Part shown: positions 1 through 64,000 of the stretch, one piece after another
Position numbering within the stretch: position 1 is the stretch's first letter
How the letters are laid out: each line of letters opens with the position of its first letter
Assembly: GCA_965153455.1 (NCBI GenBank)
Contig: OZ234493.1
Location: 21,070,213 to 21,134,212, forward strand
Length of the DNA stretch: 64,000 nucleotides
Direction: 5' to 3'
DNA from: Sphagnum compactum
Taxonomy: Eukaryota
Program-made: the position numbers and the translations under genes
Notes under the pieces: model-generated
What the model was told of the DNA's origin: nothing
Databases searched by the model: none
Seen by the model: only the letters and a program-made list of their open reading frames with translations

Positions 1-67
1 AGCTTGGACGAATAAGAGTCCTCCTTCTGCCTCGCTAGGAGCGCCCGTTGCATCAGCTATCCCTCTC

Positions 68-3000
68 ATGAGCTCTTCATATAATTTTGGATCTGCTCTT
101 GGTGAAAGCTCCCTTGGCTCTTTGTCAGCTTTCGGAGGTCCTGCAGGAGGAGGAGGAGGAGGAGGAGGAGGAGGTGCAGCTGCTCTTTCCAGCCCTTTCC
201 CACAGTCTGCTTCTTCAGGTGGGTTTTGTGGAAAAGCATTTTCCTTTCTTCCTCCTTTCTCCTTTGCAAGATTTCTTTGCAAACGCATGAACTGTACAAA
301 GAGATAGGACGAAAAGAAACTCATGGGTACAGCAAGGGAGAAAGACAACAGCACCCAACAGCACCCTCAAAGAAGGATGGAAACTACACACAACATCGGA
401 AACATATCAACAGCAGCTGGATTGGAGAAAGTCTCTTGTCCTGTGGTGCATGAAATCTCGTCCTTGTGTTGCATTTTGTTTTGTTTCTACAGGTTTTGGG
501 TCTGGTTTTGGAGTGTACAATGGATCAGTGGCTGCATTGCCATCATCAACAACAGGGATTTCTTCATCTCCTCAATACACCTTTCAATTACCTGGTACTG
601 GAATGAAAGACTGCTTAATCCGGTCTCCTTCGTATAACAACTATTCTCACAAGGTGACAAAGTCAAAAAATACACCAAGGCAAGTGTCTTTTGATTCAAA
701 AAGTATTCAGAGTGGGGGACTGGCGAGGTTTCATCAAGCTCAGAGTGACAGCAAAGACAGTCCAAAAGAAGCGTTGTCTGAAACAACTTCCTCATCCTCC
801 GAGAATCACTACCCATCAGCTGGCAACGAGAAGTTGTATGAGGCGTACAATGATCTTCACAGTCTTGCTCAGGATTTTCACAAGCCCTTTGATGCGCCTG
901 CGATTGTGGTTGTTGGACATCAGACCGATGGCAAGAGTGCCTTAATTGAAGCTCTCATGGGCTTTCAGTTCAATCATGTTGGAGGTGGAACCAAAACCCG
1001 TCGCCCCATCACACTGCATATGAAGTACAATGCTTTGTGCAGTGAGCCCCGATGCTTTTTGATTACAGAGGATATGCCTCCAATAGAGGAAGAGAAGCGC
1101 CTTGAAGACCTGCAGGTTCTCTTTCCTTTCTCAATCCCTGCATTAGTAAACTGTATGCACATCAGATTTTTTGCTTGCACACTCTTATTGGATGCAGGGT
1201 TTTGCTCTCTGATTGTGTTGGGGTTTACTTCTTACAGGCTTATATTCAAGCTGAGAATATGCGCCTTGAACATGAAGCATGCCAGTTTTGGGCCAAGGAA
1301 ATCATTCTGAAGATTGAATACAAGTACTGTCCAAATCTGACCATCATTGACACCCCAGGTCTCATTGCAGCAGCTCCGGGACAAAACAATCATGCCCTTC
1401 AGGTCCTATGCTGAAACTTGCATAAGCATTTAACAGCCCAATGCAATGTTGTGATGCGTGCAATTCTTCATTGGCATCCACAGTTGTCATTGTCTTGTTT
1501 AGCGAACTGGTTCTGTTGTGGGTGAACAGATGCAAGGGCGGGCAGTAGAGGCATTGGTGCGCACCAAGATGCAGCATAAGGAGTTCATTATCCTCTGCCT
1601 GGAAGATTGCAGTGACTGGAGCAATGCAACCACTCGGCGCATTGTGATGCAGGTCCAGTTTTCACCCTTTCTGCCATTCCACTTCACAAGTTCTGAAGTC
1701 TGGTACTTCCTTTTGTCATGAAAGTCTACATTGAGAAAACTCTTGGGGTTTTTTCTTTTTTTGGGGGGTGTTTTACAGGTTGACCCAGAACTGTCAAGAA
1801 CAGTGATTGTTTCCACCAAGTTGGACACGAGGATCCCTCAGTTTGCAAGCCGTGCTGATGTTGAACTCTTTCTAAGGCCTCCCAAACGCTTGTTAGATAG
1901 AAACATTCTGGGTGGTGCTCCCTTTTTCACCTCAGTCCCATCAGGACGGGTGGGCAGTAACCGGGATTCTGTTTATCAATCAAATGATAATTTCCGTGAG
2001 GTATGTATATATATACACTTCTTTTTTTTCCCAGTTAGTAACTTTTATTAACAAATTGTGTCCATTTGTTTTCTTTTGTGATTGTTGGTTTGTGTGCTCC
2101 ACACCAGCAGTTTCTTCATAACTTATCTCAGTGTGATGCATTTTTCAGACTGTAGCATTGAGAGAGAAGTTGGATGTTGCATCCTTGGAAGAGAAGCTGG
2201 ACCGGCCATTGTCTAATGAAGAATGCTCACGGGTTGGAGTTAGTCAATTGCGCTGGTTTCTTGAACAGCTACTACGACGCCGGTTAGTCTTGTCAATCTC
2301 TAACTATGTACCCATCATTGGTAGCATTACAATCTGTTGAGGTCAATGTCCCATCAAGGTGTGGGCTCTCAAGCAATCGCTAAGTGTAGTGGAACTCTGC
2401 CTGGACTTACTTATATTGCATGTTCACAAGTGAAATGTCATTCCTGTCTTCTAGTACATGAACAGGCAGTAGTCATTGAGGGAATTGTTACACAATGAAT
2501 TGCAGATACATGGATAGTGTACCAGCAATTGTCCCACTGTTGGACAGGGAGTATCGCAATGCCTCTATCAGGCTGCATCAGACAATTCAGGAGCTGAGGT
2601 GTGTACCCTGTCTTTTTGGAAGGTCTTTTTTAGCCCAATGTCACAGGGTTACTCGGCATGGGTGAGAGTTGAAAACTCCTTGTTAGTTCTGATTGTGCAA
2701 GATTTAACTGTGTAAAACAGAAAGGGCAGCAGGTTATCACAGAATGTTGAGGTTATTGCACACCCAAATCTGACATTGATGTGGAATTTCCAGTGACTTG
2801 GATGCAGCAAAGTTGAAAGAGAAGGGTCGAATTTTTCGTGATTCTTTCTTGTCCAAGGTTTGTTCCTTGCTATAAGCTAACTTGTGACTGGAATTTTGAG
2901 GCATTGGATTCTGTAGAGGAGTAATGTGGGTTCACCCAACTTTTGCATTACTGAGACTGTTTTCCCTTCTTCATAAACTGCTCCTGTTGTTGGACCTTTC

Positions 3001-5630
3001 CTTGTCACAAGGTAGCAACTGGAATGACCCATTACAGTTCCATGTGCCAAACATGCTTATTAATGCCGTGCAGGAATTTTGTGCTTTGTTTCTTGCCAGT
3101 TGTCGCTTTTGCTTAGGGGAACAGTTGCTGCCCCAGTTGAAAAGTTTGGTAAGTCTCTGAAATAGTCACTTGAAATCCATTTGTTTCATGCCAGAAGAAA
3201 AAGGCTGAGGGTGTAATGGCAGAGTTTCTATTCTGCTTTGACTGTGACTGTTGTGAAATGCAGGAGAAACACTTCAGGATGAACGTGTTCATGGAGGAAC
3301 GTTTGTCAGCACAGATAGCTTGCAAATGCCATTCAAACAGATACCTGTAGGCCTCCCTCTCACATTTTGAGCAACTTCTTTTTCTCGCGCAGGTGCTGGT
3401 AGTTGTAGAAATTTTACATGTGGGTACCAAACAAACAATCTGAGGAATTTTCTGCATTGACAGAATGCAGGCATGCGTTTGTATGGAGGTGCTCAATACC
3501 ACAGAGCCATGGCCGAGTTTCGGTTTCTGGTTGGAGGGGTAAAATGTCCAATTCTAAGTCGTGAAGAGATTGTGAATGCATGTGGGGTGGAGGACATTCA
3601 TGATGGTACCAACTATTACAGGTATTATGGTTGTTCTCACATGTTATAGAAAGCAGGATTTGAAGCTTTTGAAAGTGTACAGAAAATCTGTTGCAGTCTG
3701 CATTTTTTTGCTTCATTGGCAGGTTTCTGGGTACAAGGTCTCATAGTTATGCATTCTGCAGGACAGCGTGTGTGATTGCGGTGGCCAAAGCCCGAGACAT
3801 ATTTGAGCCTTCTTTGCTTCAAGTAAAATCTCCGAGTTCATTCACTTGGTTTTTTTCCTGTGGTATGTGCAGTGTTTTTGCCTAATCCTGGGTTTTCTGT
3901 TGTGACCCTAACCTTTTTTGGTGTGCACTGTGCCAGTTGGGTATGAGGCTATCTCACATTATACGGAGGCTTCTTCCTATTTCTCTCTATCTCTTGCAGG
4001 TGGGTCTGAGGGAATGAAGGATGGTCAGAATTGGTGGGAGTGTTAAAAATGTTTTGTTGTGAACATGAACCTAGAATGGCAACTACTGCAATCTTAATGT
4101 GAACAGTGAAGGCAACATGCATGCTAAGCCATTATGGTTGACAATCCACAGAAGGATGGGGAGTACCTGAGTGGCCATGAAATGTTCATAAGGCATGTTG
4201 CAACCGCCTTTCACATCTTTGTTGAGTCAACAGAGCGCAACTGCCGGGAAAAGTAAGCTGCTGCACCACTTGTACCATTGAGGTCATAATCTGTGAAGAT
4301 AGTTTACAATGGTCATGAGAGTTTGACTTTGTAAAAAAACCAATCGTAAAAACAACTAGGTCTGCTTTGGAGAGACATTTTGCTGCTGGGTTTTGGGTCC
4401 TGACATGCTTTGGGAGCTAAACAGGTGCATGGAGGATCTTTTAAGCACAACTCGATATGTCACATGGTCCTTGCACAACAAGGTCAGCATTAATGGTGAA
4501 TTTTTATGCTTAATGTTCTGCTGTCAGAAAAGAGGCGTCGCCTACAGCATTTAAGGACAAGGTTTTCATAATGTCAGCTCTGGGCTAGTGCCAGATTTTT
4601 TTCTTTCCCCTCTTGCCAGTGCAGACCTCTGATGATTTTGGGTCTGGTTTCTATTCCCCCCTAAATGGTGCAGAATCGGGCTGGCCTGAGGCATTATCTA
4701 GACACAGTAGGCAGCAGTGAGCTGGCTGTGGGAGCTGTGGCAGAGGGGTCTGTACAGCCAGTCGTAGGTAACAGCAACAAGCAAGACAACAAAGTGCGCA
4801 CTGAAGTGAAGAGTAATAGTAGCAGTGTCATTGAGGGGAGTCAAACACCACAAGCCCGCCTGGTGGACCTGCTTGAGAACACTCTCTGGAGCCGAAAGCT
4901 GGCTCCATCATCTGAAGAGATTGTCAATGCTCTTGTTGCTCAGATTTTTGGAGGCATTCGTGATCACTGCGTTGCTTGTGCTGAAATGAAGGTATGGCCA
5001 TGATGGTGCTGCAGCACAATTGTTATGATCTAGCTGTTGATTTCCATAGCTCGCCTGCTTTCCAGGAGTAATGGACAATAATATTTCAGTATCCAGAATC
5101 CACTCTTCAGTTACTCGCCAGTTGAGAAGACCATTGAATGATTGTAGTGACGAAGTACTTATGAGCAAAGGAGTGGTGTTTTGCAGTTCAATTGTTTCTT
5201 CCTGATGCCGGTGGTGGATGCATTTCCTGGCATGCTACGTGAGAATTTGGAGACATCATTTGAGGAAGATATTGACCATGTGTTTGATGTGGCACAAGTT
5301 CGGCATGCTTTGCTCCAGCAACAATCACAGCTTGATCTTGAGCTACGTCGGGTAAGTCAGAAACTTCACATCTCTGCATGATGGAATAATAGTTTAGTTC
5401 CTGGTATGGGACACAAGTGGTTTGTTGGCCAATGTAGATGTGTCTCCTGCATTCTTAAATGTGGCACTCTGTCCTTATGCTCTCTTATCTGTATGTTGGA
5501 ATCTGCTGCACAGGTGGAAAGACTTCAAGAAAAATTTGCCAACATTCACCACCACCTAAGTAGCTCACAAGGGGTCTTGTCTTCACCAAAAGATGTCACT
5601 GAAGAGATGTCCATGTTCAAGATTTCATGA
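68..5630 (+). CDS. ARC5: Dynamin-related protein 5B / ARC5 (chloroplast/peroxisome division GTPase), about 18 exons
   Basis: Dynamin GTPase motifs GHQTDGKS, GGTKTRRP, IIDTPG and STKLD, plus DRP5-type segments (YEAYNDLHSLAQDF, MRLYGGAQYHRAMAEF, KFNCFFLMPVVD). In-phase GT-AG exons by eye: 68-218, 493-1115, 1238-1402, 1530-1652, 1779-2000, 2149-2282, 2506-2598, 2794-2857, 3100-3148, 3264-3346, 3464-3621, 3762-3822, 3937-3999, 4152-4252, 4425-4482, 4674-4991, 5187-5351, 5514-5630 (TGA). Start codon and exon 1 are less certain. Confidence 0.9.
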
Positions 5631-5756
5631 CCTCAAAGCAGCCTCCTGATCATGAGCCCCTTCTGACCTAGTCATTTATGATCATGAAACCAAAACCAAC
5701 CCTTTGTATCAAATTTCCTTCACCACATTTTAGGAACCACAGTTTGCACTTGCTTT

Positions 5757-6058
5757 CCAGTAAAACAGAATCATTCTCCAGCACCTTATTATGTTTGTTG
5801 AGCATAGAATTAAGAGGGGTCTTTCTGAGGATCTGAAATCTTTAGCTACTGAAGGCCCAAGGTAGCCACAGTTTTTCTTGAACTTGTGCTTGCTCCCAGT
5901 AAACAAATCATTCTACAACCTGATTATGTTTCTTGAGCAAAGAATCAAGAGAATTCTTTTCAAGGATCTAGAATCTTCAGTTCTTTTTGAGGATCTAGAA
6001 TCTTTAGCTACTGAAGGCCTGAGGTACACACAGTTATTTTCTTGGACTTTGCTTGCTG
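5757..6058 (+). repeat. Diverged ~140-bp tandem duplication downstream of the ARC5 stop
   Basis: Block ccagtaaa..aatcattct..ttatgttt.ttgagca.agaat.aagag...gaggatct..aatctttagctactgaaggcc..aggta...cacagtt..ttcttg.actt.gcttgct occurs twice. Confidence 0.75.
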
Positions 6059-7670
6059 TTCTTTGATTTCAGATTTGATTTGAGGTATTTAGAACTGCTC
6101 AGGATTTCAAGGAAAACCACCCAACCACCCACCTTTTGTGCTGGGTTCCTGAATTGACTTGGCAAAAGGCCTGAGGCTCTTGATGTATAAAACCAGATGG
6201 CTAACACATTACCTGTAAACTACTAAACTTGATCCACTGGAATGGTAGTGATTTTACAGTCAGCTATATCCATTAGCATTGATGCCTAAGTTCTTCAGAA
6301 TTGCAGTGCTGTGATTGAGGTCTTCATAATTGTGGAGCTTTGCAGAAGGTCTTCATAACTGTGGGGCTTTGCAGAAGGTCTTCATCGGTACAAAGCTACA
6401 CAAGTAACTTTTGTAGGTTTTCGAAGTGTTCAACCTTGGGATTTGCAATGTGGCTGCCATCCATCCCATCAGATTCTGTGAGTTTTTCCATCATTTCCTT
6501 TCCTGCTGCAATTCAAGCCACAGATGGTTTATGGTCCTGTTTTGAGGAAAGGAAATGTGCAATTGACCATCAATTTGTCAAGCTTTAAAGAGCAGTCAGT
6601 GAGACTTTTGTGTACACCCAAAATGCCACATATTGGAATAATGTCATATATGATTCTCCAAGTCTGCTTTATCCTTTTGAATGGGCTTTCCTTTGTTGCT
6701 CTTTGGCATTCAAAGTGAGAGCGGTTTATCTGAAAGCTATCGTTGTTTGGGATTATTATTGTATAATTGTTTTCTTCTCTCACCACAGGGAGCTGATGAA
6801 GTCAGTAGGTAGTAGTGATGTCAGTTTGGTCACCGCCCTCTGTTGTGGTGAAGGGCACTTTGTTCATTTAGAAAGGCTCTGTGTTGCTGATGTCATCAAG
6901 TACAGGAAGACATCCTCCCTTTTCATTGCATATCTTTGATACCCATTGCACAAAGAAAGGAAGTAACCTATCAGAATCTGAAAGTTGAAAATTGATTTCC
7001 TGCTGATTTTATTTTATGTGATTTTTTGGTTTTTATGGGTGGGACTTTTGGAAGTCCTGAGGAGTCAAAAGAGGGCGGGTATAACCAGTTTTCTGCAAAA
7101 CTATTTTGTCCAGGATTTTCAAAACAACATGAAAGTTTGTTTACCATGCAGGTCCTGCCTTGGATGAACCGTCACTCACACTGGGACCATGGTAAACATG
7201 AAAAACCTCAAAACTCAAAACTTAAATTGCTTCTAAATATTATAAATATCCCATGCTTAGATTACCTTGGTGTCTTGACTCTCTCTTGTCTAACATTTTC
7301 TGGGTTTAATTTGGCCATTAAGAGGCCCCACTCAAGAAGGTAGCGGTGTGGGTGCTCGTTCACCCTGGCTGTCAGGTCCTGGTATGATGAATCTATATAT
7401 ATACCACCTGTCTGGCAAGAATAATATTTTTCGTTCACAATGCAGATTTGTATGAATACCGAGGTCTTTTGAGATGTTTTACTAGAGGAATATAATACTG
7501 TTCTGGGAAGTGTAATTTGAGTTGTATGTCACTACAAATGGCAGAATGCGATTAACAAACTGCAGCAAACAAATAAAGCAAGTTCTTTGTGAAAGTGAAT
7601 GTATTAGAAAGTTCTCAAATATTACAAGCCAAAACCTTGCAAACTTATGATTGTAAAAACTTGATGAAGC

Positions 7671-8190
7671 TCAATTCTCTTCAAAGAAATCAGCCTCTCC
7701 TATGTCACTATCACATTCCTCCAGTAACTTCCTGAGGGGAAAATCTGTAACATCTTTCTCCAAGAAGGGACTGCAATTTGATCTAGAATCTGAGGCATAG
7801 TTCTTGTAAATCGTGACCACGTTATCCAGTTTGGTTAAGCCAAGCTTGCATTCCCATACACCAGTCAAAATACTAGCAAGGCTGAAGATTCTCTCAATTT
7901 TGATCTGAGAGTATGTCAAAATACTGACAAGATGGAAGATTCTCTCAGTTTTGATCTGAGAACCCAGGACGTACAGGAATTGTTGAGGAAGGCTGAGGAT
8001 TCTCTCAATTTCGAGTTGAGAGCTTGTCAAAATACTGACAAGATGGAAGTTTCTCTCAGTTTTGAGAACCCCCGGATGGTCAGGAATTGTTTGGCAAGAA
8101 ATCTAATGGTAGGGAATCTGGCCTTTTGCACCATTTGTCCTTCCTTAATGGCCACTTTCCATCTAGAGGTTGAGAACCATTCCTAAATTG
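7671..8190 (-). pseudogene. hAT transposase C-terminal (dimerization domain) remnant
   Basis: Minus-strand translation ..RFPTIRFLAKQFL..SQIKTERIF..SQIKIERIFSLASILT..CKLGLTKLDNVVTIYKN..FFEEN* resembles the hAT C-terminal pattern (FP..A..L.I..S....ERxFS); frameshifted. Confidence 0.65.
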
Positions 8191-10119
8191 AGATTTCCAA
8201 TAGAGAAGTATTATAAAGATTTGTGAAGAAGGGGAAGGAATCCCGACAACTTCTAGACATTTTGAGTATTTTACAACAATTCTGCAACAGTTATCTACAA
8301 GTTCTTAGATATATGCGTACCTGAAGGCATAAGAGTTGAAGAGAAGTAGTACTGATTGCAATCTATCTTACATGCAGTATGATCTGCAAATTGGAATTCT
8401 AGTCTTGTGCGTGATGACAATCTATTAGCAATCACATTGTCAAAGTAGAATGTCTGAAGTTGCAATTCAAACAAAGTTGCAATAGAAACCACACTTGCCA
8501 CTGTAAACTTTGGTGGGTTGAAATGCTGACCTTGTTTGATAGAGTTTTTTAATGTAGCCAAATGAAATTTCATGGCTCAAAGAAACTTTTTGGCTCTTGA
8601 AGAAACCTCATGCCTTAACATATTCCAACAATTTAAAACATGCTATCGTTAATTCCTTCACCCAAAGGTTTTGGTCAAAGAAGCAAAATATGTTTACAAG
8701 CTTTGCAAGGTCAAACTTGGTTGAAAAACTACAGCACAAGTTCTCTATTGTGAAAGCCAAAGCCATAATGAAATTGCACAAAAACCTTCATATTTCATGC
8801 GTCAACAAAAACACAATGGAATTGTATTTTCACTTTCATAATAGAAAAGATAATTTCTAGAGAAGTTGATGCTGAGCATGTTGTGACACATTAAAAAATC
8901 AGCAATAACTACCATCTTCACAAAGACAGCAGGAAAAATTAGTCTTGAGAGTTTTTGTAAATGCGATAAGAAGTGTTCCATCTACTATATATTGTATGCA
9001 CCATCACTTGCTAATTAACTAATGCAGGCACATTGAGCATTTCTCATTCAAGACTATTACATGGTTCATTCTTCTAGTCTTCTTTTCATCTGCAAAACAG
9101 GAATCAGCAACTTACTTTTTATGATTATCTCAGCAAGATGTTGATTCTGGAAGAGATTTTGACTGCTTGAATAATTGTTCCACTGATTGTCCTAAATGCT
9201 AGTAGTTGTGCTCAAGGTAAGTTTCGGGTAAGGTCGGGAAGGATCAATAGCATTCCCAATTCTCATCTGAAGCATCATTTGAATATATACAGTAGTATTT
9301 TATTGTCTAGAAAGTTTTTTTCCCAGTTTGTTGTTTGCAAGCAAACTTTTAGAGAAGGGAAGTATGATATGAAATCTGCAAAGCAAAAACTTTTCCCAGT
9401 TTGTTGTTTGCACGCAAATGTTTAGAGAAAGGAAGCATGACATGAAACCTGCAAAGCAAAAACAATAAATCCTAAACCCATCCGTCAAAATACAGAAAGA
9501 AAGATTTTACCGAGAAATGTTTGACAACCAAGTGTCTGCAACTGCGATACAAGGAGAGATGACAAAAGCTTCCTCTCAGGAGAACAAGTGATTGTTCTGG
9601 CAACAAATTAGGGACAATTTCCTGAGAAAATCAAAGCAAGTTGATACTCAATCTAACTGATACAATAAGAAGTGTTTCCAACACCCACTCAGAGCAGCAA
9701 CATGCTTCAGTAGGTCATGTCTACTTCTGTAAGAGCGGGCAAGTTGAGGATGATTACCTGAGCTTTTGCAGCATCATTCCTGCACTTGGGGAGTGGAAAC
9801 TGTTAATGAATTGAGAGAAAAGATCATATGAAAAGAACAGAATTTTTGAAAAAATATATAGCAATATAACATAGTGCACCTCATAGTTGGGTAAATTTCT
9901 GCACAATCAAATAGTCGCAGCATGGACATGAGAATTAATAGTGAAGAAATCTGAAATTCCTTTATTAGATCCACATATGCTTAGAGATGTATTCACAAGG
10001 TCTTAACAACCGTGTGTGATGCTATAGCAGAACAATTTTCTACAGTAAAAATGGAGATCACTTGTTCCTTGCTTTTATTACTGCCCCCACCACAGAGGAG
10101 GTTTTTTTGCGTTTCATCT

Positions 10120-11274
<1,155 letters not shown>

Positions 11275-11487
11275 TTAATCTTCCAAGACAGAAAGAAAGG
11301 AAGAAAGAAAGAAACAACACACCTCTAATCCAACCACCGAAGAAGTCGCAACAACAACAGAACTAGTATCAAACGAACCGAAATTTGGACCAAACTTCGA
11401 CCAGAGTAGCTTGAATGCGATAGAGAGAGAAGAAGAAATGCAACAAGCAACTACTAAAATTGAATGAGAAGATAGAAGAAGCGCTCG

Positions 11488-11590
11488 TGTTTTATAGCGA
11501 GAAACGGAGTCCACCGCTGTTGCTTCGCACTCGTCTTCGCGCTCGTCTACTTCACTTTCTCGGCTTCTCTAGAGCTTTCTCGAGAGAGGT
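11488..11590 (-). promoter_or_regulatory. Probable polyubiquitin core promoter: TATA box and imperfect heat-shock-element-like GAA/TTC array
   Basis: Minus strand reads CTATAAAAC at ~11488-11497, about 230 bp upstream of the ATG. Further upstream lies ..CTCGAGAAAGCTCTAGAGAAGCCGAGAAAG.., an imperfect nGAAn/nTTCn array. Confidence 0.45.
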
Positions 11591-12654
11591 GCTTTTGTTT
11601 TCTTTGCGTCTGCCCACTGCCCGTCTCCTCTTGCCACCATGAATTATTTTTTAGGATTTTTGTTTTCTGTCGCCTTAGTGGCGATCATCCATAGGAAGAT
11701 GAAGAAAGAAATGGCGATCATCATTACGACGCATTTTTAATCAACCTTGTTTATTTATGGCTACTCACTGCAAACCATCTATAGGAATGTGGCGAATTTT
11801 ACTTTATTTTTTCTCACTTTCTGGCGACGGAAACTTTCCAGAATCACTTCATTTCCGTATTTTTTTTATTTTTAACTTCTCTTTTTTGACTCGTGAAATT
11901 TCGCAAGTAAAAAAAAGTGATTCTAAATTTAAATTAAATAATACCACGCCGCCATGTAAGTTCCTTCTGCATCTACCCGTCTACCCGAGAACTTCCTTTT
12001 ACACAACGTTTTCTCTTTTTCTCGTGAAGTGCTTTTGGTTCCACCTCAACCGACTGTCGTCTGATTTACAGCAACGCGCTTTCTTTCCGGAGCGGGGACA
12101 TCTTTTTCTTTTCTTCACGCGTTAACTTGTTGTTCTTCCAAGCACCAGGTCACACTAATGCCCGCTGCCAATGCCGCATAGACGCGTCAGCAAGGCGACT
12201 AACACGAGGCGTCTTCACACGTGTCCATATCGGAGCCGTTCATTTCTATACCCGGGGGTCAGGCGAGTCACGCTGTCGGGTGAAAAAAGAAACTGACATG
12301 GCAACGTCCGCGAAAGAAACGGTGCAATTATTACTGAAAGCCCGCCTTATTTTTCATCCGCTAATTATTCATCCATCCAGTTTATTCCATCCAAAACCCA
12401 TAGACTAAAAAATTACTATATGTATATTATAATATTCGGCATTAAATGAAAATTCCCCCAACCCCTCCTTCACCCAAAAAATCCTTGCAAATTTATTTTT
12501 CTTAATCACAAAAAATGGAAGCTTCAAAACAATTCCTGAATTTTTATTAGACCTACAAATATGGCCAATAAAAATTATGGCCAATGAATATTTAGGATGC
12601 ATTGGAATGTGCCTTTGGTGTTATTGGAAAGATCTCGTGAGAGGATTTTTAATA

Positions 12655-12974
12655 TTGTAGTACCTTGGCGGCTTTGGCACAATACTATATTATATTTTAA
12701 TTTGTCGATTAAAAAACAATTATGTTGAAAATTTAGAAAATTCAATCAACATGATAATAATAAGGTAGCTAGATTTGAACCCAACTCTCTATCTAACAAA
12801 GTTTACAAAAGAACATAAATTATGATCATTTTAAGTGAAAGGACAACATGAAACTTGTGAGATATTGAACGATTTTATTATATCTATTCGTTATATGTCG
12901 AAAATATTAGAATCAAGAACTCAAGTGCCGAATTAGAAACTTAAGATAATGCCAAAGCTACCCAAGTATTATGA
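12655..12974. mobile_element. Degenerate MITE, possibly Tc1/mariner type (TA flanks)
   Basis: Left end ttgtagtaccttggcggctttggca and reverse complement of right end tcataatacttgggtagctttggca form an imperfect ~25-bp TIR; TA on both sides. Confidence 0.5.
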
Positions 12975-15900
12975 TATTATGCAATTTTTATTCATACCTA
13001 TCTTTTGTAATTTTTGTTATTAAATGATATATTTTAAAATGGATGTATAATTAATATTATTGACGTCCATGAAGAAAACACTTATGATGTAAGCAATATG
13101 GTTATGGAAAAAATAGGGCCAATGAAAGCTAATGGTGATACCTAGATTGACAAATATGTACATGTCAAAAATGAAGGTCATAAGTTATTATTGCTTATAA
13201 ATCATAACTTGATAGCCAATTATGTTGTTGAGGTTCTCACAATAGTCCGTTATGAAATTAAAAGGAATTTGGAATCTAAACACAAAATCCCATTGTGAAT
13301 CTTTAAGAAGTATTTACATTTGTCATTTATTTCATACACTTCAACAATTTCACATGCACAAGTTCAACAAACAAAACTACTCGCAATAATAAAAAATTGG
13401 TTATTTACTATATTAATCTAATTCAGTCCACTCCAACAATTTGTCACATTAACCCTTTTTTTCTTTTTGTGTCTTTCATTGTGTTTGTCATCTTCATAAA
13501 AAATACAATTGACAACCACATTCAACGTTTTAAAGAAAAAGATGCTAAAATTTGCAAAGTTCTTAAAAACCATAATACCTTATCTAGTTTGGAACTTAGA
13601 TGTTGAATCATTATTTTATGTTGCAAAATCAAGTTTGGCAATAAAAATTAATAACTTATAAAATTTTCAACTTGATATTATGTAAAAATAAAATACTTGG
13701 ACAATCAATCCTTGCACTTAATTTTCGCATAAGTGAGTTTTGATAAACATTGGAATTGTTAAATATATTTAGTTAAGTGATAATGGTAAATCACCTATGT
13801 ATTAAACTCATTTGTAAAATCCATTGAAGGGGGGACTAGAGCAACTAATTTAGGCCAAATAGGGGATGAAATGAACAAGGGATGGAAAAATTACAAATGA
13901 AATTAACTTGTCTTTGCATTGATTTTGGCATAAAAACAAATTTGGTCTTTAGTTTAAGTTTTTGTTCATGCATGTTCATGCTTGTGTGAAGGTGGGAGCC
14001 TAGATGAAAACAAAGTTTTTTTCAAGTTTTTTTTAGCATCAAACCAACAAGGTGTGAATTTTTATGTTTTTAATGATCAAACAAACAATGCACAAATAAT
14101 TGTGTGATTAAAGGCCTAAAGAGATTAAAAAGTGTAATCTTTGAACTTAGTGTGAATAATTTTAGTGCTTGAGTTGAAAGTGAAAAACGGAATCAAAATG
14201 CATAAGGGTTCAAAGGTTTTGAACATAGTGAAATATAAGAAAATGAAATATAGTGAAAAAACATTTGATTCCTAACAAATAATGCACCCATGGATACATG
14301 AAATCCAAAATTAGTAGATAAAATTAGATTTAAAAACATAGAAACAAAAAAACATAAAATCATTAGAATAATGCAAATGACATAGAAGGAAAACATAAAA
14401 ACATAGTAGGAAGTAATATGCAACATAGAACTATAATGTCAAAAGATAGAAGAAACATAGGAACATTGATACATGTTATCAAAAAAGATATCATACAAAA
14501 TTTCGAATCCAAATCATAAAAATAGAGTTATATATTCAAAAATATATGGAAACACAAGGAAAACATTGAAAAATAGGAAAAGACTAGTGATGAAACATGG
14601 ATAGTGTTTTGAATAAACAACTTTGAAAAAAAAGAAACAAAAATTTGAATGAATAGAAACATATTAAAATATTGAATTCAATAACATAAAGCCTTATAAA
14701 AACATAATAGGTATTGAAATAAAAACATGGGCTCAACATTTGCAATTCATGAAATTCATGTGATTTGGGCAATTCATGCAATTTGAAGCCTGATAGGCCA
14801 ACCATTAATTTCAAATAAATGGATGCATATATGAAACATAAAACTAGAAGTGTAGAAACATATAGGTACATATAACATACCTATGCTCTTAGCCTCATGG
14901 TTCTAGGGGTCAAATCATGATAAATTACTATAATTAATGCTTAATTATTTGACATGTTTGCAAGTTTAGAACATCAAATTAATGTTGAAAATGTGTGTTG
15001 TATTTGTGATATGTCATCTTCTAACATATCAATTTAGCATCTAGATAAGATTGAAAATAATCCAATGAATATAAATTACTTTTTGACATGTTTTCAAATC
15101 AAGATCCAATGTTTTTCAACATTATGAAACAATGTAGAAAACATCGTTTAAACATTGTTTAAGCATTGTTGTTTAACATTGTTTACAAATTTTTTGACCA
15201 ATCATATGTTGTCACATCAACTTGTCAAGATTGGTCACAACGACTTAGGATGGTGCCATTGGCTCCTATTACCCATTTTTACCCTTAAGTACAACTTGGT
15301 TTGTCAAAATGTAATGTTTTGAAAGGGCATCTTTTGAATGGCCATGCTACAATGGGTAAAATTTGGAATGAACAAATGTTGCAAATGTGTTAGAAACATG
15401 TGCAACTTCTTAATGTGACGTGATGTACTTCCCAAATCAAATTTAATCCAAACACATCAACATTAATTTTAGTTCAGACAATTTGATATCAAACATAATT
15501 TTAGTTTAGACAAACTCTCCTCCCTTATGTATATGCAAGCGTAGAAATGAAATTCACGTATAGATAGCAATTTGAAGAATCAATAAAATATCCTATGAGG
15601 ATTCACCTAAATACACTAGAACCTAGAGAAAAAAGATGAATTTATTTTGATGAGACCAAAGGATGTAATTGAGCTTGGAGTCCCGCTTGTTTATGTGTGG
15701 CAAGCTTGAAAAGTTTTCTATTGTCCCCATTGTTGTAAATGATGTTATTCCAAATAGTTGTAAATATATGTTTTAGTAAACTCATGAAACTTTTCAACTT
15801 TTGTAACAAACTTTGGGAAAAGTTTTTTAATATATTCATAAAGTTTTGATTATAACACAAAATTTCAAATAGCTACCACATAATGACACAATTCAAGTAC

Positions 15901-17449
15901 ATTTATTAGAAAGAACTTCAAGGATATAAATTTATATTTACCTTTCATATTTTTGGCCCATTTCCAACCAACATTTCCATTGGATTAGACTCTTTACATT
16001 TTGATCATTCAACATACCCATTCTATCAACTTAACCATATAAAACCTTTAACCATTTTTTGATGCCTTCTTTTTTGAAACATTTTTATGGTAAATGTTTA
16101 TTATAATTTGATCGCCTTCTATTAATATAACATGGAATCACATAATTTATCATAATCAAAACTATTCTTCCTTTTCTCAAAGTTATCACCTTATTAACTC
16201 TGATAATTGTTTTAACATTGTCCAATACGTTGAACCCAATTTGTTTCTATACATAAATCACTTTCAAATTCAACCACATTACCATAGTACTTTGGCCAAT
16301 TCGATAATCCTTTGTTGAAAATTTAATTAATTTTCAAGTTTTCAATTTGACACCTTTGTTTTAATTTTTTTATTTTCAACAAAAATTTTGAATATTTTTT
16401 TGCATTTTGAGAATATCAAAAATTTACCCAAGTTTAATCTCTTTTTTTGGTCCTTTTTTGTTTGATTTTTTTATTGGTAGTTCAATTTTTTTGTTGCAGA
16501 TTTGTTGGTTTAACGTTCATGGCATATCTTTAGGATTCAAGATTGATTATTCAAGAACTCCTTTACTTAAGAGCATTCTTGGTACCTACCTTTTCTTAGT
16601 GAAAGAGTTGACAATAGAGAGTTTGCACTAAAGGCACTTTGCTATTATTCTATTTGGGTGTGAATGAAAATACTAGAGAAAAAATGGAAATAGATCATTT
16701 GTAGAATAATCTTGCTTCGTCTATTTTGTAAAGTTCCTAGTTTGCATTTAAGACTTTAATGTGTATCTACCTATTAAGGAGCATGTGAATGAAAAAAATT
16801 GTTAGCTTATTTTTTGTTTAACATATTTTAGCTCAAGAGTTTTTTTATGTTGAGGAGCAAAAATATTGAAAAAACTAAATTGGTTATTATGGTAATTTGG
16901 TATATATAAATACCTACAACAAAAGCAACATAAAACATCAACAAGGTTATTCAAGTTCGTCACACAAAATGAACACCAAAGTTTTTTAAAACATGAAGGT
17001 GAATTGTTGGAAAAAGTTGCACAAAAGAGAAATATCAAGTGTATAGTGCAGAAACATCTAATTGGTCGCCCTATGAAATTCAAAACAACTCTACAAGCAA
17101 ACCAAATGATCACACAATAGTCAAATGAAGAACAAACAAGAAATCAATCACATGTGCACAAGCATTGGACATATGTCAACTGGTTGCAACAAGATTTGTG
17201 GCCACCCAAAGTGGTAGCAATCAAGAAATACCACGACAACAAAATTGACACCTTCCATCTCTTGAAAATTGCTTATAGGAAACCATGATGTCCTAATCCT
17301 TATGAAAAAACTGGATAAACCAACCTTTATGATTGGTTTATAGATAAAGGAAAAATTAAAGCCAAGTATGTCCATGTAGCTGCATACAAGTTGAAACCAG
17401 GAAGAAAAATTTACCAATACTTGAAAACCATCCAATATTGAGAGATTCA

Positions 17450-18497
17450 ATTGTAGCCATGTTGTAAAAGATGAAGGAGGCAAGCTAGCCCCTAACAACT
17501 TCCACAATCCAACCTATAATTTGTGAAATGATTGAATCATTGGCCCTTGATGTGCTCTGTGACAACAAAGATAATGGGTTTAAAGTTATTCAAGTATGGA
17601 TTCATCAATTCATGAAACATTACATGAATTGGATTTTTAGGGTTTACAATAGCTAACAAACTTTCATTAGATTGGGAAGAACAAGGATAGTTCATGGCTT
17701 ACCATATTACTTGCCTAGTTAAGGCTTACAACATTCCACCTTCACTTGTTGTCAATAGTGATAAGATCAACATACATTTGGTACCTACATCACGAAAATG
17801 CACATGGGAAAGTAGGGGCTCCAAACACATTCATGTGCTTGGCATAAAAGACAAAAGGCAAGTGACTATGGTAATATTTTCATTTGCAACATGACTGTTG
17901 TTGCCACTACAAGTGCTTTTACAGGCATTACGCCAAGAACATTGCTACCAAACAATCAAAGAAAATCAATGTGTGTGGCAAATGGGTGGGATCACTCACC
18001 TATAGTGAAAACCATTGGTGCGTTTTGTGGAGATTGTCATGGTGCCTTACTGCCAAGCTCGAATTGAATCATCTAGATTGCAAACAAATCAAATAATGAT
18101 TTGGTTGTTAGATTGCCCGAATGTACACAAAAGTTAAGAATTCTAGGGTTGGATAAAAGATAAACTTCCAAACATTTTGGTTATTTTTGTATCAGCAGAT
18201 TGTACCAATGTTTTACAACCAACTCATGTCATACTACAGTGCCCACTCAAGCATGCATTCAAAATGGAGTTCAACAACTAGACAAAATGGGTCATCGAGG
18301 AGCAAATTGAAAGTGGCAAAAAACCAAATGTTGATTTCAAAATGAGTAATTTAAAACCACGCATATGTGAGTGGTTACACAATGCGTGGAAAGAATTGAG
18401 AAACAAAGAAACAATCATCTTAAAAAGGTGGGAAAAAACAAGGCTTGTAAAAGCTTGGAGAAGTGATTTTCAACTTGCTACCACAGAAGCAAACACA
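17450..18497 (+). pseudogene. pogo/Tc1-mariner (DDE_1-like) transposase remnant
   Basis: Fragments YNIPPSLVVNSDKINIHLVP..TWESRGSKHIHVLGIKDKRQVT, WLLDCPNVH and IFVSADCTNVLQPTHVILQCPLKHAFK match the pogo-type DDD core layout; multiple stops and frameshifts. Confidence 0.75.
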
Positions 18498-18561
18498 GTT
18501 AACATAGCAATAGAGAAATAATTGTGTTTGCTTCTGTGGTAGCAAGTTGAAAATCACTTCT
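18459..18561. repeat. Perfect 39-bp inverted repeat with 25-nt spacer
   Basis: agaagtgattttcaacttgctaccacagaagcaaacaca (18459-18497) and its exact reverse complement (18523-18561). Confidence 0.95.
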
Positions 18562-20673
18562 AAACCCATGCAAATTCAACAACCTTGAAGGTGTTATTCT
18601 AGGACGAAGCATACATCATGAGTTGTTACTTTTATGGCCATTTCCTAAGCTTGGGCTCTTACTCTTCCAATTTTGAATAGGCATCAAGAAGAGCAAGGGA
18701 TGTTTATTATTATAGCCAAAATAATGAACCCTTGACAATGGGGTCTATTTCCAAATCTAACAAAGGTACCCAAGAAGGAATGTCTGCATTGAAAGAGATA
18801 AATGAACGCTCTTTGGTGCATGACTATTTGAAGCTTTCATGGTTTGTTGAGATTGTGTTAAAAGGCTCAATGTGTTTGATTCTTGCATTTGTTTTAGCCA
18901 TGATAATGATGTAGGTTTTGGACATTGATCTTGATAACTCCTTTCTACCCAATTAAAATATTGTTCATATCAACCTTGTTGTATATTATGTTGGGTCATG
19001 TTCAATTTTTAACAACAACAACAACAACATGCAACAACTTCTTATATGTTAGCAATAACTCTGATATAGAAGGCAACATAATTATGAATAATTTTATGCT
19101 ATGAAGCTTAAGATTTGGTGAGGGAGATTCAAGCTTTATGTCACTTTGGCAAGGACAACGACAAGATCAAGGTAGAAAAAATGAGATTCCATCGAACAAG
19201 GTGAGCATAGTTTAGCCCTTATCGATGAAACAACTAGTTGAAGTATTGTCAACTTCTCTAGGAGGGGGAGGCACCAAAGTTGCAAGTGGAGTACTTAATG
19301 TTGCATATACAAAAACACCATGACAACAAAAGTTCAGGAAAGTAAAAAAAAATAGTGCTAACAATAGTGTATAGCCTTGGATTTGCAATAAAACAATGAT
19401 GGGATTTTTGTATATTCTTTTGTTACTAGAGCATGGGTTGGTGTCGATAATCACACCACATTGCTTAGGAATGGTGAGTGCCTTGGCATTTAGCTTCGTG
19501 AGCATAATGCAAACAAACAAGGTTGGTTGATTATAAAAAATAAAGACTACTACAACAAGCGAGTGGAGGAGTGGTAGTTGGCTTTGTGATGTAAATATAA
19601 TATTTCTTTCTTGATTCCTACTTGAGTGAAATTGAGATGATCTCATGTAAAGTTGGACTTCTTGATACAACTTCATGCCATTGAAGATTAAAAAATTGTT
19701 TATTGGCTTACCATGATCGGGTTCATGTATTTTGTATTGTTTTTGCAGGTTTGACATTGGCTTTTACATCCACAAAAACACCCCCTACACTAACACCCCC
19801 AACCCCATTCTTAGTTGGTAGTTCATTAGCGTCATTGTCATCTTCAATTCTCTTGCCTCCTAGAGTTGCTTATCCCCCAAAAGCTACCTTACCACCACCA
19901 ACATCTCTTCCTCCTCCTCCTCCACTATTAGGAATATGTAGCATCAGTATTTACCGAAATATAAAATATAAAACAATTATAAAAGTCTTGAGTACAATTT
20001 TACCAAAGTTAGGCAATTAGTTTACCTAACCTAAGATGTCGTCCAACTGAAAAAAAGTAGGCACCTTACTGAAATTTGACAAGGAAATATTTGGTAAGAT
20101 CTTGTTGAATTTGGTTATCATTACTTTTGACTTGCTAAATGGTTGGGTCTGCCAATACGACATAGGTTCGAATTATCTAAAGGTTTGAAAAGGTAAGAAG
20201 AAGAATGAAGATATAAAGGGATACTCTTTTGGGGGGGACTTAGAACCAGATATTGTACTAAGATTTCATAATACACACATCAATATTATTGATTTTCTCT
20301 TATGTATTTTATCCATGCATGCTTCCATTTCTATTCTGTTTGTTGATCATAGAAAAAAACTTCATAATCTGTTTTTACGACTCAAGTATATGGTATTGTG
20401 TGTAATATGGTAGACAAGAACCCAACGGTGATGTAGAACTTAATTCCTACTAAAATCATCGCTAACAATTTGGTAAAAGACATTTGTTGAACAAATATGT
20501 TTTGGCTTGTTATGTGAATGTATAGTTTGATGCATTTATGTGTACTTTTGCTAGATTTATAGTTGGTAAAATGACTAATCAAAAACTATGAAATGACTTG
20601 AAATATCATATAGGATATGATATGGAAAATGATGTCCATCACTTTACATTTGATGTGTCTAATTTTGCCAATT

Positions 20674-23220
20674 GAACCTATTGGCGGGAACCCGGGTTCC
20701 CAAACGGGACCCGGGTCTTTCAAAAGATCTATATCTCCGCAACTAGTCATCAGAACCATCTCGTAATAGGTTCAATCGTCTTCTCTTATTCAATGAAGTC
20801 ATCTTGCGATCGGTCCAATTTGTATTTTCACTGTTTACGCCTTCCGGAAAAACGATAGGAGCGACGACTATCCAGGCACAGTGCCGGAGGCATTCTTCCG
20901 CGGGCGCCCGACCTTTGGCTTCTCCACCCCAATCGCCTTCTTAAAAGGCGCTACGCGCGTGCTCTTGCTACTAGATCGTGTGGCTGCCACGTCCTCATCT
21001 TCCGAAGAATCGGACAAACCCTCAGGAATAGAAGGGTAGTAGGAAAGTACTTCGGGAGGGATAGAAAAGTACTTCTTGGACAACGATTTGAGCTTCTTGT
21101 TGGTCAGCTGCTCCTTAAGCTCCACACGAGGGAGCTTGACCATGTCAACCGACGTGACGTCATCAATGGACTTGACGCCACTTCTAAACAAATCGAAAAG
21201 AATCGCTTGACGAACAGAATCAATATTCTCGAGAAGAAACATCGGAAACTGGACGGCCTCGTTGTCGGGCGTACTTACGAGATGGCGCATGCTAACAATG
21301 CCCTGGTCGATCTCAAAAAAATAGTTGCCAGTGTAGTTCGGTGGCATAGACTTGAAGTACTTCTTCAGAAAAGAGGTCCAATCGCCAAAGAAGGGTCGTC
21401 GCGATGACTGATGATCCAGGAATTCGGCAGAGACAGACTTAATGGCGTTGAGCTCAGATACAATCCTGCTGAGGGTGTAGAGGTTCTGGGCACGCATCTT
21501 GTTTCGACACCAGGCAACGACACGATCGACCTGGTTGTGAGAGTGGCAAGGGATAAGAAAAAGAAGAGCGACCTTGTCATAAAACAGGAGAGATAACAGC
21601 GCATAGAACATGAAGACCACCTTCGACTTATTTTGACCAACGCAGTTGTCGAGGATCAGCAGGAACATCTTAGGCGAACGGTCGGCACGTTCTTGACGAA
21701 GTCGAAGATGAAAGAGTAAACGAAGACTGCACAGGGCGTCAGCGCCTTTGCCTTGACCACGCTCATCGTAGATCAGAACATTATTGCGATTGGCGGTGAT
21801 GTCGGAGATGATGAAGTTCTGCATCATGAGATTGGAATTGAAGTAGTGAGCAGAAGGACGTTGATGGCCATAGAAAGGAAGCGGGAAGCTGCCGCCGAAA
21901 TCTTCAATCTGAATCTGGATCTCAGGGAAGGCGTCGTCGATAGGATCAGGAGGCGCATCATCAATGGTATCGGGAATAATCGCATTCGGGACAAGTTGCT
22001 GGGGTGCATTAGCTGCAATGTACTGCTTAACGAACCCCGACATGAACCGACGCTGATCAATAGCGGCCTAAAGGTGCATCCCCTTCTCCAGAACCAGATG
22101 TTCCCGCTCTTCAAGCGGGAGATCGTCACGAGCGAGTTGAATATCAATGCGAACACAAGAATCACAAACATCTTCTGCCGTCCTTGTCAGGCGAACACCA
22201 GGTTGGTGCAACTTGACGTACTGGGTCCATCAGGAAAAGCTCATCACTCGCCGCTCGAGAGACACCATTTTCTTTTCGTACCGCTTCCAAAGCTCCGTCC
22301 AGGTCAGCTTAGCCTCCATGACATATTGGCGAGGTCGTCGATGCGAACAGGGAAATCCATCCTCCAGCTCCCACATCTTGCAGTCCTCAATGAATGCAGT
22401 TAGATCGTCTGATGATAGAGCGTGATGTGGAACTTTCATAGGACGGCGAGTATGGCTTCCGTCCCACGTCCCGTCCTTATGAATCTTTCTCAATCGTGAC
22501 ACACGAGAACCACCAACACCAAGGAGGGCCTTAATCTCTCGATTCGAATAACCTTGCGCCATCAATCCCAGAATGACTCCTTCGCCCTGCTCCCTTTCCG
22601 CCTCGTCGTATCCCGTCTTCATCGCGTTCCACGTCTCTTTCAATGCGTTGAGACTCTCTTCTCCCATCTTCTTCACCACTCTCTCCAATGCGTTCGTCTT
22701 CCGATCCGTCTTCTTCTTGTTGATCTGCTGCACGCACTTATACGATCCACTGATGCCGCCATGTTTGCGCTTCTGGAGTAAGGATTCACCGGCGGTCAAA
22801 CTCGAGGTTGTTGTATCAGACAACGTGGGCGGCTTCTCGACTAGTGACGAAAATGCGAGTAGTTGATCACACCATCGGCCAATTATACTACAATTCTCCC
22901 AGATCTCAAGATAATCCAAGATTGTTGCCATGGCCTCCTGAATGTTGCCCTTGTTCTTCTCAATCGAGCTCAGGTCATTATTGTCAAATCCCCAACAGTG
23001 TATTTTCATTTTCAATTCAATCGAACATTCCTCCTGGCTCCGCTTAGACATTGCTTCTGTTGCTCCAGCGAGGTCTGGAGCTCCTGCCAGGCCAGTAATA
23101 GCCCCGTACGGCATCTGCCACGGGGCCCGAGTGCTATTTTAGGTACCCTCCAAAAAAAAAAAAAAATTGTCTTCTGACATTGAGTTTTTTGCGGGACCCC
23201 GGGTTCCCGCCAATAGGTTC
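20674..23220 (-). mobile_element. Full-length Sola-like (probably Sola1) cut-and-paste DNA transposon, 2547 bp
   Basis: TIR GAACCTATTGGCGGGAACCCGGG(T/G)TCCC (28 bp, 1 mismatch) at both ends; AATT on both flanks (20670-20673, 23221-23224), matching the AWWT target of Sola1; abrupt rise in GC content; internal DDD transposase. Confidence 0.88.
20835..23114 (-). pseudogene. Sola-type DDD transposase, ~759 codons, three in-frame stops
   Basis: ORFs 22230-23114 and 20868-22043 are in one frame; stops at 22230-32 (TGA), 22068-70 (TAG) and 20868-70 (TAG), next stop TAA at 20835-37. Motifs: HTH-like GYSNREIKALLGVGGSRVSRL, DVCDSC, IEDFGGSFPLP, YDERGQGKGADALCS, LILDNCVGQNK, FLIPCHSHNQVDR, AT-hook GRPRK. 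Confidence 0.85.
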
Positions 23221-24517
23221 AATTAAAGCAAGTTGTTTAGATTGATGGCTTGTTTTTCTTCCCATTTTTCACAACAACAAAACAAGAGGAGTCAAATTGG
23301 GTATCATGGTGATTGAAAGAAAATACCCAAGTTCAAACATTAAAACATGTGAACGTTGAAGTTCAAAAAGTAAACATTGAAAAGTTACCATGTAATTAAA
23401 CTAACCTCAACCAAGGAATCATGATTGTAGTGTTCATTAGGACCCTTCCTTCTTTTCATCCTATATTCAAGTTGTCAATACTTGAAACCTATGCAAATAT
23501 TTCATAGCAAATTCAAGGCATTCATCAAGATATACCCTTATACTATAAAACCTCCCAATTGTGCCATGTTTTCAACATAAACTGGGAGATTTCATGTGAA
23601 AGCATTCCAATGACAATACTTTATCAAATTCATCAACAACTTTTTGATAAAACATTTATCGATGAACACGCCATCATACTGAACCTCACTACCATCAAAT
23701 TTTTGCCATTCCTACCCATTGGGGCTCCTTGCTCTAGGCAACGATGCACTTTTTGCCATTATCACTGGAAATCCCCATTAAATTTTTTTTCATGCATTTC
23801 TTCTTGTTGACAAGAAGGAATATTTATATTTATTTTGGTTATTCAATAGGCAAAAGAGGACCTCTAGAGGTCCAAAAAGATCTATTTTTTTACAATATAG
23901 AGAATGAAATGTATCATAATATCAAAAAATGACAAGGAAAATTCCATTTCCAACAAGATAAGACTTACATCAACCACAATGTGGACAAAATATTATTATT
24001 GATATTTAATAATATTGTTGGATTATGATCATTGCCACGAGTTGCCCTTGTGGCTTTGAATGTGATGTAAATTAATGTGTTTATTTCATTGGATGGGTTG
24101 CAATCTAAAAAATTAAGCCCTAAATTATTACAAAAAAAATATGGGGATCTTTTTTGGGGGGAGAAAAAAAATTTAGTTTCCTTTGGAAGTGTGACAAATT
24201 TTTTTGAAAGGTTTCAAACTAAGATATGCACACACAAAAACCCAAAGAACAAATGAAACCTTGGAAAGCTAACCCAAAAAAAACACTAATGAATTTGTGT
24301 AGCTTAGACACGAATCATTGATCGTGCATTTTTTAAAATTTGAAATGCTAATTATAACCAATATTAAATAGGTATAGACAAAAAAAATCATATCAAATCA
24401 ACTTTTTCAACACTGCATGTTTATTTTTAAAATAATACTATATTAATCTTTCTCAAATTTATATTGAACAATGCATTGCACAATAAGGACATCTTTACAT
24501 TTAAGTTTGCAGTGATC

Positions 24518-24643
24518 ACAACAATTTTCCATTAAATTTTTTCTCCTAATGTCTATGCTCACAACAATTTTCCATTAAATTTGTTTTCCTAATGTCTATG
24601 CTCACAACAATTTTCCATTAAATTTGTTTTCCTAATGTCTATG
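24518..24643 (+). repeat. Tandem repeat, ~42-bp unit x3
   Basis: cacaacaattttccattaaattt.tt..cctaatgtctatg(ct) repeated three times. Confidence 0.9.
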
Positions 24644-24746
24644 ACACCAAACACCCAATTAGCAAAAGTATTATTATTACTTACTACCTACTACTACCTA
24701 TCCCAATTCATTATTACCTATTATTTGCACTAGAGGAGATATGCCC

Positions 24747-25018
24747 CAGTGTTTTATTTATTTATTTATTTATTTATCTATTTTTGGCGAATTTCCGCAA
24801 CCTGGCGACCAAAAAAAAAGGGGGCTGGCGAATCCAACAAAGGGATTTTTGAGTTTTAAGAAAAAACATTCGCCATATCTTGACCAAAAAAAACTTAGAA
24901 GTCGCCAGATTTAGACATGTGTTCCTCCTGTAAGTCGCCAGAACTAGGCAGGATTCCAAAAAAGATCTACTAGTCCACCAGGACAGTCGCCATTTACTGC
25001 TAATTAATATTTTTTGAT
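24747..25018. mobile_element. Short hAT-like non-autonomous insertion upstream of the DnaJ gene
   Basis: Begins CAGTGTTTT; multiple TGGCGA/TCGCCA motifs; bracketed by the 8-bp direct repeat ATATGCCC (24739-24746, 25019-25026). No clear right TIR. Confidence 0.5.
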
Positions 25019-25609
25019 ATATGCCCTATTTGTTTGTTTTTAAAATTAAAAATAATTCTTAAATTCTTAATATTATTTATTATTTTAAATTCCACCTCTT
25101 GCTTGTGCCACGTGCTAGTTTCAGCGAGTAGCACGTGCCTGTCGCACGGAGACAGGCTCCCCAGGTGCTGGCTGCGGGGGGGTAGGGTGGGGAAGGAGAG
25201 GGGCTTGTGTGCCATACCTCTGTGTGTTTGAAGAATGAGAACTTTGTGATCAGGTAACGAGATCACACGATTCCAGTTATGATGAATAGATTATCTTCCA
25301 AAGTATTTTTATGCGAAATTTGAGCGTTTGGATCGCGAATCCCATTTCTCTGGAGCATTTGAGGCTGCGAATTGGGCGGCAACACGTGGCTTTCGATCTC
25401 TCCAGTTTCGAGTTTTTCGAGGAAAGCGGGCGAGAGAGGGGGAAGAGAGAAGAGAGAAGCTCGCGGATCGAAAGATTTTGTCGCAGAATTGCAGAGCTGG
25501 ATCTAGAGAGACAAGAAGCTTTTTTTGTGAAGAATTCTTTGCAGCTCTTCTTGGGTGTTTGAGAAGAGGAGGAGGAGGAGGAGGAGGAGGAGAGAACGAG
25601 AACAAGAAG

Positions 25610-29436
<3,827 letters not shown>

Positions 29437-30995
29437 TAATAACGTTATTAGCTGGCAGCCCAAAATCAAATCACCTGAATTCACAGGGGGCAAAATCTCT
29501 TCAAAACTTGTAAGCAATAAGCTGTTTCTAGGTTATGTGAGAATACAGTGTACATTCACACTTACTGTCGATAACTGATCCTGTTGCCAGTGGATCATCA
29601 GCTGCCACAGATCCACTTGCTATCTCCAGTCACAGCACTACCTCATTCGTTATGTATGTACAATTCAGTGCTTGAAGTTTGTGGTCTCAGGTTTAAGTTG
29701 CAATTTTAGATCCAATTCAATGTGTAGTAGTTCTATTGTTCTGTGGGCTGCTTTTATGAGCTGCAACTGCTGTTTCATCTTTTTGGTTTGTGTAGTAGAG
29801 ATCCTTTTTCCTGGTCTCAGGATGGTATTATCAGCATTTTATTAATCCACCTTACCAAACTCCAACCAGATGCAATGGGTCATCAAAATGCTACAAGTGT
29901 AATGTAAAAGAAAGGTTCTGGAATTTTCTAGTGGGTTGCAGACCCAACCAGAGCACTACATCCTTTAATGTGTTGGGGCATTGTAGAAGAGTTTCTACAT
30001 ACCTGCTTATGGCTGGTGGACTGAGGTGTAGAATAAAGAACATGCTTGTAGCAAGTTGATCCTGTGGACATGATTGTGGGTTATCATATTTCCCATAGCT
30101 GTTGATGTGTGATTCTAGCATCCTGACTCTCAAGTCTGGTGACTAAGTGTGCAGGTCATTCATACTGCTCTATGTAGCTGCAGAAATTCATCATACAACT
30201 ACTATTGTTTGTCATAGTTTTTTTGTGTACTATAAATGGTGTTGTTTTCAAAGCATCTTGTTTGCACCTGGATCACTTCACTTGCTGCTCATGATCCAAA
30301 GGACCAAGTTCATTTCAGTCAAATTGATTTGTGCATGGACTTACTCATTTCACTTGGGTGCTCATTGGAAGGACTTCTTCATTTCCTTGGCTTCTTGTTC
30401 ATGCATAGACTTGCTCAGTTACGCTTGATTCTCATCCAAATGGCAGTACATTTCATTGAAGGTAACGCTTCAATTTTGCTTTGGTTATATGTTTGCACAT
30501 CGACTTGTGCACTTTTTATTCATTTATCTACATGCATTTTGGATAGAATCAATCTTGGCAATTAGTTGTGATAACTTTTGTAATGTGTTTTGAGCCTACA
30601 ACATTGGTTGCACCTTTGATACCAATTTAAAACCTTGTAACGTTGAACTTCAACTCATTCTTGTGCATGTGCTTTTCAATACAATTATGGTTGATCACCC
30701 ATTCGGGAGTTGTGTTATAGAATCAAACTCACTTGCAAAACTTAGAGGAAGCCCAAGCACAATGAGCTAGATCAATGAACTGGACTTGATCTTTGATATT
30801 ACAAAATCAAACTCATCTACAAAACTTGCAAGAATCCAAGCCCAAGTACAATGAAAGCAGAAGAACACCCTAGATTAACACCAAGGATTAGACTCCAAAC
30901 ACACAAAATAGGGATAAACCCCTTTAAACTCACAAAATGGACGAAACCTCATTCACACTAAACTAGGTTCCGACCATAAAACAAATCTTATCCAA

Positions 30996-31411
30996 GATTG
31001 TTTTGCAAGTTTTACATATTTTTCACTTGAATACCAATAGTTAAATTCTAATCACTTGCTTTCATAAGCAAATTCTTAACAAGTAAATCATTTGTGAAGT
31101 GTTCCATAATCTCTTTCATCGAATCATCCCTTCCCTTGCTTGGGTTTTAAAAGAGTACACACATGTCTTTTTTGGTATTCTACGTCATTATGATTGAGGA
31201 TTGTTTTGCAAGTTTTACATATTTTTCACTTAACACCAAGAGTTAAATTCTAATAACTTGCTTTCATAAGCAAATTCTTAACAAGGAAATCATTTGTGAA
31301 GTGTTCCATAATCTCTTTCATCGAATCATCCCTTCCCTCGCTTGGGTTTTAAAAGAGTACAAACATGTCTTTTTTGGGTATTCTACATCATTATGATTGA
31401 GGATTGTTTTG
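30996..31411 (+). repeat. Near-identical ~203-bp tandem duplication
   Basis: gattgttttgcaagttttacat...tcattatgattgag occurs twice head-to-tail, followed by the start of a third unit (gattgttttg). Confidence 0.9.
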
Positions 31412-31603
31412 ATTTGTACTTAGTTTTCACTATCATATGATGTCTTGTACATTGATCCCTACAAGAGTAGGGTCTCACAAATCATGTTCATATGCAATGC
31501 ACCATTTACTTCAATTTATAGTCATCTTCCCACCAAATAAAGAATGTTTTTTTATGGACAATTATTAAATACTTACCAAGCTAGCCACATTGGACCACAC
31601 TTA

Positions 31604-31888
31604 GGGCCACTTTGGATGAGGGTCCAAGGTCCAACAAAAAAAAACAATCCTATTGGATGAGAGCCATAAATTGGACCCACGGCCTTTATGAAGGTCCAAG
31701 ACCAAAAAGTGGCAAATTGAGTCTAAATCTACATGGCACCATTTTGGAGGAAAAATCAATTGGTTCAAACCACAAAGGATTTGAAGACCCCCCAAGATGG
31801 GGATCCAACTCAAGGGTTCAATTTGCTTCAAATGAGTCCAAATTGGTTCCTAGGAATTTGGACCCTGGACCCCATCTAAAGTGGGCCT
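31604..31888. mobile_element. Tourist-like (PIF/Harbinger) MITE
   Basis: Left gggccactttggatgagggtccaaggtccaa versus reverse complement of right (a)ggcccactttagatggggtccagggtccaa; TTA on both flanks (one-base offset). Confidence 0.68.
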
Positions 31889-33974
31889 TTAATGACATAA
31901 ACATCCAAGCTCCTCTTGGATGATCTAGCATAAATTCAATCTTACTATACATAATTTGTCTTGCACCAACATAAAGGTTTTGGGGCAAATTCAATGTCTA
32001 TTTTGGAATGGGTTGGTGATTTCATCATAAGTCATGTGAAGGTTCACCAAATAGTCTTCATCAAATTTTGTATACATAGTTTTAACAAGGGTTAATATAA
32101 TGTGCAATTCTTGGACTAATTGTTTCATGGCATGATTAACTTTAGTCATATTCTATATGTACTAACATATGTGAAGGGAATTATATGGAATTTCAATTTG
32201 TACTTTAAGGTAGTTGCTATAGTTGAAAATCATTTATTATTCAAATGGTGATAAAGAGGATATTAAATTATCATCACATATTTCAATTATATTGGAATCA
32301 CCATTCCATAGTTGAACTTTTGCATCTTTTAATTAAATGTGATTTACAAATTAAAATTATTCAACTTTGTCCCTTTCCATAACAATATATTTGTGCGGGT
32401 AATTTAGATATGTCATGTACCATATGGATTTCCTAAATCTATCTCTAGCTAGATTAGCAAGTAGCATTACTTATATCAAATTTACTTCAAAATGCAAAAC
32501 TATGTTTACATCAATTTTACTTTTTTTAATAAAAATATTTGTGTGATAGGTAGTAGCATTCCCAAAAACAAGAAGAAAATACATCATGATTATGCTATAA
32601 AATCATATAAACATTTTTATTTTTGTTTTAAATTTTAATGTTGGTGAAGTAGAACAAAATTAATCTATTAGATGGAGCTTTTGAACTTGTAATAAGGTTG
32701 AGATGGGCTTTGGGTGATTAATAGTTTTTGTGTTCAATTTTGATGACATGTAGTTGTTCTTAACAAACTTTGAGTTGTGAGGAGGATGTAAAATATATTG
32801 TTTCCTTACCCGTAACATTTTTCTTCATCAAGTTTGTGAGATGTTGGTTGTTAAGGTCATAGCTAATAAAACTCTTTTTACTTACATGGTTGAACATTAA
32901 TTTCATAACAACATTTGCAATTGTTGTTATAATGTTTTTCTTTTGTTCTCTTTTATATGTGATGAATTTAAACCTATGATCAATATGTATTGTTTATTGA
33001 TTATGGTGGATAATGAAAATATTTTTGGAACTATTAATAAAAATATATGACTAGTTTTGATTGCCCATCACATTGGTTGGCCCACGTGGTGGCATTTAAC
33101 TAATTTTTATTTTACCCTCTCCATGATTTCATGTTTACGGGTGAGAAAATAACTTGCACATTATTTTCGATGACGTTAATAAACAACCACATAATAGGTG
33201 TGGGTGGTTATGCTCACAGGGATAACATTAAATTACAAACTAAGATGCATTTGTAATATCATCTTATTATGTGCCCTATAGACCCTATCATTAAGGTGGG
33301 GTTGATTTAATGTTTAAAATTTTTTTGTTATCGTAAAGTGGTGAATGTAATTCCAAGTTCCAAGCATTGATGGGATCCTTTTACAAGGCCAATGTTTGTG
33401 GTTTTCCTAAGTAGTTGTAGAAGGAAAATATAAGTATATGGAATTGTTCCAAATGGTTTTGCACTATGAGTGGCAATGGTATTATTATTCATGGTTTGGT
33501 TGTTAAAAGAGTCAAAAGAAATATATGTGGTCTTTTAAAAAATATAAATACCAATTTTGGTAAATTTGACACAATCTAAAGTATTGTTTATTAGTAGGTT
33601 ACCAACAAGGAATTCTCTTATTAAAGTTTTATGTAAAGTACACCGAACATGAGGCTAGTAACCCATCTTTGCCCAAAATCTATTTCGTAATGCCCAACAT
33701 GACATGAAAAAATTACACTACACTCTAATGGGCCACAAAACTAGATTTTGCACCTCAACTCGACATCAACAAAATTTGGTGTCAAATTGTTGCCAAGTTG
33801 TTACTCGTAGGTTGCCACATGTGGTTCCTTTCGATGCACATATTCTTACCTTTCCTTTCTTTCCTATGAAAAACTTCAATGATGCCTTTTTCTCCTCCCT
33901 TAGAAGTTATAACCTTCCTCTCCTTTCTCTCCTTTTAGAAGTTTAAACGATGCCTTTATTTCTGTTTTATTTAA

Positions 33975-34750
33975 TGTGAAGCTTCAACAACACCTTTTTC
34001 TTGATGAACCTTTGTGGAGCTTCGACACTATGTAGGCACGAAGGTTCAATGGCAACAATTATTTTCTTTTCTTTCACCTTTGTGAAGTTCCAACATTCTA
34101 CAAGCGCGAAAATGTTAAGTCCACATTTCTTTCTTTTCGTTTGCCTTTATGAAACTTCAATGTTCTATAGGCACAAAGTTTGATGAAATTTAACATTTTG
34201 TAGGCATGAAGGTTTGAAGGTAATAGGATTTTTTTCCTCTTTCACCTTTGTGAAATTTTGACCTATACATGCAAAGTTTTGAAGATCTTGAGTAGGTTTT
34301 TTCCTCCTTTTTGATTTTTTCTCCTCTTTCACTAGTGTGAAGTTCTGATCACAGGTGCAAAACTTTGAATGTCTGTACTAGGTTTTTTCTCCTCTTTAAC
34401 ATGTGTGAAACTTTGACATGTAGGTGAAAAATTACGAAGATTTTGAATAGGTTTTTTCTCCTTTCTCACATATGCAAAGTTCAACCTAAAGATGCGAAAC
34501 TTTGAATATCTGCAATAGGTTTTTTCTTGTGTGAAGCTTCGACTTGCATGCACAAAGCTCTAAAATTTGTAGTAGGTTTTTTTCCTTTCACCTCTATGAA
34601 GCTTTGACCTTTAGGCGTGAAGCTTCAAAGATTTGTAGTAGGCCATTTCTCCTCTTTCACATGTGTGAAGTTCTAACTACCTAGTGTTGCTACAACTTGC
34701 ATGTCACAAAAATATCATAGCGTTTGAAACCTTTTCATTTGTGAAGTTCG
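33975..34750. repeat. Degenerate array of ttcacctttgtgaagcttc / taggtttttt-type units, probably TE-derived
   Basis: Many diverged copies of tgtgaa(g/a)(c/t)tt and aggtttttt(c)tcct in close succession. Confidence 0.55.
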
Positions 34751-35719
34751 AATTACCTCCAATGGTGGTGTGGCGTCAAGAGTGGAGGGAGTTGAAAAGG
34801 AAAACATTACCCCCAACTTGCGACTATTGTTATTTAAAACTAAATATCCTCCCACAACTTCTTATTTTTTGAGGTGAGGTTTATCCCATAGCCTTGGATA
34901 TGGTGCTTATCTCCACTTTTTCAAGTGAAGAATATGAATTTTTTTATTATTATTGTGTTGAAAATTTTACTCTTTGGTGAATTTTTTACTTTCATTGTGG
35001 TCACACTATGTCTTTGCTTACAAACCTGTGATATCCTACAAACCTTCACAACTTCATGGCATGCAAAATCCATGAAGAAGTTTGGAAATCCTCTTCCAAC
35101 CACACAAAATTTTTAAGAGCCCCATCCCTTGAAACCTAAGACCCTAAGCCATAAACTTATAATAAAACTATATCTGAAAGGGCCTTCTACCCTAAAACCC
35201 ATAAAATAGAAACCTTCATGCAAGAACTCATGCCATCTTCTCCATCCTCTCATAGACATTTTTGTTGTTGAACATATTCTAACATGTTTCCCATGAACCC
35301 ATCAATGATGTGATACCTTCGTCGAGTTAACAAATCTTGCTACAACATTGTGGGCAATACCATGGCTTGGAATGCGTTCAAAATTTTGAAAATTGATAAT
35401 GTAACTTACCATGAAACAATTAAAGCTTACAAATTTCCAAGGCATTCTCTAAAAACCCGCCTACAATTTAAACTAAAATGCTTGAAATGTTTGTCTAAGA
35501 TAAATAACTAGGCAAAAGTGTTTTAGAGATTTGTTTTTTTGTATAATCAAAGTATATACATATACATGAATTTAATATATTTTTTGTTGAATCTCTTATG
35601 ATGTTCAAAATAGACCCAAAAACCTAATTTGCATCTATTCTTGTTGTTATTTTGTATTTTTTGGTCATGAATGCAATTGCAATGTTTTAGCTAATATTGT
35701 TTTTAGTCTTTTTAACCTT

Positions 35720-36545
35720 ATTTGTAATGTCGCATCCCCAAACCCTAATTGCCTTGTACATATTACTTTTAAATGGAATAACAACTAATATGATTCAACT
35801 TGTAAAGGTAATTAACCTTCTTCATGTTATTGGTTTAGGTGGGTAAGGTTGCCATCTTGCTACTTTGGATTTTTATAATTCAATCATAGCTAAGCAAATT
35901 TACCATGAAAAGAAAACCCATGTTTCATTGGTTTTCTTTCTGATCATTTTAACCCAAACCATAATTTTTTTATACATATTATTATTGAATGGAACTAACA
36001 ACTAATTTTATTCAATTTGTAAATGGCTAGCCTTTTTCATGATGTTGGTTTAAGTGGGTAGGGCTGCCATCTTGTTGTTATGGGGTTTTGTTATTGCTTC
36101 ATGTGAAAGCATATTGGTCATGACACCTTGGATCCCTTGTTTTCGCTCAATTTATTTTTGGTATTTTTAACCTTCTTAATAATGTTGCATACCCAAACCC
36201 TAAACCCCTTTTATAAACTACTATTGAATTACTCTTTTAGTTGATTTGTAACTATAACTAGCCATTTTATTGCTCTGGTTTCTATGATTGCCTCATGTGA
36301 AATAAATTAATCATGAAACCATCAATCCCATGTTTCAACTAGTTATTATTATTATTGTTGTTGTTGTTTTGGTAACACTGCATACCCAAACCTTAATTGC
36401 CTCATGCAAATTACTCCTAATTGGATTTGAAGACATATTTGAATCAAATGGTAAAGTGTAGTTATCCTTTTTCATGTTGTTGGTTTAGGTGGGTAGGGTT
36501 GCCATCTTGTTCCTTTGGGTTTTTATTATTGCTTCACGTGAAAGT
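35720..36545 (+). repeat. Dispersed diverged repeat, three clear copies
   Basis: ttcatg.t.ttggttta.gtgggta.gg.tgccatcttg at ~35821, ~36036 and ~36471, each preceded by cc(c)aaacc(c)taa-like blocks. Confidence 0.65.
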
Positions 36546-37494
36546 AGATTATGGAACCAAGAATTGATTACTAATCACCATTCTTAGGTTTTTAAGGTCA
36601 TTTGAGTGTGAATGTTGGGTGTGTGGATTTATTTCTAGGAATGGGAAACCTTTCATATGCTAATGAGTTCATGGTTAAAATTCAAATGTATGAATCATTG
36701 GCATTGCACAAGGTCAAACAACCCCACTAAAAGAAGTTGCCTTAACAGATTGTGGAATTTGCTCACCTTCACACATTTACAACATTGTATAACCATTATT
36801 TTGCCATGTATAGCATTGGCAAAAAACATGGGACTCAATTGATCCCTAATGTGGTCTAGAAGTTTGTTTATCATGACTACGTAAAGTTTACCCAAACCCC
36901 TAATTTGTTGAAGAAACATTGAAAATTGTCTATGGGAAACTTGAAGGAATTGAAAACAAATAATTCCAATGAAACACATTCAAAACAAGCCACATTATAA
37001 TGTGAGGTGGTTTTGGAACGACTGAAATCCACTAATGGACATGCAAGTTGGAATGTTTTGAAGAGGTAACAAAGCTTCATTGACCACACACCCATCACCC
37101 TAACCCCATTTCCTAGCCCTAGCATGTCAGCCTTCCCCTTAATGGTTTGAATGCAACTTCCGTTGGTGTTGTTTCTTCAAATCCTATCTTGTTGACCACC
37201 CCAATTGAAATGCAAGGCCCCAAAGCAAAATTAAGCAAAGGGGAAATTGTAACCGTGAATTCTAGGAACATGGCAACCATGGAAAGTCAATTTTTTTCTT
37301 TGTCTTTTGTCTACGATGCCTTCTTATTAGGGGAGATGGATCTCAATTGTAGGAGGAAGGAAAAAAAAAAAAACAATTTGAAAATGAATTTTTAATGTGA
37401 TTTCAAAAGAAAAGTTCGAAACAAAAGTCAAGGCTATTGCGAAATTGTAGTTAGCATGTTGATGTAAAAACATTATGATTGTGTAATCTAGGTT

Positions 37495-38056
37495 TTTTTC
37501 AAAATTTAGACCTAAAACCTTAATTTTAGATCAATAAAACCTAATTTTAGACCTAAAAACTTGATTTCGAACCCCACAAATTTAATATTAAAGCCCTAAT
37601 CCCAAATTTACAAACCCTAATTTCAAACATTAAACCATGATTTTAGAACCTAAACATTAATATTTAATCTCAAGTCTACAAACACTAATTTTATAACCTA
37701 AACCCTAATCCTTAATCTCAAGTTTATAAACCCTAATTTCATAACCTAAAACTTAAACCTAGTCCTAGGTCTACAAACCATAATTTTAAACCTAAACCTT
37801 AAAACCTAGTTTCAAGTCTACAAACCTTAATTATAAACCCATAAATCTTTAATACAGACCTTAAAATCATACTTTAAACCTTAAACCATCATTCAAACCT
37901 TGATTTCAAAACCTTAAACTCTAATTTGAATCCTATTTTTAAATTTTAAGCCTTAATAAAAATACCTTTAAACCTAAAACCTTAAATTCAAATATATAAA
38001 CCCTAATACCAAACCCTAAAACCTTGTAGCCTAACTTTATATTTAAAAATTTAACC
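37495..38056 (+). repeat. Degenerate telomere-like (AAACCCT)n array
   Basis: Dense aaaccctaa/aaacctaa/aaaccttaa variants; continues at 42316-42350 after the CACTA insertion. Confidence 0.75.
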
Positions 38057-41000
38057 CACTAGTAGAAATCAGCCAAAATGTAACCACTCCATTTACAATT
38101 ACATGCGACTTGTAGTCGTTTGCGATTAGATTTGGGAACATTTGCAACTACATGACCATATTTCAACTATTTTGGTCATTTTTACAACTATGATGCAATT
38201 ATTAAAAATTTCATCTCATTGGTTGGATCACTTTTACATTAATTTTCATCCATTAATAGGTTGATATGTCCCATTAGTCGTAATAGTCACCAAATTAGTT
38301 GCATCCTAAAGGTATTCTACAATGACATAGGGGCGTATTTTAATATATGTACTAAAATTATATATATAATATGCAAACGTATGTATATTGTTCATATAAT
38401 TAATCTCAAAATTAATATTTGAACTTTGAATTTTTTATTCAAATCTGAAAAATGATATTTCAATTTTGAAAACTATTATTTTAATTTAAAAAATATATAT
38501 TAGAATTTGAAACTTGACATTTGAATCTGAAAATTATTATTTCGATTGTTTAAAACATTATTTGAATTTCAAAATTTTAATTTGAATATGATATTTTCAA
38601 TTTAAATTCAAAAAGGCTCATTTGATCTAAAAACTGATATTTGAATTCTAAATTAATATTTTTGAATCCAAAAATTAATATTTCAATTTAGAAAATTATT
38701 GATTGTTTATTTGATCTGAAAATTGACATTTCAATTCTGGAAATTTTTATTTAAATTCAAAAAACTTTTGATCTATAAATTGATATTTATATTCTAAATT
38801 ATGATTTTCGAATCTAAAAATTAGTATTTCAATTTAAAAAACTTTATTGAGTCTACAATTGACATTTTGATTTAAGATATTTTTATTTGGACTTGAAATT
38901 TGATTTTTGAATTCTGAAGTTTAAAATTTCAATTTTCAGAAATTATTTGACTTGAAAGTTGCAATTTGAATTTCAAATTATTATTTTGAATTTTCGAAAT
39001 TAATATTTCAATTCAGAAAATTGTTAATTGAGTCTTAAAATGGACATTTCAATTTTGAATATTGTTATTTGAATTTGAAAATTGACATTTCAATTCTGGA
39101 AATTGTTATTCAAATTCAAAAAACTTATTTGATTTAAAACTTGATATTTCAATTTTAAATTATTCTTCTCGAATCTAAAAATTAGTATTTCAATTTTAAA
39201 AAATTTATTGAGTCTTAAAATTGACATTTTGATTTAAAATATTTTTATTTGGACGTGAAATTTGATATTTGAATTCTGAAGTTTAAAATTTCAATTTTAA
39301 GAAATTATTGACTTGAAAGTTGAAATTGAATTCCAAATTATTATTTTGGATTTTCGAAATTAATATTTCAATTCAGAAAATTGTTAATTGAGTATTAAAA
39401 TGGGCAATTTAATTTTAAATATTATAATTTGAATCTGAAAATTGAAATTCCAATTCTGAAATTTGTTATTTACTTTCAAAAGATTTATTTGATCTAAAAA
39501 TTGATATTTGAATTCTGAATTACTATGTTGGAATCTTAAATTTATGTTTTAATTCAAAAAATTATTGATTGAGTTTTAAGTGTTTTTTCTACTAGTGTTA
39601 CCCATAATAAATCAATTTTATAAATAATTATAAATGATTATGTTTAATAAACCTAAATTACAGTAAATAATTATTGTTATAATATTTTTTATGTTATATA
39701 ATTTATATTCTTATATTAGAAGAAATTAATCAATATAATTAATGTGACATTAATTTAAAATCATTGTAATTATTTCAGATAAGAATTAATTAGTATGTGC
39801 ATAATTATTTTCTAATTGAACATAATTATTCACACTCTGTAATTTATAACTTCAAACCTAAATTAAAAATTTGGAAAAATTACAGTGTAGTTAAAATAAT
39901 TATTTTCACGAGTTATTGTCTAATATTATTATTTTTCTAATTCTGTGATTAATCATCTATGATAAATATTTTATAGTAATTTTACAATAATTATGAAAAT
40001 GAATGTTATGTTTAACAAATTATTGTATTTATAATTAACACTTACCAAGAGAAAAAAATTACTTGACCTATAATAATTTTTACAACAATAAATGTAATTA
40101 TAAAATAAGTAATGTAATTAGTTGAATAATAATTTTTCAAAGATTCATTATTTTCTAATAGTAATTGTTAATTCATTACTTATAGTTTTAACATAAATAT
40201 TTAATATATTCTACATTAATTATATTATATATAATTCGATCAGATTCTAAAAATTAATAAATTATTTTAAATTATTAAATTATTTATGAATTATGTATTA
40301 ATAACTTATGAGTAACTAGATAGTTAGTTTGTTAAATATTAAGAAGTTATTAATTATTTAAGTGATTGATAATGAATATTGAATATTTGTAATGTATAAT
40401 TTATAATTTAAATATATGTAAATTTAAGCATTATTAATTAAATGATTATTTAGTTATTTAGTACTTGAATTGCTTAAAAATCTAAAAACTGAGAAAGTAA
40501 GGCATGAAGAAAGTTTTGGAATTACAACTTAGTTTGTGAGGAAGTTGCAAGTTCAAAATTTATCCCATATTGTTTGTTCTTCATTCCTATTTTGAACATT
40601 ATATAAACAAGGGGGTGTGGTCATCCAATTTCACATTAAGAAATTTGTGCAGACGGGATGAGCTAATAAAAAAGCTCAACCCAAAACAAAAAAACAAATT
40701 ATGCACATTTCTAAAATATTTACCTTCCCAACCTACTTATCTACCTAGCTAGGTAGGTACCTAGTTTGACCTACCCACCTAGGTTGACATATGTACTTAC
40801 CTACCTAAGTACCTACCTATATGAGTAGGTATTTGACCTAAGAACGTAGTGTAATGCGAAGGTAGGTGGACAGATTCAGTGTGAACACTGAACTGTGTTT
40901 GGGATCTAGGTCTGTTTGAGGCGGCCACCTTTTGTTTTCGGCGTTCATTACTGCTGCATGGAGTGCATGGTTGCTTTCTCCCTTGTTTTGTGTGTTTTAG

Positions 41001-42315
41001 GATAATCTTGGGAGATGGCGGCGGAGAATGATGAATGCTGATGGTGCCGAATTGATGAAAAACGGGCGGCGACGGCGAACGGTGAGGCTTCGGAGGGAAG
41101 CTTACGGAATCTCGGAAAGCTTTTGTGTGGCTCTGGAGGTGTGGAGTGTATCTTTTTCCCGGACTGCAAGAAGGTTTAGCTCGGAAGGTAGGAGAGAGAG
41201 GGGAGACAGACAATTTTGGTTGGTGTTAGAAGAGAAAGATCAGGAGGCTAGAATGGGATTAGCAGAATAATTTTGGGAGGTGTGTGGATCTGTAGAAGTT
41301 GGAACTGTAGAAGTTTGGTAGTTGGATGGACATGGTGATGGTGTAAAGCTCTGTAGCTAGGTGACTTTGGCTGAACGCCTGAATTTCCGCTGCGCCTGGT
41401 AGCCAGTCAAATGGTTGTTGTTGCTGCAGAAGAATTAGAGAGAAAAAGAAAGAGAGTCGGAACAGCACTGAAGCTGTTGTTTTGTGAGTCTTCTGATGTC
41501 TCGAGAGCTTGTGCTTTCGGGATTGTACATATTTTGTAAATGCAATGGAAAGTTTATTTGTTTGATACCTGTGTGAGCGGTGAAGAAGAAGAAGGATGCT
41601 TGAGGTTGGTCGTGTTGTTGTGTCTGTACATCTCCGATCTATGAGGTGGGGAGGAAAGAGCCGGTCAGTAGTTGTTGTGTGAGAAGGTTTGGAGTTCTGT
41701 GTGAGTAGCGAAGATCAGCAGAGTACAGTCGACAGGGTTCGTTGGCCACAGTAGATGTGTTGTGCGTTCTATGGACCCCTCCTTTTTGGTTACAGTAGAA
41801 CTTACCTACCTATTTTGAAACCTAAGTACGTAGGTTGATATGTAGCCTAAGTTTGTAGGCACCCATTTATGTACCTACCTAGGTACCTACCAACCTAATA
41901 TTAATATTTTTATTATATATATTTTTAATGCCACGTGGCATACTTACATTGGGCCACGTGTCATAATAAAGATCATCCAAGTATTTGAATTGAACGTCCT
42001 AGATTATTTCAAAATAATAATAATTATTATATTTAAATAATCAAATATTAAGACACGTGGCAACACATCATTTGCCTTCAATTGTGACCAAAATAGTTGC
42101 ATCTTAGTCGCATGTGACAATACGTATACAATGGAGTCAAAGGATGAAATGTATTTGTTGACTTTTTCTTTCATACAATACGCTTTGTCATTTGCGACTA
42201 GTTTATCACATGCGACTTGTCTTAGGCGACTAAAAGGATTTTAGTTGCAAAATGTCTCTTGCAACTAAAATTTAGTTGCAAAGACTAATCGAAAATACAT
42301 GTTTTTCTTCTAGTG
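38057..42315. mobile_element. Non-autonomous CACTA (En/Spm) element 1, 4259 bp
   Basis: Ends CACTAGTAGAAA ... TTTCTTCTAGTG; 3-bp TSD ACC (38054-56, 42316-18); subterminal tgcgact/gttgca repeats at both ends; no transposase ORF. Confidence 0.85.
38400..39580. repeat. AT-rich degenerate minisatellite with ~360-bp higher-order duplication inside CACTA 1
   Basis: Recurring ~20-bp gaatctgaaaattga.atttcaatt-type units; block ~38715-39070 is repeated at ~39075-39430. Confidence 0.75.
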
Positions 42316-42399
42316 ACCTAACCCCAAATTTTTACCTTAAACCCTACATCTTAAATTACAAGTTTTCGCAAGTCTAAACTTGTACTTAATAATTTCATA

Positions 42400-44180
42400 C
42401 CCATCTTTGAATAATAAGGTCAAGGTTTTAATCTCCAATGACTTTGTATGTGAGGTCCATTTGAAGATGGTGAAAATAGTTGGTGAAAATAGTGTCGACT
42501 TGGAAAAGATGGGAGAATTTTGGTTTTGTGGAATTAAATCTTTCCATGAGGCGTTTCCATTTTCACTTAAATCCACTAATTCCCCATTCCACTTGAACCT
42601 TAAACCCCACATGCATTTTGTTATACGCCTAGATGACACCATGGTCTACATCCAGTGGTAATTCTTGCCTCCCCATCCTTTTCATGATGAACATTTCTTC
42701 CCCCAAGTACCTTGGATCCTCTAAAAGATATTCATCGTGATGGATGAAGTATTGATGCCACTCCCGATAGATGGCCAAATGGAAAATAATGTTTACATCA
42801 TGATAAGACCCACAGTAGGCCGAATCATTATAAATAAACAATCCATGGTTGTCCAAAACCATGGTGTTGTTCATTGCATATATCTTTTGTGGTCATTAAA
42901 CCATGTCCGATGTTTCGAGTCCTTGCATGACTTTGAATCTCAACCAATGTCATGTCGATGAACCCTAAGCACCTTAACAATTCACATAATTGGTTACCCA
43001 AGCAACCATCTCAAAAAATGATAGCAAATGAATTTCATCTGCTAAGGCATGGTTAATGCATGATACGACAAATATCACATCATCACTTAATGATGATTTT
43101 GCCCAATTCCACATGAAGGCATCATAGACGATGACATTGTCATGTTTTATGAACAATATTAAACACAAAAACCATTGTTTGGGCCCCAACTTTGATGGTG
43201 TCCCCATGACCATTGGCACATCCCCCAACATGATAAAGACCTTAAATAGACCTTAAAACCCTAAATTTTTAAGCTTAATTTTAAACATTGGACTTAAAAC
43301 CCTTAATTTCTGACCTTAGAACTTAGATTTTAATATGCAAACCCTAACCCTAAATTCAAACCTTAAAATAAAAAATACAACCTTAAAACACTAAATTTCA
43401 AACATGAGATTTTAATTTTGAAATTTCAAACCTAAAATAAAAACCTTAGAACTTAAACCCTAAACATTAATATTGAAACCCTAACTCTAAAATACAAACT
43501 TAAACCCAAAATTCAGTCTTAATCCATCTTAAACCCTAAGTTTTAACCTTAAATCCTAAACCCTAAACCCCAATTTCAAACCAAAAATTAGAACCCTATA
43601 GCCTCAAACCTAAACCTTAATGTTAAGTCCTAACCTTAAAAGACAAACTTAAACACAAAATTCAAACTTAAACCATTCTAAACCTTAATTTGAAACCTTA
43701 ACCCCTAATTTCAGACTTGAAATCAAAACTCTATGAGCTTAAAACCTAAAATTTAATGTTAAAACACTAACCCTAAAATACAAACTTAATCCAAAATTTA
43801 GATTTAAGCGATACCAAACCCTAATTTCAAACCCTAAAACCTTATCTTAATCATGCAACTACGAGGGCCAAGAAGGCTTACCTATGGACCTAGCATGGGA
43901 AACATGTTTATTGGTGCATTACTTAACTTGCTAGCTTTTCAGACTTTATCAATGTGAAATTGGTGAAGTTCTTGAATAAGGAGGGTGTGGCTTGCATCAT
44001 GGCCAAAACATTTCAAACCCCCATCGCCAACAAATTCCCAATCCTTTCATCCTCATGGTCATATAGGTCTTTGGAGTTGAAAGCATTAAAAACACATTGG
44101 AAAAACATAACAATTTATTGATTCATTTCATCAAATAACATTTCTTCATCATTTGAGGAAGAATCACTTGAAAATCACAT
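42400..44180 (-). pseudogene. PIF/Harbinger (HARBI1-like DDE) transposase remnant with one long intron
   Basis: Minus-strand fragments LFKNFTNFTL..HARSIG | ..GTPSKLGPKQ..LILFIKHDN, GFIDMTLVEI, VLDNHGLFIY..GSYHDV, YLLEDPRYLG and AYNKMH..VQVEWGISGFK*KW follow the Harbinger D-D-E layout. Donor GTAAG at 43881; many stops and frameshifts. Confidence 0.8.
43245..43850 (+). repeat. Degenerate telomere-like (AAACCCT)n array inside the Harbinger intron; a further array lies at ~44370-44700
   Basis: Numerous aaaccctaa, accctaaccctaaa and cctaaaccctaaacc variants. Confidence 0.75.
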
Positions 44181-46472
44181 CTTGTTTACTTGAATGAAAA
44201 TGAATAGAGAAATTATTTTGGTGTGCCAAAACAATGGTGAAAAGAGAAGCTTTGATGTGTTAAAATGAAAATGAAAATAGAAAGACTTTAATGTGTTAAA
44301 GTGAAAATGAGAAGAGAAAAAAAAATGTGATTTGAACTCTTTTTCTATGTTATATAATCTCCATGAACCATAACCCCTGAATCCCTTACACCTATTATGT
44401 TGTCCCTTAATCCCTAACCCTATTCCTTAAAGGTCAACCCTTAATTTAATTATAAACTTAAAAATTTGAAGTCCCAAGTCTCAAGTTTCAAAGGCTAACT
44501 TAAAACCTAAACATTAAACCCTAAAAAGACCAAAAGTAAACTTTTAAAACTAAATCATAAAATATCAAATCTCAATTCCCAAAAGTTAAACCTAAAACCT
44601 AAACCCTAAAAAAACCAAATATAAACTATAACTTATATAATTCCCAAAAGTTAAACCTATAAACAAAACCCTAAAATCTCAAATCTTAAATCCCATGTAG
44701 CCTCATGTAGCCCTATATAGCCATATAAAGTTTATATAACCACACATAACTTATATAACCATACATAACCATACATAATCATATAAAATATATATAATCG
44801 CATATAAGCATGTAACCCTAATACATTCTCATATAACCATATTGAGTTTATATGACCAAAACATAACCATATATAGTTATATAAGGTCTATATAATCATA
44901 TGTAACTTATATAGCCATAACCCCTAGTCTATAATCTTGATGGGCTTCATGGACTTCTGTAAACCAACATATCATAGTTCATAAGTGGACAACTTGCAAG
45001 GTGAAAAAAAATGTTGGAAAGGTGTTGATGTTGAGTTTTCAAATTTTGGTCCTTATTGCTAGACTTTGCAAACAATAGTCAAAAGGGAATGAAGCACGAA
45101 ATAAAAGTTGAAACTTAAACCTGACAAGGCATGACTTTTAGGAAAACATGATGAAACCTTGTTAATCATAAATAAACCAAAGCACCAAAAAAACGGGAAT
45201 ATATCTTCTTCGAAAAATGGAACAAAATGGAAGGGCCCATGTCCAAGAAGATAAAAAGAACAACCTAAGAGGGCAAACCACAAAGGGAACATCAGATTCC
45301 CAAACCCTTTCCAATTGCAAAAAACATATCAAATAAGGAAAGGGCAAAACCTCTTGAAAAGATGCCTAGCCTAGAAAAACCTTCACCTACTGCAATAACA
45401 CATCTCAAAATAAAGATCACATGCGCACATTATAACGCCATTGACACCCTCTACCTATAAAATGTGCACAAAACTTAGAGAAGAAAACTTCTAATGCCCG
45501 TCACTACACACGCCATGTTGGCACATTGATAAAGAAACCCGCCCACCTATTGGTGTAGACATCCGAAAACCTCCACAACTAGAGGGAGAAACATGTCCAT
45601 TATAAATGTTATTATGGAACTAAGTTGATGTTATGTGTATTACCCATTTAAAAGAAGGTTGCATTCATCACAAACTTCATGGGCCACAATTTAACAATAA
45701 TAGTTGTGCGAAATATGTTTTTCATAGGTTTGTGTGGAATAAACACAAATGTCATTCATCTATTTGTATTGTTTGAACATTGATGTCATGTGCATTGTTT
45801 AGACATGAATGTCATATGCTTATAAGTATTGTTTAAACACGAATGTTGTATGTATATTCGTGTTGTTTATACACGAAAGTCATGCACATGATGACTTATA
45901 ACTTCTACGTTTAAATAATGCATGACTTTCATGTTTGAACAATACGAATTTATGAAATAACATATTTTGCATGAATTTGGAACGAACCCATGAAGCTTAT
46001 AAATTTGTGATGTTGTAGCTAATGCTTATTTACACATCCAAATTCAATCTTTTTAAATAGTGTTTAAGAAAGGGTTGGGTTGTACCGTGTGCATATTCAA
46101 ATTAGTGTTTACAAGCCATTATATTGTTGATGGACTTGTTTTAAACATGGTGTGATGAGATTTTATTGATATTAATTCCCCCAAACAAATATGAAATTAT
46201 TATAATGATGTATTGGTATATAGATGAAGCCCTAGTATATGTTACTAATATGGGTATGCCAATATGTGATACCCATAGAACTCGATATGATATATTCAAC
46301 ATACTTAAATGTTTTGCACATATTGCCCTAATAAAATGTATGTTCTTACCCATGTTGTTAACTAACATGACTAGTTTTTCTTATCAAAAACCTTGTTTCT
46401 TACCAATATCCCCATTTTGGGATGGTGTTCTCCTTGGTAAAAGTTTGAAGCTTCACATAGAAGCATCATATA

Positions 46473-48960
46473 CACTATGAGAAAAAGGGGTGTTTTACAA
46501 TTAGCCTTGCAACCTAATTTTTGAGTTGCACCGAACACTTGCAATTCATTGTATATATACATCGTTAGTGTTAATAAACAAGTTGCATGAGTTGCAAAAT
46601 TGTAACTCACTATATATACGATGCAACTCATTTATAATTACACCCATGATGTCATGCTAACGTCATTAATTGTCATCCATTCATTAAAATCTAACACATG
46701 GCATAATTTTAAAAATTGTCACATGACATATTAATTATATATATATAGCTAGGTAGGTCGTACATAACCATAGGTAAGTAGGTTGGTAGGTTTTAAGACC
46801 TACATACCTATGTATTTATTTAGGACCTATTTATTTACCTAGGTAGGTAAGTAGATAGAAAAATACAAGACTAAATGAATTAAAGAATAATCATGAAAAT
46901 ATATATTTTTGTTTTATGTTTTGTTTTTATGGTTAAGTGTTTTTCAGTTCATCCAAAAATGGCAAATGTATTTTAATGTGAACACATAAAACAACATGTT
47001 TTCTTTATATAATTTATAACATGGGATTTAAAGACAAAACATATGGGTTAAATTTTTAGTTGTTCTTTAGTTTCAAATTGAATTGCAACTACAAAAAGAT
47101 TTTCCCACATGATTTGTGTTTGTTTTTCATTATGTAAGTTATATAATTAAATTAGCGATTATATGATAATTAAATATGTGATTAATTATTTAATATTTTT
47201 ATTTCAAATGGTGATTTGAATTTTTCTATTCAGATAATTACTTATCAAAATATTTTATTTGATTTTAAGAGAAATAATTATTTGAAACATTAAAATTTGA
47301 ATTATATATATATATTAATTAATTTGATTAATCAACCAATGAAAAATTTATTTAATTAATTAATCTAATTAAAATAATTAATTTGTTATGAATTAAAATA
47401 ATTAATATCAGATAATTAATTATCTAAATTCATATACTAGTCATTTATTATTTGAATTTTTATCAATTTAATTTATTATTTCATAATAATTAAGTAAATT
47501 ACATATTAATTATTAATATTAAATTATTGAAAAAAATAATTACTAAATATTAAATATTTGGCTAAAAAACATCAAGGTATAAATAGGCATATCGATATGT
47601 ACACTGAATTGGATTTTTAATATAATATACACATTGCTTTTAATTTCACATCTAAATTAATTATATGTATCCAAATAATTAATGACTTAATGACTTAAAA
47701 TAATTCAATATTCAAGAATTTTTGCATCATAAGTCCAAATGTCATGGAATGAAGCCCATGCACCCCTCCTCATTGAAAGCTTTTCAAATACACTAAAAAC
47801 ATGATCTAAAACATCCCAGTTTGGTGGATTTCATAATTACAAAACAAAAGAATCTACCTTATTTCATAGATAGATAGTCCATTATTTAATATAATCAATA
47901 AGTTCATAATAAGTACGTGTATTAAACATAATTAATATTTAATAGTCAAATTATTGAAACAATTATTTATTATAAACCATTACATATGAATATGTATCCT
48001 TATTAAGTCATAAATAGTAGCATCATAGTCATAACATAATTGAATAATAATACTTTAGTAGTGGCGCACTAGTGGCCCTACTAATTGCACCAATAGTAAA
48101 AAACTAGTTGCAAATGTATCCCATAATGGGTGGTGGAAATGTGGACACATGGTATGATTGCATGTATGTACATTATACACTAGTTGCAACATAGTTGTTG
48201 TTTTAATGACACATTTACAATAATAGTTGTTACATGTAACTACAATGCAACTTTTGAAAAAGTCAAACATAGTTGATTACATATGTATGTACAATGTGTA
48301 CAAATTATCGTATAAAAGACCCATTTTTAACTCACTTGCAACAATAATATAACAATTTATTTATTAACACCTTGTATTTTTAGGGGGATAGTTCAGGCCT
48401 CTTAAAATTACGGATTTCTAAAAATAGCGCCCGGATTTCCATAAAATAAGTTTGGAATTGTCCATAAAATAGGAAACAAATTTACACATGCAACAACTGG
48501 CAGCGGGGTTTCCTCAATAGGGTCCAGCATTTTTGTTCATATGTGCGCCATGAAGTCAACCCTATTCTAGATGAAGTATGCCCTAGAGTTCGGCCTGGAG
48601 GTCGTCTCCAACACATTTTCGCCAACACAACATAAGTTGAGTCTGATTATTCGATCTTTAAATGGGAGATGGACAAAAACCGGACCTCTTTGATGCATTT
48701 GTCATTGGAAGGTATCTTCCAAGCTAAGTAGTGATCAATGCTGCAGGCATTAGTTACCTAAAATTGCCTAATAATACATAATTCGAGTTGATCCATAATT
48801 CAAGTCCAACAATGTCCATAATTTAGCTTAATTTATTTGATTTATGGAAATCTATAACTTTATGAAGCCTAGGATAGTTGTAAAATAATTGTACACGAAT
48901 TGTTTTTTGAACTTTAGTTGTAGGGCAATGTGGTTTCAACGAATGTGATTTTTCATAGTG
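46473..48960. mobile_element. Non-autonomous CACTA element 2, 2488 bp, related to element 1 and inverted relative to it
   Basis: Ends CACTATGAGAAAA ... ATTTTTCATAGTG; TSD ATA (46470-72, 48961-63); gttgca/tgcaac subterminal repeats; 46750-47050 resembles the reverse complement of 40560-40870. Confidence 0.82.
48394..48871 (+). mobile_element. 478-bp hAT deletion derivative nested in CACTA 2
   Basis: 8-bp TSD GGATAGTT (48386-93, 48872-79); imperfect TIR CAGGCCTCTTAAAATTACGGATTTC / TAGGCTTCATAAAGTTATAGATTTC; internal FANTT*VESDYSIFKWEMDKNRTSLMHLSLEGIFQAK resembles a hAT C-terminus. Confidence 0.82.
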
Positions 48961-49599
48961 ATAGGTTTTAAGAATGGAAGTAGTGGAACTAATGAAAATA
49001 ATTTGGAGCTAACATTTTTTTTCACTTTCTCAATATTCAAGTACATTGTTGTTTTGCACTTCAAATGTGAAAAATGTAGCTCTTCAATTCACTCATAATG
49101 TTTTCTTGTAAGTGTCTTTGTGTTTTTGTTGTAATGGGGTTAGATCAAATTATGTGCATGGACACAATGAAAGTGCCATAGTTAAAGGAGGCATGCAATG
49201 GCAAATCCAATACATTGTTCTTGATGCAAATTAAAAATATGGGTGTTTCATCATTACAATTCCTTCGTTTGGTATTTTTAAAACTTTAACATAAGAAATG
49301 TCAAGCATGTCGATGTAATGAAGCTACACAAATCTAAAGATGTGATGCATATTCAATTACCTTATGATAAATGAAACAAGTTTTCAAAGCATGAAAACTT
49401 GAAACTTGAAATGTAAAAAAAGGGATCATGAATTACAATGAAGTTCATGACATTGCCATGATGAAAAAACATTTGAGCATTACAAAGTTCAATTGCATGC
49501 GAATTAAAAAGTAGGTGGTCAACAAAAAACAAATAAACAAAAAGAAATCTCGCTTTCAACAATTGCAAATTTGGGTTAAAAACTCATTTCAAGAAATGT

Positions 49600-50130
49600 G
49601 ACACAATGCAAATTCATTTTGTTATGAACACGGTTTTAATCATTGCAAAAGATTGCATAAAGTTGTTGATTATTGAAAGTTTTGAGTTGTGGCAACTTGT
49701 GTTACATTGTGACCCCAATATCACATTTTGATTTCACAAATAACTTATGCAATCCAACATTTACCCATGATGTTGGTGAAACCAATGGAATGTTTCATTC
49801 ATTCAATAATTACTACTCGTCATTTGCATGCATCACTTTTGATTTATAGATGTGTTGTGTTGATATGTTTGTGTTAGTGATGAACTTTGTAGATGATTGT
49901 TTAGTGCCTTCTCACATGATGATTGGTTTGTTTAAAGTGTCAAACACTTCTTGTGTTTCTTTACTATAAAGAGTGAAATCCTTATTGAAAAAGTTTCAAT
50001 TCACAATCAAAGTCATTTTATACATGAAAAATGAGGGGTTAAATCTAGGGATGTTTAATAATGCCTTAACTTTTGTTGTTAGTTGTAAGTTTTTGAACTT
50101 GTACATAGGTACTTGTTTTGGACACTTCAC
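49600..50130 (+). pseudogene. hAT transposase catalytic-region remnant
   Basis: TFDL*M..VDMFVLVMNFVDD.LVPSHMMIGLFKV..VKSLLKKFQF..KVILYMKNEGLNL matches the hAT RNase-H core pattern (DxW..., D.GxN), degenerate. Confidence 0.62.
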
Positions 50131-53100
50131 ACCAAAATGTTTCAAGTTTTGCAACAAGTGAGGATAAGGTGTGCATGGAAAAGAGATGCACACCTCCTTA
50201 ATCTTTCTATATGAAGGTTTCATTCAATCAGTATATATGTAAATTGAGGCACCCCTAAATTTGTCCTTAGGTACATATCCCTAAAATGACAACAATAGAA
50301 CAAATGGAAAAGAAAAAAGAACTTGGGGACATGTTTTTAAACTTTTCACACTAAAAAAAAAGGGTAAGTGGGAGATTTGTGATAGGATTATGATGATATG
50401 AAAATCACACACCTCATGAATAAATCATCTACACAAACCAAACAATGCAAGCAGTTAATGCAAATGAGGTTGACTTTGGGTGATGGATTTTCTCACACTT
50501 GTGGTGGAAATGTGTGTGAGCCCCATTACACTTTCATGCATTGCATCCTTTCTTGTGCCCCAACTTTGGTCACAAACCCAAGACTAAGGTCATGACAACA
50601 ATATACCATAATTGAAAAAATAATTTTAACACATATTAACTATGATAGGGCTCCATGTGTTTTCACAAATGTTTTATTCTATTTATACTCTATGACAAAT
50701 TCATTCACATCACCCACACTTTCAAATGATGGTGGGGTTTTGAACTCTTTGAATTTGTAAACATTGAGGAGTTTAATTTGCATTTTCATTAAAGTTATAT
50801 TATTTTATTTATTTAGTGGTTCATCAAATTTTTTATTTGAAATGTTAAACATTTTAATCTTTAATTTGACAAGAACATTTCATAAATCATTTTTTTCTCA
50901 TTATTACATATGTTCTTATAAGTTCTAATAACAAATCGAATGAATTTGTGAAACTCATCAATAACACGAAACACATACTATTCATGATGATGACGAAAAC
51001 ATATTTGCATACATGTGAATCATGACACACACACAAAACAACATAAGGTCAATGCCAATATTAATTTTCATTTCTTGCACATGTTAAATAAGAATATGTT
51101 TTCAATGCTAATTACAAACCAAAACACCATGATTGCAATTTGTAGCCTTTTGTTGATTAGTAATATTGTTGTATGGAACACACAAGAACTTCCAATGAAT
51201 AACATCATCATATTGGTCAAATTAAAAAATTTATGTGATATATAATAAAATGTGAGCTTCACATGACATAATTAAATTGAATAAAAGAAACATTGAAAAT
51301 TTGTGTTAAAAATGACTTGTCAAATGCAATTTTACATTGATTCAATCAATAATTAAGTATCTCAAAAATATTTCATTTTCTCAAAACTAATATATATTTT
51401 TTCAATATTTGATATATAAACAAGATGATGTTAAATTTCACATATATGAAAACAAGAAAATTACACAATTCAAATATTTCCATCATACCCACAACATTAT
51501 TTTATTTTATTTTTCAATATACGTTGTTTTGTAATGTTCATTAAAAAATGAAAATGACATAATTTTCTAATGTGAATATTTAACAAAGTTATGTTTGTGT
51601 ATGTCGTCTTCAGTGCATTATGCACAATTTGAAAAGTTTACAAGAATGTTTGTTGGAATATGCACATCATAATTCATAAAATTTGAAAAACAATCACAAA
51701 TATAAAATATGTTCTTAAAAAGCATCCATGTCATGATCATCATTTGAATTTGCAACCAACTCTTGAGATGAATAACAAAAATGTCCATTTCAATATTAAA
51801 ACAAATTAAAAGTTTTCAAGTGGAAATTGGGTTGCAATGCACCAAAACTTGAAATAAGTGTAAAATAATGTGAACACATTCCCACATGAAATGAAAATGT
51901 GCAAGAATCAAAGAAATTATCCCAAGATTATCAAGTCAATCTGACCTTTTGAAAGCGGAGAATATTCATACAGCGATTTGGGGATCAAATCATTTAAAAA
52001 TCAATTGATCTCTAATATGGTGGGGTTACTTTGTCAAAAGAAAATGTTGGAAGTTTTGACGATTTGAAAAATTGAGCAAAAATGTTTCAAATGTTTTCAA
52101 ATATCCATAAGTGTTTCATGCATTTAATGCAATTTGACATTTGATATTACATTAGAAAGATATTTTTAAAGGATATAAAAAACGAGGAGTTTGCATGTCC
52201 AATGTGATTATGTTTCCAAAAAGTTATAATGACCATATGAAGTTTCAACACATTCCTAATCGTATAATTTGGGTTATTTCATAAAATTCGATGTTAAGGT
52301 TCACCTAGTCCATTTCAAAGGTGAAAACACATTGTGATGGATAAAAATGGGTGTTGTGAGTCATTTTTGAAAGTCCATTTCTAGTGTATTTTAGTTTAGT
52401 TTAAATTTGACCATGTGAATTTCATTGCATAATAAAATAAATAAATTATCCGGGGGGGGGACAATAATAAAAAAAGTAGAAAATATTTGAGTAAAAATAT
52501 AAGGTGCAATATATTGGTGTTGGGTGAAATTTATAAGTTAATTAGTTTTAAAATATGATATATTTTATTCAAATAATCAATTTAATTATAATAAATGGTA
52601 TGTAATAATATGAAACAATGGATTATAATTAATATAAGGTGGATTTAATATATATATGTATATTAGAAAATTAGATAATAATAGGGTGATAAAAATAGGT
52701 TGGACAATTGTCTAATACCCCCTTTAAAATGGTTGTTTGACACACGTAGATCGCAAACTTTACATTAAATTCCCCCTTGGGATAAATTATTGAAATTAAT
52801 GCATTCTCAATTGTGCTTGCTACATTATCAATGTTTTGGTGCATATGGAAAAACGATCAAAATCATGTTTTCTATACATAAATTTATATTGTGCATAAGA
52901 ATTTAAATTGTTATGTTGAATTAACTTCACCTAATCACTTCACACAAGCTATGAACAAAAATGTAATTTTATTGTTAAATATGTTCATTTTCATATGTTG
53001 TCACATTTTGTAATAATTAATTAATATAACACATCTTAAGGTCTTAACTTCCTCCAATTAATTTGAAAGGGGCCCTTAAACCTTAGGTGGCATTTTTTGA

Positions 53101-54899
53101 ATCTATAAATGAATCATTAGTTTTTTAAGTTTGCCCATATATTTTTATCTTGGGATTATTTTTGAAACTTGATGTGGTTAATCCAACATTTACATGTCTT
53201 AATTATAAGGTCTGGAACTTTGGGTATTAGCCATGACATTTCAAATTAATAATGTTCATTTGTTGATAGGAATAATAAGTTAAAAATAACATTATTAATT
53301 AACATATGGATCATATCATATATGTGATATGGATGCATTTGAATAATTGGAACCTAAAAGGAGAATTAAAAACGATGATTAATTTTGCATGATTTACAAT
53401 TTACAACTTATAAAGGTTTTTATCCAAATGTCATGAAATGAAATGAAAAAAAAGGTTAATCACATAAAATAATGATCAAAATTGTATCCACATATTCATG
53501 TTTTGGTATTAATCATGAGGTTTTGTACATGGATATCCCATGGTACTTATTATGACAATGGGAAAAAAAGAATGGTTTATATGGTTCAAATAAAAATGGT
53601 AGAAATGAAATATGAAAACAAAGGCATGGGAACATCGTGAAAGACAATTAATCATTTTAAAATTAAAATATATGAATGGCACAAGTAAATGTGTTATTAG
53701 TCATGGTTAATGGGAGGTGATTAAGCTTACACAATTAATTAAGGATGGCAAGTTAAATGGTTCGAATGATTTCCATAATAAAATTTCTATTAAACACGAT
53801 TTATATAAATTACATAAAACTTTAAATAAATTTTATATATGGAATGACAATAATTATGGGGGTTGTTGCAAAATTAGGTTTTAGCTCATGCAATGGGAGA
53901 AAGATATTTAAGGATTAACAAATATGTAATGAATTATTTTTGGTGAGGTGAAAACTAAAGACATGGGCTTATGCTATTTCTTAGTGCCAGAAAAAGAAGA
54001 AGAAAAAGGTACATCATACATTACATCCACAATGACATTGGCAATCAATCCTACCATAGGTCATAAAAAGTATAAATTAGGTGTTTAAATACGATTATAA
54101 AACCATGCTATTACATATGGGAATTTATATAATATAACTCATGTTAAAACATCCATTTTGAATCCATAATCAATGAAATTCATACATAATTGTTTAATTT
54201 GTTGAATTGATTTTTCATTGATGATGGATAACATTATCCATTATCACTTAATTTGTTGTCCATGGATGAAATTCATTCACAAAACATTCATTTGATATTC
54301 ATGATGGATGAACGTTATCCACCATCATCTATCATTGTCTTTTTTCCATCCATTTGTAAATAATTAAAAAATATGCAGAATGTTTTTTTCTAGACATGTG
54401 TTTAATGGTTACTTCCTTGAAGTAATCCCTCAAACACATACATGTTTTTCCTTATTTAAAATATGTTTAATGATAACTCAAAAATTGTTTGAAATACAAC
54501 CTTGCACCATAGTTTTGCTCAACTTGTTTTATGAAGCAAGCTTTTTGATGCTATGGATAAATTTTTTTCTGTATATTTTTGCATGGTTCATGTTCTCAGG
54601 CATGTCCCTATTTTTGCATATATAATAAGTTACATTTAAAATGCTATTTTGTTAAACCTACATGCCCATTAAAAGTATTTTTAGCATTGTAATTTCATGT
54701 ATGTAAAACAAGATTGAACATTTTAATGGATGTTGCACTCTTTTTTAAAATATGCAAAAAATGTTATAACATAATCAAATATAAATTGAGAAAGGATTAT
54801 AAATTTTTTATGTCATATTGATTGGATATAGAAATTAACTAATTAAAAATTTCAAATATATAAATTATTTACAAATGTTCTAATTGGATAATATTGAAA

Positions 54900-55620
54900 A
54901 AACTACCAACAAGTAATGGAAACAAAAATGTCTCGTATCAATTGACCATTATTTAAAATGGGTTGAAGCTAAAACGAATGATAATCAAACATTAACAATA
55001 ACTAAATTTTAATTTAAAAAATCGTATGTGAAAATATGTGCCTAGGTTTGTGCTCGTTCATCATAACAAAAGAATGGTTTGCAACGTTCACAAAGATGTT
55101 TGGAAAATTAAATTCAGATTATACACCAATTTTCTTACAAATAATGGCTAAGGTGCAATGTACAATGTTGAAACAATTGAACAAGACCATCCAAGATGGA
55201 TTGATTGTAATGGTTGCACTTCTTAAACATGTTTTGGATTTGGGACATCCCATTGACTAACATGATGTTGGGACATTGATGCAAAGTGAAATCAAACAAT
55301 ATATATACTATTGTTCATGGTGATGAAAAAACCTCTCAAGTTGACAAAAAATTGAGATTATTATGTTTGGTGATTGAATATGGAAGGGGAGTTTCATCAA
55401 ATGAAATAGTAGCTAATTTTAATGATGAATCTTTCAATAATAGGAAACATAATGAAACATTTGGAAACATTAACGAATGTAGGTTGGGTGCGTCACTTAT
55501 GCAATTTGAAGAAGGTGACAAACATTTCCACGTTGGGAGAAATCACTCCATAGGTTAAGATGAGAATGCCAGGTAAGAAGAAGTCTCTAGCTACAAATTG
55601 GGAAGGTCTACATTAGTTTG
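54900..55620 (+). pseudogene. Ty3/gypsy integrase remnant
   Basis: ..TSNGNK..IDHYLKWVEAK.. and a downstream KKSLATNWEG segment resemble the integrase core start and GPY-type module; highly degenerate; no LTRs recognised. Confidence 0.5.
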
Positions 55621-57649
55621 TTGAATACAATGTCAAAATAAAGTTAGAACTCCAAATACTGTTGAAGGTATTGAAATCTACAACATATTCAAGGAGGAGA
55701 TGAAGTAATAGGAAGAACGATTGTGGAATGGGTTCAAGAGTATCAATAGGAATAACAAGAGTATCAATCTACATTGGGAAATAAGAATTCAAGGGACACA
55801 ATTTTTTCCAAGATGGAGCGGTTCCACATTTGACACAACATGTAAGTGTGACTTTTTCATATGGTATTGTCATACCTACTTGTCACTTGTTCATATAAAA
55901 ACACGATACATTCATAATCAAGTGGAGTTCATTCTACCCTTAACTAGAGAAAGTAACCTTGAAAAAAGGACATATTCATAGAGAAAACATAGTTCTCACT
56001 ATTTACAATGAACATATACATGGTAAGTTAATTGAGAGTAGGAATTTCCAAAGGTGTTAAAGAGGTTCTTTTACATGGTAGGTTAATTGAGGGTAGTAAT
56101 GTACCAAGGTGCTAAAGATCGTCTTGCATTTAACTTGTTTAAGCTCCAATTTTGGGTTACAATAGACACTCCAGCAGAAATTCATTCCTGGGTGACACTA
56201 ACTCCTGTGTATGAGGAAGCAACACATATTCCAGGTGAGGAGCCAAACCCACCTTGAAAGCAAGCCATATATGGTTCACAACCTCGGCAAGTGCACAAAG
56301 CCACTAGATGTATGTTCAAAGGAGGAATTGGCTCAGAGTGTTTTTAGTTCTATGTAGTATTCTGCAGCCGATTAGGAGGTTTCCAAGGAAGAAAAAATGG
56401 CAAAAAAACCCAAACTTTTGGCACTAAGTTTGGACGCCAACCAAAGGATTGGTCTACTGAATTGGGTTTTTCTTGTGACAACCTTTGAAGTTTGCACACT
56501 TTGTAGGTGTGTTGGGTCCAGCTCCCCAAGCAGAGCCAGTGAAATGAAAACTAATACCCAAAGACTCTGGCTTCCAAGCCTAACCAACTTTGCCCACATA
56601 CAAGCCCATAACAGGTCCCACAATTATCATATCATTCTACTGTCCAGTTAATTGTAATATGTACATACCCCTCTCCTCCAGGTACTACTGATTGATGCCT
56701 GATGAGTTGACTACCGGAGGGGAGAAAAAAAGGAAAACCTTCAACTTCTTCACTGGATTTGCAAGGACAATTCTTGAAAAGGCAGAAAAAGACCGGCTAG
56801 GACAACACCCATTTTTCATTTACCCTCCTTGCTGGTATGATAGGTATGGTAGTCTCTTCTATTTTGTCAACACTACTTACAACAACAACAAAAAACCACA
56901 TACATGAAGCAGTCCAAAGTATCCAAAGTACATACATGCATATATACATACATACATACATTCATTCATTCATTCATACATAACCCCACCTAGGAGATCT
57001 GTAAGATGACAATACCTAGAAATTGAGTGCAGATTTTCAATACCCATTTGCTTGGAAGCTCCCAGGCAGACAACAGGGAAGTACCTGGGTAACAAAACCC
57101 ACCAAATACACACACTCAAAAACTTACTAAGAACAGGCACAGAAACTAAGGCAACTATTAGGCTGTAGTAGAAGCATAACAATGTTACACTCAACAATGT
57201 CAGGACCCCATCCATACTCACAAGACATATATTCCAGTTCTCTGAAAAACATGGAACAAAAACAAAAAAGAAAATTTGATTTGGACAAAAACAAAGGGTT
57301 CTTAACTACTACTCTCCATAAACCTTATGAAAATTGGATCCCCAAGGAAAAAGAAAAGAAACCAGAACCTGAAAACATCAAGGAAGCATCAAGCAAGCAA
57401 GCATGTTCATTATAAAATTTCCCCTCTCCATGATGCATTTTGGTGGCTTTTGCAAAAAGAACTTCTGCAAATTCGTGTGGAGTATAACCACTTTTCAGAA
57501 ATGGCATCACAGAACTTGAGAAGATTGCTGGCATCTACGAATGCATGAAATTCACATAGAAAAAGGGGTAGAAAAAAACCTTCACAACAAATTGGAGCTA
57601 AAGGATGTGCAGCACTTGTGTCTACCATGTTGTGCTTCTGAAGAGAGAA

Positions 57650-57652
<3 letters not shown>

Positions 57653-57690
<38 letters not shown>
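57653..57690. repeat. (GA)n microsatellite; similar tracts at 60770-60807 (CT)n, 146-173 and 25566-25590 (GGA)n
   Basis: Directly visible simple repeats. Confidence 0.95.
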
Positions 57691-57692
<2 letters not shown>

Positions 57693-58599
57693 AGGGGGTC
57701 GGTCGGGGGGGGGGTGAGCTGGAGCAGAATGCAGCAGAGAAGGTGAAGAAATTTGCTTTGTTGGGTGAAGCGAGATAGAGACTAGAGACTGTTTCATCGT
57801 CTGTGTTGTTGCTTCCAAGAGTGAGCAAGAGCTTGATTGAAAGAAGAAGAAGCGATGGGTTTGAATTCAACTTCCAGCAGAAGCAATCAACAAAGCAGAC
57901 ACAGAAAAAACCCAATCAATCAGGAGAAGAAATCCCAAAGAAAAAACAAAGAGAGAGAGAGAGATCCTAGAGTTCATGCATAGGAAAGCAAGGAAGAAAG
58001 AAAGAGCTCGAAAGAGAGAAAGAGGTCATGGTATTCTATCTTGCTGTTTGCTTCAAAATTGAGCAAGAGCATGTCTACAAGAATAAGAAGAAGAAGTGGA
58101 AGGTCTGAATTTCAACTTCCAGCAACAACAGGAGCAGCAAGAAAGACACCCGTAAGAAAGCCAAAAAAACCACACACACGCACACACATACACACACACA
58201 CAATCAATCAGGAGAGAAAAACCAACAAAAGAGAGCTCCTCGATCGAGCTCCCTTGAGGATCTTTGACGGTACCTAGCGCGAATCCTCGATGGTGGTCGA
58301 TGGAAGAAGACGAAGCAGGAGAGGCCAAAGGCTGGCTGGCTGGCTGGCTGATCGGGGATTGGGAAAGGAGACGATCATCCTGCCATCCTATGGCCGGTCA
58401 AGCACAAACTACAAACCCCATGTCATTCTTCCGTCCCCCCTCCCTTCCTGTCTGCCTGTCTGACTGCGTCACGAAAACGCCACACAATGCACCATTGCCC
58501 AGAGACCTAGGCAGCAGCACATCCCAACCCCTGCTGCTTAGCACTAGCGGTGAGTGGGTCGAGATGGTGGTCTACTCCACTAGGTAATAAGTACTGTGC

Positions 58600-60615
58600 A
58601 AACACGCCGAGCATTTTTTTCCGCCATTCCGTCGTCTTCGCAGGAAGGAAGGAAGGAAGGAAGGAAGTCCTCGCGAGTGTGTCTCTGTGTGTGTGCGTGT
58701 GGTCGGTCTGTTGTGTCGGAATCGTCGGATTCTGTTGTTCAAGTCTTGGGTAAGTGCCTACTAAGCCTACCCATCCATCGATCAACAGACGACGACTTTT
58801 GTCGCTGTGCGTCTGGAGTCTGGACTCTGTCTGTGGTGGGAGTGGGGGAGGGGTGTGGGTGTGGGGGGGGGGGGGGGGGGAGGAGGGGTCTGTTGTGTGA
58901 GGGATCATTAGGTATGTGTGCGGGTTTGCGTTTGGAGTGTTGATTGATTTTTTTGGTGTTTTCCGAGTATGTATTGGGTTTGATGGGCTATGAAGATGAT
59001 GGTGATGGTGGAATGTTGATTATGATGATGATGATGGTTGTGGTGATGGTGTTGATGGTGATGGTGGTGTTTTGTGAAGGTGTTTGTGTTTCTTCTTCTT
59101 CTGTCTGTGGTTTGTGGGTGATGGGTGTGTTTTGTTTTCCGGTAGTTTCTGAAGAATCTCATCAGAAGAGAAGGATTCTTGTCTGCCGAGAGACCAAAGC
59201 TTTGCTTCTTTGTTAGACTGACTCATCATCATCACAGTATATGCCAGGGACGGAGATTGTAAATCTGTGTTGCAATTCTCAGCTGAAAGGAGGAAGTGGT
59301 GGTGGAGGAGGAGAGACAAGGAAGGGTAACGGAGTGGTGCTGCTGTGAAAGCAAAGGCGGGTTTTGGACAAACCCTGAGTGTGTGTTGCGGAGAGAGGAA
59401 GAGAGAGAGAGAAAAAAAAAAAGAGAGTTTGGGTGTGGAGAGATGATCCAGGTCGGTGGTGCATCATCATCGTCATCATCATCACCATCGCCACATGCGC
59501 TCCTCCTGGGTTTGCTGTGATTTCTTCCAGTTTTCTGGGTTTGCAGTGACGATGAAGCAATTGCCGCGGCGGTACCTTGTGTTGGATGTTAGGGAGTTTG
59601 TGCGTTTGCGTTTGCCTTCGCCTTTGGGCTGCTGTTGTTGAAGGAGTGGGTGTAGTCTCTCTACCGCAAGCGGGACAGAGAGAGACACACACAAACCAGA
59701 GAGACAAAGAAGAGAATTTGGAGCTTTTCCGCTTCTTCCAAGGGCAGCAGCAGCAACGCCCATCCCTCCATCGTATGTCTAAACCCTAGGTGAATCACAC
59801 GACATTCACGCAATAGATTCATGAGCATTTGTGAGCTTGGGAAAAAACTCTTTGGGTAGACTTTCTTTGTGGCTTCATGCATACTTCCCTTGTTGCTGTG
59901 GCATAAAATCTCTTCACGGCCCTTTTGCAAGATCATCACTCCCAAGAGCCCTTTTTTTTGCCACTTCCCATCTCTCCCCTCAACAACAACAACAACAACA
60001 CAGTGCACCTAGTCATCAAGAATGTATGATGAACATCTCAGAAGAGCAGCAGTTCTGTTGTTGTTCGTTGTTTGTGCCCTTTTCTACTGCTCCTCCTCCT
60101 CCTCTGCAGCAGCTTTTGCAGAAGCATCATGGTTAGTTGGTTTTCATCTTTGAGAATTGGATTTGCAGCAGACACCAAGGTGTGTTTTGAAACAAAAAAC
60201 CCCACACACCTGCACAACACATGAGGTGGATGAGGATTCTCTACTTAGGAGATACATTGTGCCTGCGATGCAACGAAAGCTGGAGCTTGACACAGGGAGC
60301 AGCACTTGTTGATGATGCTGATGATGCTGTGAGTGACAATCCAAACAACAGCAGCAGTAGCAGGAGGGCACTGAATCAAAGACATCAAAAAACAGGATTA
60401 CGGATCAGTGTGGAGCAGGAAAGTAGGAATGCAATCAAGAGGGTCTAGACACAGGGGCAAGACTCGCAGGAAGAGGAGGTTGACAGAGTGGGCAGGGACT
60501 TAGTCTCATTATTATAAGAAAAACAGGGGGAGTTGAAGAAGAGATTGGCATCAGAGAGACAGACATACAGACAGACAGGTACAGCCAGAGAGCTGGGCAA
60601 GCTCTTAGATTCACA
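58600..60615 (+). promoter_or_regulatory. Probable long, spliced 5' leader of the HAC gene with several upstream ORFs
   Basis: Candidate donors (cttgg|gtaagt ~58750, attag|gtatgt ~58912, cctag|gtgaat ~59790) and acceptors (ccggtag ~59145, ttgcag ~60168); GC-richer, microsatellite-rich sequence; at least six upstream ATGs. Confidence 0.5.
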
Positions 60616-60769
60616 ATGCAAACACAGACACAGGTGCCTGGGCAATCTCCCGGGCCGCTGCAAACTGAAACCAGCCACAACTCTGGAATGCAAGGCTTAT
60701 GGCGACGATGGCAGTCTGAATCCGATACCAACCTCCGCCGTGATGTTGTTGAGAACATGTGAGCCCATG

Positions 60770-60811
<42 letters not shown>

Positions 60812-63800
60812 TATGATTGATGTTAGAAGAAGACTGGAAGCTCTTCCCGCATTTTTTTGATACCAAGAAGCACCCCCCTCCATGGCTGATGGCATTTTCT
60901 TTATGAAACCCTTTCACTGGGGTTTGATGCCCTAGTGCATAAATGTTAGCATTAGATTGCTGGAGTGCACAGAGGCACAATCGATGATGATGATGTGGAG
61001 AGAAAAACTCAACTGTGTTTGATTGAGTTCAGCTGGCTGCAACCGACATTGTATATGAAATGTGCCAATCTTTCAATCTTTTTTGGGAGCTTCAGAAATT
61101 TGACATGGGATCCTGATATCTTTGCATCCAATTTTGTGTGGGACCTTTCAGATTGCGGCTTTTTAAAAACCGGAAGCCAAATGTCACTCCTGAGTGGCAG
61201 CAAAGGCTTCCAGATTTTGTGAAACGATTGGAGGAGGCATTGTACAGGAGTGCAGCCACCAAGGTAAAATGCTGTCTTTGTTGTTGCTATCAGAAAAAGG
61301 CTGCAGTTTTCGAGGAGTGTAAAAAGCAGTCAACTTTTTTCATTGGGTGATCATGATTCTGTGATTGGGTATAAGGATTCAGTGCCCTGATTTTGGGTAG
61401 GTCACAAAGTCAGACATGTAAATTGTTTTCATTGTTGTTGGGTTTTACAGTAGGGGGTGTATGTAAGTTGTTTTTTTGTTGGATTTTATAGGAGGAGTAT
61501 GTGGATGCTTCAACACTGGAGCAGCGGCTGCAAATAGTGACCAAGCGCTTGGTGCGAAAGCCACAGCAAGCATCTCAGGTGGTATCATCCTCAGCAGTGG
61601 GCAATATGATTCCAACCCCTGGGACGACACCTTCCAACATGATGCCAACGCCAGGCACTGGGAGCAACATGATGTCAATGCCTGGGAACAGCAGCAGCAT
61701 GACACTGACGCCAGGGAGCACAGGAAACTTGATGCTTCCAGGGGGTGGTGGTGGTGGTGGAAGCTTAAGCAGCATGATGTCTGTGCCTGGGAATGGAAAC
61801 AACAGCTTCATGAATCCTATGTCTCATGGAAGTGGAACAATGATGCCAGCACCAGGGACCAACATAAGCAATATGATACCAACACCTGGACATGCCAGTA
61901 ACAACATGTTTGGTGGTGTATCTGGAAGCAACATGATGCCTACCCCAGGCTCTGCAGGAATGAATTCTTTGGGCTCTTCCCAGCAAGCAGCAATAGGTGG
62001 TGGCCTTCGCTTGTCACAGAACGGCCTTGTAGCATCCAGCATGGGAATGGGAGTCAGTAACCAAATGATTCCTACACCAGGTTTAACCTCGTCACAGGGG
62101 ATGAGCATTTCAGCTGCACCATCGTCAGCCGTTCTTCCTGACATGAGTGGGGTAACATCTGCACAATTGCAGCAATATGGGGGTGGTGGTGTCAATGATC
62201 ACTATCATGGGTTGAATGGACACTTAGGAGGGGGAAGTGGAGGAGGAGGAGGCATTAGCAGTAGTGTTCAGCGCAAGTCCACCTCATCCTCAATCGGATT
62301 GGTCAATGGAGGGAATAGTAATGAGTTGATGCTGCCCAATGGGCAGCACCTGATGAATGGGAACACTGTCTTACATAATCCTGCAAGCTATCCCAATGCA
62401 TCGCAGTACTCAAATGTACACCTCCAGCATCAGCAGCATCCGCAGCGTCTGACAACGCAACAACAGCGGCCCCCAAACCTTCGCATGCGTATGTTCTCTC
62501 CCTCCCTCCCTCCCTCCCTCCCTCAGGCTTCTTCTATAGGGCATGTGCACACAAATGCCACTCTTTGTCTTGCCGGTAGTGTCATCCACTGAACCATCTG
62601 TCATCACCCCCTGAAGTCATTGTTATTGTATTGCAGGGGATAGCTATGCCATGAATGCTGCAGACCTTGCAGGATCAGGGAGCTTGTTTTCTGCAGTGCA
62701 AGGACATGGACTAGCTGGAAACAACTTGGGTATGGAGTCAATGATTTCACCATCAATGAAGATGATTCCAGTGCAAGGATTTCCGTCTGCACAGCCAAGC
62801 TTGCAACAGACGAACCAGCTGCAGCAGCAGATACAACGCACAGGCCTTCACCAAAACGTGATGTACAATCCAAGGGGCCAACAACAGCCACAACAGCCAC
62901 AACAACAACCGCAACAGCAGCAGCGGCAAATACAGCAGCTTGCCAGATCTCAAGCAATTTATGAGTCCCAGCAGTCTTCAGGTCTTGCTGGTCCAAGACA
63001 ATCAGGGGTTAGTTTACTGAAACCAGTTCTCTTCATATCTGTATATGTCCTTGTCTTGCAGATACTTGCTGCAGAATGCTTGTGAAGGTCCAATTCAGCT
63101 GAAATTTACCTTCATGAATGCAGCATGAACAGGCTTTCCAACAATCCGTGTCACAGCACATGCAACAGCCAACACCAGGATTTCCACACCAGCAGCATCA
63201 AAATATGCAACAGCAGCGACAACAGTCTAGTCAACACCAGCAGCAACAGCAGCAACAGCAGCAACAGCAGGTGAGAGAAATGCCCATTGAGTGTTGGGTT
63301 TGTCTTCCTGCAGTTTCCTCAGCCATATAGCAATCCTCAGAGGCCTTGAAACTTTTCTTCTGTCTTTGAGATGCTAATTTGAACAAGAGTGACAGGGTGC
63401 ACAAGCTCAGAGGCAGCATCCAGCAGCATCCCAGCAACAGCCCACTCATCAGTCCAAGCCTGCTTCACAACAGCACCATCTTCTAATGCAGCAGCGGCAG
63501 TGGCAAGGCCAGCACAACCAGCAGCAGCATCAAGGCCCTCCTGGACAACTGCCATCACAGTCTCCATCCCAGAACCAACCACAGCAGCAAGCTGCTCAGG
63601 GGCTTCACTTGCAGCAAGTTGAGCAAACCACCACTGCCCAAGGGTCACTGCAAGAGCAGCAGCAACAACCAACACTGCAGGTCTCAGTCCAAAAGCAAGG
63701 CCAACAGCTACCAAAACAAGAAGAGGGTGTCAACAGTTCAGCTCTTTCTCCACCGATACAAAGTACAGTGCAACCAGGGAGCAGTGCAAATGGGAACTTG

Positions 63801-64000
63801 CCCCCAGGTGGATCTGGTGGGCCTGGTGGAGGAGCTGCTGTGGACGCTCAGCGACAACAGCAGTACTCTAAACAACAAAGATGGCTGCTTTTTCTGCGTC
63901 ATGCCAGCAAGTGCACAGCTCCTGAAGGCCAGTGTCAAGTCACACCACACTGCAGCATGGCTCGGCAGCTGTGGACCCACATTGTGTCATGTCGGGATCG
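60616..64000 (+). CDS. HAC1: CBP/p300-family histone acetyltransferase (HAC1-like), 5' part; runs off the window
   Basis: KIX-like N-terminus (WQQRLPDFVKRLEEALYRSAATKEEYVDASTLEQRLQ), repeated MIPTPG motifs, Gln-rich region and start of a TAZ zinc finger (KQQRWLLFLRHASKCTAPEGQCQVTPHCSMARQLWTHIVSCRD). Exons 60616-60758, 61152-61263, 61492-62488, 62637-63007, 63124-63270, 63396->64000. The exact paralog cannot be assigned. Confidence 0.9.

Follow-up and report, generated by a model that had tools for sequence, protein, structure and literature searches.

How is one to read a transposase whose reading frame closes at a TAG codon, when the letters past that stop go on in the same frame to spell a motif by which proteins dock on the replication clamp PCNA? 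The question arises at one locus in a stretch of 64,000 nucleotides of Sphagnum compactum DNA, referred to below as the window. On the minus strand the frame runs GGA TAG TCG TCG CTC CTA TCG TTT TTC CGG AAG GCG TAA, with the TAG at 20870-20868 and the TAA at 20837-20835; the residues encoded after the TAG are S-S-L-L-S-F-F-R-K-A, and the TAA follows. The original prediction had described a TAG after which the frame continues through the letters of a PCNA-binding PIP box to a TAA, and the sequence is exactly as it was written there. The features of the locus, in window coordinates, are as follows.

20674..23220, minus strand: defective copy of a Sola1 DNA transposon, 2547 bp, with inverted ends; its GC content is 0.50, that of the flanks 0.33-0.34
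20670..20673, no strand: target-site duplication AATT on the 3' side of the element; identical four bases at 23221-23224
23221..23224, no strand: target-site duplication AATT on the 5' side of the element; identical four bases at 20670-20673
20674..20701, no strand: terminal inverted repeat (TIR), beginning GAACC, inverted pair with 23193-23220; these termini are common to the siblings and to two divergent subfamilies
23193..23220, no strand: terminal inverted repeat on the 5' side of the element, inverted pair with 20674..20701
20835..23051, minus strand: transposase frame of 738 codons with three premature stops (22232, 22070, 20870); Pfam DUF7869, E 2e-13
21525..21902, minus strand: catalytic core with the D-D-D triad D384 (21900-21902), D468 (21648-21650) and D509 (21525-21527)
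20922..21032, minus strand: unconserved acidic/basic linker past the last conserved helix pair, a predicted disordered tether (from the alignment and pLDDT)
20895..20921, minus strand: basic G-R-P block (AT-hook-like), residues 711-719, with the G-R-P core at 20901-20909
20847..20870, minus strand: PIP box (residues 728-735), with TAG for its Gln codon in the window copy, so that the motif lies behind a stop

With the duplication included, the inverted pair 20670-20701 and 23193-23224 is 32 nt long and 97% complementary; the TIRs of the family measure 28-30 bp (GAACC...GGTTC). An element-free allele is represented by one contig from the public run X12, which joins 20669 to 23222 and is 1 base short of a perfect empty site.

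The original assignment to Sola can be made more precise, as the triad, the profile motifs, the TIRs and the 4-bp duplication all place the element in Sola1. D384, D468 and D509 are invariant or nearly so in 25 aligned relatives. Fitted by eye to the consensus letters of the Sola1 HMM in the supplement of PMC5751038, the family shows Pro 8 residues past the first Asp, as well as D-n-c-x-g-q-N-k and f-l-x-p-g-H-s; the Sola2 motifs given in additional file 10 of PMC3627910 (S-D-G-x-x-x-Q-Y-K-N and H-F-F-A-T-S-H-G-K) are absent from the family alignment. Duplications of 4 bp agree on both sides of six insertions (AATT, AAAT twice, AACT, AGGT and ATAT), and 16 exact transposon ends at 13 loci adjoin A-n-n-T, with A at -4 in 15, T at -1 in all 16 and the tetramer AWWT in 11. 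A 4-bp AWWT (or AWDT) duplication is reported as the hallmark of Sola1 in insects (PMC3845634), and a table in PMC9033089 lists Sola1 for the moss Physcomitrella. What the window element shares with Sola1 is thus a single transposase of the D-D-D type bearing the Sola1 profile motifs, TIRs and a 4-bp, mostly AWWT duplication; by every feature tested, with the motifs matched by eye, it is a Sola1 member, and the tether, the G-R-P block and the PIP box are a feature added in its own branch.

Pfam finds only DUF7869 in the transposase, and neither DDE_1 nor a CENP-B-type DNA-binding domain; membership in pogo/Tigger is rejected on these grounds and also because the duplication is 4 bp and not TA. 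The closest named protein, at 94%, is from Sphagnum jensenii. Solved structures searched by sequence with the family profile and with the 40-residue tail gave no match, and the ESM Atlas matches are only unnamed DUF7869 clusters. At a mean pLDDT of 75.7, the predicted model of the transposase shows an RNase H core, and this RNase H / DDE fold matches Metnase (Z 9.3) and Mos1 (Z 9.2) with rmsd of 3.5-3.8 over 166-167 residues. The tail is disordered in the model, with pLDDT <50 for residues 682-738; within it the model shows a short helix at residues 731-735.

The window copy is a dead Sola1 element. Besides the TAG at 20870, the same frame contains two premature stops that the original prediction did not mention, TGA at 22232 and TAG at 22070; both are likewise C>T changes, and both are absent from the siblings that cover these sites. 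Compared with the siblings, 32 of the 44 changes private to the window copy are C>T or G>A, and per site these are commonest in CHG (13/215, compared with 8/312 in CG and 11/734 in CHH), which is the pattern that would be expected of decay at methylated cytosines. A CAG codon is itself a CHG site.

A search of the same genome at the DNA level returned four matches, the window copy and three siblings at 95-97% identity. All three siblings have a Gln codon at the site of the TAG (CAG, CAA and CAG) and end at the same TAA; their motifs read QSSLLSFF, QSLLLSFF and QSSLLSFL, two of them exact Q-x-x-L-x-x-F-F and the third ending in F-L. Every listed contig over position 20870 in three public runs also has the Gln codon (five contigs in X12, one in X1 and two in X2, the last two runs being RNA libraries, contigs from which show presence only). 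The C>T decay that made the TAG at 20868-20870 is peculiar to the window copy, and the conjecture that the family would read Gln at this codon was borne out. Stop-codon read-through or recoding is rejected, as the TAG is private to this copy and two more stops lie upstream; the docking module of the window copy is not translated.

With only four defined positions in the PIP consensus, a reading past a stop could happen to spell so short a motif, and chance has to be weighed first. Two further subfamilies in the same genome share the termini of the element and only 38-49% protein identity. One of them, at 41-49% amino-acid identity, has the ending QKSILQFF in three of five copies and a stop at the same Gln codon in the other two; the second has H-K-S-I-x-x-Y-F, with His for Gln, in six of seven readable copies and Gln in the seventh, an eighth copy being frameshifted.

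Of 188 relatives taken from the databases, 73 gave no anchor at the last conserved helix pair and were set aside. The other 115 were anchored there, 102 of them with 35 residues or more beyond the anchor, and a 70% identity filter reduced these to 92; the anchoring used the core alone and not the tail, and one relative search used a query including the tail, which may slightly favour tail-bearing matches in this set. The strict pattern Q-x-x-[ILM]-x-x-[FY]-[FY] is found in the tails of 21 of these 92 relatives, the mean over 1000 shuffles being 0.12 and the maximum 3, and in the bodies of the same proteins it matches once in a total of 37,554 residues. This excess, together with the Gln codon and the common TAA of the siblings, refutes chance, the probability of which we regard as negligible.

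The relaxed PIP-like pattern Q-x-S-I-x-x-F-F/L, for which G-R-P is not required, is found in 63 of the 92 tails (mean of 1000 shuffles 1.2, maximum 6), and G-R-[PS] in 58. Both parts in order, under a looser pattern, occur in 46 of the 92 (shuffle mean 0.06), with a spacing of 11-15 residues in 44 of the 46; when split by the relaxed pattern, the 92 comprise 47 with both parts, 16 with the PIP-like motif alone, 11 with G-R-P alone and 18 with neither. In the family alignment the linker ahead of this module is unalignable and variable in length; the conserved module forms an island behind it, and this implies selection. Relatives with identities of 27-59% keep the PIP box at the C-terminus, the point on which the original prediction had proposed to check homologs, and its conservation points to selection and makes docking of the tail on PCNA likely.

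The PIP consensus is given as Q-x-x-[ILM]-x-x-F-[FY], with spacing 1-4-7-8 (PMC5371812), and verified PIP boxes are described as lying mostly in disordered regions, often at protein termini, and varying widely from the consensus, their affinity for PCNA being raised by positive flanks (PMC6881253). The family tail fits this setting, being disordered, often terminal and positively charged upstream of the motif: 28 of the 63 PIP-like motifs are at most 10 residues from the protein end, and the mean net charge ahead of the motif is +3.0 over 14 residues, but no more than +0.4 over the 7 closest to it. As to the final pair, 30 of the 63 have F-F, 16 have F-L and 7 have Y-F. Against docking it counts that 24 of the 63 lack the Gln, that 18 end in F-L or Y-L, that one subfamily has mostly His, and that the PIP-like motif is missing in 29 of the 92 relatives and both parts in 18, some of which may be frameshifted or mispredicted.

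A rival reading is that of a real linear motif with another partner. PIP-like motifs cross-react with the 9-1-1 clamp, the Rev1 C-terminal domain and MLH1; the MLH1-type pattern is S-x-[YF]-F, and a PIP degron is marked by T-D in positions 5-6 together with a basic +4 residue. The tail might bind one of these three, or serve as a PCNA-dependent degron that limits the level of the transposase, and in fact Ser or Thr at position 3 (57/63) is kept better than Gln at position 1 (39/63). The MLH1-type pattern, however, is found in none of the 63 motifs, T-D is likewise found in none and the basic +4 residue in only 11, and the 1-4-7-8 spacing is that of the PIP box (PMC5371812). We consider another partner or a degron improbable.

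The second element of the module, the G-R-P block, was originally labelled an AT-hook. The canonical AT-hook is R-G-R-P, with Arg before the core. The label is right as to the G-R-P core with basic flanks, present in 58 of the 92 tails, and falls short elsewhere: the residue before G-R-P is Arg in only 2 of the 58 and Val or Pro in 47, and Pfam AT_hook (PF02178) matched one of 35 members, with E of 1.4. On this sequence evidence the block is best called AT-hook-like. It has the G-R-P core and basic flanks in common with the HMGA-type AT-hook and with the AT-hook-like linkers of Mos1, Tc3 and TnsB, and differs from them in the Val or Pro before Gly and in its place, which is C-terminal, whereas the linkers of Mos1, Tc3 and TnsB lie between DNA-binding domains.

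A true AT-hook could steer insertions to AT-rich DNA, as the original prediction suggested, and this could coexist with docking on PCNA. The AWWT tetramer at 11 of the 16 exact ends is of the kind of A-T site that AT-hooks bind, according to what PMC9601623 reports for HMGA1. Yet the flanks beyond the 4-bp duplication are not enriched in A and T, with GC of 0.39 against 0.34 locally, and AWWT is general in Sola1, being a hallmark of it in insects (PMC3845634), while the animal clade examined here has no tail hook. Given also the scarcity of Arg before G-R-P, steering by an AT-hook is unlikely, and the idea that the hook reaches AT-rich targets finds no backing in the insertion sites.

How widely the tail occurs bears on what it does. 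The most distant match, P0048, aligns to the family with an hhalign probability of 98.9% and 22% identity; with its 119 best relatives it forms an animal sister clade of 120 proteins, taken from 553 listed, of which the named ones are from insects. These proteins end a median of 15 residues past the equivalent terminal helices. The strict PIP pattern is found nowhere in any of these best 120 of 553, the relaxed pattern in five (at 68-92 residues from the end in four, within the terminal helix in the fifth), and G-R-[PS] within the last 100 residues in three, none of them in a basic block. In the tree the sister clade is a separate group, with support of 0.70 for the tail-bearing group. The PIP tail marks one branch of Sola1 and not the whole superfamily, as far as comparison with one animal clade goes; from its absence in this sister clade of the same Pfam family it follows that such transposases do not generally need it.

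These data also bear on a role inside the transposase itself, in which the hydrophobic helix would pack against another subunit, while the basic block would either signal nuclear import or act as an arm in the minor groove at the ends of the element itself, any resemblance of the tail to a PIP box being incidental. Such a role would suit the short helix of the model and the 11 relatives that have G-R-P and no PIP-like motif; for Mos1, Tc3 and TnsB, AT-hook-like linkers are reported to bind transposon ends (PMC13632737). It is at odds with the sister clade, which has the same core without a tail, and with a tether that is unconserved and variable in length; nor does one expect an internal helix to retain Gln at position 1, or to end near the terminus, as often as observed. 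We regard an intra-transposase role, too, as improbable.

The best explanation, to which we give a probability of about 0.72, is that the window holds a decayed Sola1 copy and that the transposase of its branch gained a two-part host-docking module. In this module the last folded helices are followed by a predicted disordered tether of 35-70 residues, then by the basic G-R-P block and, 11-15 residues later, by the PIP box, often at or near the C-terminus in the branch. The PIP box would sit in the front pocket of host PCNA, with Gln in the Q-pocket and residues 4, 7 and 8 in the hydrophobic pocket, and the conserved letters make it quite probable that the tail motif does dock there. A full-length PCNA that matches host exons (P0193, residues 34-296) is a candidate host partner.

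A hold of the basic block on DNA beside the clamp, or on the acidic surface of the clamp itself, would increase avidity, and the block may also serve as a signal for nuclear import. The fixed distance between G-R-P and the PIP box suggests that both parts act together; we put the odds at about even that they do so, with the block gripping DNA or the acidic surface of the clamp beside the pocket, nuclear import being the alternative. More speculatively, the tether would carry the transposase to clamp-loaded DNA, newly copied or gapped; excision or insertion would then fall in S phase, with clamp-bound repair enzymes taking over both the donor break and the 4-base gaps. That docking matters for transposition in some such way, be it S-phase timing, insertion behind forks or repair hand-over, may or may not be so, with neither side favoured.

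Clamp-binding tags have several precedents among mobile elements. PIP boxes are reported in pogo, Tigger and Lemi1, putatively in Ac, and also in LINE-1 ORF2p (PMC5371812). Pogo was found to interact with PCNA by two-hybrid (PMC5371812, PMC4231638), and its motif is placed at the C-terminus (PMC4231638). Like the Sola1 branch, Drosophila pogo, as well as human Tigger and Arabidopsis Lemi1, combines a DDE/D transposase with a C-terminal PIP box. Pogo differs in belonging to another superfamily, with DDE_1 and a CENP-B-type DNA-binding domain (PMC4231638) and a TA target instead of 4 bp (PMC3845634), and the descriptions of it cited here mention no paired G-R-P block; the likeness between pogo and the Sola1 branch is convergent.

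In prokaryotes, peptides of the IS1634 transposase bind both beta and archaeal PCNA, and stronger binding to beta leads to higher transposition (PMC4549789); for IS1634, Tn7 TnsE and LINE-1 ORF2p, experiments showed both clamp binding and an effect on transposition (PMC5371812, PMC4549789). These proteins and other prokaryotic transposases have, like the Sola1 branch, a clamp motif that is often C-terminal. IS1634, TnsE and ORF2p, however, belong to prokaryotic elements or a retroelement, and their binding is experimental; that of the Sola1 branch is predicted. In carrying a clamp tag the branch would work like pogo or IS1634, by convergence and with putative docking.

Closest in layout and letters to the Sola1 tail (Q-x-S-I-x-x-aromatic-F) is the C-terminal PIP box of PolD3 (p66, Cdc27, Pol32), which reads QGSIMSWF or QVSITGFF and is described as lying at the extreme end of a long unstructured region (PMC10787639). 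The tail of one sibling weakly matches the last positions of Pfam CDC27 (E 0.097; one of 35 members). As PolD3 is a host replication protein, the likeness is one of mimicry or convergence.

The named members of the tail branch come from peat moss, liverwort (a fragment that does not cover the tail), Phytophthora, an aphelid and lampreys. None of the 11 members of the lamprey cluster has the PIP box, and in each of them Glu stands in the place of the first catalytic Asp. With 32 sequences, a maximum-likelihood tree places the lamprey proteins as sister to the two other moss subfamilies and two unnamed proteins (bootstrap 100), a placement that would fit movement across kingdoms followed by domestication with loss of the tail. 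A broader proposal, tentative and with the odds against it, is that the PolD3-like docking tail and the DNA-gripping G-R-P arm at a fixed distance form a putative sensor of clamp-loaded DNA, and that the conservation of PCNA enabled the branch to function in hosts unrelated to one another and to pass between kingdoms, with tail-less Sola1 mostly in animals, and with the apparently domesticated lamprey copies having no tail and a changed first Asp.

We found no literature linking Sola to PCNA or to an AT-hook, in a search whose scope left out Repbase Reports and most subscription journals, so that a prior mention is possible; the clamp tail is apparently undescribed for Sola, and the strategy of clamp binding is itself known. 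The case for clamp binding in eukaryotic cut-and-paste elements rests on pogo and a few motif sightings, and one review calls the role of PIP boxes in eukaryotic DNA transposases unclear (both PMC5371812). The Sola1 branch amounts to an independent gain of a putative clamp motif in another superfamily, with dozens of divergent sequences behind it, and it brings built-in controls in the tail-less sister clade, the subfamilies with changed Gln and the lamprey copies without the tail.

Judged by its sequences, the branch probably couples its jumping to the copying or repair of host DNA, and its tail provides a sharp test for two questions, namely whether transposons of this kind use the replication clamp to choose the moment or the target of a jump, and whether this helps them to pass between distant hosts. 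If the broader proposal of a sensor of clamp-loaded DNA is true, comparing the tail-bearing and the tail-less sister clade would amount to a natural experiment on whether docking on PCNA drives, in eukaryotic DNA transposons, the timing of jumps and the range of hosts.

The genome from which the window is taken (G000) harbors two additional Sola1 subfamilies, represented by copies L038-L046 and loci L009-L024 and L030, which have near-identical termini and share 38-49% identity at the protein level. In one of them, the glutamine of the PIP box, the putative PCNA-docking motif at the C-terminus of the tail-bearing transposase branch, is replaced by His in six of the seven readable copies. Among database relatives of the moss transposase, P0062, P0063, P0077, P0095, and P0114 have additional C-terminal modules beyond the PIP-like motif, which on visual inspection of the sequences resemble Tudor-type or WW-type domains.

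Immediately outside the 4-bp duplication, transposon ends L048-L063 tend to have C at position -5 and A at position -6 (10 of 16 ends in each case), which hints at a longer palindromic target preference. An element-free allele at window positions 20669-23222 is represented by one contig from the public sequencing run X12; it is one base short of a perfect empty site, and represents either an empty site that has diverged or the footprint of an excision.

The following features are found in the neighborhood of the element:

10127-11338, tandem array of five 228-bp units
17004-18500, plus strand, stop-ridden frame, pogo-like by eye
18459-18561, inverted repeat of 43 nt, 98% complementary, with a 17-nt loop, at the end of the pogo-like remnant
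25286-28148, plus strand, exons encoding a DnaJ / DnaJ-X protein, with the 5' end of the element about 2 kb away

The period of the tandem array is, presumably, that of polyubiquitin. The stop-ridden frame looks like a remnant of a pogo-type transposase; its translation across the stops had no match in Pfam.

Long and open Sola1-derived proteins are found in lampreys (P0004, P0445-P0454, P0009, and P0050, from Lampetra, Lethenteron, and Petromyzon), and the moss transposase is about 46% identical to them over nearly the full length. The Lampetra/Lethenteron cluster has 11 members, and every one of them has Glu in place of the first catalytic Asp and lacks the PIP tail. Some of these 11 are encoded at adjoining loci. 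The lamprey proteins are candidate products of domesticated genes derived from a putatively horizontally acquired element.

Follow-up and report, generated by a model that had tools for sequence, protein, structure and literature searches.

Is the transposon at positions 20674-23220 of this DNA a foreign, recently arrived and almost intact invader of a moss genome? A sequence-only reading of the window, by which we mean the whole stretch of 64,000 nucleotides analysed here, had suggested so. Our analysis indicates that the element is very probably a complete, full-length but dead copy of a low-copy family of Sola1 type, here called family A, in a Sphagnum-like moss.

Structure and insertion site of the element

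The element is a cut-and-paste DNA transposon of 2,547 bp. Its features in the window are as follows:

20670..20673, no strand: left copy of the TSD AATT
20674..20701, plus strand: 28-bp TIR at the end downstream of the transposase
20835..23114, minus strand: transposase frame, 759 codons from the ATG at 23114, without frameshift, with three premature stops
20847..20870, minus strand: C-terminal PIP-box-like motif (QxxLxxFF type)
20868-20870, minus strand: third premature stop, in the first codon of the PIP-box-like motif
21525..21527, minus strand: third catalytic aspartate, D509, in HSHNxxDR
21648..21650, minus strand: second catalytic aspartate, D468, in DNCVGQNK
21900..21902, minus strand: first catalytic aspartate, D384 (counted from the ATG at 23051), in EDFGG, on the first core strand
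22068..22070, minus strand: premature stop TAG, a C-to-T change in CHG context
22230..22232, minus strand: premature stop TGA, a C-to-T change in CG context
22473..22604, minus strand: predicted three-helix HTH-like DNA-binding region, residues 150-193, from the helices of the model
23193..23220, minus strand: 28-bp TIR at the end upstream of the transposase
23221..23224, no strand: right copy of the TSD AATT

The two TIRs (20674-20701 and 23193-23220) agree at 27 of 28 bases and AATT stands on both sides, which bears out the near-perfect 28-bp TIRs and AATT flanks claimed earlier. A 16-base palindrome lies within the repeat at 20674-20701, and a shorter word related to it stands immediately inward. 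Its core, GAACC(TA/AT)TGGCGGG, recurs in the sister families B and C described below and also in a distant element of another metagenome. An exact 20-base TIR was found five times in the genome (382 Mb, 702 contigs), each time at an end of family A, and a reversed TIR used as control pattern had no match in the 382 Mb; the repeat is therefore not a product of chance. As the shared core has only 16 exact matches in the genome, there is no large non-autonomous swarm (MITE expansion). Among metagenome loci, L098:97-2455 is a 2,359-bp element of another metagenome with the shared core, a near-matching 4-base duplication and a near-intact open frame of 598 residues that is distant on the tree.

Searching the genome at the DNA level returned seven matches. 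Four of them constitute family A, namely this copy, two full-length copies (96% and 95% identity) and a half copy (97%), and the other three are short, at 67-72%. The half copy (L004 / L043, G000:C17) lacks the 5' 1,152 bases, which were not found in the adjoining 8 kb; what is left of its frame runs without a stop over 467 codons and is entered from unrelated upstream DNA. No second copy was detected in the window by tblastn of the homologue set. In metagenomes, 31 of 80 loci belong to family A at 91-95% identity. The three two-ended copies of the genome are flanked by AATT, AAAT and AACT, respectively, and a matching TSD was present in six of seven distinct two-ended metagenome insertions. 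All nine matched TSDs of the family have the form ANNT and six of them the form AWWT.

Region 19700-24200 was compared with four public runs (X8 and X11 among them; runs X8-X20 contain 0.32-0.37 of the window words). An empty site with a single AATT in relatives had been proposed as a check on the insertion, and it is present in organisms B and C, both related species, on one contig each. These contigs join 20668 to 23220 and skip 2,551 bases, i.e. the element plus one 4-base copy. No such join occurred in two runs of organism A. Organisms B and C carry family A elsewhere, visible as loose ends at 20672-20673 and 23221, and the depth over the element is several-fold that over the flank, a depth that does not represent a copy number. 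We conclude that 20674-23220 is a real insertion of a mobile element. It occurred later than the species sampled, or is polymorphic. That an assembly chimera or a contaminant was placed in a moss scaffold has next to no probability: although none of the pieces from organism A among the longest listed spans the junctions of this copy, the 4-base duplication is precise, the empty site is exact in two other species, and copies are spread over four chromosome-scale contigs, with both ends and a separate TSD in three cases.

As to the neighbourhood, the window contains a dynamin-family exon (291-1310, plus strand) and a polyubiquitin gene with five repeats (10123-11274, minus strand). A DnaJ-like exon (~25290-25720, minus strand) and a low-complexity exon resembling the N-terminus of a histone acetyltransferase (61492-62592, plus strand) were tentatively recognized by eye. 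Three head-to-tail units of 43 bases, 93% alike, occupy 24513-24643. Heavily AT-decayed transposase remnants had also been described next to the element; the stretch 17300-18800 is stop-riddled and appears pogo/Tc1-like by eye, but it has no transposase match in Pfam, and the analysis does not confirm this description.

Transposase and predicted fold

The transposase frame ends at its natural stop, the TAA at 20835-20837, and includes DNCVGQNK and CHSHNQVD. The frameshift-free frame of ~759 codons with the motifs DNCxGQNK and (G/C)HSxxxxD was thus read correctly from the sequence. Use of the alternative start at ATG 23051, where the lamprey homologues start, gives 738 codons. D468 and D509 are invariant among ten aligned homologues, and D384 is an aspartate in 35 of 43 non-lamprey rows, the pattern being unmatched in the other eight. 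The strand with D384 spans residues 378-389 of the structure model. This predicted structure is of moderate confidence (mean pLDDT 61.6). Its best fold match among 48,161 solved chains was the catalytic domain of Mos1 (Z 8.7, rmsd 4.2, 166 aligned), followed by Metnase (Z 8.6) and then retroviral integrases, all in the range of Z 8.5-8.7; a Z of ~8.7 is middling. Foldseek returned no match at E<=0.001, with integrases and Mos1 in its top rows. In Pfam, the protein matched DUF7869 (PF25273) with an E of 5e-13, and the match to HTH_23 was weak (E 0.05, under the cut-off). According to the model, D384, D468 and D509 form a DDD triad in a predicted RNase H-like core, as is characteristic of the Sola superfamily.

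The C-terminal motif of QxxLxxFF type is presumably a PCNA-binding PIP box, and we regard PCNA binding of the transposase as putative. The motif was present in 12 of 27 non-lamprey tails of at least 40 residues, for which shuffles expect 0.2; the remaining rows of the 67 lacked such a tail or were lamprey. None of 12 lamprey proteins examined contained it. A fused longer protein with the N-terminal half was not found; one match among 1,874 candidates is weak evidence.

Assignment to Sola1

Sola elements are described, in PMC10741241, as having a DDD transposase, a 4-bp TSD, variable TIRs and mostly a size of 2-9 kb, with examples from moss. An AWWT target is the hallmark of Sola1, for which horizontal transfer has been reported among insects (PMC3845634), and Sola1 is listed for Physcomitrella and Capsicum in PMC9033089. 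The TSD of the present element measures 4 bp in all three own copies, in six of seven metagenome insertions and at the empty site, its 28-bp TIR and its 2,547 bp agree with the Sola description, and six AWWT sites among nine ANNT sites are in line with Sola1.

We further compared positions 5-30 and 57-124 of the Sola1 RNase H profile, taken from the supplement of PMC5751038, with the element by eye and unscored, the Sola1 profile being the only one used. Its segments gRgsneiasal, DncagqNk and flepgHs align with GKGADALCSL, DNCVGQNK and FLIPCHS. Judged in the same way, the D-to-H spacing is 35 here versus 36 in the profile and the D-to-P spacing is 8 in both. The context of the first aspartate differs, being fDlqk in this portion of the profile and EDFGG in the element, and on account of this replacement we consider the element a probable divergent sub-lineage. 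It may thus be filed as Sola1 by this comparison by eye with the Sola1 profile alone. The idea of a Sola1-type DDD transposon with an AWWT-like target is supported by the TSDs, the fold and the motifs that stand in register by eye. Tc1/mariner was considered as well and rejected: the TSDs are 4-base ANNT and do not follow the TA rule of that group (PMC10741241).

The superfamily to which this element adds a new member had been recorded from a moss before. Among the publications listed for Sola in combination with Sphagnum, lamprey, and moss or bryophyte, subscription papers and Repbase Reports aside, none describes this family. Likewise, the family does not appear among those listed, bioRxiv supplements aside, on lamprey-oomycete or bryophyte-oomycete transfer or on the label 'cleavage inducible'. 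A Sola alignment was not found in the searched part of the supplement of PMC3985635.

Sister families, decay and age

Of 42 rows obtained when the genome was searched at the protein level, four are family A, 15 show 47-57% identity and 23 show 29-35%. The 15 rows (L017-L031) represent family B (nine copies, 82-88% alike) and family C (four copies, 85-88%). Both have the TIR core of family A, and seven of their eight two-ended copies have matching ANNT TSDs. Some copies of B and C contain insertions. L032-L042 fall into four or more additional families in which decay is more advanced and similarity is confined to the surroundings of the second and third aspartate motifs (29-35%).

Eleven copies of family A yield a star tree with no starred branch. 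Measured against their majority, the ten full copies diverge by 2.0-5.1%, and the copy at 20674-23220, with 2.0%, is tied for the youngest. Premature stops occur in all ten full copies; none has an intact transposase frame, and the family is not an autonomous active element as it stands. Singletons in family A have a pN/pS of 0.87. Private C-to-T or G-to-A changes among the three own copies number 46 at ~338 CG sites, 47 at ~242 CHG sites and 29 at ~715 CHH sites. A CG/CHG pattern of this kind is expected of methylated, silenced plant repeats. The decay of family A is neutral and weighted to CG and CHG sites. In comparison to the majority of the ten copies, this copy carries three nonsense, 27 missense and 11 synonymous codons, and four of the 27 missense changes fall in columns that are at least 90% conserved. 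The earlier estimate that three to four substitutions might revive the transposase was too low in view of the three nonsense and 27 missense changes.

Compared with the window, the orthologous flanks in organisms B and C are about 5-9% divergent. Metagenome copies of family A differ by 5-9%, and because this is similar to the divergence of the flanks, the family predates or spans the related species. We infer that the arrival of family A predates the divergence of the related species sampled and was not recent.

The element had furthermore been called compositionally alien. Its GC content of 0.497 is indeed above that of the 2-kb flanks (0.34 and 0.33), but it is the same as in host exons: GC and GC3 are 0.46-0.51 and 0.47-0.61 in three coding stretches of the host within the window, compared to 0.50 and 0.58 for the element. 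Composition was therefore rejected as a sign of foreign origin. The CpG o/e of the element is 1.03, versus 0.41 for the window and 0.30-0.71 for the three host coding stretches. Since the older sister families, at a divergence of 12-18%, keep values of 0.92-1.07, a high CpG o/e does not date the arrival.

These data bear on the scenario in which a compositionally foreign, nearly intact element came from a fungus or oomycete in one very recent invasion. The CpG excess over window and host coding DNA, the place of this copy among the youngest and the frame without frameshift would agree with such an event. Still, organisms B and C and the moss metagenomes share family A at 91-95%, close to the divergence of the flanks, much older families have the same CpG values, and no near-identical non-plant sequence is among the 67 and 120 listed hits. 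We consider a recent single invasion highly improbable and largely refuted; what is fairly young is only this insertion, and the term recent invader does not apply to a family common to related species.

As a working model, the N-terminal helical region of the transposase would have served to bind the TIRs, and the enzyme would have paired the ends and cut them with its DDD site. It would then have joined them to A/T-rich ANNT targets, leaving a 4-base stagger from which repair produced the duplication. The C-terminal PIP-like motif may have tied the transposase to PCNA at sites of replication or repair. Finally, the copy would have been silenced by methylation and then decayed.

Relatives and origin of the lineage

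Most protein hits lack a host name. Where a host is named, in a set of 67 hits and in the best 120 of 151, it is Sphagnum jensenii, the liverwort Calypogeia, a lamprey, one of five Phytophthora species or the aphelid Amoeboaphelidium; the chrysophyte Pedospumella and additional lampreys came from cluster look-ups. No seed plant, dikaryan fungus or other animal is present among the named hits listed. Protein searches see mainly called genes, so that the absence of other named mosses is weak evidence. The element protein is 93-95% identical to Sphagnum jensenii proteins, which points to a Sphagnum-like moss as the probable host. Its sister P0003, which has no host name, shares 62%, and the nearest named non-plant proteins come from lamprey (58% over the searched region) and Phytophthora (~50%). 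Identities to non-plant proteins overall are 45-58%. The listed hits thus show what transfer predicts, namely that the closest relatives with a name are not plants and that the range is patchy, but these identities do not single out a fungal, oomycete or protist donor.

Two trees, of 48 and 47 selected rows, were calculated. P0003 joins family A (100/99 and 99/97), and lamprey proteins join families B and C (100/100 in both trees). Own families, P0003 and lamprey proteins share one clade with elements of Phytophthora (99/95 and 100/95), outside of which Calypogeia is placed. Within the larger clade, family A joins lamprey plus B and C in one tree (82/82) and forms an open fork in the other. 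The AU test rejects a single clade of own families and unnamed kin (p 1.3e-6) as well as a single bryophyte clade (p 1.7e-5), for groups that include unnamed rows, without named hosts, and that were picked after the trees were seen. Lamprey P0002 shares 52-56% with B and C over 550-640 residues and the identity of family A to B and C is 44-46%.

The mixed tree, the AU rejections and the closer relation of P0002 than of family A to B and C favour repeated cross-kingdom horizontal transfer, likely via a protist reservoir, over ancient paralogy with loss. The lineage would live mainly in water-borne protists (oomycetes, chrysophyte, aphelid) and would have entered peat mosses at least twice, and the liverwort and the lampreys separately, by horizontal transfer. 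Weighing against transfer, in our judgement, are the lack of any non-plant sequence closer than 58% and the poor record of dead transposons in called proteins. Vertical inheritance, in which old paralogous transposase lineages were kept in bryophytes and lost or decayed elsewhere under thin sampling, appears rather unlikely. It would accommodate the low identity to non-plant proteins, the Sola1 records from Physcomitrella and Capsicum (PMC9033089), the several Sola-like lineages of different ages in the genome and the existence of a liverwort homologue. On the other hand, the identity between B/C and lamprey exceeds that between A and B, which is hard to obtain by descent since the plant-animal split. 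The host range of the named hits listed and the rejection of a bryophyte clade by the AU test likewise speak against it.

The lamprey members (P0002, P0006, P0209-P0223) have long open frames; within each species, most of them share a single scaffold and bear locus numbers close to one another. Their first aspartate is replaced by E in 11 of 11 members of the Lampetra/Lethenteron cluster and by G in seven of seven related Petromyzon proteins; of three outlying lamprey proteins, one kept the D. This pattern suggests that the lamprey genes are a possibly domesticated cluster. In addition to repeated transfer, which we favour, we tentatively put forward a more specific history at somewhat less than even chances. 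In this reading, an undescribed sub-lineage with EDFGG, the shared TIR core and a PIP-like box may have repeatedly crossed kingdoms in wet habitats. It would reside in oomycetes, in a chrysophyte and in an aphelid, and would have colonized a liverwort once and peat mosses on two or more occasions. Lampreys might have received it from the source that also supplied the older moss families, and then lost the first aspartate in what are probably domesticated clustered genes.

Significance and comparison with known systems

Taken alone, the element is an ordinary dead transposon. Its value lies in tying DUF7869 proteins, some of which are labelled 'cleavage inducible' or uncharacterised, to a transposon with defined ends and target, and in providing a dated, species-specific insertion marker for peat mosses. 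A tree that mixes moss, lamprey and oomycete is notable against the rarity of kingdom-level transfers of DDE transposons, estimated at 0.4% of nodes in 10.1101/2021.09.26.461848. If the transfers and the lamprey domestication are true, they would amount to a testable plant-protist-vertebrate exchange and to a transposase-derived gene family in lampreys.

With Sola1, as outlined in the sources cited above, the element shares the DDD transposase, the 4-base TSD with AWWT preference, the TIRs and the size of 2-9 kb, whereas the EDFGG motif, the TIR core and the C-terminal PIP-like motif set it apart. Mos1 and retroviral integrases have the same RNase H-type core and, by inference, the same cut-and-join chemistry, but only 10-19% identity, and the target is 4-base ANNT here instead of TA. 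The closest named full-length non-moss relatives are lamprey proteins, for example XP_078732831.1 and XP_075914241.1, at 46% identity along 754 residues, a span in which the N-terminal region is included; the lamprey proteins group with families B and C of the moss genome. Phytophthora P0009, P0025 and P0108, which bear the label 'cleavage inducible protein', are homologues of the transposase. The DUF7869 domain is common to the element, lamprey P0002 and P0006 and Phytophthora P0108, and the Atlas neighbours are DUF7869 clusters. In Pfam, DUF7869 stands without assigned function, whereas here TIRs, TSDs and the empty site link this domain to a transposon.
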